Positions 1 through 64,000 of a DNA stretch of 64,000 nt are shown here, one piece after another. The notes under the pieces were generated by a model. The model was not told where the DNA came from, searched no databases, and was given only the letters and a program-made list of their open reading frames with translations. Origin of the DNA: Bdellovibrionales bacterium. Lineage in GTDB: Bacteria > Bdellovibrionota > Bdellovibrionia > Bdellovibrionales > UBA1609. Positions within the stretch are counted from its first letter, which is position 1. Each line of letters begins with the position of its first letter. Made by a program: the position numbers and the translations under genes. The stretch lies in the NCBI GenBank assembly GCA_041690295.1, contig JAWLHR010000005.1, positions 64,001 through 128,000 of the forward strand. Reading direction: 5' to 3'.

Positions 1-1
1 T

Positions 2-628
2 TACGATCCGGAATACATGGGTTACCGCGATCTGCGGGTCATCAATGAGGACCGCATCGCCCCGGGTAAAGGCTTTAGCACTCATCCGCACAGGGACATG
101 GAAATTATCACCTATGTGGTGAGCGGTGAGTTGGAACACAGAGACACGCTTGGCAATCAGTCCATCATACGTTCGGGCGAAGTTCAGCGCATGAGCGCCG
201 GTACCGGCGTGAAGCATTCCGAGTACAATCCCTCGACTGATCAGGAAACACATTTATTGCAAATTTGGATTTTACCGGAGCGCAAGGGGTTGACTCCGGG
301 ATACGCGCAAAAGGATTTTTCAGAGCTGTTGCGCGAGAAAAAACTCGTGCTCGCGGTTTCGCGCGATGGGCGTGATGGCTCGCTGACCATGAATCAAGAT
401 GTGGATGTTTACGTCGGCCGCTGGTCCGCCGCCGATGAGTGTGACTTCCAGATCCGGCCGGGGCGCGCCCTGTGGCTGCAAATCGTGAAAGGAGAGTTCA
501 CGGTCGAAGATCATCTCGGCAAAGATCTCATTTTGAGAGACGGTGATGGTCTGGCTTTGGCCGATCAGGACCGGCTTCGATGGCGATCAAGCGGGCCCGC
601 GGAGTTCATATTATTTGATCTGGCGTGA
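2..628 (+). CDS. Pirin family protein (YhhW-like), 5' end outside window
   Basis: YDPEYMGYRDLRVINEDR, HPHRDMEIITYV, GEVQRMSAGTGVKHSE and LQIW motifs; frame is open from the window edge. Confidence 0.93.
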   Translation, partial: YDPEYMGYRDLRVINEDRIAPGKGFSTHPHRDMEIITYVVSGELEHRDTLGNQSIIRSGEVQRMSAGTGVKHSEYNPSTDQETHLLQIWILPERKGLTPGYAQKDFSELLREKKLVLAVSRDGRDGSLTMNQDVDVYVGRWSAADECDFQIRPGRALWLQIVKGEFTVEDHLGKDLILRDGDGLALADQDRLRWRSSGPAEFILFDLA

Positions 629-724
629 GTGTACGTTGCCGTTCTCATTTTGAGACAATTCCTTGGTCGGCGGATTAAAAAAATTTGAGTTTGCCCGCTC
701 GGTTTTCTCCGATAAGCTGAGTGT

Positions 725-1366
725 ATGAAGCGATTGTACGTTGTTTGTTTGGCACTTCTAATTTCCTCTGAATCATTGTTGGCCCAAGATCCCGGCGAAA
801 GCGATTCCTCACAAGTCGAGATTTGTCAGGATTTCATCTGCACCAAACTCCGCGAGGAGATTTTGGTGGAAGCGGCCAAATGCCGGCCGTTGGCCGCGTT
901 CAAGCGGCGTCGTATGCGGGTGCGAAGATCCCGGGCGCGCAATTCCTGCAAGATTTTTAAAGACAACAATTTCAAACTCAGTAAAGGCAAGTGTTCAGCG
1001 GCCATCCGCGAAGCTTGCGAGCGCTCCGGTATCGATAGCCGTTATCTCAATGTGAACGCCTACGACCTCCACAAAAGAGGTTTAATGGAAAAGGCCGGCT
1101 TCGTGAACATGATCTGGAAGTATGACGAACACACCGCCCCGCTGGGTTCGATATTGATTTACGTGGGCGGCGTCGGCCATCGTTACGGTCACGTGGAAGT
1201 GCGGGTGAATCCCGACTTATATTGCAGCGATTACTGCAACACCCGCGCCGTGAACACCTCGAACGCGGCCACCCGCAACAAATATAAATTGGTTGGTGTT
1301 TACCTTCCGTTCACGTCGTCCATTACTTTAAGCTCCAGCATAGAGCCCGTGCCCGGACGTAATTAG
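725..1366 (+). CDS. Secreted protein with CHAP/NlpC-P60-like Cys-His motifs (putative peptidoglycan amidase/endopeptidase)
   Basis: Signal peptide; SKGKCSAAIREA, GSILIY, YGHVEV and CSDY pattern. Confidence 0.5.
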   Translation: MKRLYVVCLALLISSESLLAQDPGESDSSQVEICQDFICTKLREEILVEAAKCRPLAAFKRRRMRVRRSRARNSCKIFKDNNFKLSKGKCSAAIREACERSGIDSRYLNVNAYDLHKRGLMEKAGFVNMIWKYDEHTAPLGSILIYVGGVGHRYGHVEVRVNPDLYCSDYCNTRAVNTSNAATRNKYKLVGVYLPFTSSITLSSSIEPVPGRN

Positions 1367-1447
1367 TCCGGGACCCGCGACAAATTCTATTGTTTTTTAT
1401 CGCTTCCGGTGGCTAAACGGAGTCGGTATCTTTGTGAAGGAGGCCTT

Positions 1448-1927
1448 ATGGAGCGCACCCGGATCGATATAGGCATTCCCGAAGCCCAACGCAAAGAGAT
1501 CGCCATGGGCCTTTCACGTTTGCTGGCGGACACCTATTCGCTCTATCTGAAGACCCATTACTTCCATTGGAATGTCTCAGGCCCGATGTTTCAAACTTTG
1601 CATGATTTATTCGAGGAGCAATATACGGAGCTTTTCGGTGCCGCCGACAAGATCGCCGAAAGAATTCGCGCTCTGGACGAAGTGGCGCCGGGCAGTTACA
1701 GCGAATTCACGCGGTTGACGAGTATCGCGGAAGCCAAAGGGGTTCCGCCCGCGAGGGAGATGGTCGCGCAGCTGCTGGAAGGCCATGAGGCGGTGATTCG
1801 AACCGCGAGGTCCATTCTTCCCGCTGTTCAAGGCGCCCAGGATGAGGCCACGCTGGATCTTTTAACGGATCGTTTGGATGTGCACGAGAAAACAGCATGG
1901 ATGTTACGTTCTCACTTACGCGAATAA
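1448..1927 (+). CDS. dps: Dps family ferritin-like DNA protection protein
   Basis: LYLKTHYFHWNVSGPMFQTLHDLFEEQY, DKIAER and HEKTAWML; GAAGGAGG RBS before ATG 1448. Confidence 0.95.
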   Translation: MERTRIDIGIPEAQRKEIAMGLSRLLADTYSLYLKTHYFHWNVSGPMFQTLHDLFEEQYTELFGAADKIAERIRALDEVAPGSYSEFTRLTSIAEAKGVPPAREMVAQLLEGHEAVIRTARSILPAVQGAQDEATLDLLTDRLDVHEKTAWMLRSHLRE

Positions 1928-2199
1928 CAGAAGAGGTCGGTGCGCTGATCGAGGAAGGCGACTTCGAGGGCGCGGAGGAGTATTTGTCCGCGCGGTTGGC
2001 GTGCGAGCCTCGGTTTCAATGTTTCATTCATTATCAACTCGGACGGCTTTATCGCCGATGGAATAAGTTGAGTTCCGCCATTCAACACTTCAATCAGGCG
2101 ATCGAGGGAGCTCTCGCGGATCGGAATGAGATATTCGTGGCGCAGATTCTCGAAGAGCTTAATCTCGCGAAGAGCGAACAGCGTTCGCAAAAGCCTTGA
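1897..2199 (+). CDS. Small TPR-like helical protein
   Basis: HYQLGRLY...AIQHFNQAI TPR-like pattern; start overlaps the dps 3' end. Confidence 0.55.
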   Translation: MDVTFSLTRITEEVGALIEEGDFEGAEEYLSARLACEPRFQCFIHYQLGRLYRRWNKLSSAIQHFNQAIEGALADRNEIFVAQILEELNLAKSEQRSQKP

Positions 2200-2347
2200 A
2201 GTTCGGCGTGTCTCAGTACGAGAATATTTGAATAAAAGTTATACACTGTTTGAAAAGTCGACGGCTGGAAGCTTTATAGACAAATTCAACGTGCATTGAA
2301 CTTGCAAATTCTCGTGTAAGGATTCGCATGTATTCGGGGAGGGATGA

Positions 2348-5260
2348 GTGAAGATATTTGCTTCAACTCGATCATTGTTAATCGGTACGTGGCTCATAAT
2401 GGGACTGGCGCTCGCCGCCCATTTCAATTCCTGCGGAAAAGTCGAATTCGCACAAGATATTCCCAGCCGCATGAACGTGGCGCAGGGAGCCGCGATCATC
2501 CTTATTAATGGGGATGCTCCGTACACTAACTCTGATCTCGTGCAGTTAAATTTAGATTCGGAAAGAGCGGAAGAGGTTTATGTCACCAACGACAGCACAT
2601 GTGCGAGCGGCGGTGATTGGGAGCCATTGATTCCCACCAAGAATTGGACTCTCCCGCTTAAGAACCAAAAGGCGGCCGTTTACGCTAAATTCCGTAGCAT
2701 CAATGAAGGCTTTGTGACGCCCTGTCTTTCGGACGACATCCTTCATGACGACATTCCTCCGGAAGTCGTGCTTCAGCAGCCCACGATGGTGACCAATATT
2801 GAGACGCCGATCGTCATGTTCATGGCCGGCGATTCCGGATCCGGATTGGATCGCATGGTTTGCGAATGGCCCGGCAAAGCGCCCGAAGCCTGCTCTTTCG
2901 CCACTTCCAACGGCAATGTTCCCGAAGATCGTTATCTGATTAAGATTCACGCCATGGACCGGGCCGGCAACGTGTCCGTTCCGGTCGTTCAGGATTTGCT
3001 GGTGGATCGTACCCCGCCGACAATCCAATTCCTGAGCACGCCGCCCACGCTGGGCGCTGACACTTCGGTCAGCCATGCGTTCAACGTGACCGACGACAGG
3101 GCGGGAGTGAAATCGGTTGAATGCGCCTACAACGATAAATCCAAGTACGCCGCCTGTGCTTCGCCCCAATCGGCGCAATTGATGGATGGTCAGAACAGAT
3201 TTTATGTGCGTGCCTACGACTTCGCCGGCAATATGCGGGAGGCGGAGCACGTTTTCACGATCGATTCCAGCGCGCCGACGGTCAAGATCACCAAATCGCC
3301 GCCGGATTTTTCCAAAGATCATAACGGAACTTTCGAGTTCGAAGGCCAGGATGACGGCCAACCGATCAACCAGTTCGAGTGCCGGCTTGACGGTGGCAAT
3401 TACGCCAGCTGCTCGACGCCGAAAACCTACACCAATCTGGCCGACGGCTTACATACCTTTGAAGTCGTTGGTGTGGACGCCATCGGCAACAGATCGGCTC
3501 CGGCGACCCGCAGCTGGTATGTGGATACGGTGGCCCCGGTCGTCACGTTCGTGTTGACGCCGCCTTCTCTTGGAAAAGAATCCAACGTGGCCTTTAAATA
3601 TGACATCACCGATGTCGGTAGCGGTGTCGATAAGTCCGAGTGTTCGCTCGATGGCGGCGCTTACGCCGCTTGCTCCATGACCATGATCAATTACAACGAT
3701 CTGGCCGATGGCTCGCACACCTTCCGCGTACGCGCCACGGACAAAGCCGGCAATCAGGGTTTAAGCGATCTCATCACCTTCGTGATCGACAAAAATCCGC
3801 CCACGATCAATTTCACCCGTGTGCCGGAAGCTTACACCAATTCGCCGAATTTCGATTTCGGCTTCCGTGCGGAAGACGCGAACGGCATCGACCGCGTGGA
3901 GTGCAAACTGGATAGTGGCGCCTTCGTGGCTTGTGATTCCGTCATGAACCACGTCGTGCAAAACCTCGCGGAAGGCGCCCATCGCTTTACCATCCGCGCG
4001 ACGGACAAGGCCGGTAACAAGTCGGCGGAAGTTCGCCACGAATGGACGGTGGACCTGACTCTGCCTCAGATCGCTTATTACCAATTGCCGCCGGAAAGCG
4101 CGCTTGAAGGCACGGTGATCTCTTTGGGCTTCACCGCCAGTGACGCTTTGTCGGGTGTGAAAACGGTCGTTTGTAAATTGGATGGCGCCGTGACTTCATG
4201 TCAGTCGGGCGAAATCAAAACTCTGGCCGACTTAGCGGTTGGTTCACACAATTTCGAGGTCATCGTCACCGATAACGCCGGCAACGTGGCCACCGACACC
4301 CGCACGATCAACATCACTCCGCCGGTCTTGAAGACCCAACTGGTGGACGTGAAAGGAAACTCCAAAGTCGATATTCTCATGATCATCGACAATTCGGGTT
4401 CAATGGCGCAGGAGCACCAGAACATGGCCGCTCGATTCAGCAACTTCCTCGACAAGATCGTGAACCTGGATTGGCAGCTTGGTTTTATCACCACTGACGT
4501 CTCAAGCAATGCGCCCCGTAAAGACGGTCGCTTGCTCCCGCTCGTCGGTCTCAGTGGCGAGTACATCCTGACCTCGGCCTTGCCCATGGGCACCGCGGAA
4601 AGCGTGTTCGCGTCCACGATTCAAATGCCGACGAATGGTTCCGGTAATGAGCGCGGTTTCCGCGCGGCCATTCGCGCGATTGACCGGGCTTTTGACGGCA
4701 GTCAGGAAAGCCAGCCCAACGCTCAACTGTTCCGTCCGGAAGCGGCGTTGGCCATGCTGGTGGTGTCCGACTCTTACGATGATAGCAACACGACGCCGGA
4801 GCAGGTGATCGCCAAGGTCAATCAGCGCTGGGGTGGCAATAAGCCCTTCGTGTTCCACTCGGTTGTGATCCCGCAAAGCCAGTACACCGATCCCAATCGT
4901 TCACAGCCTTATCCCAATGATCCGTGCAAAGATTATCGTGAAAGCGTCAAACACGACGGTCGCGAATATCACCGCCTCTCCCAGTTGACTGGCGGTGTTC
5001 AGGGAACCGCTTGTTCGAACGACTATTCGTCCCAGTTGGCGGATATGGGTAAGATCACGGTTGAACTGGTCAGTTCAGTGACTCTGCTCTGTATGCCGAT
5101 CGACTACAATCGCGACGGAGTTGTGAATCAAGGTGACGTGGAAGTGATCGCCGCCAACGGCGTGCCCATCACCGACTTCACCGTGCAAGGTATGAAGCTG
5201 ACTTTCTCCAACGGCTTGCCGATGGGTGAAAACCAAATCCGCTACTATTGCGCGCAATAG
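2348..5260 (+). CDS. Large secreted/lipoprotein adhesin-like protein: tandem Ig-like repeats plus C-terminal VWA (MIDAS) domain
   Basis: N-terminal hydrophobic segment ending FNSC; repeated DxxxPxI/V...CxLDG...C...DxAGN units; DILMIIDNSGSM (DxSxS) motif. Confidence 0.85.
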   Translation: MKIFASTRSLLIGTWLIMGLALAAHFNSCGKVEFAQDIPSRMNVAQGAAIILINGDAPYTNSDLVQLNLDSERAEEVYVTNDSTCASGGDWEPLIPTKNWTLPLKNQKAAVYAKFRSINEGFVTPCLSDDILHDDIPPEVVLQQPTMVTNIETPIVMFMAGDSGSGLDRMVCEWPGKAPEACSFATSNGNVPEDRYLIKIHAMDRAGNVSVPVVQDLLVDRTPPTIQFLSTPPTLGADTSVSHAFNVTDDRAGVKSVECAYNDKSKYAACASPQSAQLMDGQNRFYVRAYDFAGNMREAEHVFTIDSSAPTVKITKSPPDFSKDHNGTFEFEGQDDGQPINQFECRLDGGNYASCSTPKTYTNLADGLHTFEVVGVDAIGNRSAPATRSWYVDTVAPVVTFVLTPPSLGKESNVAFKYDITDVGSGVDKSECSLDGGAYAACSMTMINYNDLADGSHTFRVRATDKAGNQGLSDLITFVIDKNPPTINFTRVPEAYTNSPNFDFGFRAEDANGIDRVECKLDSGAFVACDSVMNHVVQNLAEGAHRFTIRATDKAGNKSAEVRHEWTVDLTLPQIAYYQLPPESALEGTVISLGFTASDALSGVKTVVCKLDGAVTSCQSGEIKTLADLAVGSHNFEVIVTDNAGNVATDTRTINITPPVLKTQLVDVKGNSKVDILMIIDNSGSMAQEHQNMAARFSNFLDKIVNLDWQLGFITTDVSSNAPRKDGRLLPLVGLSGEYILTSALPMGTAESVFASTIQMPTNGSGNERGFRAAIRAIDRAFDGSQESQPNAQLFRPEAALAMLVVSDSYDDSNTTPEQVIAKVNQRWGGNKPFVFHSVVIPQSQYTDPNRSQPYPNDPCKDYRESVKHDGREYHRLSQLTGGVQGTACSNDYSSQLADMGKITVELVSSVTLLCMPIDYNRDGVVNQGDVEVIAANGVPITDFTVQGMKLTFSNGLPMGENQIRYYCAQ

Positions 5261-5283
5261 GTCAGCCGTTCCAAATCAGGATG

Positions 5284-5308
5284 TAGCGCGGCGAAGTTCG
5301 CCGCGCTA
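5284..5308. terminator. Perfect inverted repeat between convergent genes (probable terminator hairpin)
   Basis: TAGCGCGGCGAA-G-TTCGCCGCGCTA; no strong U-tract. Confidence 0.5.
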
Positions 5309-6529
5309 GGCCCAAGCGGCTTTGAGATTGCGATCGATCAGATCCAGGAAGTCTTCGGTATTGAGATATTGATCTTCGCGGACATTATCGCCGAAGGCCA
5401 GCAGCGCCAGATCCTTGGTCATTTTGCCGCTTTCGACGGTTTCAATGCAGACCTTCTCTAGGGTTTCCGCGAAGCGGATCAGCTCGGGCGTGTTGTCGAG
5501 TTTGCCGCGGAAAGCGAGCCCGCGAGTCCAGGCGAAAATCGAAGCGATCGGATTGGTGGAGGTCTTTTTGCCCTGCTGATGCAGGCGATAGTGGCGGGTC
5601 ACGGTTCCGTGAGCCGCTTCGGATTCCATGACCTTACCATCGGGAGTCAGCAGAACCGAGGTCATCAATCCCAGCGAGCCGAAGCCCTGGGCGACGGTGT
5701 CGCTTTGCACGTCGCCGTCGTAGTTCTTGCACGCCCAAACAAAGCCGCCACGCCACTTCAAGGCGGAGGCCACCATGTCATCGATCAGGCGATGTTCATA
5801 GGTGATGTCCGCTTTTTCGAACGCGGATTTGAATTCTTTCTCGTAAACTTCCTGGAAGATGTCTTTGAAGCGGCCGTCGTATTTTTTAAGAATGGTGTTC
5901 TTGGTCGATAAGTAAAGCGGCCATTTTTTCATCAAAGCCACATTGAAACAACTGCGGGCGAATCCGTAAATGGATTCGTCGGTGTTGTACATGGCCAGCG
6001 CCACGCCATCACCTTTGAAATTATAAACTTCGTGAGTTTGTGGCTCGCCGTTTTCAGGAGTGAAGGTGATGGTGAGCTTGCCTTTGCCTTTGGTGAGGAA
6101 ATCGGTGGCGCGATATTGATCACCGAAGGCGTGTCGGCCGATGCAAATCGGCTGATCCCAATTTTTCACCAGGCGCGGAATATTTTTGCAGATAATGGGT
6201 TCGCGGAAAACCGTTCCATCCAAAATGTTACGGATCGTGCCGTTCGGCGATTTCCACATTTGTTTCAAGCCGAACTCTTTCACCCGCGCTTCGTCAGGCG
6301 TGATGGTCGCGCATTTCACGCCGACACCGTACTTTTTGATCGCCTCCGCCGCCTCAACGGTCACTTGGTCATTGGTTTTATCGCGGTTTTGAATACCCAA
6401 ATCGTAGTACTTTAGGTCGATTTCCAGATAAGGAAGAATTAATTTCTTTTTAATAAAATCCCAGATGATGCGGGTCATTTCATCGCCGTCAAGTTCGACG
6501 ACCGGGTTTTTAACCACGATCTTTGACAT
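5306..6529 (-). CDS. icd: NADP-dependent isocitrate dehydrogenase (type II)
   Basis: [37 protein letters not shown] and [20 protein letters not shown]. Confidence 0.97.
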
Positions 6530-6657
6530 GAAATCCTCCGTAAGGTTCAAGCGGCGGCGGCCGCTGCAGTCAGAGGCCCTGATTCTGGCAGTTCACGCCC
6601 CAAGGCGTCAACTCTTCATTGACCTGAGTGGCGCTGGTTTGGGAGAACTAACTCAGC

Positions 6658-7518
6658 TTGAACATCATCGAATGCAGGGGACTCACCCGACAATACAAAA
6701 CATACCGGCGTCGAGAGGGCGGTTGGAACGCCATCAAAGGTTTTTTCAATCGGCAAACAGAACTCAAAACGGCGGTGAAACCGACGAACCTGACCATTCA
6801 AGACGGGCAAGTCGTCGGTTTGGTGGGCGCGAACGGAGCCGGTAAAACTACACTTTTGAAAATGTTTTCCGGCCTGATTCATCCGAGCGGCGGTGAAATT
6901 TCGGTGCTGGGCTTTAAGCCCTTTGAGAGAAAAACCGACTTCCTTCGCCAGATATCGATTTTGCTCGGACAAAAAGCGCAACTTTGGTGGGATTTGCCCG
7001 CGGCGGACAGTTTCAATTTACTGACCCGAATTTATGATTTGGATCCCGTGCAAGCTAAAAATCACTGGCTCGATCTGGCGGAGAGGCTGGATTGCCGCGA
7101 CCAGCTTTACGTGCAATTGCGAAGGCTCTCGCTAGGTGAGCGCATGAAGATGGAGATCATCGGCAGCTTGTTGCACCGACCGCGCGTTTTGTTTCTCGAT
7201 GAACCCACCATCGGATTGGATGTGTTGGCGCAAACCACCATCCGGCACTTCTTAACGGAATACGTGCAGGAGCATCGGCCGACGATCATTCTCACCAGTC
7301 ATTACATGGACGACATCTCCCAGTTGGCGGATCGCCTTCTTCTAATCTCCCGCGGGGAGATCGTTTACGACGGTGATGTGGGGCATTTCCTCTCCTATGC
7401 TGAGAAAACTTTGAAATTGGACATCAAGAGCGAGGAAACGGATTTTGAGCAGGTCATTCATAAGTTTTTTGAGAAGGAATCTGGCCGCGGCCAGATTGGC
7501 CATCCTCACACAACTTGA
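6658..7518 (+). CDS. ABC transporter ATP-binding protein
   Basis: Walker A GANGAGKTT, signature LSLGERM, Walker B LFLDEPT, H-loop. Confidence 0.95.
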   Translation: MNIIECRGLTRQYKTYRRREGGWNAIKGFFNRQTELKTAVKPTNLTIQDGQVVGLVGANGAGKTTLLKMFSGLIHPSGGEISVLGFKPFERKTDFLRQISILLGQKAQLWWDLPAADSFNLLTRIYDLDPVQAKNHWLDLAERLDCRDQLYVQLRRLSLGERMKMEIIGSLLHRPRVLFLDEPTIGLDVLAQTTIRHFLTEYVQEHRPTIILTSHYMDDISQLADRLLLISRGEIVYDGDVGHFLSYAEKTLKLDIKSEETDFEQVIHKFFEKESGRGQIGHPHTT

Positions 7519-8263
7519 GTACCGTCTGAATTTCACGATCGACGCGGTCATTCAACCCATACTCACGGCGACGGTGGAGACGGCGTTGTGGTTGGGAATT
7601 TTTTCGGCGCTCGGGGCGGGGGAACTTGGAGGTTTCGGCCGGGAATCCTATTTGGCCTATGCCTTGTGGGCGAACTTCGTCAGTCGGGTCACGACCAACT
7701 GGATGTACGAGTACAATATGCTCGATGAGATCGACAGCGGACGAGTGAACGCCATCTTAATGCGCCCGATTTCTTTTTATGAATTTTATTTGTCGCAATT
7801 CATGGGGTACAAGTTCCTGGTCGCGGTGATTTCGTTCGTCATACCGTTGACCTTTTGTTTCGTGTTCGGGTTCCCCGTTCAGGTTGAACGCTTTCCCGTC
7901 ATGTTGCTGTTCGTGATGTATTATCTGATTTTCGTTCACACGCTTTCATTCTGCGTGGCCTGCCTCGCGTTTTATCTCAACCGCGCCCATTCCTTCACCG
8001 GGGTTAAGAATTTAGCGATTTGGGTGATGGCGGGCGAAATGATTCCGCTCGATCTCTATCCCGAGCCGCTGAAATCCCTTCTTTTGCATTCTCCTTTCGC
8101 CTCAGGCGTATATGTTCCGGTGGGATTCATGACGGGCCGTGTGGGATTTGATTATCTCGGTCAAAGCGTCATTAGCGTGACCGTGGGCATTTTGGTGATC
8201 GGGCTCATCGGCCGGTTTCTCTGGAAGAGGGGCCTTCGTGTGTACAGCGGGACGGGGGCCTGA
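7445..8263 (+). CDS. ABC-2 family permease (DUF990-like)
   Basis: LEYRLNF, multiple TM segments, GEMIPLDLYP; operon with the ATPase. Confidence 0.88.
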   Translation: MSRSFISFLRRNLAAARLAILTQLEYRLNFTIDAVIQPILTATVETALWLGIFSALGAGELGGFGRESYLAYALWANFVSRVTTNWMYEYNMLDEIDSGRVNAILMRPISFYEFYLSQFMGYKFLVAVISFVIPLTFCFVFGFPVQVERFPVMLLFVMYYLIFVHTLSFCVACLAFYLNRAHSFTGVKNLAIWVMAGEMIPLDLYPEPLKSLLLHSPFASGVYVPVGFMTGRVGFDYLGQSVISVTVGILVIGLIGRFLWKRGLRVYSGTGA

Positions 8264-8265
8264 TC

Positions 8266-9054
8266 ATGCTTCGTTATATAAAACTCTGGCTGCAGTTTTT
8301 TAAAACAAGTTGGATGGCCGATTCCGAATATCGCTTGAACTTCGTGATTCGGATTTTGGGCGAATTCGCCTGGTATACCGCTCAACTCAGCGTGTTCGAA
8401 GTTCTTTATCTTCATACGCAAGTCCTGAACGGCTGGGGTATTCAAGATGTGCGGGTCTTCATGGGAACTCTGTTTCTTGTCGATTCGCTGTATATGATTC
8501 TTTTTCTGGAAAACCTGGATGCGGTTTCCAGCATGGTCCGTAAGGGTGATCTGGATCTGCTTCTCACCAAGCCAGTCAACTCTCAGTTTATGATTTCCTG
8601 CCGAAAAGTGGCGGCGGTCCATGTGGTGAACCTGGTTTTAGTCACGGGATATTTGGTTTGGGGTATTTCCAATTTGAAGTCGATCCCCCATTGGAATCAG
8701 TTCGTCGCCTATGGGATGATGGTGATTGCGGGATTGGCCATTCTTTATTCTTTCCGACTTTTGTTTTCGATGGCCTCGGTGATCTTGATTGAGGCGACGA
8801 ATGTTCAGTTTGTCTGGTATCAGATTTACAAATTGGCAATGCGTCCCGACGTCATCTATCCCAAAATCCTTCGCCTGTTGATTTTGACCGCTCTTCCGGT
8901 GGGGTTTATCGCCAGTGTACCTTCGCGGATGTTAGTGGAGGGGATCAACTTCAAATTGGCCAGTACCGGTTTGGGAATCGCGGCGCTCATGATTTTATTC
9001 ACTTCTTACCTGTGGCGTCGGGCGCTGGTCCACTACTCATCGGCAAGCAGTTAA
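8266..9054 (+). CDS. ABC-2 family permease (DUF990-like), second subunit
   Basis: EYRLNF, VRKGDLDLLLTKPVNSQF and C-terminal YSSASS. Confidence 0.9.
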   Translation: MLRYIKLWLQFFKTSWMADSEYRLNFVIRILGEFAWYTAQLSVFEVLYLHTQVLNGWGIQDVRVFMGTLFLVDSLYMILFLENLDAVSSMVRKGDLDLLLTKPVNSQFMISCRKVAAVHVVNLVLVTGYLVWGISNLKSIPHWNQFVAYGMMVIAGLAILYSFRLLFSMASVILIEATNVQFVWYQIYKLAMRPDVIYPKILRLLILTALPVGFIASVPSRMLVEGINFKLASTGLGIAALMILFTSYLWRRALVHYSSASS

Positions 9055-9061
9055 GCGATCA

Positions 9062-9077
9062 CGGCATTCTCTTTGCT
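9062..9077 (+). promoter_or_regulatory. Candidate sigma54 promoter of the USP gene
   Basis: CGGCAT-TCTCT-TTGCT with GG-N10-GC spacing, 35 bp before ATG 9113. Confidence 0.3.
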
Positions 9078-9112
9078 TCATTGAACTCCATCACCAATGG
9101 GAAGGATCGAGA

Positions 9113-10072
9113 ATGACGAAAAAGCAGAGCCAAGTGAAAGTCGCGAGAAAAAATGTCTCGAAGCCAAAATCGCCCGGGCCAAAATGGGTCTTGGCGGTGG
9201 ATTTGTTTTCGGACCTGGATTTTTCAAAAGTCGCGCGGTTCGCGACCCAGTTCGCCTCACAAGTGGGAGCCGAGGTGGAAGGCGCCTATGTGCTCGCCCC
9301 TGAAAGCCTGAATTGGACGGGTGAGTTTTCCGGTCCCTGGATCAAGCGCTACAAACCGTTAACGGAAGCCAAAGCCCGCGAGGTTGAACCCAGGATCGGT
9401 GTTCCGATTCAGGTGGTCCCTTGTAAAGAGTCGAGTGTTCGTGCCTCGGTTAAAGCGTTGATCCGACATGCGCGAAAACAAAAGGCCAATTGCATTGTCA
9501 TTTCAACCCATGCCCGCCGCGGTCTTGAGCGCCTAACCCTGGGCAGCTATGCCGAAACTTTAATTTTAATGTCGCCCATTCCCGTGTTGGTGATTAATCC
9601 TTCGCAAGAATTACCCCGTCGGGTGAATCGGATCTTGATTCCCACTGACCTCAGTCGCAAAAGCGAGCGGTTCGTCTTGAGCATGGCGCCTTTGGCCAAA
9701 GCGGCGAATGCCTTTGTGGATGTTCTTTATAAAGTTCCGGACCCGATCGATCCTCTGATTCAACAGGGAGTTTACGCGGTCGGTGGCGGTTGGGTGAGCG
9801 TGCAGTCATATATCGAGATGGAAACCAAAGAGCGACAGGAGCAACAGGAGCGATTGTGCGCTCAACTCCATCGCAAAGGTGTTCGGGCCAACTGCCAGGT
9901 GGAGTCTTCGCCGTTGTCGTTGGTGGAGACCATCAACAACGCCGCGAAAAATAACGGTGCGGATTTGATCGCGGTCCTAACTCAATCCGGACCGGTAGGG
10001 GCGGTGATCCTGGGAAGCGTGGCCCGCGGACTTGTACGTAGTGCCCCGGTTCCAGTTATGATCTGCCGTTAG
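9113..10072 (+). CDS. Universal stress protein (tandem USP domains)
   Basis: IVISTHARRGLERLTLGSYAE, ILIPTDLS and ILGSVARGLVRSAPVPV. Confidence 0.92.
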   Translation: MTKKQSQVKVARKNVSKPKSPGPKWVLAVDLFSDLDFSKVARFATQFASQVGAEVEGAYVLAPESLNWTGEFSGPWIKRYKPLTEAKAREVEPRIGVPIQVVPCKESSVRASVKALIRHARKQKANCIVISTHARRGLERLTLGSYAETLILMSPIPVLVINPSQELPRRVNRILIPTDLSRKSERFVLSMAPLAKAANAFVDVLYKVPDPIDPLIQQGVYAVGGGWVSVQSYIEMETKERQEQQERLCAQLHRKGVRANCQVESSPLSLVETINNAAKNNGADLIAVLTQSGPVGAVILGSVARGLVRSAPVPVMICR

Positions 10073-10073
10073 T

Positions 10074-10547
10074 TCAGTTAAAGGCCGCCGTCCAGGTATC
10101 CAGAATGTAAGTGCCCGCGCCGGTCGTAAGTACACCTTGGCCGACCGGTTCGTTGGTATCCAGTTGACCGTTCCCGTTACTGTCGACGAAGGCGCAAACA
10201 TGATAGGAGCCGGGGTTCAATACGCTTTGCGAACCGCCGGAACTGTTCTTCCATTGGGAAATCAAAGCCATCAGGTAAATTCCTGAGCGGGTGCTGGTGG
10301 CCCTACCAGTCACCACGAAAAGTTGCTGGCGCTGGCTTTCACTCAATCCATTTAAAGTGTCATCGCAATCCAAAGCGAGGGATTCAATGAGCCCCACGTA
10401 AACCGTCTTGGCGTTTTGATTGCAATCCGTCACCGCCACACCGGAGCATTCGACTTGCACGGAAGGGATGTAGTTGCCTGAGCCCTCACCATTACCGCCA
10501 CAGCTAGAGAGAATGAGAATGAAGGGCATCAGCACGAATCGCCGCAT
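10074..10547 (-). CDS. Hypothetical lipoprotein with DxNGNG Ca-binding-like loop
   Basis: Lipobox LSSC; AFVDSNGNGQLDTNEP. Confidence 0.65.
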   Translation of the reverse strand: MRRFVLMPFILILSSCGGNGEGSGNYIPSVQVECSGVAVTDCNQNAKTVYVGLIESLALDCDDTLNGLSESQRQQLFVVTGRATSTRSGIYLMALISQWKNSSGGSQSVLNPGSYHVCAFVDSNGNGQLDTNEPVGQGVLTTGAGTYILDTWTAAFN

Positions 10548-10632
10548 GTGCCCAGATTAATAAACTGGGCGGGGATTCTCAACCTTCGTTTCGTTTCGAG
10601 ACAGGTGGATTTAGAACCCCTGCAGCCGGGAG

Positions 10633-11220
10633 TTACTCACCCTCATAGGATTTGATTTCGTTACGGCCGGTTTTCAGCTGATCATAAAACCTGCCGTTTT
10701 CTCGCTCGATCCTGGCCACTTCCTCGGCGGCCACCTGGCGTTCCGCTCGTAATTGTTTATATCGCGCTTTTAACAGGGCCAATTGCGACGCCAGCTCGGC
10801 CTTTTTGGCCAAGGCCTCCTGTTTGGCTTGGGCCAGTTTCTCCATTTCAGCTTTTTCGTTTCGCTCGATCTGCTCGAGTTCCCGTTTTTGCAGGGTGATC
10901 TGATCGTCCAACGAGGACACCTGGCGGCTCATATCCAGTTCCGCCTTGGCCAGGGCTTTTACGCGGGCCTGCTTTTGCTCCAATGTTTTCTTCAATTCAT
11001 CGAGTTCTTCTTTGGCCACCTTGATCTTGGCTTTTAACGCCGCCACCTGTTTGGCGCGCCGGATGGAATCCCTTTCCAGATTTTCGATTTCCTGCTGGAG
11101 ATGGGATTTCTCCTTCTGAACTTTGTCATATTCGGATTTAGCGGCCGTTAAGTCATCGACCTCTTGGGCCCCCGCGATAGCACAAATGAACAAGCCCACA
11201 AGAGTGAGATGGATCTTCAT
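10633..11220 (-). CDS. Secreted coiled-coil protein
   Basis: Signal peptide (AGA-Q); heptad-rich E/K/Q/A sequence. Confidence 0.75.
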   Translation of the reverse strand: MKIHLTLVGLFICAIAGAQEVDDLTAAKSEYDKVQKEKSHLQQEIENLERDSIRRAKQVAALKAKIKVAKEELDELKKTLEQKQARVKALAKAELDMSRQVSSLDDQITLQKRELEQIERNEKAEMEKLAQAKQEALAKKAELASQLALLKARYKQLRAERQVAAEEVARIERENGRFYDQLKTGRNEIKSYEGE

Positions 11221-11305
11221 GGCTGACCCCCTTAATTTTAATTTACTTCAAATCGCGCCGTGTTGAGAGTGGATGATGGCCTTCGTCTCAAATTGAGATG
11301 GTTTA

Positions 11306-11668
11306 TTAACGGCGTGCGGACTCACGTTGGGAGGAGCCATGGTGTTTTCGGGCCACGCGCAGAACACAAAGGCCCTGCATGAGCACCTTGTTGGTCCACG
11401 AGAAGAAGCCGTGGCTGGTGGAGATCTGGGTGGTGATTCCGGTGATCACGCCATTGGGACATTTATCCATTAATTTGCGATAGGCTTCGTCAATGTAATT
11501 GGTTTGTGTGGCGAAGCCCAGGATCGTGAACTGCTCGGCTTGCGCCTTTACAATTTCACCGCTTTCAATCGTGCGATAAGGCCGGAATTCCGAAACATTC
11601 ACCTGGTGAATGCTATGCGTGCAGGCGGCGAGGAAGATCGTGAGGAAAAGGGCGTAAACCGGTTTCAA
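11306..11668 (-). CDS. Small lipoprotein, paralog 3 of CPNG triplet
   Basis: TTG start overlapping the upstream TGA; lipobox LAAC; CPNGVITGI...GLC. Confidence 0.75.
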   Translation of the reverse strand: MKPVYALFLTIFLAACTHSIHQVNVSEFRPYRTIESGEIVKAQAEQFTILGFATQTNYIDEAYRKLMDKCPNGVITGITTQISTSHGFFSWTNKVLMQGLCVLRVARKHHGSSQRESARR

Positions 11669-11997
11669 ATTCCAGCCCTCGTCACTTGTTGTGTGTTGCA
11701 ATAACCGGTGGCGACCACCCGGCGTGAGTAAACGAAAAAGAGAAAATACAGGATGGTTTCGTCTTTAGTGAGAATCCCTTGGACTTGTCCATTGGGGCAT
11801 TGGGCTTTCAGGTCTTCGGTCATTTCGTTCACGAAATCATTGTCGAAGTTGAATCCCAGGAAAATCAGTTTTGAGCGCTCGGCTCTGATTTCTTTGGTCC
11901 GTTTGGCGGGCACCGACGTCATCGAAACGCTGTTGATGGACGCGCATCCCATCAATCCGCTCGTGGCCAAGCTTAAAATCAATAAGAATCGAATCAT
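11665..11997 (-). CDS. Small lipoprotein, paralog 2 of CPNG triplet
   Basis: Lipobox LMGC; CPNGQVQGI...GYC; ATGA overlap with the upstream gene. Confidence 0.78.
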   Translation of the reverse strand: MIRFLLILSLATSGLMGCASINSVSMTSVPAKRTKEIRAERSKLIFLGFNFDNDFVNEMTEDLKAQCPNGQVQGILTKDETILYFLFFVYSRRVVATGYCNTQQVTRAGI

Positions 11998-12464
11998 GTT
12001 TCTTCCTCCTCAGGTTGACTTTCAGAGGCGGGTTTTCTTTTGCGCAGGCAATAGCCGCGGATTTTGACGATCTCGCCGCTGATCACCGGATATTTTCGGG
12101 TTTCACGGACCGAGGTGATGCCGGTAATGCCGCCGTTCGGGCACTGCTGATGAAGGGCGTAGATCAAATCCTTGGCGTAGTTTTCAACAAAAACCGGATT
12201 GCCCGTGCTCGGGCCCATCTGAAAAAGCCCGATGATCGCCGCCACGTCACCGATGGCTTTACTTTCTTTGCCTTCTTTGAAAAGCGAGCGTTGAATGGCG
12301 GTGACTTCTTTCATGTCCACGCCGGTTTCGCTGACTTTGATTTCAAACGGCACCAGCGCGAAGCCCTTGCGATTGTCGATTTCACCGATCTGAGTCTTGT
12401 GCAAGACGGCGCAACTGGAGAGAAAAAGCAGGCCGATCAGGCAGCCGATCATTTTTAAGCGCAT
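11994..12464 (-). CDS. Small lipoprotein, paralog 1 of CPNG triplet
   Basis: Lipobox LSSC; CPNGGITGI...GYC. Confidence 0.78.
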   Translation of the reverse strand: MRLKMIGCLIGLLFLSSCAVLHKTQIGEIDNRKGFALVPFEIKVSETGVDMKEVTAIQRSLFKEGKESKAIGDVAAIIGLFQMGPSTGNPVFVENYAKDLIYALHQQCPNGGITGITSVRETRKYPVISGEIVKIRGYCLRKRKPASESQPEEEET

Positions 12465-12575
12465 TCAATCATGAAAGCTTTGGCCTAAGGCCAAGTCAAT
12501 GGTGACACAAAGTCGCATAGCCGCGAGGTGCCAAGCGATTTAGGAAACTTATATGATTGAAATATCGAGTGGACT

Positions 12576-12650
12576 TGGTGCGAACGACAGGGATTGAACC
12601 TGTGACCCCGCCCGTGTGAAGGGCGTGCTCTACCGCTGAGCTACGTTCGC
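12576..12650 (-). tRNA. tRNA-Val (anticodon CAC)
   Basis: Reverse complement GCGAACGTAGCTCAGCGGTAGAGCACGCCCTTCACACGGGCGGGGTCACAGGTTCAATCCCTGTCGTTCGCACCA folds as a cloverleaf with GTTCAA T-loop and encoded CCA. Confidence 0.97.
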
Positions 12651-12712
12651 AAGCATTGAAATTAGAGCCCGGAAATTAGGCAATTTAAGGGCGAAAGGCA
12701 ACAGCCTTTTTC

Positions 12713-13330
12713 TTAGAATTCGTAATTGAAACTCACGCTCAATCTGGGCTTGGCGCCCCGGTGAGGGGGAACCTCGTGGCGGAGCCAGCTTTCAAATAAA
12801 ATAAACTCGCCCGCCCGCGGCTTAATGGTGATGTAGTTCCGCTCGTTCATAGGGGCGTCCGCCCGGCGCGGAGGACTGTTCATCATGAACGGGAGACGGG
12901 GATCCTCGATTTTGAACGGACTCGATTGCGCGGGAACGTAAACGTAATAAACCCCACTTAAAACGCTCAAGGGATGGCTGTGCAAGGTGTGATGACAAGA
13001 AGGCCCCATGGAGTTCGCCCAGCAAGTCGTCATCTTGAGTTTACGTCCAAGAAGGTCCCAGTTAAGGCGCTCCGCGAACTTGCGCACATACGGGCGTAAT
13101 AACTTTTCCAGTTCGGCGAAATAGGGTGAAGTGTGATGAAGTTGCGTGAGCGACGAGTAGGACGAGTAGCCGCCGGCGTAATTCTCTTTGCTCCACTGTC
13201 GTCCGGCTTTGTCGATTTCAGGAAGGATCGCGATTTCCCGCATTAGTTCGCGATTTAGCCGACGTGTGCGATCACCGAGATGTCCGCGGCAGATGAAAGT
13301 GGGGAATACATTTTCAATTTTCGCAGGCAT
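12713..13330 (-). CDS. Putative 2OG-Fe(II) oxygenase (TIGR02466 family)
   Basis: HxH (LHSHP), LSGVYYV, FESWLRHEVP and RLSVSFN. Confidence 0.88.
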   Translation of the reverse strand: MPAKIENVFPTFICRGHLGDRTRRLNRELMREIAILPEIDKAGRQWSKENYAGGYSSYSSLTQLHHTSPYFAELEKLLRPYVRKFAERLNWDLLGRKLKMTTCWANSMGPSCHHTLHSHPLSVLSGVYYVYVPAQSSPFKIEDPRLPFMMNSPPRRADAPMNERNYITIKPRAGEFILFESWLRHEVPPHRGAKPRLSVSFNYEF

Positions 13331-13428
13331 AAAATTCCGCGTTCAACTCAGTTTGAAAAATGATTGCCAAAAATAGTCCAGTCCATTTGAATACACATTA
13401 CATATCACAATTCGGATGAGGTGCAGCC

Positions 13429-14448
13429 ATGAAGGTTATTTTTTTATTTATCATCACTTTGATTTCCACGCCAAGCTTCGCCACCATGGCCCTTCCGGAC
13501 CAGCCGCCCATTCCGGCGGATAATCCCATGACGCCGGAGAAAATCGAGCTCGGCAAACAACTTTATTTTGATCCGCGCCTTTCCATATCCGGTACGGTCT
13601 CCTGTAATTCCTGCCACAACGTCATGGCCGGCGGTGATGACAATCGCAATTTTTCGGTCGGCATCAAAGGCTTGCTCGGCGATCGGAGTTCACCCACGGT
13701 GTGGAACGCGGCTTTTCAAACGGTGCAGTTCTGGGATGGTCGCGCCGCCAGTTTGGAAGAGCAGGCGAAAGGCCCGCTGATCAATCCGGTTGAAATGGGT
13801 ATGAAAGATCACAAGCAGGTGACCACCGAACGGATCGCTAAAATTCCCGGTTACCAAAAGCAGTTCAAAAAAGTTTTCGGTGGCAAAATCACGATCGACA
13901 ACGTGGCCAAGGCCATTGCCGCTTATGAGCGCACCTTGATCACGCCGAATTCGCCGTTTGATCGCTATATTAAAGGCGATAAAAAGGCCATGTCCAAAGC
14001 CGCCATCGAAGGTTATGAGACGTTTCAAAAGGTGGGCTGTGTGGCTTGCCACCAAGGGGTTAACTTCTCAGGGCCCCAGCTGGCCATGGGAACGGGATTT
14101 TATCAGAAGTTCCCTCTTTTTCCCGACGCTGATTTGGAAAAGAAGTACGGTTTCAGCAAGGATTTAGGACGGGCCAAACACACTGGAAAAGATGAGGATA
14201 AAGGATTTTTCCGTGTGCCCACTCTTCGCAACATTGCTTTGACCGCGCCGTATTTCCATAACGGCTCGGTCTATTCCCTTGAAGAAGCGGTCACGATCAT
14301 GGCCAAGCTTCAGTTGAACAAGAAGTTGAGCCGCAAAGAGGCGAAGTCCATCGCCACCTTCTTAACCGAAGGGCTCACCGGTGAATTCCCGCCGCAGACC
14401 ATGCCCCGATTGCCCGAAACGCCCGGGGTGGCTTTGAAGGTGGAGTGA
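13429..14448 (+). CDS. Di-heme cytochrome c peroxidase
   Basis: CNSCH and CVACH heme motifs; QFWDGRA; FRVPTLRNIALTAPYFHNG. Confidence 0.95.
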   Translation: MKVIFLFIITLISTPSFATMALPDQPPIPADNPMTPEKIELGKQLYFDPRLSISGTVSCNSCHNVMAGGDDNRNFSVGIKGLLGDRSSPTVWNAAFQTVQFWDGRAASLEEQAKGPLINPVEMGMKDHKQVTTERIAKIPGYQKQFKKVFGGKITIDNVAKAIAAYERTLITPNSPFDRYIKGDKKAMSKAAIEGYETFQKVGCVACHQGVNFSGPQLAMGTGFYQKFPLFPDADLEKKYGFSKDLGRAKHTGKDEDKGFFRVPTLRNIALTAPYFHNGSVYSLEEAVTIMAKLQLNKKLSRKEAKSIATFLTEGLTGEFPPQTMPRLPETPGVALKVE

Positions 14449-15333
14449 TTCCCCGTTGAGATAAGCTTCCGCGATCAGCCGCCGGTCCGCTTCGGTTTCC
14501 CGATCCGGGAAGTTGATGCGGAAGGCGGCGGCTCTCACATCCTGGTCCAGATTCCACAAAGAGAACAGCCGTACGCTCCAATCGTCAAACTCCGCATCCA
14601 CGTTCAATGTGGTTCGTTTGAACGCGGTCAAGACGATGGCTTTGAGGTACTTGAGCAGGTGGACGGGATGGGAATTCATATCGGACATCAGATAATCGAG
14701 TTCAGTTTGGAATTGTGAATCTTTTTTGAACCGATCAAAGAGGCCGTTTTCGATGGCCAATCTCAGCTGATTGAAAAACCGAATTTGGCCGAGATAGGTC
14801 GCGCCGAAAAATTTATGGGCGTGTTCCAGATCGTGAAGGAGAAAGTGGTAAGCATTCGGGTGGCGTCCGATCGGCTCGAATTGCTCTTCCCATTCGATGT
14901 GCATGGTCGCCACCCGCTCTCCACGGCATTGAATGTCGAGCATCTCCCGCGGTGTCGGGCGATCCGTTCGAAATTGTAGTTTATAATGCGATTGCAGCCA
15001 GCCGAGCAAACCCAAGGCTGAATCTTCGCGAACTCCCTTGAGCTGAAAACTTTCGAGCAGCTCCACATAGTCTTTGAGTGGTTCCACCTTTTGCTTTTGT
15101 TTGGGGTGAAGTGGAATTCCCAGTTGTTCCAGTCGGCAAACAAGTCCGGCGCTTGCCGAGGTTTGAGAGGAATTCCGTCGTCGACTGCCGAGCCAGGAGT
15201 TTCCATGGGCCAGAAAGCCATGCAATAAGACAAACTCACACGCCGTGCGAGCGCCCAAGCGCTTGCCGTTTTGCTTATCAATTCGGCAATTCAGCAAGTA
15301 ATCGGCGAGTTTCTTTTCTGCTGCAGAATTCAT
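14362..15333 (-). CDS. Hypothetical protein with HDLEH motif
   Basis: 323-aa ORF filling the gap; FLLHDLEHAHKF and SDMNSHP; 3' end overlaps the peroxidase 3' end. Confidence 0.65.
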   Translation of the reverse strand: MNSAAEKKLADYLLNCRIDKQNGKRLGARTACEFVLLHGFLAHGNSWLGSRRRNSSQTSASAGLVCRLEQLGIPLHPKQKQKVEPLKDYVELLESFQLKGVREDSALGLLGWLQSHYKLQFRTDRPTPREMLDIQCRGERVATMHIEWEEQFEPIGRHPNAYHFLLHDLEHAHKFFGATYLGQIRFFNQLRLAIENGLFDRFKKDSQFQTELDYLMSDMNSHPVHLLKYLKAIVLTAFKRTTLNVDAEFDDWSVRLFSLWNLDQDVRAAAFRINFPDRETEADRRLIAEAYLNGESLHLQSHPGRFGQSGHGLRREFTGEPFG

Positions 15334-15472
15334 CAGAGCCTATACTTCCTTCTAAACGCTCCAAGTCAATCGGGGAATTTATGCAAAAACTTCAGTTAAT
15401 GTGACCAATAAATTCAAATTTAAATCCTTGAATTCATAGGAGTTAACACCCCGTTTATAAACTGGAACCAAA

Positions 15473-15489
15473 TTGGAACCATTATTGCT
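15473..15489 (+). promoter_or_regulatory. Candidate sigma54 promoter of the subtilase operon
   Basis: TTGGAAC-CATTA-TTGCT (GG-N10-GC) in an AT-rich intergenic region 60 bp before ATG 15550. Confidence 0.5.
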
Positions 15490-15549
15490 CCAAGAATTTC
15501 ACATATCTAAACGCATCATGGATCGATGCCAATCAAGGAGGGGGACTGT

Positions 15550-16326
15550 ATGCCTCGCAGGCATCTCGCGCTACTCAGCTTTTTATTCTTTTTGGCCAGT
15601 AGTGCCCAAGGGGAAGAAATAAAGACGACCTATAATATCGGTGGTTCGCACGCATTGGTGACCACCAAGGTTCTTAAAGCTTCGTCCGAGACGGAAAAGC
15701 TTCTGCAAAGCTTTTTGTTTCCGAAACTGGCTGAAAAATTAAGAGCTTTTCCAATGGTCACGGGCATCGAGTTCAACGATGCGATCAAACCGGAAACCAC
15801 CAGCAACGAATGGGCCGACTTTTGGGAACACCAGCGCAATTATCCGGTGATGGTGCATCTCTCGCTCCCGACATCGATCACCATGATGTTTAAAGTCGAA
15901 GAAAGTTACCGCACCTGTAAGACGGTGGCGGAAAAGGAATCCAAAGCCACGTCACCGGGGTACTCCGATTATGATGGCGGAGGAACGGGCCAGACGGTGG
16001 ATTGCACGCGGAACTCTAAAGTGAAGATCACCGGCCCGCATTCCATTTACGGCAATTTCGCCAGCAGTTTGAATATTCAGGACCTTTTGCGCGAGAAACA
16101 AAACATTGAATACACCATCGAGCGGGATTGGTCGGACAAAGCCAATCTGAAACTCGATGCCCGGTTCAACATTCAGTCCGAACTCTTTGATCAAAACCTG
16201 ATGAAATTTTTGAATGCCTTAAATGTTAAGCCCGCGGGCGGCGAATCCGTCGCTTCACGGGTCAGCATCTTGAGCGGGATCGCCCGCGTTCTGCGCGTGC
16301 AGAACGAAAGGATGGTGGAACAATGA
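15550..16326 (+). CDS. Secreted hypothetical protein, first gene of subtilase operon
   Basis: AAGGAGG RBS; signal peptide AQG-E; ATGA overlap with the next gene. Confidence 0.75.
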   Translation: MPRRHLALLSFLFFLASSAQGEEIKTTYNIGGSHALVTTKVLKASSETEKLLQSFLFPKLAEKLRAFPMVTGIEFNDAIKPETTSNEWADFWEHQRNYPVMVHLSLPTSITMMFKVEESYRTCKTVAEKESKATSPGYSDYDGGGTGQTVDCTRNSKVKITGPHSIYGNFASSLNIQDLLREKQNIEYTIERDWSDKANLKLDARFNIQSELFDQNLMKFLNALNVKPAGGESVASRVSILSGIARVLRVQNERMVEQ

Positions 16327-18239
16327 AACAATCAATCCGACTGATTCTCGCGGGCGCTTTGGTTTTCGCGGGCGCGGCTTGTACGAAAGTCAAATCCGCG
16401 AAGCCCCAAAAAATTTCGTCGTCCAAATATGTGGCCAATGAATTCATCTTTTCCGGTAATCAAGAAACGGTCGCCAAATACCTCACGGATCAGGGGCTTC
16501 AGGCGAAGTTCGAACTTCTGGATGCGGAAGACGGATTTTACCATGTGAAAGTCGAAGGTGATGCCGACGTGGAGCAAATCCTTTCGGATTTGAAAGGGAT
16601 CACCCGCTCAGTGGAGCCGAACTGGTATGTGCATCCCATCGCTTCGATTCGTAAAGCCGAGTGGCCGACCGACAAGTTGTTCTTCAAACAGTGGGCGCTC
16701 AACAATATCGGACAATCCGCACCCTATGGTCTTCCAGGTGTGCGTGGTGCCGATATGGACGTGATCCGGGTTTGGAACAATGTCACCAAAGGCTCGGATG
16801 AAATCGTGGTCGCGGTGATCGATACGGGCTGTGACGTCACTCACCCTGATTTGAAAGACAATATTTGGGTGAACACCAAGGAATCGCCGGCTCACGGCGG
16901 GATCCCGGGTAAAGACGACGACGGTAACGGCTACATCGACGATGTCTATGGATATGACTTCGTATCCAGCGGTCGGACGTCCTTTAAGGGTTTTCCCGGT
17001 GACAGCGAGGCCTTCGATGACAGTGGACACGGCACTCACTGCGCCGGAAGCATCGGCGCCCAGCCGAACAACGCCATCGGTATCGCCGGTCTGAACTGGA
17101 AAGTGAAAATCATGTGCGTGCGCTTTCTCAGCGACATGGGCGGAACTTCGGTGGATGCGTTCCGCGCGGTCCGCTATGCGCGGGAAAACGGCGCGCACAT
17201 TATGTCGAACTCCTGGGGTGGAACCAGTGACGAATCCGAGTTATTCAAATCCGAATTGCGGAAAGCGGAGCGCCAGGGGATCTTGTTCGTCGCGGCGGCC
17301 GGTAATAACGGAACAAACAATGATATTCAGCCGCACTATCCTTCCAACCTGAGCAACGCCGAATATCGCGGTCAAAAATTCACCAACGTCATTTCGGTGG
17401 CGGCGAGTGATAACATGGACGCGCCGGCGGACTTTACGAACTACGGCCATGAGACGGTGGACATTTTCGCGCCCGGTGTGGCGATCGTGAGTACCTATCC
17501 GCAAAACCTGACGCCGGAAGGACGTCCGCCTTACGCGATCATGTCGGGAACGTCCATGGCGGCGCCCTATGTGGCGGGTGTGGCCGCGTTGATGATGGCG
17601 GCGAATCCGGCATTGAAGGGAAAGCCCGCGGAAGTCATCCGGTTGATCAATGAAACCGCCGACGTCAAAGACACGATGATCGGAAAGGTGCGCTCGAACG
17701 GCCGGATCAATGCGTATAAAGCCGTCACGGCCCAGCTCGACGGCCCCAAGCCGCCCGAAGTTTGGCGGACCAAGCAACATGTCATCGATCAGCGGGGTTT
17801 CCAGACCGAGTTGGTGGACATTCGGCACGAAATTAAAGTGGAAGGCGCGAAGTCCATTAAGGTGCATTTCGATTTCTTACAAATCGATGAGCCTTACGAC
17901 AGCGTTTACCTCTACGACAAAAATCTCCGTCTGGTCGCGCGAATCGAACAGAACCTGGTGGATGACTTCTGGTCGCCGGCCATTCCTGGCGACACGGTTT
18001 ACGTGCGATTCGTGAATTCCTGGTTGCAGCAGGTGACCCGCAATCCGTTCCAGGCTCGTTCCGAGGCGGATTGTGTCAGTCGCGGCGCCGTGCGGATCGA
18101 GAAAATCGGCGAAACGTACAATTGCGAAGTGGATTCCGAAAACAGCTCTTCGAACGGCGGATCCAAAAAATACTACTCGTTCAATTCGGAAGGTTTCCGG
18201 ATCGATCAGGTGGCTTACTTAGAAGGAAAGGAAGACTAG
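16323..18239 (+). CDS. S8 subtilisin-like serine protease (lipoprotein) with C-terminal CUB-like domain
   Basis: Triad VIDTG / HGTHCAG / SGTSMAAP and oxyanion AAGNN; C-terminal IKVHFDFLQIDEPYDSVYLYD. Confidence 0.93.
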   Translation: MKQSIRLILAGALVFAGAACTKVKSAKPQKISSSKYVANEFIFSGNQETVAKYLTDQGLQAKFELLDAEDGFYHVKVEGDADVEQILSDLKGITRSVEPNWYVHPIASIRKAEWPTDKLFFKQWALNNIGQSAPYGLPGVRGADMDVIRVWNNVTKGSDEIVVAVIDTGCDVTHPDLKDNIWVNTKESPAHGGIPGKDDDGNGYIDDVYGYDFVSSGRTSFKGFPGDSEAFDDSGHGTHCAGSIGAQPNNAIGIAGLNWKVKIMCVRFLSDMGGTSVDAFRAVRYARENGAHIMSNSWGGTSDESELFKSELRKAERQGILFVAAAGNNGTNNDIQPHYPSNLSNAEYRGQKFTNVISVAASDNMDAPADFTNYGHETVDIFAPGVAIVSTYPQNLTPEGRPPYAIMSGTSMAAPYVAGVAALMMAANPALKGKPAEVIRLINETADVKDTMIGKVRSNGRINAYKAVTAQLDGPKPPEVWRTKQHVIDQRGFQTELVDIRHEIKVEGAKSIKVHFDFLQIDEPYDSVYLYDKNLRLVARIEQNLVDDFWSPAIPGDTVYVRFVNSWLQQVTRNPFQARSEADCVSRGAVRIEKIGETYNCEVDSENSSSNGGSKKYYSFNSEGFRIDQVAYLEGKED

Positions 18240-18240
18240 T

Positions 18241-19401
18241 ATGACTCAGTTAACCCGATGCGCTCTGATCGTATCCCTGGCTTGGCTGGTCACCGGTTGC
18301 ACCGAGATCGTGATCCTCTTTAAACCCCGGCCGCAAATTGATCCCATGCCGAAGACCACGGCCTGCTCCACCACTGAAGAAAAGGATCCCAAAGCTGGAG
18401 AGCAGTGGACTCTCCCACACTTGGGAATCACGGATGAAGTGTTGCAGTCCGGATTGATCGCGGGAAACGCCAACGTGCGGATCGCCCTGCTTTCGACCGG
18501 TGTGGACTACAATCACGAAGATCTCTGCGGGCAAATCGAAATCAATAAAAATGAGATCACGCAAAAAGCCGTGGGTGACCGGGCGGACGTGAATCAGAAA
18601 GATGATGATAAAAACGGCCTGGTCGACGATGTCGTGGGCTATGATGTCGTTGAGGGTGACGGCTTCGCCTATGATCGGCACGGCGCCGGTACGGCGGCGG
18701 CGGGAATCATCGCCGCGAATCAGCGGAACGGCGTCGGCATCACGGGGCTCATGAAAAATGTGACGCTCTTGCCGGTTCGTTACATTGATGCCAACGGGCA
18801 GACCAATGTGGGGAATTTGGCGGGCGCTTTGGATGCCGCGCTCAAATTGCGGCCGCACGTGATTTATCTGCAAACCGCTCAATTGCAGCTGGGCGGTCAT
18901 CGTCAGGAACCGGAGTTGATCCGGCAGGAGTTGTCCATTCTGAAAAGTTATCTTGACCGCGTGCGGGACGCCAAAATTCCGGTGATCGTCGGCGCGGGAG
19001 ACGACATGGGCCAATTCGGCTCGTCGGAAATGGATAAGCTGCTTAAGAGCTACGAGAACATTTTGATTGTCACGGCCATCGACAAAGACGGGCGACGGAC
19101 GTTGCTGGCGAACTCGCATTCGCAGGATGTATTGATCGCGGCTCCAGGAGAGGACGTCTTAACTCTTAAACCCGGCAACGGATACACGAAAGTCAGCGGA
19201 ACCGCCTACGCGGCGGCTCATCTGGCGGCGGCCGTGGGACTGGCGCGAGCCATTCTGGCGGATCGATTGGATGTGAATAAGGTGGTCAGCACCTTGATTT
19301 CAAGTCGCGGCAGCGAACCGGACGTGGGACTCGAGCGTGACACTCGCGGGGGTACTCGACTCCATTTGGTTAAATTCTTAACGGAGATCCGAAATCCTTA
19401 A
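18241..19401 (+). CDS. S8 family pseudopeptidase (catalytic triad replaced), lipoprotein
   Basis: Subtilase fold motifs with LLSTG (D to S), HGAGTAAAG (H to A) and SGTAYAA (S to A); lipobox VTGC. Confidence 0.85.
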   Translation: MTQLTRCALIVSLAWLVTGCTEIVILFKPRPQIDPMPKTTACSTTEEKDPKAGEQWTLPHLGITDEVLQSGLIAGNANVRIALLSTGVDYNHEDLCGQIEINKNEITQKAVGDRADVNQKDDDKNGLVDDVVGYDVVEGDGFAYDRHGAGTAAAGIIAANQRNGVGITGLMKNVTLLPVRYIDANGQTNVGNLAGALDAALKLRPHVIYLQTAQLQLGGHRQEPELIRQELSILKSYLDRVRDAKIPVIVGAGDDMGQFGSSEMDKLLKSYENILIVTAIDKDGRRTLLANSHSQDVLIAAPGEDVLTLKPGNGYTKVSGTAYAAAHLAAAVGLARAILADRLDVNKVVSTLISSRGSEPDVGLERDTRGGTRLHLVKFLTEIRNP

Positions 19402-20255
19402 CTGAGGGGGACGGTTAAGGATATTGATCTTGGTCTGATAAAGGCCAATGTCCTCGAGCGGTAGGTGAAAGAGAGCGAATAGCTCTCCAAAGCCAACCGC
19501 TCGTGGACGTAATTTTTTGTGGAACCATAGAGGACATCACCAAGGATCGGCGCGCCCAGCGCCGCCAATTGGGCTCGGATTTGATGGGTTTTCCCGGTCT
19601 CCAAAGAAATTCTCTGACAATAACCAAAAGGATGAGTTTCGCTGGCTTCGATGATGAGACGGCATTCCCACCAACCTTCGCGTGGAGCAAACGAATACTC
19701 TCGGGGCACCCGGGTTTCAGGATTCAAATACAAGACGTATTCTCCCCGAGAAACGGGTGAGGCCGTGATCGCGTGGTAGATTTTTTGGACTTTGCGGTGG
19801 CTAAAGAGCCGATTGAGGTGCGTCTGCGTGGATTTGGATTTGGCGAACAGTAAAAGTCCTTGAGTGGGAATATCCAGGCGATGGGTTGAGTAAATGGGAA
19901 TTTTGAGTTCGTTTTCGAGCAGATGTTTCGCGTTTTCGAGGTAATTATCGAGTGTGGCATGAACGGGTAAGCCCGCGGGTTTATCGAAGACCAGAAGGTC
20001 GTCGTCCTCGTACACGATCCGGTCACGTAAGTCGCACGGTTCCCAATGGTAACGCTTCGGTTGGCTGTGAACCCGGATCACTTGTCCAGGTTCGACGTTC
20101 AGGTCAAATCTTTGTCTGACTCCATTGACGTAAATCGCGCCCCAATGCAGCCACTCCTGAACCTTTTCGGGCGGATATCCAATGGATTGCAATGTCGCCA
20201 CTAAGCGGCCGGATTCAGAGACCAGATGATGATGAATACGATCGGCGGAGGTCAC
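19398..20255 (-). CDS. RluA family pseudouridine synthase
   Basis: DKPAGLPVH, HRLD and LETGKTHQIRAQLAALGAPILGD; GTG start overlaps the upstream TGA. Confidence 0.92.
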   Translation of the reverse strand: MTSADRIHHHLVSESGRLVATLQSIGYPPEKVQEWLHWGAIYVNGVRQRFDLNVEPGQVIRVHSQPKRYHWEPCDLRDRIVYEDDDLLVFDKPAGLPVHATLDNYLENAKHLLENELKIPIYSTHRLDIPTQGLLLFAKSKSTQTHLNRLFSHRKVQKIYHAITASPVSRGEYVLYLNPETRVPREYSFAPREGWWECRLIIEASETHPFGYCQRISLETGKTHQIRAQLAALGAPILGDVLYGSTKNYVHERLALESYSLSFTYRSRTLAFIRPRSISLTVPLS

Positions 20256-20737
20256 CGGCTTTGAGTGAACGATACGCTTTGTCCGCGGGTTTCCTCGACT
20301 CGAACCGTGATCGCGGTCCATGACGGAATCTCCTCAAGTGATTGCATCATCCGGAGGCAGATATAGCGCGCGAGTTCCTCACTGGTCACATTCACGATCG
20401 GAAGACGGAGGCAATCCTCTTCGGGAAAACTATAGGTTTTATGGGCGAATCGAACGTCCACTTGCCCGTCCGAAGCTTTCAGCCGCAGATAGGGAGATTT
20501 TTCCGGAAGAAGGATGCGTTCGTCCAATTCATCACAGATCATCTTGATTCTGGGCTTAACGGCATTGAAGTCAAAGGCCATGCCCAGTTTCGGTTCGATT
20601 TCGGACAATTGGATGTCCACCGTCATTTGATAATTGTGGCCGTGAAGTCGTTCCGCGTGGCGTTCCGAAAGAATCGTGAAGTGCGAGCAGGAAAATTTGA
20701 ATGGTTCTTTGGCCAAATGAACGGTGAACATGATCAC
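20252..20737 (-). CDS. 6-pyruvoyl-tetrahydropterin synthase family protein (ExxHGH, PTPS-III type)
   Basis: [23 protein letters not shown] and VEET; coupled to folE. Confidence 0.88.
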
Positions 20738-21381
20738 CTTGAGTTTTCAATGGAGAGAAATTCTTGTCGTGTCCGCAAATCCTCTCGGAAGGCGCCCCTT
20801 AAGTCACTGGTCACGGTTTCGGACGCGGCGTCTTCGACTCCGCGCTGGATCACGCAGTAGTGCTTGGCGCGGATGCAAACCGCGACGTCTTCGGTCTCCA
20901 AAGCCACCGTAAGGCAGTCGGCGATCTGTTTGGTCAGTCGCTCCTGCACCTGCGGACGCTGGGCGAAGAACTTGGCGATGCGGTTGATTTTCGAAAGGCC
21001 GATCACTTTGTTCTTCGGAATATAGGCGATGGTGGCCCGGCCATCGATGGTGACGAAATGGTGTTCGCAAACCGAAACGATGGAAACGTCTTTCACCGCC
21101 ACCATCTCATTGTAGCCGAGCTTATTCTCGATGCTGGTGAGTTTGGGAAAATTGGCCGGATCCAGCCCCGAAAAAATCTCTTTCACGTACATACGGGCCA
21201 CCCGCTCGGGGGTTTCCTGAAGACTGTCATCGCTTAAATCAAGGCCCAGGGTTTTCATAATCTCGCGAAAGTGACCGGCGATCTTTTGAATGCGGTCCTC
21301 CGTGGTCATGGCGTTTTCAATCATCGGCGTGGGATGGACTTTTGCGAGAAGTTGCTGAACGTAAGGGTCGATCTTAGACAC
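20734..21381 (-). CDS. folE: GTP cyclohydrolase I
   Basis: [32 protein letters not shown] and HYCVIQRGV; start uncertain. Confidence 0.96.
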
Positions 21382-22426
21382 GAGAAGCCTGCCTTGATTT
21401 GCGTGCATAGGTAATTGAGGAAACCACGGAAAGACCGATCAGAATCGCGCCGATCAGTCCCGTAACGACTTCAGGCACATGGATGACCACGTCCGCCAAC
21501 ATCATGACCGCCAGCGCGCCGATGGCATAAAAAGCGCCATGCTCAAGATAGCGGAACTGGCTGAGAGTTTCCTTTTCAACCAGGAGAATGGTCATGCTCC
21601 GCACGAACATGGCGCCGATACCAAGCCCCGCGGCGATGATGAAAAGATTATTTGTGAGTGCGAAAGCGCCGACCACACCGTCAAAACTGAACGACGCGTC
21701 CAGGATCTCAAGATAGAGAAACAAGGCGGCGCTGGCCTTTCCCATGTCATGGGAAGTGGATGTGGGCATTTTCAAAAGTGAACTGACACCATCCACTGTG
21801 ACGAAGGTTAAAACGCCGAAAATGCCCGCGGAGATGAAGGCCACTTGTTCCGACGGATCATGAAGAAACCGACTCATGCCATAAATCGTGAGCAGGCAGA
21901 TGGCCAACTCGGTGGATTCGATTTTGCCCATGCGAACCAGCGGTTGTTCGATGAGTTGAATCCAGTGGACATCTTTTTCGCGGTCAAAAAAGTATTTAAG
22001 CGCCACCATGAGCAAAAAGCTTCCGCCAAAGCCCGCCAACACGTGATGGGATGACAACATCACTTTGGCGTATTCATCGGGTCTGGTCGCCGCCAAAACC
22101 ACGGCATCCCACGGATTGACGTTGGCGATGATCGAAACGATGGCCACGGGAAAGACGATCCGCATGCCGAAGACCGCGATCAAAATTCCCCAAGTGATGA
22201 ATCGGTGCCGCCACTTCGGCGTCATTTCCCGCAAAATGGCCGCGTTCACTACGGCGTTGTCAAAAGAGAGTGAAACTTCAAGGATCGAAAGAATAAAGGT
22301 GAGAAACATGGCGGAGAGCGCCCCTTGAAGCGTCCCCGAATATAACCAGCCAACCCAGGCTCCAACGGCCAGTCCCAGTATTGTGACCGCAATCGAGCCG
22401 AGGAAATATTGTTTAACGATTTTCAC
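21374..22426 (-). CDS. DUF475 / TerC-like integral membrane protein
   Basis: [30 protein letters not shown] and [10 protein letters not shown]. Confidence 0.9.
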
Positions 22427-22469
22427 ATTTGGTATTTAAGCCAGCCCCATGACCTGGGCAAGCGCCTTT

Positions 22470-23042
22470 TCAACAGTTTTCGGCCATCAATTCAGTGATT
22501 TGACGATAGTGTTCCTCTTGAAATTTTTCGCTTTCGGTAAAATGGCCTCTGTACACCAAACGACCATCTTTTCCGAAAATAAGGGTGTACGGCACGGCCC
22601 GCCATCCCTTTAAAATCGGCTCTCGGGCCTTGTTTCGAGTGGCCACGAGTTCATAGTAAGTTTTGTCCAAAAAAACGATTTGCACGGATTCTAGGGGCAC
22701 GCCGAGGCTGATCAACTCCGTCCGCACGAACTCATCGAATGTCTTGCGGTTGTCGGTTCCCGGCCGTTTGTAAGCCACCAGCATGAGTTGCAGACGCTCG
22801 GTGTCCCAGGTTTTGCTGGTTAACAATGAACCGATACGGATGAGGTCTTCTTTGCAAAACGGGCAGGAAGCGCGGAAAAACCGAACCACCTGAATTTTTC
22901 CGGGCTCGGGCTTAAGATTGAAATGGCTCAGATCGGCGGCCGTCACGGGAGTGGCGCCGCAGGTTTTGTTAAATTCCGGCCTTGGATTTTCGGGCTTCGC
23001 CGATTTCGATGCACAGCCCGCCGCGATCAGACCGATGGCCAT
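22470..23042 (-). CDS. Thioredoxin-like lipoprotein
   Basis: AAGC lipobox; CPFC; cis-Pro loop AVPYTLIFGKDG; TAATG coupling to cls. Confidence 0.75.
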   Translation of the reverse strand: MAIGLIAAGCASKSAKPENPRPEFNKTCGATPVTAADLSHFNLKPEPGKIQVVRFFRASCPFCKEDLIRIGSLLTSKTWDTERLQLMLVAYKRPGTDNRKTFDEFVRTELISLGVPLESVQIVFLDKTYYELVATRNKAREPILKGWRAVPYTLIFGKDGRLVYRGHFTESEKFQEEHYRQITELMAENC

Positions 23043-24157
23043 TACGCCCAATATTTTAGTAAAATGAAAAATGATCCCACCCACCTTTGCCAAATAGGTA
23101 AATTCGCCCATTCCGATCTGTCAAAGGGTTCCGATGCTTTTTGGTCTTCAAGATAGGTGGCTTCCAACTGTGCCTTTGTCTCGTCATTGGTGATCACCAC
23201 ATCCATTTCGAGATCATGCAAAAAACTGCGGTGATTCAGGTTACTGGAACCGATGCACATCCAGTCGTCGGCGATGAAAATCTTCTGGTGCGCGAAACGC
23301 GGTTGGTAAATGAAAATTTTGGCGCCGTGGTTCGCGAGATCTTTAAGCAAAGGCAAACTGATCCAATGCATAAAAAAGATGTCGTTTTTCTGCGGAATAA
23401 TCAAACGGACATCAAGGCCGGCTTTCGCTTGCTTGACGAGAAGTCGTAACACGGTTCCGATGGGAACGAAGTAAGGGGTGGCCAACCAAATACGGCGCTG
23501 GGCTTTTTTCAATTGCTGGATGATCTGATTGCGTGTGCTCCGCTTGTGTAAATAAGAGTCGTTCAGCAGGAGCAGTCGGGGACTGCGCGCGGGAAGATTG
23601 AACGCGGTCCAACCCCGATAAGCGCGTTGGAAGGCGCGGCGGGCGTATTTCAAATCGCCTCCGCGCACCCGGATTCCGATATCTTTCCACGCGTCTTCTC
23701 CGGTCAATTCCTGCAAGTGCACGTCGCTGATATTGAAACTTCCGACGTAAAGTTCTTCGTTATCGATCAGACAAAATTTGCGGTGGTTGCCGTGATTCAT
23801 TTGCCGCCACCGCAGCAGCAAGCGTTTGAAAAAACTGTTGGGATCACCCGGGAGTTTCCGCAGGATGAAGGGAAAAACCCGGTAAAACCGGACCTTAATG
23901 CCCGCGGCTTTGAGTTGTGGCCAATAATCCCACATGAAATTGGGCGAGCCCCAGCCGTCGATCAAGAGGCGCACCTGAACGCCCCTTCGCGCGGCTTCGA
24001 TCAATTCACCGATGATCCGGTCCCCGAGCACGCCTTTGACGACAATGTAACATTCCAATTCAATGGAAGAACGGGCGCGGCGAATGGACTTCACCAGCTC
24101 ATCAAAGAATTTGTCCCCCGAAGTAAACAGAGTCTCTTCAGTCCAGCGCGCGACCAT
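23042..24157 (-). CDS. Phospholipase D family, cardiolipin synthase B-like
   Basis: Two HKD motifs, HRKFCLID...GSFN and HQKIFIAD...GSSN; TPYF. Confidence 0.9.
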   Translation of the reverse strand: MVARWTEETLFTSGDKFFDELVKSIRRARSSIELECYIVVKGVLGDRIIGELIEAARRGVQVRLLIDGWGSPNFMWDYWPQLKAAGIKVRFYRVFPFILRKLPGDPNSFFKRLLLRWRQMNHGNHRKFCLIDNEELYVGSFNISDVHLQELTGEDAWKDIGIRVRGGDLKYARRAFQRAYRGWTAFNLPARSPRLLLLNDSYLHKRSTRNQIIQQLKKAQRRIWLATPYFVPIGTVLRLLVKQAKAGLDVRLIIPQKNDIFFMHWISLPLLKDLANHGAKIFIYQPRFAHQKIFIADDWMCIGSSNLNHRSFLHDLEMDVVITNDETKAQLEATYLEDQKASEPFDRSEWANLPIWQRWVGSFFILLKYWA

Positions 24158-24167
24158 TCCCGCCAGA

Positions 24168-24896
24168 TTAGACGGCTTTCAACTGCGGGTAAAGCTCCAT
24201 GAATTGTTTATAACCGCTTATGATGTCGCTTAGACGATGACCTTCTTCATCCAGCGTTTTGCGGTCGAAGAAAATGATGTGTAGGCGCTCGCGACCGTCC
24301 GTTTGTTCCTTGCGCACCTTGAGCACGGCCATCATGGGAATCGGAAAGGCCGGCGGTTGGGTGCGGAAGGTGACGATGAAAGGCGGAGACACTTCATCCC
24401 TTTGGGTGTTCCGGCAAACCTCATCCATTTTCTGCTCGCCTTGCTCACTGATCAGCTCCGAGATGGGGCGTCCAATAAGATCTTGCCGGCTTTGCATGCC
24501 CAGGGTGCTAACCAGGCGGTCGTTGACATCTTCGACCTTGCGGGTTTCGCAGTCGACGATAAGGAATCCGGCGTGTCCACCCTCGACAAAGTGCTCGTAA
24601 AGAGCCTGCCAATTGTGATGGTGGTCTCCCGACGGCTGGCCCGGACGGTTCAACAACTCCAAGAAGGATTCAAGATTAAAGGGCGTGTGTTTACTGAGGC
24701 CGTAAAACTTCACCAGCTTCATCAGTGTGTCCAGGCGCAGGTTGATTTTTCCGCCCTCGATGTTCTGGTAATGGCGGTAGTCGATCTTCATGTTTTGCGC
24801 GGCTGTAACTTGAGACAGACCCATCTCTTTGCGTGTGGTTTTTAAGGTCTGCCCCAATTCCTTCAAGAATGTGTCCATTTCGCTATCGATTGCCAT
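24168..24896 (-). CDS. XRE-type HTH regulator with C-terminal PAS-like domain
   Basis: RKEMGLSQ...YQNIEGGKINLRLDTL; VNDRLVSTLG...DLIGRPISELI. Confidence 0.78.
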   Translation of the reverse strand: MAIDSEMDTFLKELGQTLKTTRKEMGLSQVTAAQNMKIDYRHYQNIEGGKINLRLDTLMKLVKFYGLSKHTPFNLESFLELLNRPGQPSGDHHHNWQALYEHFVEGGHAGFLIVDCETRKVEDVNDRLVSTLGMQSRQDLIGRPISELISEQGEQKMDEVCRNTQRDEVSPPFIVTFRTQPPAFPIPMMAVLKVRKEQTDGRERLHIIFFDRKTLDEEGHRLSDIISGYKQFMELYPQLKAV

Positions 24897-25067
24897 ATTT
24901 TTGGGCTCCAGTTCACAAGTTCATAAACTTATAACTACATGAAAGTTCTTGTAAAAACAATAGATCCGGTCGGGGGCAAAGATGGACATATTCGATTGGC
25001 AAAAAATAACGGAGATTTATCTCTGAGCCGGTTGAGCGACGTGATGCAATATGCGTCTTTTTTGGAC

Positions 25068-26033
25068 TTACTTTAAATTTTCAACGCTTAAAACGGAGGC
25101 GCGAAGAAGTCGGTCCAACACCGCTTCCCAGTCGGTGGACAGGTGCGATGGCTGAAGCCTTACGCAAATCGCGTGACCAGGGCCCGTGAGCAAGCGAAAG
25201 GAGTGATAGATCTCCCGTGCGGCTTGCCGGGGATCTTCGGGAAGTGTCAGCCATTGCAGTTTTACAATGTTTTGGTTTAGTCGCGCGGCGATATATTTCT
25301 TCAAATCTTCTTCGGAAAAATTATTTTTTACGATCACAACGGGACTTTCAGGTTGGTAATGGGCCGGTGTGTGTCCGGGTGTGGCTTTTGATTCCACTCG
25401 AATGATGGTGTGGGGAATTTTCTTTTGCGAAAGGACATGGGCGATTTGATCGCGGGAAACTCCGCCGGGACGAAGGATTTCAATTCGCCACTTGTCACCC
25501 TCTTGAACCGCTCTAAGAACGGTGCTTTCAAGTCCCACTTCGCAAGCTCCGCCGTCCACGACTGGAATTTTATCCTGAAACTCATCAATCACATCTTGCG
25601 CCCGCGTGGGACTGGTGCGACCGAAACGATTGGCTGACGGCGCGGCCAGAGGAACACCGAGTTCCTGCAGAATCTTTCTCGCGATGGGATGATTGGGCGA
25701 ACGCAGAGCCACGGTTTCAAGACCGGCGGTGATCAAGTGGGAGACCGCCTCGGTTTTCGGAACGATCAATGTGAGAGGTCCCGGCCAAAACGCATCCGTC
25801 AATGTGTCGTACACTGGTGGCCATTCGCGGGCGAGGCTTTTCGCCTGATCCTTGTTTTCGATGTGAACAATGAGTGGATCAAAAAAGGGGCGTGATTTCA
25901 CCTCGAAGATCCGGCGAAGCGCGCGTTCATCGTCGATTCGGCCGGCCAAGCCGTAAACCGTCTCGGTTGGTATCGCGACCAATTCGCCGCGTTTGAGGCG
26001 CTCCACCGCGTCTTCAGGAGTGATTAATGGCAT
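25068..26033 (-). CDS. L-threonylcarbamoyladenylate synthase (Sua5/TsaC)
   Basis: PTETVYGL, KSRPFFDPLIVH, FWPGPLT, AAPSANRFG and ILRPGG. Confidence 0.95.
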   Translation of the reverse strand: MPLITPEDAVERLKRGELVAIPTETVYGLAGRIDDERALRRIFEVKSRPFFDPLIVHIENKDQAKSLAREWPPVYDTLTDAFWPGPLTLIVPKTEAVSHLITAGLETVALRSPNHPIARKILQELGVPLAAPSANRFGRTSPTRAQDVIDEFQDKIPVVDGGACEVGLESTVLRAVQEGDKWRIEILRPGGVSRDQIAHVLSQKKIPHTIIRVESKATPGHTPAHYQPESPVVIVKNNFSEEDLKKYIAARLNQNIVKLQWLTLPEDPRQAAREIYHSFRLLTGPGHAICVRLQPSHLSTDWEAVLDRLLRASVLSVENLK

Positions 26034-26047
26034 GTTGCGGTCATAAT

Positions 26048-26719
26048 CTAGAAGGGACGAGACGTCACCTGGGATCTAAAGACTTCAAGGTAGGGAATGA
26101 ACCAGGAGTAGATTTTCAGGTCCTCGGCGGTCGGAACCGCCCCTCGCGTGAAGTAGGCATACAGGGCCTCGACCTCTTTTAACGAGACTTTCACGTAACC
26201 TTCGTAATTATTGGCGGGGAGCCAGCGCGCGAACCGATGGGTTTCGCTGTAATAAACTTGCGAGAGAACTTCGCACTTACGTTGATAGGCCTTACGCGGA
26301 ATACGAACCACTTTTTCAGCGAAACAATTGTAAGCGACGCTCCACACATCGTGTGAAGGTGAAAAAGCGCGATGAACAGCCAGACAAACGTCCTGGTGAT
26401 GGGGGTGGCCGTACTCGCCGAGAATTCCATGGGTGAAAACTTCGCCGGCGTTCTCGTTTTTTAGGCGCTGTGTAAGTTTGGGCACGTCGATTCGCGCGTC
26501 AAAGCGATCAGGGAAGTTCCACATTTCCGCGATATTCGCGCCCAGCTTTTTGCACGCGGCAAGAAAATCGAGTTTACGGCGTTCGCCGACTCCGTCCGCG
26601 TTGCCATCGGTGACGCAAATGATTTTCCAGGGGCGGCGGCGATAGGTTTGAACGAGACCGCCAAAGAAAATGGTTTCGTCATCGGGATGGGCCACAATGA
26701 TCAAGTTATGCTTTTTCAT
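26048..26719 (-). CDS. PIG-L/LmbE family deacetylase
   Basis: VAHPDDE and GEYGHPHH. Confidence 0.88.
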   Translation of the reverse strand: MKKHNLIIVAHPDDETIFFGGLVQTYRRRPWKIICVTDGNADGVGERRKLDFLAACKKLGANIAEMWNFPDRFDARIDVPKLTQRLKNENAGEVFTHGILGEYGHPHHQDVCLAVHRAFSPSHDVWSVAYNCFAEKVVRIPRKAYQRKCEVLSQVYYSETHRFARWLPANNYEGYVKVSLKEVEALYAYFTRGAVPTAEDLKIYSWFIPYLEVFRSQVTSRPF

Positions 26720-26736
26720 CGCACCTCACCTCCATT

Positions 26737-27345
26737 ATGATTCTTAATATGCGAATGCGAATCGGTAAAGACGAGAACGAATGGGTGAAGCAAGCCTGGA
26801 CCTGGATTCACGACGAAATTTCGCCAGGACAAAGCGTGTTCGTTCCCGCGGGGGGCACGCCAACCCCGCTTTACCGACGTTGGATGCAAGAGCCCACCAG
26901 TCTCTTGCGAGGTCTTCGACTTCTTCAGTTGGATGAAATCATCTCAGGCGAGCGCAAAGGCGAGTTTCGCGCGTTTTTTCAACGCGAGTTACCGGCCTAT
27001 CTTCCACAGTTCGAATGGATCAGCACGGCGGAAAGCGTGGCCGATGTGGCGATTCTCGGCGTGGGCGTGAATGGGCATGTGGCTTTTCATGAACCCGGTC
27101 TCCCGCGCGATTTCGCCGGCGGTTGCGTGCGATTGAGTCAGGAGACACTTTCGTATTTGGACTTACCCGATCCCACTTGGGGTCTCACTTACGGTGTGGC
27201 CACTTTCATGCGGGCGAAGAAAATTCTGGTCCTTGCCCGAGGCGCCAACAAAAAAGCCGTGATCGAACAGGCCACTCGCGAAAAAAATCTTCCCATCTCG
27301 TGGATTCTTGAACATCACGATGTGACGTTGGTCACTGATTTTTAA
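26737..27345 (+). CDS. Glucosamine-6-phosphate deaminase-like protein (NagB/6PGL family)
   Basis: PAGGTP, QLDE, LGVGVNGHVAFHEPG and ARGANK. Confidence 0.8.
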   Translation: MILNMRMRIGKDENEWVKQAWTWIHDEISPGQSVFVPAGGTPTPLYRRWMQEPTSLLRGLRLLQLDEIISGERKGEFRAFFQRELPAYLPQFEWISTAESVADVAILGVGVNGHVAFHEPGLPRDFAGGCVRLSQETLSYLDLPDPTWGLTYGVATFMRAKKILVLARGANKKAVIEQATREKNLPISWILEHHDVTLVTDF

Positions 27346-28504
27346 CGGGCTGCCCGATCGCCGGTGGTAACGGTTGGCCGGGTGGTTGTTGATTGGCGGG
27401 CGGCAGAGGTTGCCCAGGAACGTGCGACGTGGCCGGTACCGTTCCTGCCGGCGGAATGGGAACCGGAAGAAGTCGCCTGTCGTTCGACGGAACTTGAATT
27501 TGAGGAAACAGGTCCTGACGATTCATATTCGGCCAGGGGCGAACGCCTTTCGGCCACACGGGTATTGGCGGATTGGCCGAAGTTTGAGTGGGCGGCATGG
27601 AGTATCCGCCGCCACCACCGACCTCGCGCACGGCACCTCCGAAGTCAGGTAAGGCGGGAATCCCGCCGCCGATACTTCCGCCACTCACGGGCATGGTCAA
27701 AGCTGGGCGAGCCATTGGCAAAATATTTTGTAAAGCGCTTTGCAAACTCGCCGTTTGTTGCCCCAGCGTATTGTTGTTGGCGATCGGCATATCGACTTGA
27801 GGACCGAGTTTAGGAATATTCGGATTTCCCGAACAGGCCACCGAGGGACCAGTGAACGGATCCGGCCCACCATTGAAGACGTGCTGACGCATCCATTCGT
27901 AGTGTTGCGGGCATGCGGCTTTCAAATGATCCGGTGAATGCAAGTAGATCGCGAACACTTCCGCGAATTCCTCATTGCGGGGACTCTTGTTCGTGTTGTT
28001 GGTGGAGTAATCGGTGATGGCACAGCGCTGAGGCAGATTTTGTTTGTAAGCTTTGTAGTAGCCGCGATTCCCCACTATATGACCCAGCTCATGGGAGAAG
28101 TGGGCCAGCGTGCGGCGAGGATCGTCGTGTCGATAACAGTTCACCACCAGATTAATGGTGTTGGCGTTGGGGACATTGCTGGAACAGGTCGCGCCAGAAG
28201 GTTTACCGCCCGGGTAAACATTGATGGTGATATGGCTGACGATGTTCTTGTGCAGTCCCAAATCCGTGGCCCGTTTGAGAACTCCGGGAATCAGAACCTT
28301 GTGGTGAGGGTAAAGTGAATGGCTCGGATCTTTGGCATTGTTAATGGTGATCTTATAACTCTTCAGATCATCTTCCACCTGGGAATAATGACTGGGATGA
28401 AAGCATCCCGGATTCATGAGTTGAGATGAAAATCCGGCGACGGCGGCGATAGCGGATTTTAAAAAAAGATTCGAAAAAACAAAGGCAAAGAAAAAAGACC
28501 GCAT
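27332..28504 (-). CDS. Secreted HExxH zinc metallopeptidase-like protein with Pro/Gln-rich tail
   Basis: Signal peptide; HELGH...EEFAEVF; C-terminal PGQPLPPA twice. Confidence 0.7.
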   Translation of the reverse strand: MRSFFFAFVFSNLFLKSAIAAVAGFSSQLMNPGCFHPSHYSQVEDDLKSYKITINNAKDPSHSLYPHHKVLIPGVLKRATDLGLHKNIVSHITINVYPGGKPSGATCSSNVPNANTINLVVNCYRHDDPRRTLAHFSHELGHIVGNRGYYKAYKQNLPQRCAITDYSTNNTNKSPRNEEFAEVFAIYLHSPDHLKAACPQHYEWMRQHVFNGGPDPFTGPSVACSGNPNIPKLGPQVDMPIANNNTLGQQTASLQSALQNILPMARPALTMPVSGGSIGGGIPALPDFGGAVREVGGGGGYSMPPTQTSANPPIPVWPKGVRPWPNMNRQDLFPQIQVPSNDRRLLPVPIPPAGTVPATSHVPGQPLPPANQQPPGQPLPPAIGQPVKNQ

Positions 28505-28512
28505 CAATGAAT

Positions 28513-28540
28513 TGATCGGTCTGAATGCGTTTCAACTTAA
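28513..28540 (-). promoter_or_regulatory. Candidate sigma28 (FliA) promoter
   Basis: Minus strand TTAAG-N15-ACCGATCA just upstream of the HExxH gene. Confidence 0.5.
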
Positions 28541-28566
28541 GACAAACCTCGATCATGGTCTTGGCG

Positions 28567-28596
28567 AAAAAAAACCCAGCCCTCTCGAGCTGGGTT
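28567..28596 (-). terminator. Intrinsic terminator of the RRM gene
   Basis: Minus strand AACCCAGC-loop-GCTGGG followed by T8. Confidence 0.8.
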
Positions 28597-28625
28597 GTCA
28601 TCAAAGTCTTTTACAAGGCCCGATG

Positions 28626-28955
28626 TTAATAGCGATTGCCGCCGTTGCCGAATCCGCGACCACGGCCACCGCCGCGGCCACCAAAGCCACCGCGTCCCTC
28701 ACGGGGAGCCTGCGGTCGTGCTTCGGAGACGGTCAAATTGCGTCCGCCAATCGATTGTCCGTTCATGCTTTCAATCGCTTTATTGGCTTCTTCATCGCTG
28801 GACATTTCAACGAAACCGAAGCCTTTGCTGCGACCGGTGTCACGATCCGTGATCACACGAGCGGACTCCACTTTGCCGAAGGATGAAAACTGGCTCTCCA
28901 GAGCCGCATCATCAACGGAGTAGGGAAGGTTCCCTACATATAACTTTTTACCCAT
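28626..28955 (-). CDS. RRM RNA-binding protein with Gly-rich tail
   Basis: RNP2 LYVGNL, RNP1 KGFGFVEM and RGG tail. Confidence 0.95.
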   Translation of the reverse strand: MGKKLYVGNLPYSVDDAALESQFSSFGKVESARVITDRDTGRSKGFGFVEMSSDEEANKAIESMNGQSIGGRNLTVSEARPQAPREGRGGFGGRGGGRGRGFGNGGNRY

Positions 28956-29128
28956 TAATCTCTCCTCTTTGGCCGAACTTACAAGCCACTGAGAAAGACT
29001 GAAAGGCACCATGCACTTCGTTTCTGTGGCGGATCGGGACCAAAATACTAAAAATAAGTTTAGCCCACCCGCGGAGAGTACAGCAAGGGGAATCCGCTCC
29101 AGGAAGGACTTTCAAGGCTTTTTAAACT

Positions 29129-31039
29129 CTAATCCTCATCATTTCCGCCTCCGCGGATAATGCTGCGCTGGTTGGCCTTTAAAATCTTCTTACGCATACG
29201 AATGTTCTTGGGAGTTACCTCAATCCATTCGTCTTGCTCGATCCATTCAATACAGCGCTCAAGCGTCATCTCGCGAATGCCCTTTAAAGCAACGTAATGA
29301 TCGCTGCCCGCGGCCCTGACGTTGGTGAGTTTCTTTTCCCGAGTGGGATTTACGTTGAGATCGTTCTCTTTATTGAATTCTCCAATGATCATGCCCTCAT
29401 AGACCTCAACTCCGGGTTTAATAAACATCACCCCGCGGTCATCGAGATTGAGGAGAGCGTACTCAGTCGCCAGGCCATCCCGATCGGCGATCATCGCGCC
29501 ATTGGGACGGTGGAGCATTTCCCCCTTCCACTCCGTATAGCCCACCATTTGAGAGGAGAAGAGTCCTTCACCTTTTGTAGCGGTCAGGTACTTGGTGCGC
29601 ATACCGAGGAGACCGCGGGTGGGAATTTCAAATTCCAGTCGGACCCGGTTTTGAGTGCCCGAAGGGCCTGAATGGGTGCCAACGGCTTCGTAGGCCATTA
29701 AAATGCCTTTACGCTCTTGAAACATTCGCGTCACATCACTGGCAAATTCTTCCGGAAGATCTAAAGTCGCACGCTCCAAAGGTTCGTACTTCTTACCGTT
29801 TTCCGTTTTAATCAGAACCTCAGGACGGCCCACCATGAATTCGGCGCCTTCACGGCGCATTTGCTCGATCAAGATGGCGAATTGCAATTCGCCACGGCCG
29901 AGAATGCGAAATTGGTCAGGAGAACCGGTCTCTTCGAAACGCACGGCCACATTATGGCGAACTTCGCGAAGCAATCGCTCGCGCAATTTGCGCGATTGGA
30001 CCGCTTCGCCGTCCCGGCCCGAAAAAGGTGATGTATTCACCGAGAAAATCATCGCCAACGTGGGTTTATTCACTTCAATCCGGGGCAAACGGGCCGTGGT
30101 TTCCTCGCCGCCGACCGTGTCGCCGATTTGGAAATCTTCGCAACCCGCGACCACGCCCACATCACCCGCGTGCAATGACTTCACTTCCACTTGAGTCAAA
30201 CCGGAATAACGGAAGAGTTTAGTCACCGTGAACGGCTCAACCACAGGCTCGCCGCTTTCTTTGACTCCCATGCGGTAAGCGCGCTGTCCGACCTGAAGTT
30301 CTCCCGAAAGGATGCGGCCCACGGCCAATCGGCCGACGAAATCCGACCATCCTAGATTCGCCACAAGCATCTGGAATGATTTTTCAGTTCCCAGCTTGGG
30401 CGGGGGGATGGTTTTTACGATCAAATCGAATAACGGTTGGAGCGAGCCCTTCTTTTCACCCGATAACAGAGCGGGAACCTCATCCGGGTCGGTGGTGCAC
30501 CAACCGTTTCGGGCGGTGGCGTAGACAATGGGAAAATCCGCTTGTTCTTCGGTGGCGCCCAAATCGATGAAAAGATCGAAGGCCTGATTGATGACTTCTT
30601 TGGTCCGAATCCCGTCGGCGCATTCGGGCCGGTCCACCTTGTTCACGCAAAGAATGATGCGATGGCCGCGCTCCAGGGCTTTCTGGAGAACGAAGCGCGT
30701 TTGCGGCAGAGGACCTTCGGCCGCGTCCACCAAAAGCACGGCGCCATCCACCATGCTCAAAATGCGCTCGACCTCACCGCCGAAGTCCGCGTGCCCCGGA
30801 GTGTCCACGATATTGACCCGGATGTCCTTATAGGTGAAGGCGGCGTTTTTCGCCTGAATCGTGATTCCACGCTCCCGTTCGAGATCCATGGAATCCATGA
30901 CCCGGTCTTCGACTTGGGCCCGTTCGGAAAAAGCTCCGCTTTGGCGTAAAAGGTGATCGACCAGGGTGGTCTTGCCATGGTCAACGTGCGCGATAATACA
31001 AATGTTCCTAATATTCTCGATATTCTCGTGATTTTGCAT
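29129..31039 (-). CDS. typA: Translational GTPase TypA/BipA
   Basis: [37 protein letters not shown] and [11 protein letters not shown]. Confidence 0.97.
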
Positions 31040-31087
31040 TTGAGGGGAAGACCTTAAGCGGATCATCCCCTCTGCGGCAATGAAAAT

Positions 31088-31477
31088 CTATTTGTATTCG
31101 GAACAATAGCGGTAACGGTAGGAACCGCTTAACCTTCCGTACCGGCAGGTGCGGATTTCGGATTGGCAACGTTGCCCGCCATACTCGGCCGGATTCAGAT
31201 AGGCCGTGATCGACTGGCCGTTGTAAAGGTAGCCGAATTCGGTGGTGTCGCAGCCGTAGTCCTCATAACAGTTCCGGTAGCGGTAATACCCCGAGAGATG
31301 ACCATTGCGGCACCGGCGGTACTGGTATTCGCACCGGTTTCCATTGGTGGCTCTGGGCTCGCGATAGGCGATGACGTCATCACCGTCGCGAACGATTCCA
31401 CCCCATGGAGCATGACAGTCCCGGGCGGAAGCCATATGCGAAAACGCTATTAAGAAGGCCGTGATGATCAATTTCAT
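31088..31477 (-). CDS. Small secreted Cys-rich protein with two ~52-aa repeats
   Basis: Signal peptide ASA-R; repeat C..(WG/FG)..G..(V/I).AY..C..R.C..G.LSG.YRYR.C. Confidence 0.75.
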   Translation of the reverse strand: MKLIITAFLIAFSHMASARDCHAPWGGIVRDGDDVIAYREPRATNGNRCEYQYRRCRNGHLSGYYRYRNCYEDYGCDTTEFGYLYNGQSITAYLNPAEYGGQRCQSEIRTCRYGRLSGSYRYRYCSEYK

Positions 31478-31498
31478 TTGTCCCCCCATAGGTTGTGA

Positions 31499-32515
31499 TC
31501 AAATCGCCAATGTGTCTTCCATCCATCGAGTGACCGCTTGATCTGACCAACGGACTTCATCCCAAGTGGTGCCCCAACCCAAAAACCCGCAGTGGCCGCC
31601 TTTTTCGGTTACAAGAATATCAAGATGCGGGGCGTGCGGCATCTTATTTAAGCCCTGGGTGTCAACGATGGGATCATCCAACGATGAAAGGATGAGGGTG
31701 GGCACTTTGATCTCGGGGATATAGTGAATCGAGCTGCAGCGGCGATAATATTCTTCCGCGCATCGGAAACCAGCCCACGGGGCGGAATACATTTCATCAA
31801 AATCTCGAATGCTCATGTTCGGCGGAAACTTGGTCTTGGGAATTTCGGGAAAGAGATTCTCCATCAATCGAACATCCGCCTTCAGGTATTTCAGAAAAAC
31901 ATTGGCGAAGAGCCGGTTTGATTTTTCACTCAATCGGGCGGTGGCTTGCGCCAGATCCAGTGGGGGAGACACGGCCACCACGCTGTCGAGATTACCGCTC
32001 GGCCGTGATCCATCTTCACCGGCCATTTTCAATGTGATGTTACCACCCAATGAGAATCCGATCTGCGTCACGGGGGATGTGGGATAAAGACGTTTGATCC
32101 ACTCCAGAACGTAACGGGTGTCCTCACTGACTCCCGCATGATAGGGCCTGCGGGCCAGTCCTTTCCCCGGACCGCAAAATCTGAGGTTCAAACGCAAAAC
32201 CATATAGCCTTTTTTATAAAGGCGCCGACACATGCGTTGCATGTAAGTGGATTCGTAGCTTCCGGTGGTTCCGTGAACCAAAAGCATAATGCGCTTGCCG
32301 GGGTGCCAATTCTTAGGCCGGTTTTCCGCCACCACGAGCACATCGTTATCGGGAAGAATCAGATGGTGAAAGTGATCCGGGCGGGATGGTTTTAAGATCG
32401 GCCAGTAAAATCCGAGCACGGTTTGCAGATAACCATTGGGTGCGAATGGAAACGGACAGAATTTATTGAGTTTTAATTTTTTAAGAACGCGCTCGACCCG
32501 ATCCTCGACGCCCAC
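31499..32515 (-). CDS. YheT-like alpha/beta hydrolase
   Basis: GFSLGG nucleophile elbow, DDPIV and GGHCGF. Confidence 0.9.
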   Translation of the reverse strand: MGVEDRVERVLKKLKLNKFCPFPFAPNGYLQTVLGFYWPILKPSRPDHFHHLILPDNDVLVVAENRPKNWHPGKRIMLLVHGTTGSYESTYMQRMCRRLYKKGYMVLRLNLRFCGPGKGLARRPYHAGVSEDTRYVLEWIKRLYPTSPVTQIGFSLGGNITLKMAGEDGSRPSGNLDSVVAVSPPLDLAQATARLSEKSNRLFANVFLKYLKADVRLMENLFPEIPKTKFPPNMSIRDFDEMYSAPWAGFRCAEEYYRRCSSIHYIPEIKVPTLILSSLDDPIVDTQGLNKMPHAPHLDILVTEKGGHCGFLGWGTTWDEVRWSDQAVTRWMEDTLAI

Positions 32516-32624
32516 GAAGATGCCCCCGAATTTCCCCTCGCGCGGCCGCTAAGCCGCCTGCAATGTACGATTTTTCCCGGGTTAATTATAAACGTAAAGT
32601 CAAGAATTGAGCAAAGTCTTATCG

Positions 32625-33506
32625 TCAGATTTCGAGTCGCGAAAGCCGGGCAACCGGCTCTACCGGCTCAAACCGGCCCGACGCATTCTTAATCAAACGA
32701 CTGGCCGCGATCTCGGGATCGTGGGTGTAAAATAAAAGCCACTGTTCCTTTTCGACCCGGCCGTAAACCGTGGCTTTTTCGTCGATCAGCTTTTCTGGAA
32801 ACCGGTCATATCCCATGGTGATGGGAAGATGCACCCAGGCCCGTCCAGGGATCAGGTCGCCGCAAAAAAAGACCTTTCCTTTGTCTCCCTTGAATAAAGT
32901 ATGGAGCTGTCCGGGGGTGTGACCCTCGGATTCAATAAATTCAATGCGCTCCCGCAGCACTTCGGGCAAAGGGTCCCGCGGCCAGAGGACCAGGCGGCCG
33001 GAGGCTTGTAAAAGTTCGGTAAGTTCCGGAATGAATGAAGCGCGATCCCGGGGGTGGGGGTGAAGGGCGCGCTCCCAAGCTTTCTCGCCGACAATGAATT
33101 TGGCTTTGGGAAAAACCAGTTTCAGGCCATTCGTCTGGCGCTCCTGGTAGGTCGGAAGCAATCCACCGGCGTGATCAAAGTGAAGATGGGAGAGTACGAC
33201 GAAATCGAGGTCTTCCGGTTGCACTCCGGCTTCCCGTAAGTTTTCGAGGAGAAGGTGCCGCTCGGGGGATTGCACTCCGTATCGGTCGGCCAGCTTTGGT
33301 TCAAAGAAAGCGCCGATGCCGGTTTCACAAAGCAATTTAACGCCATCGAATTCAATTAAAAGTGTGCGGCAGGCGAGAGGAATCCGGCCCAGGGAATCGG
33401 GCGCGATCCATTTTTCCCAAACCGGGCGGGGCGCGTTGCCGAACATCGCGCCGCCGTCGAGAAGTTGCCGGTTACCTTCAATTGAAGTGAGATAGGCGGG
33501 TTTCAT
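32625..33506 (-). CDS. MBL-fold metallo-hydrolase (YtnP-like)
   Basis: LDGGAMFG, HLHFDHAGG, GHTPG and MGYD. Confidence 0.92.
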   Translation of the reverse strand: MKPAYLTSIEGNRQLLDGGAMFGNAPRPVWEKWIAPDSLGRIPLACRTLLIEFDGVKLLCETGIGAFFEPKLADRYGVQSPERHLLLENLREAGVQPEDLDFVVLSHLHFDHAGGLLPTYQERQTNGLKLVFPKAKFIVGEKAWERALHPHPRDRASFIPELTELLQASGRLVLWPRDPLPEVLRERIEFIESEGHTPGQLHTLFKGDKGKVFFCGDLIPGRAWVHLPITMGYDRFPEKLIDEKATVYGRVEKEQWLLFYTHDPEIAASRLIKNASGRFEPVEPVARLSRLEI

Positions 33507-34510
33507 AAATCCTTCCGAATTTGCACGAGAATGCGGCCTTGAACTCGCCGGTGTATGATATCTTCAAGGGCCAGCAGTAAATCCTTAAGTTCCACCACGC
33601 GAGAAAGCGTGTCTTCCAAATGGCGCGGCCGCCAGGGGCCGGCCAAGCGCTGCCAGAGGCTGATGCGCAGTTCGCGGGGACAATTATTGGAGCTGATTCC
33701 CAAAAGACTCACGCCACGCAAGATGAACGGCATGACCGTGGCGTTAAGTTCCGCGCTTTCCGCCAGCCCGATGCTGCACACATTTCCCCAAAGCTGAATG
33801 TGGGCCAGAAGCTGGGAAAGCATTCGTCCACCGACATTATCAATCGCGCCGCCGAAGCGAACACTTTCCAAGGGCCGCGATCCCAATTCCAACTGTCCGG
33901 GAGGAATCACTTGGGTGGCGCCAAGCTTTTTCAAATAACCAAGGGACTCATGCTTACCGCTCACGGCATGAACTTCAAAACCTTCCTGGGAAAGAAGTTG
34001 TACGGCGAAGCTTCCCACGCCGCCGCTGGCGCCGGTGACGAGCATGGGGCCAAGTTCCGGTCGCTGATGATTCTCAAGCAACCGATGGAGGGCGAGTGCG
34101 GCCGTAAATCCCGCGGTTCCGAGAATCATGGCCTCACGTAAACTCAATGACTCAGGCAAAGGGACGACCGAATCGCCTTGGACGCGAAGAATCTCAGCGT
34201 ATCCGCCGTCATAGTATTCACTTAATCCGCATCCGGTCACGATCACCTTTTGACCTGGAGTGAAACGCGCGTCCGAGGATTCAAGCACCACACCTGAAGC
34301 ATCGATTCCGCCATTCAGGGGAAAGCGTTTTAAAATCGGCCCGCGCCCGGTGGCGGCGAGCGCGTCTTTGTAGTTGGCGGAAGAATAGTGGACCTCAATG
34401 ACCACTTCGCCCGGCGTGATGTCATCCACCGTCATCTGTTGCAATTTCGCGTAAGGCGCGCCTTTTCCGCTCTCGGGCTTGTGAATGCGAAGGGCCCAGA
34501 ACGGTTTCAT
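33503..34510 (-). CDS. YhdH/AcuI family NADPH quinone/acryloyl-CoA reductase
   Basis: NYKDALA, GTAGFTAAL, VTGASGGVGS and PFILRGVSLLG. Confidence 0.92.
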   Translation of the reverse strand: MKPFWALRIHKPESGKGAPYAKLQQMTVDDITPGEVVIEVHYSSANYKDALAATGRGPILKRFPLNGGIDASGVVLESSDARFTPGQKVIVTGCGLSEYYDGGYAEILRVQGDSVVPLPESLSLREAMILGTAGFTAALALHRLLENHQRPELGPMLVTGASGGVGSFAVQLLSQEGFEVHAVSGKHESLGYLKKLGATQVIPPGQLELGSRPLESVRFGGAIDNVGGRMLSQLLAHIQLWGNVCSIGLAESAELNATVMPFILRGVSLLGISSNNCPRELRISLWQRLAGPWRPRHLEDTLSRVVELKDLLLALEDIIHRRVQGRILVQIRKDL

Positions 34511-34989
34511 TTCAGCTCCTTTCGCAAGTGAGCGAGAAGTTCACCGCAAGCGTCCTCAAGAAGATCCAGCACGAGGTCAAAACCATCGGCCTCGCGGTAA
34601 TAAGGGTCGGGCACTTCAGTGACTTTGTGAATCCGGCAAAAGCTGGTCAGCGGTTTCACTTTATGATGGTGTTCGCGCTTCGTATCCAGATTCAGCACGG
34701 TTTTGAAATTCGAGTTGTCCATGGTGAGGATGTAGTCGAAACGCAAAAAATCCTCTGGGTGAGTGAATTGCCGCGCTTCCAAATCACGAAGATCATAGCC
34801 CCGCAGTCCCGCGTGATGGATCATGCGGGCGTCCGGAGGTTCTCCCACATGCCAACCGCCGGTCCCCGCCGAATCGACATGGATGCGATCGATGAGCCCC
34901 GCTTCTTTCACCATATGGCGAAAAATACCTTCGGCGGCCGGTGAGCGACAGATGTTACCTAAACAGACGAATAAAACTTTCTTGGTCAC
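34507..34989 (-). CDS. Low molecular weight protein-tyrosine phosphatase
   Basis: [16 protein letters not shown] and VPDPYY. Confidence 0.95.
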
Positions 34990-35396
34990 TTTTTATCCTG
35001 TTCTTCAAAGTTCAAAGCCGCCGAGTTGATGCAATATCTCTTTCCCGTGGGCTCCGGTCCGTCATCAAACACATGTCCCAAATGGGCGCCGCAGGTTTTG
35101 CACAGGACTTCGGTTCGTGTCCTGAACCAGGAGCGATCGGTTTTGTACTCGATGGGATCTTCGCTTTTGTCGCCGAGCGGCTTATAAAAACTCGGCCAAC
35201 CCGTACCGGATTCATATTTGGTTTCGGATTCGAAAAGTGGCGTGCCGCAACAAACGCATTTGTAGATTCCGGAGCGATGGTTGTCCCAATACTCACCCGT
35301 GAAAGCGCGCTCCGTGGCGCCTTCGCGGGTCACGCGATATTGCATGGGTGTCAATCGCTCACGCCAAAACGAATTCGGTTGGTTACGCCAATTCAT
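34986..35396 (-). CDS. msrB: Peptide-methionine (R)-S-oxide reductase
   Basis: [25 protein letters not shown] and RYCINS. Confidence 0.96.
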
Positions 35397-35453
35397 GTCG
35401 GCTAATGTAGGCCGATCACCGCGATTCAGCAAGACCCAGAAAAGGGAGGAGTT

Positions 35454-35996
35454 GTGGATTTTCGAGAACTCGTGAAATCGAGACGCACAGTGCATAATTA
35501 CCAGACGCGAACAGTTCCCGATGAATTGGTGGAAGAAGCTCTGCGATTAAGTCTTTGGGCGCCGAATCACCGTCTCACATTTCCCTGGGTTTATACTTTG
35601 GTGACTCGTGAAACACGCGAAAAATTGGCGGATCTCGCGGTGGAACTTAAAAAACCCGAGACGGAGATCAAAATCAAAGCCACACGTGACACCATTCTCA
35701 ACCCCAGTCATTTGCTCAGCCTCGGTTTGAAAAAGTCGCCGAAACCTCAAGTCCAACATGAGGACTTCGCGACTCTGGCGTGCAGTGTACAAATCATTTC
35801 ACTTTTTCTTTGGCAGCATGGAATTGGCACCAAGTGGAGCTCGGGTGGTTATTCGACCCATCCAAAAACGTACGAGATCTTGGGGCTCAACCCGGAAGAA
35901 GTGACGCTGGAAGGGTGCTTGATGATCGGTCATCCCGCGTTTGTTCCACATGTGCCGGAACGCCCTGACGCCAGTCAGTTCATCCGCCGGGTTTAA
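35454..35996 (+). CDS. Nitroreductase family protein (YdjA-like)
   Basis: [16 protein letters not shown] and GIGTKWSSG. Confidence 0.88.
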
Positions 35997-36031
35997 TTTT
36001 GAGGGCGGATCACCCGCCACGTCCTAAAGGT

Positions 36032-37159
36032 TTACATGATATCGTAGGTGAAATGCCTCGGCTGCTCGGGAGCGATTTCTAGGTCAAAATAAACTCGACC
36101 GATTTCACGCTGGTCTATGGTTTCAATCTGAACTTTCCAACTGCCGGGCAGGTAATTGCTTTTCACGCCATAGCCGCGAAAGCCTTCTTCGCGACCGCCG
36201 TGGATCTTGATGGGAATTGAATCCTGAAGCAGCCAGCCTTTCTGATTATCTTTCCAATACCACTTGATGAGCACTTGATCGGAAAAACGAGTCGGCGAGA
36301 AGATCCGGAAGAAGACATACACCTTGTCGGACTTTTGCGCGAGAAACTGCTGGTCACCGTTATGCCAGAATTTCCACCAGGGCCGCTCGTGGGCCAGCTT
36401 GTATTGCCCGTTTTCTTTTTCAACCGAATGGTAAACCCCGATGTAAGGGATCGAAAGGGGAACCGGAGGAATCAGTCTCAGTCCGTAAAGAGTACAGTAG
36501 CCGATTAAAACCAACCCGAGCGGAAGCAAAATCTGGGACTTGGCTTTTTCAAAAGCGTGCGAGGCGAAGTTCTGAATCCACCAGCTCACCGCCAGAAGAG
36601 GTAAGGATCCCACCACCATCGAGAAAAGAAACACCAGAAAGCCCAATCGTCCGATGAAGGTGGGGACGATGAACGAAAAGAACGAGAGCAGGCAGAGGCT
36701 CAAAAGGCCGAACTTAAATGGAAGGCCAAGCGATTTGAACCGGGCCGTTTCATTGGCCACCAGGATGAAAATCAAAAATAGCAAGAAGCCAAAGGACACC
36801 AAAAGCGACGAACTTTTGAAAAAGAAAATGGCGTAAAGGTTTAAAAGGTTTCCGAAGAAAAAGTGAACCGCGGCCGTTCGGTAGTCGTAGTACCATCGTT
36901 TGAGAACGAACATGTTGGATGTGTCACGCGGCGGACGCAATTCCTCGAAAAACATCTGCAGCAAGGCCGCCATGATCAGGACCAGGTAGACAATTTGCTG
37001 CCCGATGGTGACCCAGGAATCGATTCGATCCAGCGTGATCAGATCGAAAAGAAATCCGCCGATGAAAAAAGCGATGGCCAAACGCTGTTCATTACGGTCG
37101 TAATAATCGCGAATATGGCTCAGGCGGGGTTTCAACGCTGCGGATTCTAAAGATGACAT
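36032..37159 (-). CDS. Membrane protein with C-terminal DUF2914-like domain
   Basis: TM-rich N-terminus; IPPVPLS; GGREEGFRGYGVK and PGSWKVQIET. Confidence 0.8.
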   Translation of the reverse strand: MSSLESAALKPRLSHIRDYYDRNEQRLAIAFFIGGFLFDLITLDRIDSWVTIGQQIVYLVLIMAALLQMFFEELRPPRDTSNMFVLKRWYYDYRTAAVHFFFGNLLNLYAIFFFKSSSLLVSFGFLLFLIFILVANETARFKSLGLPFKFGLLSLCLLSFFSFIVPTFIGRLGFLVFLFSMVVGSLPLLAVSWWIQNFASHAFEKAKSQILLPLGLVLIGYCTLYGLRLIPPVPLSIPYIGVYHSVEKENGQYKLAHERPWWKFWHNGDQQFLAQKSDKVYVFFRIFSPTRFSDQVLIKWYWKDNQKGWLLQDSIPIKIHGGREEGFRGYGVKSNYLPGSWKVQIETIDQREIGRVYFDLEIAPEQPRHFTYDIM

Positions 37160-37183
37160 AACCTGTTACTTATCGGTCCAAAT

Positions 37184-37381
37184 TTATTTTTTTAGCGAGC
37201 GGCGCCGTATTTCTGGGCCTAAAAATCCCCTATAGGCCAGCCTCCAATAAACCATCAATAATCCGCACAGAATTAACAAAACGGCTGGCATTCGTCCGAA
37301 TCGGACCATCTCAATTTGGAACGCTTGATAGCCGAACCAAATGCAGAGAAACGGCTTGAGTTCGTAGAACACCTTTTCCAT
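37184..37381 (-). CDS. Small membrane protein
   Basis: GGGGA RBS; hydrophobic segments. Confidence 0.5.
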   Translation of the reverse strand: MEKVFYELKPFLCIWFGYQAFQIEMVRFGRMPAVLLILCGLLMVYWRLAYRGFLGPEIRRRSLKK

Positions 37382-37497
37382 CGCATCCCCCAATGGATTC
37401 TTACTTCCTCACGTGCCGCTAGATCATTATAGGAATTGTTTCATCTTGGCGCTAGAAAAATTGAGACAAGGCCTTGGGCGCGGATTATATTGAGACA

Positions 37498-38148
37498 ATG
37501 AAAGTCGGTCAGTTGGAATGCAGAAGGCGTGAGGGCGAAAACGCCCGTCAGTTGGTGGTGCTTCTCCACGGTTTCGGCGCGGATGCAAGCGACCTTGCCC
37601 CACTGGCGGATCTTTTGGATCCGGATCAGAGGTGGAGTTTTTATTTTCCCGAAGCTCCTCTTGAAGTTCCCATCGGCCCGATGTGGACGGGTCGCGGCTG
37701 GTTCCCGATTTCTTTACGTGAGTTGGAAACGGGAGTGGATTTCACGAAAATCCGCCCGCCCGGTTTGGATCTTTCGCGCAAGCTGGTCAGCGAAATGATT
37801 TTTCACCTCAATCCTGAAAAACTCGTCATCGGCGGATTCAGTCAAGGCGCGATGGTGGCCACCGATTTCGCCATGTATGAGCCTGATGCGGTGACCGGTT
37901 TGATTCTTTATTCCGGTGTTTTTTTGGATCAGGACAATTGGACGCAGAGAGCGCAAGGATTGAAAGGTAAACGGTATGTGCAAAGCCACGGCACCGCGGA
38001 CGCGGTTCTGCCGTTCAATGCCGGCCTTCGACTTCATGAGCTTTTGCAAAAAGCGGGTGCTCAAGGCCAGTTGATCTCATTTCCCGGTGGACATGAAATT
38101 CCCATGCCGGTGCTCAAGAAATCGCGCGAATTTCTCAGTTCGATTTAA
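37498..38148 (+). CDS. Phospholipase/carboxylesterase (alpha/beta hydrolase)
   Basis: LLHGFG, GFSQG, HGTADAVLP and GGHEI. Confidence 0.92.
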   Translation: MKVGQLECRRREGENARQLVVLLHGFGADASDLAPLADLLDPDQRWSFYFPEAPLEVPIGPMWTGRGWFPISLRELETGVDFTKIRPPGLDLSRKLVSEMIFHLNPEKLVIGGFSQGAMVATDFAMYEPDAVTGLILYSGVFLDQDNWTQRAQGLKGKRYVQSHGTADAVLPFNAGLRLHELLQKAGAQGQLISFPGGHEIPMPVLKKSREFLSSI

Positions 38149-38593
38149 TGGATTGCAGGAAATTTTTAATGCGTTTGTAATTGGCGCCCAGGTCGCTTTT
38201 TCCCATGCGCGATTTTGAACGCATGTGCACGGAGGACCCTTGCGCCTCGGGACGCACTTCAATCACCACGTCGTCTTTGAACTTGAGCATCGGCGTGGTG
38301 GCAATGGCCTCAAGTCGGAAATTCGCTTCATCCACGTCCAGCACTTCCCAATCCGGCATGACCGAGGCCGCCTCGATCACCCGTTTGAAAAACGCGGCCG
38401 GACCGAGAGAACTTTGAATCGGGGCTAAATCCGGGTAAAGCTTCATTTGGCGCTCGATCAATTTGTTGTTGTAGGTGAGGTCGCGACCCTTGTTGGCTTC
38501 CAAACGGGCCACGGTCACGAACACCGGCGGCCGATCCGGAGTGGTGGTGATGTCGTTGATGGGAAAGAGCAAAACCGCCAAGATTAAGGGCAT
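38135..38593 (-). CDS. DUF1499 family protein
   Basis: INDITT, FKDDVVIEV and RSKSRMGKSDLGANYKRI. Confidence 0.88.
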   Translation of the reverse strand: MPLILAVLLFPINDITTTPDRPPVFVTVARLEANKGRDLTYNNKLIERQMKLYPDLAPIQSSLGPAAFFKRVIEAASVMPDWEVLDVDEANFRLEAIATTPMLKFKDDVVIEVRPEAQGSSVHMRSKSRMGKSDLGANYKRIKNFLQSIKSN

Positions 38594-38871
38594 TCGTAAG
38601 CCAACCCGGTCACGCTGGTGCCATAAGAAGAATATTGTTTCACCACGACGTAATTGGCGCCCTTATTGGCCGCTTCACGTTTCAGATCTTCAAGAGCTTG
38701 TTCCTGCGTACCATGCACGGAGTTCGCCCGTCCCGAGAGCGTGCCCATTTCCTTACAGCCCTTCGGTTCGTCACGGCTGACTTTGACTTCTTTGACGTCC
38801 GGAAGAACCGAACGTGAGGCACAAGCCGATAAGAAAAATAACAAAGAGATCAGAAAAATCCGTTTATGCAT
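38584..38871 (-). CDS. Small lipoprotein (DUF4156-like)
   Basis: LSAC lipobox; C..LKREAANKGANYV...AYECP. Confidence 0.75.
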   Translation of the reverse strand: MHKRIFLISLLFFLSACASRSVLPDVKEVKVSRDEPKGCKEMGTLSGRANSVHGTQEQALEDLKREAANKGANYVVVKQYSSYGTSVTGLAYECP

Positions 38872-38883
38872 GTATTCCCCCTT

Positions 38884-40221
38884 TTAAGCCTTCCCAGCCA
38901 CATTCACATCACGAATCAGCAGGGACGGGCTCACGCAATCGCTGACCGGCACTAAAGAGTCGTTGCCGACCGCTTCGACGCGTTTAAATAGATCCAAAAT
39001 ATTTCCTGAAATTAAGAAGTCTTTCAACGCATGGTCCATTCGCCCATCGACATACATCAAGCCTTCAACCGGCAAAGAAAAATCGCCGGAGGCCGCGCGA
39101 AAACCGGCTCGCCCCAACAGGTCGGTGATAAGGATCACGTTCTTGTCCGCCGCTAACAGATCAGCGAGCGGTCGTTGACCAGGAGTCACGACAAGATTCG
39201 AAGGACTGACACTGAGGTCCGTCGAGGGTGAGCGCGAACCGTGAGCGGTGTGCGGCTCTTTCATGAGGCGCGCGTACACGGAGTTGGTGAGAAAACCCAT
39301 CAAGCGGCCGTTTTCGACCAGCGTGGTCTTTTTAGACGCGTAACCTTCGTCATCGAACGGACGCGAGGACTGTCCTTGGGCCAAAAACGGATCATCCACC
39401 ACGGTCAACACATCGGCGAAAATCTTTTGCCCTTTCTTGTCGGCCAAAGGCGATGTTTTTTCGTACACGGATTTGCCGCTGAAGTAAGACGACATTAAAC
39501 TTAAAAATTCTTCGGCCACGCGATTTTCGAACACAATCGTGTACTTTCCGTTGGACGGCCGCCGCGCGCCCAGGCGCTCAAGAGTTTTCTCCGCCGCGGA
39601 TTTCGCCAGCTTCTTGGCATCGAGGGCGTTGAAATCGCGGGAAAAGCTCACATCCCATGCCATCACCGAGCCCTCATTGTCATTGGCCAAACAGGCGACG
39701 TAGGTTGTGCAACCGTTGGTCTGGTATTGAGCGCGAAAGCCGCGCGTGTTGGCGATCGTGCGGCTCACTCTCCGGTCGGTGTACCGGCAGTAGGGCACAC
39801 TGATGATCCGCTGATCCGTATCGAGGGCCGTGGCTTCAAGTTCTTCGGCAAACTGGATTTTTTTGTCGGTGGGAACGGATTCCAGACCGGGATTGTAGAT
39901 GTCCGAAAGCTTGGGAGTTTCGATCTCGCCTTGGAGTTCAAGATCGAGTTCTTTCTGAATCATTTTGGCGTTGGCCGCGGCTTCCTCGATCATTTCGATC
40001 AAGCTTTCCGGATCCAAACTTTCGGAGTAAGCCACGCCTTCGTGGCGGCCGTTCACCACACGGACGCCCAATTGGCGCGATTCGGAGACTGAATACTGAT
40101 CCAGTTTGCGGGATTGAAACCCGATGGCGGTGGACGTGGCTTCAACCGCGGAAATTTCGGCCTGTAGACCCTTCTCGCGGGCCGCCTCTAAAGCTAAATC
40201 AATGGCGCGATCCAAGGTCAT
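38884..40221 (-). CDS. pmbA: PmbA/TldE family protein
   Basis: RPFDDEG, SGDFSL and ISGNILDLF; coupled to tldD. Confidence 0.88.
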   Translation of the reverse strand: MTLDRAIDLALEAAREKGLQAEISAVEATSTAIGFQSRKLDQYSVSESRQLGVRVVNGRHEGVAYSESLDPESLIEMIEEAAANAKMIQKELDLELQGEIETPKLSDIYNPGLESVPTDKKIQFAEELEATALDTDQRIISVPYCRYTDRRVSRTIANTRGFRAQYQTNGCTTYVACLANDNEGSVMAWDVSFSRDFNALDAKKLAKSAAEKTLERLGARRPSNGKYTIVFENRVAEEFLSLMSSYFSGKSVYEKTSPLADKKGQKIFADVLTVVDDPFLAQGQSSRPFDDEGYASKKTTLVENGRLMGFLTNSVYARLMKEPHTAHGSRSPSTDLSVSPSNLVVTPGQRPLADLLAADKNVILITDLLGRAGFRAASGDFSLPVEGLMYVDGRMDHALKDFLISGNILDLFKRVEAVGNDSLVPVSDCVSPSLLIRDVNVAGKA

Positions 40222-41597
40222 ACTTTGCCTCCGACGGTGAGTTTGGATACCAGGATGGGCGGTTGACCGACGGTGACCGGAATCATTCCGCTGACCGAGC
40301 CGCAAGTGCCGGCGGCGAGTTTCAACTCTTTGCCCACCTTCTTGATGCGGCCCAGAGTTTCAATTCCGGTTCCAATAAGACTTGCGCCCTTGACTTGCTT
40401 TTCGATTTTTCCGTTGCGAACGATGAACGCTTCATTCACCGCGAAGTTGTACGAACCCGTACCGGGCATCACCGATCCGCCGCCGAGATCTTTGGCGTAG
40501 AGGCCGTAATCGATGTCTTTGAGCATTTCCTCGAAAGTGGACTCTCCCGGAGCGATGAACGTGTTCCGCATACGTGACGTGGGAGCGAAGCGATAATCCT
40601 GGCGGCGTCCGCTGCCGGTGATTTTATATCCGGTTTTTCGCGCTCCGATTTTATCCACCAGGTAACTCTTTAAAATACCCTTTTCGATAAGGACCGTACG
40701 CTGAGTGGGCTCACCTTCATCGTCGATCTCAAGCGAACCGTAATCGCCCAGCAAGGTGCCGTCGTCGATGGCCGTGACACACTCGTCGGCGATTCGCTCA
40801 TCAAGTTTCCCGCAAAAAACGGAAGCGTTTTTGGCCACCGAGGTGGTTTCAAGTCCGTGTCCGCAGGCTTCATGAAAAATCACTCCGCCGAACGCGGAGT
40901 CAATCAGCACCGGCATTTCACCGGCCGGCGCCCATTCCGCGCGAAGAATTCTTAAGGCCTGTTCGGCGGCCCCTTGGCCTAAATCACGAAAATCCACCTG
41001 ATCCCAATCATCAGAGGTGCCAAGAAAGGCCGTTCTCTTATGACCGTTTTCCTTTTCGCCGCCATCTTCCGCATAGGCGAAAGCGATGGCACTCAGGTAA
41101 TTGCGAACCTCGGAGCGATTGATTCCTTCGGAATTCATGATCTGAACGGTCTTAACCGTCTCCGTCATGTCGGCCTGCACTTGCGTCACCAATGAGTTCA
41201 CGGCGCGGGCGGTTTCATCCACGAGCGCCAGTTGTTGCCAGTGAAAATCGCTATCGCGTGTGGTGAGTCCTTCGGGACGCGGGTTAAAAATTTGCGCCTG
41301 TTCCGGCGGCACCAAAGGAATTTTGGTTCGGCTTTTCAAAGCCGCCGCCGCGTTCTCGGCCGCCCGTCGCAAACCCTTTTCCGATAAATCATTGGTGTAG
41401 GTATAGATTTGCTCCGTGCCGGAGAAAATTCGAATTCCCGCGCCGAGAGTATGGCCGGAAACGGCGCGATCGGGGCGCGCGTTCAAGTAAGTGAACTGGC
41501 GCTTACGCGTGTCTTCAACGTAGACTTCGGCGAAGTCGGCGCCGGCGCCGATCAGCTGTTCTATGATTTTGCTGAGTAGATCGTCTTGGAGAAGCAT
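40218..41597 (-). CDS. tldD: TldD metalloprotease
   Basis: HEACGHGLE, DDEG, SRMRNTFI and GTCG. Confidence 0.93.
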   Translation of the reverse strand: MLLQDDLLSKIIEQLIGAGADFAEVYVEDTRKRQFTYLNARPDRAVSGHTLGAGIRIFSGTEQIYTYTNDLSEKGLRRAAENAAAALKSRTKIPLVPPEQAQIFNPRPEGLTTRDSDFHWQQLALVDETARAVNSLVTQVQADMTETVKTVQIMNSEGINRSEVRNYLSAIAFAYAEDGGEKENGHKRTAFLGTSDDWDQVDFRDLGQGAAEQALRILRAEWAPAGEMPVLIDSAFGGVIFHEACGHGLETTSVAKNASVFCGKLDERIADECVTAIDDGTLLGDYGSLEIDDEGEPTQRTVLIEKGILKSYLVDKIGARKTGYKITGSGRRQDYRFAPTSRMRNTFIAPGESTFEEMLKDIDYGLYAKDLGGGSVMPGTGSYNFAVNEAFIVRNGKIEKQVKGASLIGTGIETLGRIKKVGKELKLAAGTCGSVSGMIPVTVGQPPILVSKLTVGGKV

Positions 41598-41664
41598 GGA
41601 ATATGATCCTTCCTGAGGGCGCCATGGCGCATCTGGGAGGATCAGATTACTACCATGTGGTCCT

Positions 41665-42777
41665 TTAGAAAACAAAATGCCACTGGGATATGAACGCTAC
41701 ATCCGGCGCGTTATTCACGTAAAGAAAGTCATCGCGTTCGTCCTTGTCGCCCAGACCCCAATCTTCCACCAGCATGAAATTAATTTGGCTGCCTTTGCCC
41801 CAGCGCCATCTCACACCGATCGACTCGGAGCCCCGCCACTCGACCAGAGAGTTCCAGCCGGAAGCGATGCGCTCCGCCAAGCGGGCGTCGTGATCCGCAT
41901 GAGTGTATACAAAATCGAGATGTTCACGGCTGAAAAAGGGCGATTCGGCGCGCGCCTGTAAGATCACACCGAAATTGCGGCTGAGCCCGATATCCAGTGA
42001 AATCTCGTACATCTGTAACCAGCGGCGCTGCGGCCACCCATCGAAGGTTTTATTGCGTCCGACCTTGGTGATCGCGGCGGTCATCCATAAGCCGGAGTAG
42101 TGTTTGATGGGCATTCCAAGGTGGGCGAGTCCGCTGAAATCCTGACCGCCTGAACTTAAACCCAAACCGCGCTTTTGCACCGGAAATTTACCTTGAGCGG
42201 AGACCGCGAAGCCGCAATCACAAACTCCGGGCGTGGGGCTTCGCCATTTGAGCGGCCACCACTTCATCTTCACTTTGTAACTCCCCACGCCTTGTCCATA
42301 GCGGGAATCGAGTTGCTCCTCGCCGTTTTTCTTGACCGAAAAGTGATTGTCGAAATCGTCGTTGAGGTGCCGGAGAAAGCGATCACTGCCGATCACCAGG
42401 TGAAATTGATCGATGAATTCATCCATAAAGCCGCCGTTGCGATTGGCGTAGGGAACTTCGAGTCCAAAAGCGAAATCTTTGGTTAAAGCCCAACCCATTT
42501 CAAGAATGGTGGAGCTTTGTTCGAAGTCGGCCTCGTAACCGTAAATATCCCCCGTGCGTTCGTCGATCATCTCGAAGTTCATGTTCCAGATGTTGGCGTG
42601 ATTGAGCTCGAGGTTGAGCCATTGATCTTCGCTCCAGCCGGGCGTTTCCCCAACGGGCGTCAGATGCATCCAGCCCACGGGATGCGCGTTGCGGAAACTG
42701 GTGCGATGGGCATGGGAATTCCAAGCGACAAGGCCGACCAGAACGAAAAAAAGTCCTTTCGCCCAACGAAAAGGCAT
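41665..42777 (-). CDS. Outer-membrane beta-barrel-like protein (DUF3187-like)
   Basis: Signal peptide; GGFMDEFIDQFH; C-terminal Phe. Confidence 0.7.
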   Translation of the reverse strand: MPFRWAKGLFFVLVGLVAWNSHAHRTSFRNAHPVGWMHLTPVGETPGWSEDQWLNLELNHANIWNMNFEMIDERTGDIYGYEADFEQSSTILEMGWALTKDFAFGLEVPYANRNGGFMDEFIDQFHLVIGSDRFLRHLNDDFDNHFSVKKNGEEQLDSRYGQGVGSYKVKMKWWPLKWRSPTPGVCDCGFAVSAQGKFPVQKRGLGLSSGGQDFSGLAHLGMPIKHYSGLWMTAAITKVGRNKTFDGWPQRRWLQMYEISLDIGLSRNFGVILQARAESPFFSREHLDFVYTHADHDARLAERIASGWNSLVEWRGSESIGVRWRWGKGSQINFMLVEDWGLGDKDERDDFLYVNNAPDVAFISQWHFVF

Positions 42778-42806
42778 ATCTATAGAATCGCAAAATTCGA
42801 AATAGC

Positions 42807-43910
42807 TTACAAATCGTCGTAGGAGACTTTGACGATTCTGGACAGCGGTTTGGCCTGGCAGGTGAGGGCTTCGCAGTTCGCGATGTTATCGTCTGTGAGT
42901 ATCCCCGGATCTTTTTGATAGACACGACCTTCTTTGACTTTCGCCATGCACGCCATGCAGGCCCCGTCCATGCACGAGTAAGGGGCTTGATGCCCGGCCT
43001 CAAGTAGAGTTTCCAGAATACTTTGGTCCGCCTTCGCGGGAACCTCGACGGTTTCACCGTTGAGTTCGGCGATGATCTTTTCCGGTGTTCCTTGCTCTTG
43101 GTCCGGACCGATCAGAGTCCAGCTGGAATCCACGGCCGGCGCCGCGGGTTTGTGAACACCCACGGCGAAATCTTCGATGTGAACGCGCTCCGAACTCACG
43201 CTGTTTTTCAGCAAGAATTCCTTGATGGAATTCATAAATTCCGTGGGTCCGCAGAGATAGTAATCGCGCTCCAGACCCGTCGCGCCCGTTTGCGAGAAAA
43301 TCCGCCGCAAAAGATCTTCGTTCAAGCGGCCGCAATTGCCGTTCCAAGAGGAACTTGGGCGCGAAAGCACATGAACCAACTCCAAGCGGGGACTGAACTC
43401 TTTTTCCATCGCCTGGAGTTCCTGTCCGTAGATGATGGAGCTTTCATTGCGATTGCAATAAACAAGTGTCACGCGGTTGGCGGGTCCCGAAGCCAGCACG
43501 GTTTTTAAAATGGAGAATATCGGAGTGATCCCGCTGCCAGCGGCGAAAAGCACGTAGTGAACGCCGGAATCGATCAGCAAAGGTTTAAAGAAATGTCCCG
43601 CCGGCGGTGTCGTGAGAAGGACATCGCCTTCTTTCACGCGCTCGCAAAGGAAAGTTGAACCTCTTCCGCCCTCGACTTTTTTAACCGTCACTTTAAATTC
43701 AGTGTCGGTGAGCGGAGACGTGGAAAGGGAATAGCTGCGGTTCAGCTTTTCACCGTTGATATCCAAAAAGAAACTGACGAACTGGCCGGCTTGATAGCGG
43801 AACTGACTTTTCAGTTCATCGGGAATTTCAAGCACCAAAGAGACCGCCTCAGGAGTTTCCTGTATGCGTTTGATCACCTTAAGCGGCTTCGCCAGCGTGT
43901 CTAAATTCAA
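42807..43910 (-). CDS. FAD/NAD(P)-binding oxidoreductase with C-terminal 2Fe-2S ferredoxin (PaaE-like)
   Basis: RSYSLS, AAGSGITP, YLCGP and YSCMDGACMAC...C; TTG start with GGAGGA RBS. Confidence 0.92.
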   Translation of the reverse strand: MNLDTLAKPLKVIKRIQETPEAVSLVLEIPDELKSQFRYQAGQFVSFFLDINGEKLNRSYSLSTSPLTDTEFKVTVKKVEGGRGSTFLCERVKEGDVLLTTPPAGHFFKPLLIDSGVHYVLFAAGSGITPIFSILKTVLASGPANRVTLVYCNRNESSIIYGQELQAMEKEFSPRLELVHVLSRPSSSWNGNCGRLNEDLLRRIFSQTGATGLERDYYLCGPTEFMNSIKEFLLKNSVSSERVHIEDFAVGVHKPAAPAVDSSWTLIGPDQEQGTPEKIIAELNGETVEVPAKADQSILETLLEAGHQAPYSCMDGACMACMAKVKEGRVYQKDPGILTDDNIANCEALTCQAKPLSRIVKVSYDDL

Positions 43911-44716
43911 TCGCCCATCCTCCATCGCATTTCGCCGATGATTCGCGCCGGTCCGATCAAATGCGGGGCGCCTTTTTTCCATACCACAGTGAGGTCGCCG
44001 CCGGGAACATGCACTTTAAGTGGACGTTCTTCCTGGCCCTTGAGAATGACGGTCGCCGCGGAAACCGCGCCGGTTCCGCAGGCGAGAGTGAAATCCTCGA
44101 CACCTCGTTCAAAGGTCACGCTTTCAATTTCGTGGTTGTGAAGATCGCGAAGGAACGTGACGTTAACGCCTTTGGCCTGAAAACGGGGATGTTGTTTGAC
44201 CGATAAGGCTTTGGCACGAAGCTCGTCGCGATTGTTGATGGAGTCCACGGAAACAACCGCGTGGGGAACTCCGGCATTGACCAAAACGAAATCGGCTCCA
44301 GCTTCAACATCGCCGATGGGTGGAAGATTCACTTCGATTTCGTCTTCCGTGCGCACTTCGGCATGGACCAAGCCGCTCACGGTTTGGAAGCGACAGGTTT
44401 GGACATTGTGGAGTTTGGACCAATAAAGCGCCACCGCCCGAGTGGCGTTCCCGCAGAGTTCGGCCCTACCACCGTCACTGTTATAAAAATCCCAGCGGAA
44501 ATCGGCTTCCTCGTCCGGCTCCAGGAAAACCACACCGTCGGCACCCAAGCCGAAATGCCGATCGCACCAGCGGACCACCAAGTCGGAGCGGGGAGTGGAG
44601 CTAAACTCCTGATCCCAGGTGTTCCGCTGTTCAGGAGTTGTTAAATCGATGATGAGGAAGTCGTTCCCGGCCGCTGTGGCCTTGATTATAGGGGTTACAG
44701 AAAATTTCATCGGCAT
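43907..44716 (-). CDS. dapF: Diaminopimelate epimerase
   Basis: GNDF, GADG, NSDG..AELCGNA, GVPH and ERGVEDFTLACGTG. Confidence 0.95.
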   Translation of the reverse strand: MPMKFSVTPIIKATAAGNDFLIIDLTTPEQRNTWDQEFSSTPRSDLVVRWCDRHFGLGADGVVFLEPDEEADFRWDFYNSDGGRAELCGNATRAVALYWSKLHNVQTCRFQTVSGLVHAEVRTEDEIEVNLPPIGDVEAGADFVLVNAGVPHAVVSVDSINNRDELRAKALSVKQHPRFQAKGVNVTFLRDLHNHEIESVTFERGVEDFTLACGTGAVSAATVILKGQEERPLKVHVPGGDLTVVWKKGAPHLIGPARIIGEMRWRMGD

Positions 44717-44952
44717 GGGCTGAGGTTAGGGGGGATTGGGTGGATTAGCCAAGCGTTTTCGAGCAATAGGGGGTGTTACTCGGCTAGCCAACGTAAGTTA
44801 GTGAATTCTATCGGCATTCATTCGCCTGGCAGCGGGGCTGTCGAAGTTTCGTACTTTTCGAGAATTTTCCCGCCGTGGTGAACTCAAGACTTTTCAGTGA
44901 TTTAGGATAACGCGACCGCTGGCTTGGGTCTTGATATTGTGAGCTATTAGCG

Positions 44953-45234
44953 ATGAATCTGCCTTCTTTACCGGTTGCCGGTTTAATTCTGATCTCGTTT
45001 ATTGTCGGCCTGCGCCTTGGCACCGGTGAACAATTGTCCAGCCTTGACCTCAGCTCGTCAGCACCCTCCGGCGAAATTAATGAACCTGCGAGTGCTTCAC
45101 CGGGTGATTGGTCGGATGAGAGTTTCACGGATGCGAGTCCGGACGCTGAGCGAAAGAGGGTCAACCAAATCATAGATTCGTTGATCGGCAAGGAAGGCGA
45201 AGAGATTCCCGCCGCCGGCCCGGTCAATCGCTAG
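44953..45234 (+). CDS. Small hypothetical membrane-anchored protein
   Basis: Hydrophobic N-terminus and acidic tail; no motif. Confidence 0.4.
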   Translation: MNLPSLPVAGLILISFIVGLRLGTGEQLSSLDLSSSAPSGEINEPASASPGDWSDESFTDASPDAERKRVNQIIDSLIGKEGEEIPAAGPVNR

Positions 45235-45363
45235 CCAGTCATTTTACAAGCCTGAACAAATTTCCCGACATTTCAGAATAATCATTTCAATTTCGCCGAC
45301 TCGATTGGTTAAATCGCCGCGATCGATTATATATTCCAGTCTTCAATGCTCGGGAGAGATCAA

Positions 45364-46575
45364 GTGACATTACGATTGGTGCTTTTATTAGGAACGATTT
45401 CCCTAATTGGTTGTTCCGTCTTTGATGACCTTAAGTCGATGAAAAAAAACATGGGCGAGCTTAAGGGAAAAATGGAATCGGACGTGGGGCATTTAGCGAA
45501 GCGCGCCGACGATCTTGAGCGCGAGATGGCGTTCAAGGAATCCAGCGCCATGTTCAATTACTTCATGGAACTTCTGTTCGGCGAGCGCGATCGTGAGGCG
45601 CGGACCGCGACGGGCATGCCGGAAACAGCGATGTTACTTTATGCCGAGGGCGCGGTGCGGGCGCTTCTCTTTCAATTTTGGAAGGGTGATTACTTCGAGG
45701 CGTTCGAAAATGAACTGGATCAGCGCTTTGAATTGTCCATGGCCATGGTGTTCGCGAGGATCAATGACTACATTCCCCGCGACTTCAACATCTCGCCCCC
45801 AGCGGTTGATTGGTCTGAACTAAAAGTTTATCCGGATCGATCTTATAAGGCGCTGGCATCCTTCGCCGCGCGAATGGATCAGGTTCAACCCACCTATGTG
45901 AAGGCGCTGCAAAGGCACGGCTTGCCGAACCTGTCGATGTACGAAGTCCTGGTTTTGGCTTTGCGCGATCGGGAATTGGTGTCGCAGGTCAGTCCGCTCC
46001 CCCGCACGAAAGCCAAAATTCTCGAATGGAAGAATGAAGCCGTTTATCTGCTGCAGTTGCGCCATAATTATCTGCCGATGATGGTGATGTCGCGCATGAC
46101 GGATTTTAATGATCTGACGAACTTTCAGCGTTGGTGGATGAAATGGACCACCAAGAAAGTGGATTTGAATTCGTACTCTCCCGCGCAACTTCGCGAATGG
46201 ACAGCCTGGTTGAATTCCGCGCGCGAAACCCGCCAGCGCCTGCGTGAGATCGGCATTGAACCGAAGTACAATAAAATTCTTGGCGAAATCTTGCGTTCCA
46301 TCGATTTCGGTCAAGAGAAGATTCTGACCAAGAAGGCTGTGACGGAAGCCGAAAAATTGCAGGTGGACTTCGCCGAGGCGTTTACCGCGATCACTTCGGA
46401 TTTGGAGTCTCAACCCGCGGAATCTTTTCGCGAGCGAATGGCGGGTTGGTTTCTCGGTTGGGGACTCGATCAGCAGCGCTCGCCATCGGAGGATGTGCCC
46501 ATCGTGGCTGAGGATACCGTTGTGAGTCCTTACCTGAATGTTCGTGATCCGAAGATTCGTGAGAAGTTGTTTTAG
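45364..46575 (+). CDS. Hypothetical lipoprotein
   Basis: Lipobox LIGC, then coiled coil and helical body; start estimated. Confidence 0.75.
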   Translation: MTLRLVLLLGTISLIGCSVFDDLKSMKKNMGELKGKMESDVGHLAKRADDLEREMAFKESSAMFNYFMELLFGERDREARTATGMPETAMLLYAEGAVRALLFQFWKGDYFEAFENELDQRFELSMAMVFARINDYIPRDFNISPPAVDWSELKVYPDRSYKALASFAARMDQVQPTYVKALQRHGLPNLSMYEVLVLALRDRELVSQVSPLPRTKAKILEWKNEAVYLLQLRHNYLPMMVMSRMTDFNDLTNFQRWWMKWTTKKVDLNSYSPAQLREWTAWLNSARETRQRLREIGIEPKYNKILGEILRSIDFGQEKILTKKAVTEAEKLQVDFAEAFTAITSDLESQPAESFRERMAGWFLGWGLDQQRSPSEDVPIVAEDTVVSPYLNVRDPKIREKLF

Positions 46576-46596
46576 GTCGCCACTGATTCCCTTTGC

Positions 46597-46837
46597 GGCT
46601 GTTGCGGTAAATGATCTTCGTACCTGGCGCCTCCGACGCTTGCGGAAAAAGCTTCGAATTAAAAAAAATGATTTGATTTGTGATGGGGGCGTTTGCGGAA
46701 TCTCGAGAGAAGTCACATTTCTTCCCGAAGGTTTACCCATGCGCGGGGTGAAAATTGATTGAAGTGCACGGCCTTGCCTGTGAAGGCTGAATTTTTCCTG
46801 AGAGAACTTTGTCAGACTGTGTGCAAAAGCGATACAG
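46597..46837. repeat. Left copy of ~240-bp non-coding direct repeat flanking the HNH gene
   Basis: Aligns with 48194-48436; 46711-46837 vs 48310-48436 differ at only 4 of 127 positions. Confidence 0.95.
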
Positions 46838-46870
46838 AATTTTTACTTTAACACTTCTCGACACGTCCAT

Positions 46871-47986
46871 CTAACTAGATCGTGACTTCAGTCCTTTGCA
46901 TTGGTCTCGCTGATAATTCCTGAATTTATTGTGGGCACTACATAATAAACGAAGATTCTCGAGGTCATTTGAGCCGCCCTTGGCAAATTCGTGAATGTGA
47001 TCGATTTCAAGGCCGTGCCGACTTCCACATTGACGGCCGGTGATTGGATCCACGTAGGTGCATCGAGCATTGGATTTTTGCCAAACTTTCCGTCGGGTTT
47101 GGGCATCGATGTACCTAGACCTTGTTATTTTCGGGTTACTTTTGAGTTGCTTTGCGATTGGAGAATGAATTGGGTCTTCACTGAACTGAACTGATGATTG
47201 ATTCGGGTCTTCGCTTACCTGAGTTGGTGATTGACTCGGGTCTTCACCTAACTGAGCTGGAGAATGACTCGGGTCTTCGCTTAACTGAGTTGGGGGGTTG
47301 CTCGGTCCTTCGTCCAACGTCGTTGTGGATAGATTCTCTAACTTAGCTATGGATCGATTCTGATCATATTCCAATTCAGGTACAGGTTTATTTTTTCTGA
47401 CCTGTTTCAACATATTTTTGGTCATGATTCTGATTAAATTGCCGAGGTCGCCGGAGTAATTTTGGGAAGCTAGCAGGCCTTTAAGTTCATCGAGATCTCG
47501 AAGAAGGTCCTCTTCGGCTTCAAAAGTAAGTTTGACTTTTACCGGTTCGCCAAAAGTTTTCGCGAGTTTTTCGCGTGCGACCTGTTTCGTGCTGCCGCTG
47601 AGTTCGTTAATGATATGCTTTTTTTCCCATGGGGAAAGTGGCGGGAGATCATTTTCGGCGCGCCGCCCATTTTCATTGCGGAATGCGGATTGAGCCAGGG
47701 CTGCGACAGAAAGCGATAACTCACCGGAAGCGATTTGAGACTGGATCTCCGGAACATCGCGCGACAGCCGCATCGCTTGAATTCGAATCTGAGCTTCAGG
47801 TTCTGAGTAGCCGAGACATTCCGTACAGAACGCGAACATCGAGGAATAGCCCCTCGCCAAGTACAGTTTTCGATGTTCCACTTCTCGCAAATATTCCAAG
47901 ATTTGCGCGATCAGTGTTCGTTCTTTTTGTACAAGTTTTTTCAGATCGAAAATCAGTTGTTCGTCGCTGACGTTTCTCGGTTGCAA
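46871..47986 (-). CDS. HNH endonuclease with DUF222-like N-terminal region
   Basis: RGYSSMFAFC...LGYSEPEAQIRIQAMR N-terminus; RCTY..C...LEIDHIHEFAKGGSNDLENLRLLCSAHN; AGAAAGGAGAG RBS before TTG. Confidence 0.9.
   Translation of the reverse strand: MQPRNVSDEQLIFDLKKLVQKERTLIAQILEYLREVEHRKLYLARGYSSMFAFCTECLGYSEPEAQIRIQAMRLSRDVPEIQSQIASGELSLSVAALAQSAFRNENGRRAENDLPPLSPWEKKHIINELSGSTKQVAREKLAKTFGEPVKVKLTFEAEEDLLRDLDELKGLLASQNYSGDLGNLIRIMTKNMLKQVRKNKPVPELEYDQNRSIAKLENLSTTTLDEGPSNPPTQLSEDPSHSPAQLGEDPSQSPTQVSEDPNQSSVQFSEDPIHSPIAKQLKSNPKITRSRYIDAQTRRKVWQKSNARCTYVDPITGRQCGSRHGLEIDHIHEFAKGGSNDLENLRLLCSAHNKFRNYQRDQCKGLKSRSS
47159..47315. repeat. 33-bp tandem repeat (about 4.5 units) in the HNH linker
   Basis: GGGTCTTC at 47172, 47205, 47238 and 47271; encodes QLSEDPSHSPA-type 11-mers. 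Confidence 0.92.
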
Positions 47987-48002
47987 GAACTCTCCTTTCT
48001 CT

Positions 48003-48020
48003 AGTCAATCAAGATTGACT
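48003..48020. promoter_or_regulatory. Perfect palindrome next to the HNH RBS (operator-like)
   Basis: AGTCAATC-AA-GATTGACT. Confidence 0.55.
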
Positions 48021-48193
48021 GTCTAAAGCTCCTTTTCTTTTCGCAATTTAATATTTCGTTTTTGTCGCGTAAATAAAAACAATTTCATTTAGCAATCCGG
48101 AATCCGGACAGAATTGTGAAAAGTTGGGATCGGAAATTTTCGATCTAACGTAAGCATGATTGATGACCTTTGATTGAGTGTTCCGATTCAATG

Positions 48194-48436
48194 GGCTGTT
48201 ACGGTAAATGATCTTTGCACCTCGCTCGCGTCCGCCGATCGCGGAAAAAACTTCGGATTGCAAAAATTGAATTGATTTGTCATGGGGGTGTTTGCGGAAT
48301 CCCGAGGGAAGTCACATTTCTTCCCGAAGGTTTACCCATGCGCGGGGTGAAAATTGATTGAAGTGCACGGTCTTGCTTCCGAAGGCTGAATTTTTCCTGA
48401 GAGAACTTTGTCAGACTGTGTGCAAAAGCGATACAG
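48194..48436. repeat. Right copy of ~240-bp non-coding direct repeat
   Basis: Aligns with 46597-46837. Confidence 0.95.
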
Positions 48437-48463
48437 GGATGATTGGGCACCATACATGTTCGT

Positions 48464-48569
48464 GGCATCGCAAAAGAATTTCGTGAGGTGTGCGTCGCCA
48501 GCCAAAACTTCGTCCAAGGTGTGTTCGGGCTTCAGGCATCGCAAAAGAATTTCGTGAGGTGTGCGTCGC
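48464..48569. repeat. Two identical 35-bp repeats separated by 36 bp
   Basis: GGCATCGCAAAAGAATTTCGTGAGGTGTGCGTCGC at 48464-48498 and 48535-48569. Confidence 0.93.
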
Positions 48570-48592
48570 TGGTCTGCCTTTGGCGATCGGTC

Positions 48593-51500
48593 TTAACGCG
48601 AACCCACGGTGTGATTATTGTGGCAGCGGGTGAAGTCGTATTGGGGCGAGGTCGCCTGGTCAGACAGATAACTCAATAACTTTTCAACCGGCAGTGGTTT
48701 GATTGATTGGGCCTTGATGTTGATCACGCCGCTCGCTTTTTCCAAAATGCCGCAAACATGCAGCAAGGGATGATAGATCAGAGTTAAACGAAACTGATCG
48801 TAAATATCCGGCGGCAAAACCACATTGATCAAACCGGATTCGTCTTCCAAGGTGAGAAAAGCGAAACCCTTCGCCGTGGGCGGGCGTTGTTGCAAGCTGA
48901 GGAGACCGGCCACGCGAACGGGCATGCCGTTGCGGAGGCTCGATAACCGGTGAGCTTTCGTGAACGGCGGCGAGTTGCGCACGCGCTGCCAATCCGACCA
49001 GCGCTCAAGGGCCGGCCGCAAAATTCCCAGCGGGTGACGAACCAAAGAAAATCCTTGCGAGCGGTATTCGCGGTTCAGTTTTTCCCATTCATCTTCCACG
49101 GGTAGCAACTCCTCGTCCCGCTCTTCGGCGGTGGTGAAGAATAAACTTTGCTCATCCAGGCTCAAAGCTTGAATTCGCCACAGGGCTTGGCGGGGCGGCA
49201 GACCCAACGATTCAAAAGCGTCCGCGGCGGCGAGCTGCATGAGCGTGCTTTTGGGCAACCGAGTCCGGCGGATCAAATCGCTTAAATCCTTGAACGGGCC
49301 GTTACGCTCGCGTTCCTCAACGGTTTCTTGGATGTGTTTTTCTTTTAAACCGTAGATGGCGCGAAAACCCGCGCGCACGCATTCGCCTTCGATCGTGTAA
49401 TCGTATTCGGATTTCTGAATGTCGATGCCGAGAAACTTCACCCCATGCCTTTGCGCGTCCATGATCAAAGCGCGGGGTGAATAAAAACCCATGGGCTGCG
49501 CGTTCAGAAGTCCTGTCACAAAGATTTCAGGATAATGGCATTTGATATAGCAGCTGGTGTAGGTGATGAGCGCGAAACTCGCGGCATGACTTTCAGGAAA
49601 ACCGTAAGAAGCGAAACCCACGATGGTTTGGTAAATCTGTTCGGCGTACTGCTGGGAGATACCGTGATCCAACATGCCGCTGATCAAACGCTGGCGCAAA
49701 CCGAGCATGAGATCCTGTTTCTTCCAGCTCGAAGACATAATTCGCCGAAGCTCGTCGGCTTCTCCCGGAGAAAATCCGCCCACCGTGGACGCGATCTGCA
49801 TGATTTGCTCTTGAAAGATCGGAACTCCGCAGGTGCGCTCGAGAATCGGCTTCAAGTCTTCGTGGGCGTAGGTCACAGGTTCCAGCCCGTCGCGCCGGCG
49901 GATGAAGGGATGAATCATTCCGCCCTGGATCGGACCCGGCCGGATGATGGCCACCTCAATCACCAAGTCGTAAAAGTTTCGGGGCTTGAGCCGCGGCAGT
50001 AAAGACATCTGCGCGCGTGATTCGATTTGGAAAGTGCCCACCGTGTCGGCGCGACCGATCATTTCGTATGTGGCCGGATCATCGGACGGAACATTGTAAA
50101 GATCGTAATGAACGCCGCGATGTTTTTTCAGCAACTCAAAACATTTTTGCAGGGCGGTGAGCATGCCAAGTCCCAGAACGTCGATCTTCAGCATTTTCAA
50201 AATGTTCAGATCGTCTTTGTTCCATTGGATGACGTAGCGTTGGTCCATGGTGGCTTTTTCCACCGGCACGCATTCCATGATCGGCCGCTTGGCGATTAAA
50301 AAACCGCCGGGGTGAATGCCCAGATGCCGGGGAAAGCCCACCAAGGCGCGGGCGATTTGCAGCCAGAGTTTGAAGGTCTTCTCATCGATTTTCCACTCCC
50401 GTGCTTTTTCAGGCGCGGACTCCAGGCGGGAGATGCCTTCGCGCCCCATGAACTTCACGGCTTCATCGATGGTCGGCAAAGGAATGCCCAGCACTTTGGC
50501 GGATTCGCGCAAAGCCATGCGCGAGCGATAGCAGATCACGTTGCACACCATGGCCGCGTGTTCGGAGCCGTACTTTTGATAAATGTACTGGATGACTTCC
50601 TCGCGCCGGCCGCTTTCGAAATCGATGTCGATATCGGGAGGCTCGCCGCGTTCTTTGGAAATGAAACGCTCGAACAGAAGTTGCACTTTGGTGGGATCGA
50701 CGGCGGTGAGGCCGAGCGCGTAGCACACCACCGAATTGGCGGCCGAGCCGCGCCCTTGGTGTAAAATGCCCTCACGCACGGCGAACTGGCACACATCCCA
50801 AAGGGTTAAAAAATAATCCTCGAATCGCAGTTCGTGAATCAGCGCCAGTTCGTGTTCAACCATTTCGCGAACCTTCGGGCTGATGCCGTTCGGGAATCGC
50901 CATTTCAACCCTTGCTCGGTGAGCAGGCGAAGGTATTCATCAGCTTCCATTCCGGGCGGTCGCGCGGCCTCGGGGTATTCGTATCGCAGTTCTTTTAAAG
51001 AAAACTGAATGCGCCGGGCGATGTCGGCGGTTTTGTAAAGAAGGTCGGGTCGATCGGCCCAGATCTTCACCAACTCGGAAATGGGCTTCAAGTGACGTTC
51101 GCCATTGGTGATCAAACGGGTTTTCGCTTCCCGCAAGGTGCATTTGTGCAAAATGCAAGTCAGCACATCGAGAACCGGTTTGCGCTCGGCCGCGTGCATG
51201 AACGGACGTTGAGTGGCGAAAAGTTCGAAACCATGTTGTTCTTCGAGAATCAAAGCCTGCCGGTAGTAGTGAAGGGATTCCCATGTGTAGTCTTTCCACA
51301 CCGGCAGATAAAGACGGTCGTGGTAAATGTCACGCAATTGGTTCAGTAGCCCAGGCTCCCACGGCGGCAAAGCGAAGGCCATCAAGTCATCGCTGTAAAG
51401 AGCCAGGATATCCAAGGTGAGATTGGAAAAACCTTTTTCGCTATTCCGTTTGCTCTCGGTGATGATCCGGCAAAGATTGGTGTAGCCGTCTTTGTTGAGG

Positions 51501-51847
51501 GGGATCAGCGCCACGGAAGTTTTATTGGCCAGTTGCATCTCGGCGCCGCAGTAAAAATGAAAGGGCCGGTTGGATATTTTATGCGCCAGAAATTCGGAAG
51601 GATACTCGATCGCCTGAAAAGCGCGGACAACTCCATAAAGGCCATTGAGATCGCAAAGAGCCAGGCCTTCATAACCTAGCTCCTTGGCCTGCAAAACCAT
51701 TTCTTCGGGATGGGATGCGCCCTGCAGAAAAGAAAAATTGGATCGGGCGAGCAATTCAACAAAAGGATGCTCCCGGTCGGCGCTGACCGGTGCATCGCGC
51801 TTAATCGAAATAACCGTGGAGGTAATATTGGTTTTCGATCCGGTCAT
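48593..51847 (-). CDS. dnaE2: Error-prone DNA polymerase DnaE2 (ImuC)
   Basis: SNFSFLQGASHPEE, GRGSAANS, PPDIDIDFE, YGFPESHA and QRPPTAKG. Confidence 0.96.
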   Translation of the reverse strand: MTGSKTNITSTVISIKRDAPVSADREHPFVELLARSNFSFLQGASHPEEMVLQAKELGYEGLALCDLNGLYGVVRAFQAIEYPSEFLAHKISNRPFHFYCGAEMQLANKTSVALIPLNKDGYTNLCRIITESKRNSEKGFSNLTLDILALYSDDLMAFALPPWEPGLLNQLRDIYHDRLYLPVWKDYTWESLHYYRQALILEEQHGFELFATQRPFMHAAERKPVLDVLTCILHKCTLREAKTRLITNGERHLKPISELVKIWADRPDLLYKTADIARRIQFSLKELRYEYPEAARPPGMEADEYLRLLTEQGLKWRFPNGISPKVREMVEHELALIHELRFEDYFLTLWDVCQFAVREGILHQGRGSAANSVVCYALGLTAVDPTKVQLLFERFISKERGEPPDIDIDFESGRREEVIQYIYQKYGSEHAAMVCNVICYRSRMALRESAKVLGIPLPTIDEAVKFMGREGISRLESAPEKAREWKIDEKTFKLWLQIARALVGFPRHLGIHPGGFLIAKRPIMECVPVEKATMDQRYVIQWNKDDLNILKMLKIDVLGLGMLTALQKCFELLKKHRGVHYDLYNVPSDDPATYEMIGRADTVGTFQIESRAQMSLLPRLKPRNFYDLVIEVAIIRPGPIQGGMIHPFIRRRDGLEPVTYAHEDLKPILERTCGVPIFQEQIMQIASTVGGFSPGEADELRRIMSSSWKKQDLMLGLRQRLISGMLDHGISQQYAEQIYQTIVGFASYGFPESHAASFALITYTSCYIKCHYPEIFVTGLLNAQPMGFYSPRALIMDAQRHGVKFLGIDIQKSEYDYTIEGECVRAGFRAIYGLKEKHIQETVEERERNGPFKDLSDLIRRTRLPKSTLMQLAAADAFESLGLPPRQALWRIQALSLDEQSLFFTTAEERDEELLPVEDEWEKLNREYRSQGFSLVRHPLGILRPALERWSDWQRVRNSPPFTKAHRLSSLRNGMPVRVAGLLSLQQRPPTAKGFAFLTLEDESGLINVVLPPDIYDQFRLTLIYHPLLHVCGILEKASGVINIKAQSIKPLPVEKLLSYLSDQATSPQYDFTRCHNNHTVGSR

Positions 51848-53111
51848 AAAAGATCCACAGGAATTCCTGTTTGGGTGAAATGGCGAAGTAATAATCCCGT
51901 CCGCGCGAACTTTCCCACCAGCTGTCTTCAAGGCGTTCGATCGGTTGGGAGCTTAAAAACTGCAGACGGTCCAACTCCGTTTTGGAAAGCGCGCGCGGTT
52001 TCTTTAATAAACGCGACGGGCGCGGTGATTGGTTTAAAGCCGCGCTGTAAGCCGGACGGATTTGAAAGCTTTGGCCTTCGACTTCCACGGAGTCTTCGAT
52101 GGGTTCGTAATCCTCGAATTCCGGCGTGACCCGCCAACCGTCTTCGGGCCAGATTTCATCTTGCGGGCGTAAGAACCCCGTGGTCAGCCGGGCCTGATGA
52201 AAAACGCTCACCAGCTGTTCCATTTTCTCGCGATCACTGACTCTCGGCTCGAAAAAGGAAAGCTGGTGAATTTTTTCTGGACAGGGCACGACTTCGACTT
52301 CGATTTGTTTGATCGGGTTGTCCAAGTTCACATCGGCCAGCTTGTTTTCCAATAACTTCATGAAAAGTTCCTGATTGCGATTGGGTGAGGCCGGCTCCAA
52401 TTCGATCACGTGCACTTTTTCCGAGTATTCGCAGAACAAATTAATGATCATCCGGCGGGCGTACTCGCCCCGTCCTTGCAAGCGGGCGAAAAGCCGCTTC
52501 ACGCTCTGCTCAAGGCAATGGAGAAGGAAGGGGAGCAGGGAGACGGGAAAATCCAGATAAACATAGTCTTGAACCGCTTCGGTGGGGAGCAATGGGGAGA
52601 TCACTTGTTTGTCGAGGCCGTGCAGGCGTTTCCACACCAGCGTTCCGGTTTCCTTCCAGCGTTCGCGGAAGGAGTCGATCTGAAATTTACGGATCTGATT
52701 CAGTCTGTGAATGCCGATGCCATGGAAAAAGTCGATGATGTTCTCGATTTCCTGGCTGGAGCGCCAAGCGATCAGGCCTTCCAGCTGATGCAGGCGGGAC
52801 AAAGGCGCTTGGCTGAGATCATTAATCTCATGGGCGGGCAGGGAAATGGCGCCGGGTTTTTCATTGGCCAGAACCTGGGCGCCCCACGGCGAATCGGAAA
52901 TGGCCGCCACGGTCTCGGGGAAAAACTCCTTCGAGACCTGCACGGCTTCGTTCATGAGATTTTGTTCGCCGCCGAAAAGCTTCGCGGTGGATGTGATATC
53001 GAGAAACACCAGCCCCGGCGCGCGATAATGCACGCGAGGGCTGAAGGTGAGAAAATTCTCAGCGACAGAGGGCGCGGCGTCCCGCTGCAAGCAGAGGCAA
53101 AGTGTCCGCAT
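51801..53111 (-). CDS. imuB: ImuB-like inactive Y-family polymerase
   Basis: FSPRV, LDIT..LFGGE, ERLEDSWW..RDYY and YLHGYFD; lies between imuA and dnaE2. Confidence 0.88.
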   Translation of the reverse strand: MRTLCLCLQRDAAPSVAENFLTFSPRVHYRAPGLVFLDITSTAKLFGGEQNLMNEAVQVSKEFFPETVAAISDSPWGAQVLANEKPGAISLPAHEINDLSQAPLSRLHQLEGLIAWRSSQEIENIIDFFHGIGIHRLNQIRKFQIDSFRERWKETGTLVWKRLHGLDKQVISPLLPTEAVQDYVYLDFPVSLLPFLLHCLEQSVKRLFARLQGRGEYARRMIINLFCEYSEKVHVIELEPASPNRNQELFMKLLENKLADVNLDNPIKQIEVEVVPCPEKIHQLSFFEPRVSDREKMEQLVSVFHQARLTTGFLRPQDEIWPEDGWRVTPEFEDYEPIEDSVEVEGQSFQIRPAYSAALNQSPRPSRLLKKPRALSKTELDRLQFLSSQPIERLEDSWWESSRGRDYYFAISPKQEFLWIFYDRIENQYYLHGYFD

Positions 53112-53736
53112 AGAGGTCACTCCTTTCCAGTGTGGTTGGGGTTGGTCGATGCAAGGCGCGAATCACGCACACTTCTTTTTTCTGAAAATGAAGCACCAGC
53201 GAGTAAAATGAACTGAGACGCTGGGGAGTTTTTCGGCTGAATAAAACCAAAGAGGTTTGAAAGCGCGAAGCCTGGCTTTTTAATTTTAAAATATGATGAT
53301 CCTTCGGCGCCCATTCGCCTAAATCACAACCGATCAGTTCGAATAAACTTAAGGACATGAGTTCCTGTAAGACCCAAAGCCTTTGCCGCTCATCATGGGG
53401 AGGGGAGACATAAAGAAAACGACTCAAGTCCACGCCGCGCGCGCGTAAACTCCATGCGGTCAAAGAGGTTGCGGAATCATTCACCCACGCCGCCCATTGT
53501 CCGTGCCCGGTCACCAAAGCCGCGCTCCGTAACCAAAGCGAAGTGGCGCCGCCGGCCTCGGTGAGCATCAGGGAAACGGAGCTTTTGGGAAAGCCATGCC
53601 ATAGTAAAAATCGATCCAGTTTATTCCAGCCGGTGGGCACTCCCGGCGGCGGTTGGACCTGTTCACTGGAAAGCAATCGGGGTCCAAGTTCACGCTTAAG
53701 TTTATTTATTTGCTCCACACTCGCGAGCGTCGCCAT
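53059..53736 (-). CDS. imuA: ImuA-like RecA-fold protein
   Basis: PTGWNKLDRFL..GFP, AAWV and GVDLSRFLYV; operon position. Confidence 0.8.
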   Translation of the reverse strand: MATLASVEQINKLKRELGPRLLSSEQVQPPPGVPTGWNKLDRFLLWHGFPKSSVSLMLTEAGGATSLWLRSAALVTGHGQWAAWVNDSATSLTAWSLRARGVDLSRFLYVSPPHDERQRLWVLQELMSLSLFELIGCDLGEWAPKDHHILKLKSQASRFQTSLVLFSRKTPQRLSSFYSLVLHFQKKEVCVIRALHRPTPTTLERSDLYADTLPLLAAGRRALCR

Positions 53737-53794
53737 GGATACACCTCGGCCCGAAAGCGATTTTCCAGGCCTGACTTCAAAAGAACTCGCCGCT

Positions 53795-54601
53795 TTAAAA
53801 ACGGCGCATTAAGCCCACGACAATACCTTGGATATCGACTTCATAAGGCGCGTACCACAATGATTTCATAGTGGCATTGGCCGGCCTCAACTCCACTTGT
53901 TGTTGTGGTGAAGGCGGGTGTTGTGCATGACTCTGTGGATTCCTGTGGATATCGGGGGATGTCGGGGGGGTTCTATGTAAATAAAATTTTTTTACGGTGG
54001 CTTGGTTGTTGATCATGGCCACCACGGTCTCGCCGTTATTCGCGTAAGTTTGTTTCTGCACCAGAATCACATCACCGTCGAGAATGCCGTCTTCAATCAT
54101 TGATTGGCCTTGCACGATCAAGGCGTAGGTTTTTCCCGGATGCCGGACCATGGTGGAGGGCACGTCGATGGTTTCATCATTCATGAAGGCTTCGATCGGG
54201 GAACCCGCGGCCACCCGCCCTAAAAGGGGCAAAGAAAGGACTTCCGCCGCCGGAGAAGACGTAAGCGGCGAAAGTCCCTTCCTTGAAGTGGGAAATGGGT
54301 TTGGGTTTTTGGGAAACCCTGCGGAAGCGCTTATTCGCTCCTGCAGAGAATTTGGAACCGATTGTGAAGAATTTAAAACCTGCAGCGCCCGTTTCTGATT
54401 GCCGCCGGGGAAATAGATGTAATTCTTGTCCTGCAGTTGCTTGAGATATCTTTGTACGGAATTGAAAGAGGCGAATCCGAAATGGTCCCGGATCTCCTGA
54501 AAGGTGGGCGCGACTTTGTTTTCCTCAATGAAAGTTTCGATGAACTCGAGAACTTTGAGTTCTTTAAGACTCAGCGGTTTTGGTTTCTTCCGAGGGGGCA
54601 T
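53795..54601 (-). CDS. lexA: SOS repressor LexA
   Basis: PTFQEIRDHFGFAS wHTH; VAAG cleavage site; GQSM Ser; ATVKK Lys; GGAGGA RBS. Confidence 0.95.
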   Translation of the reverse strand: MPPRKKPKPLSLKELKVLEFIETFIEENKVAPTFQEIRDHFGFASFNSVQRYLKQLQDKNYIYFPGGNQKRALQVLNSSQSVPNSLQERISASAGFPKNPNPFPTSRKGLSPLTSSPAAEVLSLPLLGRVAAGSPIEAFMNDETIDVPSTMVRHPGKTYALIVQGQSMIEDGILDGDVILVQKQTYANNGETVVAMINNQATVKKFYLHRTPPTSPDIHRNPQSHAQHPPSPQQQVELRPANATMKSLWYAPYEVDIQGIVVGLMRRF

Positions 54602-54623
54602 TTGTCCTCCGCGCCTACAATAA

Positions 54624-54663
54624 CTTACTTCATGTGTAAGAATATGTGTAAGTTATGTGTAAG
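54624..54663. promoter_or_regulatory. Candidate LexA operator region
   Basis: ATGTGTAAG three times (54632, 54644, 54655) plus CTTAC-N7-GTAAG inverted repeat. Confidence 0.6.
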
Positions 54664-54716
54664 TCAAGAGGGTGGACCAGGGTCGGGTTTTTTTGTTTCA
54701 AAACGAAACAAACCCC

Positions 54717-54744
54717 TTTAGACTATCTATATAAAAGCCGATCG
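54717..54744 (+). promoter_or_regulatory. Candidate sigma28 (FliA) promoter
   Basis: TTTAG-N15-GCCGATCG, 10 bp before ATG 54755. Confidence 0.45.
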
Positions 54745-54754
54745 AAATATTGGG

Positions 54755-56317
54755 ATGCGCATCAACCAACGCGGGTTTTCATTAGTCGAGATACTGGTTG
54801 TGACGGCCATGATCATGGGGCTGGTGTTAGCATTGAGCCATTTCCAAGACGGAATGGTCAATTCCTCCAGCAACGACCTTCAACGCGCCTGTGAAGTCCA
54901 CGCCCGCTCGGTCATAGATGTTGTGAGCGAGGAAACTCTCTACCGGCAATTCATCAACTACATGCCGATCTCCGCCAACCGTACGCCGCCCGGGAATGCT
55001 TTCACCGCCACACGGGCGGTTCCCTCGGCCGGCGACTATTTCTCTGAATCAGGAATGACTTACATGATCTCCACCGCTCCAACGGATACGCAAGATGGTG
55101 TGAACGGCGGCAATGGCGTGACCCTTCGCTCACATAAATTGATCCAAGGTACGCTCCGTACGCTCGCCGTCATCTACAATGACAACGCGGGGATTCGCTG
55201 CCAGTTCGGCGACTACGCGCCACTGACCGGACTTGCGCCGCCGGAATATCTGGAAAGGTATGCACCTCAAGTTCAAGTGCAAATACGCCCGTACAATTCA
55301 CTCACCGGAGCCAGTGTTTGCGGCGCGACTGTCGATCCGCGGCCAAGTAGCATTTTCCCCAACAATTCATGGGCGAGCGCCTTCGCCACCGGTTCGGGGG
55401 GGCATGCACCTCCAAGCAATCGCGAGGCCTATTCCAAGGCCGGGTCTCACCCGCAACCGCCGAACTTTAACGCCAACACGCGTATCGCCAACTCATCAAC
55501 CGCGACCGGCGACGTTGGCATTGAACTCGTCGTTCAGGTGAACTACACGGTCAATGGTGCGACCAAACGCTGTTTGGCTTCGCGAAAATTTGAGTACCCG
55601 GCGGATAGTTCTTTTCCTCCGCCACCGGATGTGGCCCGAGTGTCGGCCAACACCACTTGGCCGAATCCCGGAGATTGCAATACGAACCCGCCGGCGAATA
55701 GAAACGCGTCACTGCAAATGGGTTATCAAACAGGCACTCCGCCCCGAGGTTTTCAACTTATTTGCCGCGACTTGAGCTGGCAGGAGAATTGGCAACCCAA
55801 TCCGGCGCCGGCCTATCCAAATGAAGTTTGTATACGTAACGGGGCCGTCGCGCCAAACCATTACGCCTATGGACCGGATCCGGCGCTGCAATCTTTTCCT
55901 CGGGATAATCGTTGGGTGCCGTGCGATCAATTGCGGCAATGTGGAGTGTCCCCGAGTTCGGTCAATTACAGCCAATCGCAAGCGAACACATCCGCGGGTC
56001 CGCACATTCTCACTTTGAACTATGTGAATCTTCCCTATGGATGCGTCATGAATTTCGAAGTGGTGTCCGTTTCTCCGTCCGGAAATATGTCCATCGCCAG
56101 CCCGGCCAGCGGACCGACCTCGCCCGGAAACAGGGTTTTCTTGGAAGACGCCGCTCCGGGAATCATGAACCAGGCCCGGATCTGGCGCGCGACGTGCGGC
56201 GGAGCCGCCCAGTGTTGGGATGAATGGGGCTATTTCGGTTCTTACTTTTACTACACTTGCCGCATTGGCGGATGCTGTGTCGGTGCCGGATGTTCACCGT
56301 ATGTCGGCCCGTTCTAA
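54755..56317 (+). CDS. Large prepilin-type N-terminal cleavage/methylation protein
   Basis: QRG/FSLVEILVV; Cys-rich C-terminus. Confidence 0.85.
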   Translation: MRINQRGFSLVEILVVTAMIMGLVLALSHFQDGMVNSSSNDLQRACEVHARSVIDVVSEETLYRQFINYMPISANRTPPGNAFTATRAVPSAGDYFSESGMTYMISTAPTDTQDGVNGGNGVTLRSHKLIQGTLRTLAVIYNDNAGIRCQFGDYAPLTGLAPPEYLERYAPQVQVQIRPYNSLTGASVCGATVDPRPSSIFPNNSWASAFATGSGGHAPPSNREAYSKAGSHPQPPNFNANTRIANSSTATGDVGIELVVQVNYTVNGATKRCLASRKFEYPADSSFPPPPDVARVSANTTWPNPGDCNTNPPANRNASLQMGYQTGTPPRGFQLICRDLSWQENWQPNPAPAYPNEVCIRNGAVAPNHYAYGPDPALQSFPRDNRWVPCDQLRQCGVSPSSVNYSQSQANTSAGPHILTLNYVNLPYGCVMNFEVVSVSPSGNMSIASPASGPTSPGNRVFLEDAAPGIMNQARIWRATCGGAAQCWDEWGYFGSYFYYTCRIGGCCVGAGCSPYVGPF

Positions 56318-56322
56318 TCTGA

Positions 56323-57072
56323 CTATTTAGTGATGATTCCCACCATTTGAGTCGACCAATCCTCGGGATTGGGACAACCATTAAAATTCAGGCAAGCCCG
56401 TAACAAAATACAATCGAGATTTTGCGCGGGCGGGTTCGTGCATCGTTTGCAAGTTTCATTGCCGACGGTGGCGGCCGTACATGTGACATTGTCAATTGTG
56501 TTATTGGGCGCTCCGGCCAGTGTGGGCAAATGGGCCCCCGCCGCGGTTTGCGCCACTAACAAATTGTGCAAACCCCCAAGCAATTTTTTACGATAATGAT
56601 TGGCGAAAAACTCTCTCTCTCGCCATGTCTGGACGACGACGAACTTCCAATAACGATAAGGATCTTTTTCCACCTCGATATTCAATGAGCTGACTTGCAA
56701 GCCATTGGGCTCTCCCACACAAAGGCGTAAGGGAACGGCGTCATTGGGCGACGATAGCGGGTGACGAATGCATTTTTCATCGGTGACTCCGGGACGCCAG
56801 CAGAATCGGGCGGGCTGTTCTTGTGTGAATGGAGCCGGGCATCCGCCTGGTTGATTGCTTTGCCATCGTTCATGCGCTTTTTGCGCGAGCAAAGCGAAAT
56901 CCTGCAGCACCTGGAGACTCAAGTTGCGGATCTTATGGCGCTGAAGCTGCCTGACGAAGTTTTCATGATGAAACCGGATTCCGGCGACGAGGCCGCCCAG
57001 AACAACCGCCACAACAAGAACCAACAAAATAAGCGTTGAACCTCGATTTCCCATTTTGCCCTTTTCGATCAT
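56323..57072 (-). CDS. PilX/GspK-like minor pilin (no Glu5), Cys-rich
   Basis: NRG/STLILLVLVV; ATGA coupling to the upstream prepilin gene. Confidence 0.6.
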   Translation of the reverse strand: MIEKGKMGNRGSTLILLVLVVAVVLGGLVAGIRFHHENFVRQLQRHKIRNLSLQVLQDFALLAQKAHERWQSNQPGGCPAPFTQEQPARFCWRPGVTDEKCIRHPLSSPNDAVPLRLCVGEPNGLQVSSLNIEVEKDPYRYWKFVVVQTWREREFFANHYRKKLLGGLHNLLVAQTAAGAHLPTLAGAPNNTIDNVTCTAATVGNETCKRCTNPPAQNLDCILLRACLNFNGCPNPEDWSTQMVGIITK

Positions 57073-57890
57073 CGAATGACCGGCAGGACCGGATGAAATG
57101 AGAACACCGGTCCCAAGACCCGCTCTTCAAATCCGCCCGCCAATCCAAAATCCGTTGTTCTTCGTAAAAGATTGTTCTTCAACAAGATGGTGAACCTGTG
57201 CTCGTAATCCGCCCAATGGGAATTGGGATTACAAGCCGCGAGCACGCCGATGTCAGCCGCCGGGCACCAAGTGCGCGGCGTGTTCCGACTTGTATGATAG
57301 CGAATGGCCAGCTCCACATCGAGACTGACAACGCGATCGTAAAGGGGATGGCGATTCTTAACCATCCGCAGGCGTGACACCCGGTCGATGTATTGATCGG
57401 CGTAATCAGGGGACATCGTGGGTCCGGGAACCGCTCCCGGCGCGGGTCCCATATCGACAAAAATCACGCCCGATGTGTTTTGCGCGGCTTCCGGTCGGCG
57501 ATACCAGATGGCGGTTTTGCGCGGGATTCCGTTTTGCATTCCCGGCGCGCTTTGCGCGCTTTCCCTGAGAAAAACCGCAAGAGCTGTCCAGGCGGCGGGG
57601 GTATCCGCGATGCGATTGAAATCGATGCCGTTGAGAATGCGGCCCGGATTGTTGCCCAAATTAGCCGGGATCGTACCAGGGGTGTGATGAATTTCCAAAG
57701 CTTGTGAGAAAACCGTCTTAAGGAGCACTTCGGCCCGAACCGCCACCTCCTGTGCTTCCATTTTTTCAGTCATTCTCAGGTAGTTATTAACCGCCATATT
57801 GGCGACGCCGCCGATTATAAAAACCACGAGCGTGCCGATACCGGCCGCGATCACCAACTCGGTTAAAGAAAATCCTCTTTGTAATCTCAC
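57069..57890 (-). CDS. Prepilin-type (PilW/GspJ-like) minor pilin
   Basis: QRG/FSLTELVIA. Confidence 0.8.
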   Translation of the reverse strand: MRLQRGFSLTELVIAAGIGTLVVFIIGGVANMAVNNYLRMTEKMEAQEVAVRAEVLLKTVFSQALEIHHTPGTIPANLGNNPGRILNGIDFNRIADTPAAWTALAVFLRESAQSAPGMQNGIPRKTAIWYRRPEAAQNTSGVIFVDMGPAPGAVPGPTMSPDYADQYIDRVSRLRMVKNRHPLYDRVVSLDVELAIRYHTSRNTPRTWCPAADIGVLAACNPNSHWADYEHRFTILLKNNLLRRTTDFGLAGGFEERVLGPVFSFHPVLPVIR

Positions 57891-57911
57891 TCGAATAAAG
57901 TCTAAGTTAGG

Positions 57912-59582
57912 ATGATGTCCTTTTACAACCGCTTGCTTGTCTTTATAGGCCTACTGCTGCTTTGGTGTTTCGCCGGATTTACATCCTTTTGGACGGATTC
58001 CGAAATGTGGCCCACGGTGATTATTCGTTACTGGGGCGTACCTGATTCGCGCTTCGATTATTCCATCAAACCTTTGTTCAATCTTTTGTTGGCCGTGACC
58101 TACTATGTAGGCGGATTCCTGGACTTTCATCCGATGGACACCGCGCGCGGACTCATGTTTTTGAACGCGCTCTTTTGTGTTTATCTATTCTTTCGTATCA
58201 TTCGCAATTTAACTGGATCTTCGGAGATGGCGCTGGTCTTCGCCGCGCTTTGGGCCAGTCACTCATTCTTCATCAAGCGGTTCATTCACGTTCGCTCGGA
58301 TTTACTGGCGACAACGGCGCTTCTGGCTTTATTGACCTTGATGTCGGATCCTCGCTGGAAAATTCGTTCGAAGGCGTCCATGATCACATTGGTGGTGCTG
58401 TTTGCCGCGTTAGGGATATCGGCCACGCCCAAAGCGGTATTGGTCTTCGGCCCTTGGTGCGCGTTGGTTTTTTGGCGGGAGTTCAGCCCCCGGGTTCGCT
58501 GGCTCCTGACGACATTAATGGGTGTTTCCGTCGCGGTCATCGCGGTTTGGGCCATTGAACATAGTCACGCCTTCAAGTTCTTCATTCGCAGTTTCAGTGG
58601 ATCAAGTCTCGTCCCGTATTTCAGTTGGATCCGTGTTTCCCACGTGCTCAGTTGGATGATTGAAAATTTCATTTTCGCCGTGGCGATGATTTTTTCGGTG
58701 GGCTATGGACTGATCCGCCGGCCGCGGATTTCCGCCGAACACCGGCCTTACTTTGATTTGACGCTCGTCCTTCTTTTTCTTCTTTTGGCCTATCCGGAGC
58801 CATTACCGTTTTTTGTGGCCGCACTGAGTCCTTTCTTTCTAATTTCTTTCGCCATCGCCGTATCCCAAATCGGAATGCAAACCCGCGTGTTGAAATTGTT
58901 GTTCATAATTTCGCTGCTGCAGGGAACATTTTGGTCCGCCTGGTTGATCAGGCAGCACAACGCCTTTGAACAGCGCCGGTATGTGAAGTGGATCAATAGT
59001 TTGGGTCCGGAACTCAAGGGACGTACGCTCGTGGATCCCGTGGGTTTGATCCATAAGTTCGAGCCGCTGTATTGGTTTCTTGGTCCGCACGAACCCACAT
59101 GGAACACGGGATTCGCGGACTTTTTGGAAGAAAACCGGGCCGACTTCATATTGCCCAGCCCGCGATTCATGTATGGCGGAGACGAGTTGGACCAGTATCT
59201 GGTTCGAAACTACGCGGCTGGCACCAATGGAATTTTACGAAGGCAGCTGCGACTCGAACTTAAAGATCGGGAAGTCGAGGTCATGACAATTCTGTCCATA
59301 ATGGAGGGGCATTTCGCGCTCGATTCGATGGAGCGTTCCTTTGAAATTCAGGTTCGGGGATTGGGTGATAACGACCTCACCGATGATGCCAATTTGCGGA
59401 GCGCGGCGGGAGAAAAGATGCCCATCCCCAAGTCGGTCAGTCTTGCGGAATTGACCCAAATGGAAGCGATAACTGTCGGTCCGGGCGCGAGTGAGATCTT
59501 GATCATGCCCTCCGAACTCTCATCTCCGCCTGAGGACTTCCTGCCCTTCGCGACGTTATTCCGATTTGATCCGGAGATTTAA
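57912..59582 (+). CDS. Polytopic membrane protein, possible GT-C (ArnT/PMT-like) glycosyltransferase
   Basis: Many TM segments; TDSE loop, KPLF, HVRSD and TPK. Confidence 0.55.
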   Translation: MMSFYNRLLVFIGLLLLWCFAGFTSFWTDSEMWPTVIIRYWGVPDSRFDYSIKPLFNLLLAVTYYVGGFLDFHPMDTARGLMFLNALFCVYLFFRIIRNLTGSSEMALVFAALWASHSFFIKRFIHVRSDLLATTALLALLTLMSDPRWKIRSKASMITLVVLFAALGISATPKAVLVFGPWCALVFWREFSPRVRWLLTTLMGVSVAVIAVWAIEHSHAFKFFIRSFSGSSLVPYFSWIRVSHVLSWMIENFIFAVAMIFSVGYGLIRRPRISAEHRPYFDLTLVLLFLLLAYPEPLPFFVAALSPFFLISFAIAVSQIGMQTRVLKLLFIISLLQGTFWSAWLIRQHNAFEQRRYVKWINSLGPELKGRTLVDPVGLIHKFEPLYWFLGPHEPTWNTGFADFLEENRADFILPSPRFMYGGDELDQYLVRNYAAGTNGILRRQLRLELKDREVEVMTILSIMEGHFALDSMERSFEIQVRGLGDNDLTDDANLRSAAGEKMPIPKSVSLAELTQMEAITVGPGASEILIMPSELSSPPEDFLPFATLFRFDPEI

Positions 59583-60544
59583 TACACTTCAAGATCGTCT
59601 AAGGATTCCACTTCGATTTGCGGGTTGGCTTGCGACTTATCCACGAAATTGAACCGGCCGCGCGCTTTAATCCGCAGTCCGCGCTTGATCAATTTGTTGC
59701 GGTCATTTTCCGCCTGAATCGGCGAACGGTCCCAAGCCGATTGCATTTTGGTTCGCAAGGCCTCAAAAAGTTCGGGGTCCGAAAAATTGATGATCGTGTA
59801 TTCGCGAACCACGCCGTGTCCGATGTCTTTTTGCAGGGCGAACACATTGAATTTCACCTGAGGCGAGGCCGGAAAGAGAACCAGATCGCCTTCGTATTCC
59901 ACCGGTTGATCGTGCAGGTCCGACATATGTTCGAGAACTTCAAGGGCGTCAGCTTCGGCCTTAAGATTCAAATGCACCGGCCATTCGGGTTCGTCACGAA
60001 GGGCGAATTTAATCTGAACCAGATCTCCGCGATCCAGCGCCGCGGCTTTATCCCGATTCGGCGGTGGAACTAAGACAGGAAGAATCGAGCCTCGATAATC
60101 CGCGACGATCATTCGGCCCTGGTCGTGTACGGCGTGAACTTTGACCACCATTTCCGACAGATGTTGAATGTCATCGGGTATGCGGATGGGATGAGGATAA
60201 GAACCCACACCGGTTCCACCGGATTTCAAAAGCTCGATGTCACTGACTTCAATGTGAAGAAAGGGTCGGGTTCTTGAGGGAATTTCACCTCGGACGCGGA
60301 TCCGGTCGTGCCGGTTTAGTGTACGGATAAACTCAATCGTGGCTTTGTTTCGCGAAGTTAACGCGAAAATTTGAAAATCAAAAAAGTCTTGGGAGTCGCG
60401 GTAGGCGGCGACCAAGCGATCCGCTTCCGGATCAATCCCGTGGACTTCAAGTTCCACGCCGGTGGTTTGCAGCTCAACGATAAAACGGTCCAAATCAATG
60501 GCATGGGTCGCGGTGGAAAAGAACAAGAAGAACGCCCAAATCAT
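59579..60544 (-). CDS. Secreted hypothetical protein with OB-fold-like repeats
   Basis: Signal peptide; LNRHDRIRVRG and LDRGDLVQIK; AGGAG RBS. Confidence 0.6.
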   Translation of the reverse strand: MIWAFFLFFSTATHAIDLDRFIVELQTTGVELEVHGIDPEADRLVAAYRDSQDFFDFQIFALTSRNKATIEFIRTLNRHDRIRVRGEIPSRTRPFLHIEVSDIELLKSGGTGVGSYPHPIRIPDDIQHLSEMVVKVHAVHDQGRMIVADYRGSILPVLVPPPNRDKAAALDRGDLVQIKFALRDEPEWPVHLNLKAEADALEVLEHMSDLHDQPVEYEGDLVLFPASPQVKFNVFALQKDIGHGVVREYTIINFSDPELFEALRTKMQSAWDRSPIQAENDRNKLIKRGLRIKARGRFNFVDKSQANPQIEVESLDDLEVY

Positions 60545-60554
60545 GGTGAGACTC

Positions 60555-61373
60555 CTAACTGACAACTCGATCCACCAATGTCTCCGGCAAGGCTTTGACC
60601 ATATAGGACAAAAACTTAATACCTTTACCCACGGGATATCGGTTTCGAGGTGTACGTGAAGTTAATGCGTGTTCAATGGCTTTGACAACTACGGAGACAG
60701 GCGACGCATCCCGTTCCGCTTGCTGCGCGCGCACCTTAAATTTTTCTATGCTTCTCGCGTAAACAGCTAAAATTTCCGGTGGACACTTTTTGGACATCTC
60801 CTCATACATGGCCAGCGACCTTCGCCAAATGGGAGTTTTTATGGGTCCGGGCTCGACAACCGCCACATGCACACCGAACTCCCGCAGTTCACGCCGTAAA
60901 CTATCTGATACCGCTTCAAGCGCGAACTTCGAGGCCGAATAGGGGCCAAGAAGCGGCGGCGCGATCAATCCTGAAATGGAAGAGATGTTCACGATGCGGC
61001 CCTTCGACTCGCGCAGAAGCGGCAAGCAAACCTGGGTCACGCGAATTTGGCCGAAAACATTGATCTCGAATTGCCGACGCCATTCCTCGATGGGAACGGC
61101 TTCGAGCGGGCCGGCGATTCCGATGCCGGCGTTGTTCACTAAACCATGGATCAGACCCGAGGTCTTTTTAATTTGCCGTAAACAATCCTGAATGGATTGT
61201 TCGTTGGTGACATCGAGATAAACCGGATTCAATCCACGAACGTTGGCTTTTTGAATTTCATTAAATGATTTTTCGTTTCGAACTCCGGCCCAAACCGTGT
61301 GGCCGGTGCGCGCCAAATGCACGGCGGTGGCGCGCCCTATTCCGGAGGACGCCCCGGAGATGAGAATATCCAT
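60555..61373 (-). CDS. Short-chain dehydrogenase/reductase
   Basis: GASSGIG, NNAG and YSASK. Confidence 0.95.
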   Translation of the reverse strand: MDILISGASSGIGRATAVHLARTGHTVWAGVRNEKSFNEIQKANVRGLNPVYLDVTNEQSIQDCLRQIKKTSGLIHGLVNNAGIGIAGPLEAVPIEEWRRQFEINVFGQIRVTQVCLPLLRESKGRIVNISSISGLIAPPLLGPYSASKFALEAVSDSLRRELREFGVHVAVVEPGPIKTPIWRRSLAMYEEMSKKCPPEILAVYARSIEKFKVRAQQAERDASPVSVVVKAIEHALTSRTPRNRYPVGKGIKFLSYMVKALPETLVDRVVS

Positions 61374-61414
61374 TAATACCCCCTGAACAGGGGCTTTAAA
61401 TCACGAAAGCGGAA

Positions 61415-61735
61415 TCAATGCAAAACGCCATTCGGCGGGTGTGAAAGATCCAGCGCGTTGATAATGGCATTCAGCTGGCGTTGAGCTTCTTCTTTTGCGG
61501 CAATGGTGGCCGAAAAAAGGTTATCTGTTTCGGCTTGGATTTGAATGCCCATGGATTCGGGAGCGACCAAAAACGTAACGCGGTAACGATTTTCCGCACT
61601 TCCGGAAGCCGATTTATCCTGAATCGCTTCAACCAAAATGGAAAGCGACCCAAAATCTTTGACAAGCGGAGCCAGATCTTGGGCTTCCTGATATAAGAAC
61701 GCTCTTTCTTCGAGATTAGGATTATAAACTCTCAT
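61415..61735 (-). CDS. Small protein, divergent HPF/RaiA-like
   Basis: IQAETDNLFSATIAAKEEAQRQL resembles the HPF terminal strand-helix; GAGGAG RBS. Confidence 0.5.
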   Translation of the reverse strand: MRVYNPNLEERAFLYQEAQDLAPLVKDFGSLSILVEAIQDKSASGSAENRYRVTFLVAPESMGIQIQAETDNLFSATIAAKEEAQRQLNAIINALDLSHPPNGVLH

Positions 61736-61804
61736 CTTGCTCCTCTTACATCCCAATCTGGGTTGTGCAAGAAACATGTCAAGGTGGGCGGGTATAAAGG
61801 ATCC

Positions 61805-62428
61805 TTATTGTCCATAATCGGGAAACTTAGGTGGTGAAAGGGCCGGATGATTCTTCCATCCGAAGCGCAGGGGCCAGTGCACGCAGTCTTGTGTAAAACC
61901 AATGCCTATGCGGGGTCCTTCCACCAACCACGACTTTTCCACGGTGAGGCCTTCTTCGATCCAGAGCGAGGGGTGGGTGCACAGGTCCCAGCCGTTCTGA
62001 CGGCGCTCTAAATTCATGGCCGCGCAAAGCTTGCCCGGTCCATTGGCTAATTGCTCGGCGGGAAGAACCCGCCCGCGGAATTCGCACATTTTTTCGATGC
62101 CTTCCAGCGGCTCAAGAGCGCGGATCAGAACCGCCTCCGGAATTTCCCGTTCCATGGTAACGACATTAAAGCAAAAGTGGTTGCCGTAAATAAAGTAAAT
62201 GTAACTGAGCCCCGGCGGGCCGAACATGACTTCGGTTCGTTTGGTCCGCCGTCCCCCGAAACTGTGACAGGACGGATCTTCCAGGCCGAGGTAAGCCTCG
62301 GTCTCCACGATTCTGCCTCTTAATCGCGTGCCGTCGGGAAGTTCGTGCACGAGGACTTGGCCGATCAGGTCGCGTGCCACGTCAATCGTGCATCGACGGT
62401 AAAAGTCGCGGTCCATGCGTTTGGCCAT
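61805..62428 (-). CDS. DNA-3-methyladenine glycosylase (MPG/AAG family)
   Basis: IVETEAY, YIYFIYG, AVLIRALEP, NGPGKLC and PRIGI. Confidence 0.95.
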   Translation of the reverse strand: MAKRMDRDFYRRCTIDVARDLIGQVLVHELPDGTRLRGRIVETEAYLGLEDPSCHSFGGRRTKRTEVMFGPPGLSYIYFIYGNHFCFNVVTMEREIPEAVLIRALEPLEGIEKMCEFRGRVLPAEQLANGPGKLCAAMNLERRQNGWDLCTHPSLWIEEGLTVEKSWLVEGPRIGIGFTQDCVHWPLRFGWKNHPALSPPKFPDYGQ

Positions 62429-62479
62429 GGCCTTTTAATAACTTGACCACTTGCCGCCGGCAATGAGAACCAGCGAAGT

Positions 62480-63202
62480 ATGCAGGATCGAATTCAACTT
62501 GAACCCTCATGGAAAAGCCGTCTGCTTTCTGAATTTCAAAAACCCTACATGCAGAAATTGCGCGAATTTTTGCAACGTGAAAAGGCGGCCAATAAAATCA
62601 TCTATCCGCGCGGCGGGGACATGTTCGCGGCTTTGAATCTTTGTCCCTTTGATAAGGTCAAAGTGGTGATTCTCGGCCAGGATCCCTATCACGGGGCGAA
62701 ACAAGCCCACGGACTTTGCTTTTCCGTCCGTCCGGGAGTTGATATCCCCCCTTCATTGCAAAATATTTTTAAAGAACTGAAAGATGACTTGGGGATTGAA
62801 CCGCCAAAACACGGATATCTTAAAAGTTGGGCGGATCAGGGCGTGCTCTTGCTGAACGCCACGCTCTCGGTTGAAGCGGGACGTGCGGGAAGCCATCAAA
62901 ACAAAGGCTGGGAAGAATTCACCGATGCGATCATCCACCGTTTGAATGATGAGAAAGAAGGTTTGGTGTTCGTGCTCTGGGGCAGCTATGCCCAGAAAAA
63001 AGGCGCCTTTATCGATCGGAAAAAACATTTGGTTTTAGAGAGCGCCCATCCCTCGCCTCTATCGGCCCATCGGGGATTTTTCGGTTGCCGGCATTTCTCA
63101 AAAATTAATGAATATTTGAAGTCCAAAGGGAAGGAACCGATTGATTGGCGGCTGCCGCCGCTGCCCAATGACGAGCCTGCCGCGCCGGAAGCTCAGGCTT
63201 GA
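62480..63202 (+). CDS. ung: Uracil-DNA glycosylase (family 1)
   Basis: GQDPYH, PPSL, GVLLLN and HPSPLS. Confidence 0.97.
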
Positions 63203-64000
63203 GCGATTCCACCCTGGCTGACGAGAAATCTTTTAAATAATCAGTCAGCGCCTCTTCCAGTTCGCGCAAGTGAATGGAATGCGTTCGTCCAAAACGCGCA
63301 TAAAGCCATTGGGTCAACGGATAGAAAAAGCCGAAGGGGTCGTCGAACTTTCTTTTGAGCTGGGGAAAATGACCCGAGTTTCCAATCCGATCCCAGAAAT
63401 CGGCAAAGATCGAAAGCCGTTCGATTTGAGTTTGAGAAAGGTGCCGAGTCTCCCGAACAGTGAAAGGCGATCGCGGTGAGTACCGCATTTAGTATTCCCG
63501 GTCGTGGCGAATGATGGGCGCGCCTTTGAGCCGCTTCAACACGCCCACCTGTATTTCATCGGGCTCAAGCGCGTAGAGTTGATTAAATCCTTCGGCGAAA
63601 CTTTCCCAAGTTTCACCGGGAAGTCCCACGATCAAATCCGCATGGGTGTGCACTCCGGTTCGACTTTTAAGATATTTGAAATTTTCGCGCACCTTCTCAT
63701 AGTTTTGGCGACGGCTGACGAGTTTCGCCACCGTCTCGCTCCAGGTTTGCACGCCGATTTCAAATTGCAGGGACCCCGGTGGGAATTGTTCAATCAGTGC
63801 CTTCAATTCATCCGGTAACCGGTCGGGGACCATCTCAAAGTGAAGAAATAATCCGGGTTTCATCCGCTCCAAAAAGAAACCAAGGATTCGCGTGCTGGTG
63901 GTGGGTGACAAATTGAACGTGCGATCGACGAATTTAAACTGCTTCGCCCCGCGCTCCAAAAGCCTTTCGAGCGCGGTCAAAAATGGATCCAGCGGAAATC
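63105..64000 (-). pseudogene. Radical SAM protein (B12-binding/DUF4080-like), 3' part, interrupted by in-frame TAA at 63489-63491
   Basis: [26 protein letters not shown], then RHDREY*MRYSP...FWDRIGNSGHF continuing in the same frame. Confidence 0.7.

Follow-up and report, generated by a model that had tools for sequence, protein, structure and literature searches.

An HNH nuclease gene between long direct repeats in a Bdellovibrionales genome, a possible selfish cassette with a candidate recognition motif

A single HNH nuclease gene, bracketed by two direct repeats of about 240 nt, interrupts the junction between two convergent genes in a Bdellovibrionales genome. With about even confidence, we favor the view that it is one of several copies of a likely selfish cassette of the DUF222/13E12 type, and that the repeats are DNA-level flanks ending in a likely recognition motif rather than an RNA gene. 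The window is the 64,000-nt stretch of DNA that was analyzed (contig JAWLHR010000005.1, positions 64,001 to 128,000), and coordinates are counted from its first letter. The source genome is called G000, places within it are given C numbers (C1, C6, C26 and so on), and public runs from other studies are given X numbers (X1, X3 and so on).

The HNH gene is a single intact ORF of 371 aa (46871..47986, minus strand) with a TTG start and AAAGGAGAG just upstream. The ribosome-binding site lies within the AT-rich 207 nt that precede the gene (47987..48193, minus strand), and a simple scan of 46400-48700 found no sigma-70-like or consensus promoter. The GC content is 0.40-0.49 across 46600-48400, compared with 0.50-0.59 in the flanks and 0.525 for the genome, which confirms the original prediction of a single HNH gene enclosed in AT-richer DNA. 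The protein matched the Pfam HNH family PF01844 (E = 9.4e-8, with a score of 32.5 bits where 21.4 is required), and alignment showed that every invariant residue of the family is kept (C309, C320, D329, H330, N344, C349 and N353). A helical N-terminal domain (aa 1-200) is followed by a disordered linker (aa ~205-290) and the HNH domain (aa ~290-368); in the structure model the HNH domain has pLDDT >90 and the N-terminal domain is confidently helical. Four 33-nt tandem units (47158..47322, minus strand) code for 11-aa linker repeats resembling SEDPSHSPAQL.

The protein had been described as DUF222-like. This holds at the level of the family, as 14 of 38 aligned homologs match PF02720 (DUF222; best E = 3.4e-5); the window protein itself, a distant example of the type, has no PF02720 match at E<=1. 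Using VIA-align, the N-terminal domain aligned to ParB/KorB/Spo0J DNA-binding domains with Z-scores of 5.0-6.0, values below 8 that may reflect only a common helical arrangement (6s6h_B, Z 6.0, 116 residues aligned, rmsd 9.3; 8qa8_A, Z 5.8, 99, 3.6; 1r71_A, Z 5.6, 98, 3.5; 1vz0_A, Z 5.0, 91, 3.1). A Foldseek search of the PDB gave no match at E<=0.001; its weaker rows included HNH proteins, and ParB proteins at probability 0.13-0.30.

Relative to ten same-genus genomes, the cassette is an insertion between two convergent genes. The left gene (409 aa; 45346..46575, plus strand) belongs to no Pfam or NCBIfam family above cut-off, and its ortholog is present in 14 of the 17 other same-genus genomes and convergent on dnaE2 in relatives. 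The right gene encodes a DnaE2-type DNA polymerase III alpha subunit (1112 aa; 48593..51931, minus strand; PF07733 at 6e-83, PF17657, PHP, HHH_6 and OB). Matches of the two genes by tblastn end 12-192 nt apart in the ten genomes and 2017 nt apart in G000; the empty site sought at what had been called the lipoprotein-dnaE2 junction is therefore present in relatives. At this junction an eleventh same-genus genome (G009) has another HNH paralog, which runs in the opposite direction. A LexA/SOS link was considered and dropped, because the window contains no instance of TTACN3GTAA, the LexA box of Bdellovibrio.

The repeat and alignment searches found the direct repeat at 46597..46837 (left copy, 241 nt), beginning 22 nt past the stop of the left gene and ending 33 nt from the HNH stop, as predicted, and again at 48194..48436 (right copy, 243 nt). 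The two copies lie in the same orientation and are identical at 219 of 243 aligned columns, with the more diverged 5’ part and the small indel (2 nt) that the original prediction had described. A whole-genome search of G000 recovered the pair at E = 1e-90 and no third full-length copy. Identity is graded, from 100/120 columns in the part distal to the terminal motif described below to 119/123 in the proximal part, and is highest beside the motif edge.

Assembly duplication, named beforehand as a refuting explanation, is ruled out: the copies differ at 10% of positions, and contigs from public runs (>=99% identity) span three of the four junctions, namely left gene to left copy (X1), left copy to HNH gene (X7, X20) and the HNH upstream region to right copy (X6, X1). 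Among the contigs listed from these runs, none bridged the right copy and dnaE2. HNH-less alleles and excision joints were absent from the public-run contigs, which are too short and too shallow (~2-8x) for this absence to weigh in either direction. In X3 and X5, contigs continue from the right copy into the flank of a motif copy at C7 and not toward dnaE2. Because the 32-nt motif is identical at both sites and the contigs come from a 31-mer graph, this path may be an assembly effect and not a rearrangement.

The repeat is a mosaic of a 53-nt module, a 70-nt piece of a PEBP-family gene and, at the outer edge, a dispersed motif of 32 nt. The captured gene fragment occupies 46686..46751 (plus strand) in the left copy, with 91% identity to C26:8085-8150, and 48281..48350 (70 nt, plus strand) in the right copy, with 94-95% identity to C26:8085-8154. 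In the source PEBP gene the latter interval codes for HWGVYGIPKEVTFLPEGLPMRGV, and the matched piece is internal to that protein gene.

This composition bears on the suggestion that the repeat encodes a structured RNA partner of the nuclease, comparable to the omega-RNA (HEARO) of IscB, with flanking DNA serving as the guide. IscB omega-RNAs lie upstream of their ORF, and, when the DNA is followed in the direction of the HNH gene, the right copy similarly begins at a sharp element edge upstream of the ORF, so that both systems have an HNH gene preceded by ~240 nt of element-edge sequence. The NCBIfam guided_IscB model gives a weak match confined to the HNH domain, and two 151-nt contigs from an RNA library map to 46490-46641 and 46735-46885, where DNA carry-over is possible. 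Against this, the repeat holds a recently copied coding fragment and is absent as a sequence from all other paralogs, no Rfam family, HEARO included, matched 46000-49000 at E<=1, and the two copies fold differently and no better than shuffled sequences (z-scores of 0.51, -0.04, -1.08 and 0.86 for both copies on both strands). The protein also departs from IscB, in which a split RuvC and a PLMP domain surround the HNH: it has no RuvC or PLMP domain and no RuvC family in Pfam, the model consists of helical N-terminal domain, disordered linker and HNH, and the match to the IscB family NF040563 reaches 30.6 bits where 175 are required, aligned to aa 289-359 only. The earlier statement that this is not IscB was thus borne out, and we consider an RNA partner very improbable.

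The terminal motif suggests another role for the repeats. Its copies lie at 46806..46837 and 48405..48436 (both plus strand), the first with a sharp outer edge after ...GATACAG and the second 418-449 nt upstream of the HNH start codon. The motif carries an imperfect inverted repeat, CTGTGTGC-AAAA-GCGATACAG, that forms a hairpin in folding. Its 26-nt core occurs ten times in G000, in none of 17 same-genus genomes, and not at all as a reversed control; all ten copies fall outside the listed surrounding ORFs of at least 100 aa. Likeness among the copies ends at the same base as the 241-nt duplication, so that the duplication boundary is exactly the motif edge.

We conclude that the 32-nt motif is a likely candidate for the recognition site of the window nuclease, used for self-copying, on the basis of their adjacency in one genome. 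Against this reading, eight of the ten copies are far from any HNH gene, the window gene has no interior copy, the flanking copies are direct and not inverted, and there is no target-site duplication. Contrary to the expectation that the whole ~240-nt repeat might adjoin HNH paralogs, no other paralog has it; the terminal motif alone recurs, and the other paralogs have different motifs. The original prediction had offered two readings of the repeat: either it acts in cis for a selfish HNH element, as its end or its target, or it is a structured RNA. The former is supported by the ten-copy, species-specific motif and by the duplication stopping at its edge, as well as by the insertion relative to ten genomes and by a multicopy family that is often bracketed by repeats; the latter found no support.

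The HNH family has many copies, and repeats bracket these far more commonly than they do other genes. G000 contains 19 matches at ~11 loci, strongly diverged from one another (23-74% identity in the N-terminal domain). A 16-mer shared between the two 700-nt flanks was found for 15 of 1917 long ORFs in G000, five of them HNH paralogs, the window gene included. An interior-flank 16-mer was found for 25 of the 1917, and four of these are HNH paralogs, whose interior copies all lie within the linker ahead of the HNH domain. Other paralogs have motifs of their own, mostly palindromes, several of which are species-specific and occur in the flanks as well as in the gene linker; the two that were checked within the genus were both specific to G000. 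Counted against the selfish-cassette reading, paralog C1:219 is 66-67% identical in its N-terminal domain to C18 and C27, yet its flanking motif differs.

Could the nuclease be uninvolved? The motifs may be intergenic hairpins of the REP kind that Y1/RAYT enzymes or recombination have scattered and that gather in gene-poor spots, with the HNH gene an old resident and the 241-nt repeat an ordinary local duplication. G000 has seven Y1_Tnp (RAYT/IS200-like) matches that could mobilize short hairpin repeats. One such gene (C6:63303-63944) is itself bracketed by inverted 28-nt repeats, the ACTTCCG...CGGAAGT palindrome has one copy at a distance of 330 nt from a Y1 gene at C14, and positions 1-53 of the repeat resemble DNA ~400 nt from another Y1 gene (C6:118755). 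Different motif families also adjoin one another (e.g., C6:11936/11958 and C19:12502/12514), and palindromes of the C1:271 family bracket two non-HNH genes. However, the smallest distance between a Y1 gene and any of the ten 32-nt motif copies is 8.5 kb, and five of the 15 bracketed ORFs among 1917 are HNH paralogs. The presence of motifs in the coding linker of five paralogs, together with paralog-specific motif families, is not expected from passive accumulation, and the duplication boundary falls on the motif edge. We regard an incidental arrangement as unlikely.

Relatives provide a broader view of the family, which is present in 18 of 41 genomes of the taxonomic family at 1-32 matches each, many at contig ends. 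Bracketing is not universal: at 28 loci in 16 other genomes there were four flank-flank 16-mers, six interior-flank 16-mers and 19 cases of neither. In G077, 20 of the 45 copies of a ~110-nt repeat lie <=500 nt from one of 30 HNH matches, a zone that makes up 1.8% of the genome, and one HNH gene is bracketed by direct copies of this repeat that are 97% alike. Among Peredibacter strains, the sites occupied by HNH genes are reported to differ (PMC13147790).

The clearest units are in G107, where four copies of 1737-1757 bp have perfect 26-nt terminal inverted repeats with an HNH ORF alone inside; the genome also has about six solo ends. Direct repeats of 5 nt flank two of these four copies (ATTCC in one case, GGAAT in the other), whereas a third lies between GGAAT and ATTCC. 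These features raise the alternative of an IS-like transposon, in which the HNH protein would be a transposase making staggered cuts, the motif would be a terminal repeat (the left end), and the window would hold one element together with a truncated second copy in tandem, of which the initial 241 nt remain. Consistent with this, the window motif starts with TGTAT and ends with CTGACAAAG, as the G107 end does, the distance from motif to ORF on the upstream side is similar (~420-450 nt in the window, ~400 nt in G107), and two inverted copies of the motif lie 1.3 kb apart at C6:10636-11936.

But the C6 pair encloses a non-HNH ORF, with an N-terminal helix-turn-helix that is LysR-like by eye, and the window has neither an inverted motif partner nor a target duplication. 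Chance alone should give ~5 matches per genome to the pattern TGTA-N14-20-CTGACA[AG]A, and four were seen, so the window motif resembles the G107 end only weakly. The 5-nt sequences beside the G107 units may be a preferred palindromic target and not a duplication, given the third element with its GGAAT/ATTCC flanks, and the titles of published work searched yielded no HNH transposase. Classical features of insertion sequences are also missing from the window: there are no inverted repeats of at least 20 nt within 45000-50000 and no transposase family in the HNH protein or six neighboring ORFs. The six are the larger ORFs of 42807-53120: four of them (269, 391, 409 and 1112 aa) have no transposase, integrase or cas family, and the other two (139 and 439 aa) have no Pfam match, in line with the predicted lack of transposase, integrase, terminal inverted repeats and cas genes. 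An IS-like transposon thus seems to us an improbable account of the window.

We infer instead a variant of a REP13E12-like selfish HNH cassette that would spread by its own nuclease. The helical N-terminal domain, with its weak resemblance to ParB/KorB domains, may bind the imperfect palindrome of the motif, and the HNH domain would make a nick or a cut where the motif ends. The break would then be mended by copying from a motif-flanked donor in a homing-like gene conversion, with template switches picking up filler DNA. Such repair would duplicate the flank, carry the gene to other motif sites and leave solo motifs behind. A homing endonuclease cuts the allele that lacks its gene, at or close to the place of its own insertion; for the window cassette the observations are confined to the empty sites in relatives and the sharp motif edge.

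The closest known counterparts are the REP13E12 loci of Mycobacterium tuberculosis and other Actinobacteria. Like the window cassette, they comprise one gene with a helical N-terminal domain, DUF222-type in those loci, and a C-terminal HNH domain, in several dispersed copies per genome, as ~1.4-1.8-kb units without a transposase. They are described as gene-conversion hotspots without a defined function (PMC13061034), and gene conversion between their copies is frequent (PMC13061034, PMC10589994). Unlike them, the window cassette comes from a different phylum (Bdellovibrionota), its protein falls below the PF02720 level that 14 of 38 relatives reach, the G000 copies are strongly diverged, each paralog lineage having its own short species-specific motif, and the window copy is bracketed by long direct repeats.

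With free-standing phage-type HNH homing endonucleases the cassette shares a nuclease gene of lower GC placed between conserved genes whose junction is empty in relatives, as well as the break-repair route of spread that we propose. They differ in that the window family is multicopy in one genome and its candidate target is a short dispersed motif, not a conserved host gene. A further parallel is the partnership of REP/REPIN sequences with RAYT (Y1 HUH) enzymes, in which a single-copy-type gene is flanked by short imperfect palindromes that are also scattered intergenically, and paralogs have different repeat families. The HNH gene is likewise flanked by scattered, imperfectly palindromic repeats of paralog-specific families, and one RAYT-like gene of G000 shows the layout. 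However, the enclosed enzyme is an HNH protein and not a Y1 transposase (the seven Y1_Tnp matches are elsewhere, each more than 8 kb from any of the 32-nt motif copies), the flanking copies in the window are direct, and other HNH paralogs have the motif in their coding linker.

A broader and more tentative possibility is that DUF222-type HNH genes make up a class of mobile elements that do without a transposase. Each paralog would be a site-specific nuclease guided by protein, in that a ParB-like reading head recognizes a 17-33-nt motif of its own; it would have copies of this motif in the flanks (and, in most paralogs although not that of the window, also inside the gene), and would spread both gene and solo motifs by break repair. 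Such a class would parallel the REP/RAYT partnership with an HNH enzyme in place of the transposase, and would explain REP13E12-type repeats. DUF222/13E12-type HNH genes are widespread and multicopy, and G000 offers a testable pairing of a paralog with its own short species-specific motif. Binding and cutting of the motif by the nuclease would account for gene movement without a transposase, for gene-conversion hotspots at such loci and for the origin of some short dispersed bacterial repeats; it would also make the family a natural set of nucleases with differing long recognition sites. The literature found on DUF222/HNH, REP13E12 and Bdellovibrio HNH proteins, represented mostly by titles and abstracts, contained no description of the proposed mechanism.

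Two smaller features accompany the repeats. A terminator-like hairpin with a T-run lies in the left copy (46769..46799, plus strand), in keeping with chance, as 46400-48700 holds two such hairpins and 3.4 were expected from shuffles. Between the right copy and the dnaE2 stop lie two perfect 35-nt direct repeats (48464-48498 and 48535-48569), a pair unique to this place in G000.

The HNH gene in the window is a minus-strand open reading frame of 371 aa (46871-47986) that begins with TTG, has AAAGGAGAG ahead of its start, and is the sole ORF between two ~241-nt direct repeats in the same orientation, a left copy at 46597-46837 and a right copy at 48194-48436. A 33-nt gap separates its stop codon from the left copy. 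Alignment of the copies gave 219 identical columns of 243, with a 2-nt indel, and the identity was uneven: 119/123 beside the right-hand (+ strand) end versus 100/120 in the remainder. GC content was 0.40-0.49 across 46600-48400 versus 0.50-0.59 outside; the original observation of two same-orientation ~240-bp repeats around one HNH gene in AT-richer DNA was borne out. A search of the whole assembly (2.88 Mb, 30 contigs, 52.5% GC) placed the full repeat only at these two positions, and no inverted repeats of 20 nt or more were detected within 45000-50000. By Pfam the neighboring genes are ordinary, encoding DapF, a ferredoxin reductase-type protein, a 409-aa protein without a family (LEFT), and a DnaE2-type polymerase. 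An assembly artifact, raised earlier as a possible source of the duplication, was ruled out because one position in ten differs between the copies and contigs from public runs of other studies, at least 99% identical, bridge three of the four locus junctions; no bridging contig was among those listed for the right copy/dnaE2 junction. The interval from the right copy to the dnaE2 stop also contains two perfect 35-nt direct repeats (48464-48498 and 48535-48569), 71 nt apart and absent elsewhere in the source genome (G000).

We compared the LEFT-dnaE2 junction with that of 17 other genomes of the genus, 14 of which have a LEFT ortholog. In ten genomes (G005, G002, G015, G007, G010, G001, G003, G008, G004 and G014), the LEFT and DnaE2 matches converge with their ends 12-192 nt apart, versus 2017 nt in the window. 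An empty site, originally suggested as something to look for in related genomes, was found, and the HNH locus of the window is an insertion. In G009, the gap contains an acyltransferase gene and a different HNH paralog (295 aa; locus L042, G009:C49, 2744-3631), opposite in orientation to the window's gene and 5 nt from the dnaE2 stop. A 16-nt word of the linker of this paralog recurs inverted just upstream of the gene. The G009 paralog, in another species of the genus, represents a second HNH insertion at this junction, independent of the one in the window. The gaps of G013 (1.5 kb) and G012 (3.4 kb) gave no HNH match, and G006 had no DnaE2 match in the 1.3 kb of contig past LEFT.

HNH is the sole Pfam family in the window's protein (P0001), at aa 320-350. 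Alignment of 38 homologs (30-54% identity) showed a conserved N-terminal region of ~200 aa, a variable low-complexity linker and an HNH domain whose invariant residues are all kept in P0001. The earlier description of the protein as DUF222-like held at the family level, as PF02720 (DUF222) matches 14 of the 38 homologs (best 3.4e-5), but not for P0001 itself, which had no PF02720 match; P0001 is therefore best described, from these profile matches, as a distant DUF222/13E12-type HNH protein. IscB identity was rejected, as originally predicted: NF040563 scored 30.6 bits against a cut-off of 175, through the HNH part alone. In the AlphaFold model, the N-domain (aa 1-200) is all-helical and confidently predicted, the linker (aa ~205-290) is disordered, and the HNH domain follows. 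Foldseek returned only weak HNH rows. With VIA-align, the DNA-binding domains of ParB, KorB and Spo0J could be superposed with aa ~20-187 (Z 5.0-6.0), a likeness that, because the domain is helical, is only a hint.

The repeat was originally proposed to be either a cis-acting end or target of a selfish HNH element or a structured RNA that works with the nuclease. The RNA alternative is the least supported and was not upheld by our analyses: Rfam gave no match at E<=1, fold z-scores for both copies and both strands (0.51, -0.04, -1.08 and 0.86) were no better than those of shuffles, and the predicted folds of the left and right copies were unlike each other. The RNA reading is further opposed by the presence of a piece copied from a coding gene. 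Positions 88-157 of the repeat derive from the interior of a PEBP-family gene (C26:7861-8316; Pfam PBP, 9e-23), matching it at 94-95% in the right copy and 91% in the left; this stretch keeps its coding sense, yet stops on both sides cut it off. Positions 1-53 resemble sequence at C6:118755 (79%), which has a Y1_Tnp gene some 400 nt away, and a dispersed motif makes up the final 32 nt. The repeat is a DNA mosaic, not an RNA gene.

The 26-nt core of this motif, GTCAGACTGTGTGCAAAAGCGATACA, has 10 copies in G000 at up to 3 mismatches and none in any of the 17 congeneric genomes; its reversed control gave no matches. Aligned copies have ~32 nt in common and diverge sharply after ...GATACAG, the exact base at which the likeness of the two 241-nt copies ends. 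Within the motif is an imperfect inverted repeat, CTGTGTGC-AAAA-GCGATACAG. All 10 copies lie outside nearby listed ORFs of at least 100 aa, mostly between convergent genes or 3' of a gene. In contigs from two studies (runs X3 and X5), the right copy runs at window position 48436 into the flank of the motif copy on C7, not towards dnaE2, reflecting either recombination through the 32-nt motif or a 31-mer assembly effect. Two inverted motif copies also bracket a 1.3-kb stretch (C6:10636-11936) with a 282-aa ORF, LysR-like by eye, in a transposon-like layout without a nuclease gene. The 32-nt motif and an ACTTCCG-N3-CGGAAGT palindrome, which accompany different HNH paralogs, share intergenic sites at a spacing of 12-22 nt (C6:11936/11958, C19:12502/12514 and the C6:10636 region).

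P0001 has 19 matches at ~11 loci in G000, fragments among them. Several of these paralogs have a short motif of their own, present in the flanks and again within the coding linker, immediately ahead of the HNH domain: ACTTCCGATTCGGAAGT for C2, ACAAGTCCCGGGACCAGTTC for C1:271, CACCCGCGCCGGCCAAGAAA for C18, C27 and C1:52, and a 40-nt palindrome for C1:219 (named by contig or position). When two of these motifs were searched for throughout the genus, both proved essentially G000-specific. Among 1917 long ORFs, at least seven of them HNH paralogs, 25 have a 16-mer common to the interior and the 700-nt flanks (4 of the 25 are HNH paralogs), and 15 have one common to both flanks (5 HNH paralogs, including the window's gene). 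In the N-domain, C18 and C27, which have their motif in common, are 74% identical, and pairs with unrelated motifs are 23-41% identical. C1:219 fits this less neatly: its N-domain is 66-67% identical to those of C18 and C27, yet its motif is a different one. In its behavior the family resembles a selfish, repeat-associated element. G000 also has seven RAYT/IS200-like Y1_Tnp matches, and the gene at C6:63303-63944, bracketed by inverted 28-nt repeats, shows the classical REP-RAYT layout. These matches would suit a less probable explanation, in which REP-like repeats that the Y1 enzymes moved have accumulated passively. Three further repeat families at contig ends (C7:121-417, C11:100555-100769 and C5:155168-155293; 56-63 copies each) probably represent insertion sequences or repeated genes with no connection to the HNH loci.

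Established features are insertion, a multicopy family, repeat bracketing, a species-specific motif at whose edge the duplication ends, a rise in identity on approaching this edge, and filler DNA taken from a different gene. Insertion, copy number and the coincident boundary support the mobile reading, in which the repeat is a cis-acting end or target of a selfish HNH element. We propose that the N-domain binds the dyad-like motif, that the HNH domain would nick or cut at the motif edge, and that the break may be repaired by copying from a motif-flanked donor. Cutting and copy repair of this kind would account for the flank duplication, the homogenized motif-proximal 120 nt, the PEBP fragment as template-switch filler, and solo motifs. 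The closest described relatives of the cassette are the REP13E12/DUF222-HNH repeats of mycobacteria, reported to be gene-conversion hotspots without a defined function (PMC13061034, PMC10589994). A Peredibacter genome study describes two strains with 10 and 13 HNH endonuclease genes, only 6 at shared sites (PMC13147790). The literature searched contained no description of paralog-specific motifs or a mechanism for such genes. The window cassette is a variant, not described in that literature, of a selfish DUF222-HNH cassette that is itself poorly understood; it offers a clear biochemical test of motif-nuclease pairing.

The gene family was present at E<=1e-20 in 18 of 41 sampled genomes of the taxonomic family, with 1 to 32 matches each, many at contig ends. 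The single 1.5-Mb contig of G107 carries four units of 1737-1757 bp with an HNH ORF only, bounded by 26-nt inverted repeats, with 5-nt direct flank repeats on two of the four and about six further solo ends. The main rival to cutting and copy repair, a transposon-like route with the HNH protein as transposase, fits G107 better than the window. Repeat bracketing is not universal: across 28 loci from 16 other genomes, flank-flank 16-mers were found at 4, interior-flank 16-mers at 6, either at 9 and neither at 19. G077 has 45 matches to a repeat of ~110-130 nt. The nearest of the 30 listed HNH matches is at most 500 nt away for 20 of the 45 and at most 1000 nt away for 25; the corresponding zones comprise 1.8% and 2.9% of the genome. 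As in the window, direct copies bracket one HNH gene, and in G077 these copies of the repeat are 97% alike. Many G077 HNH matches (about 20) contain exactly one in-frame stop (TGA, TAG or TAA) and could be two-ORF forms or decaying copies.
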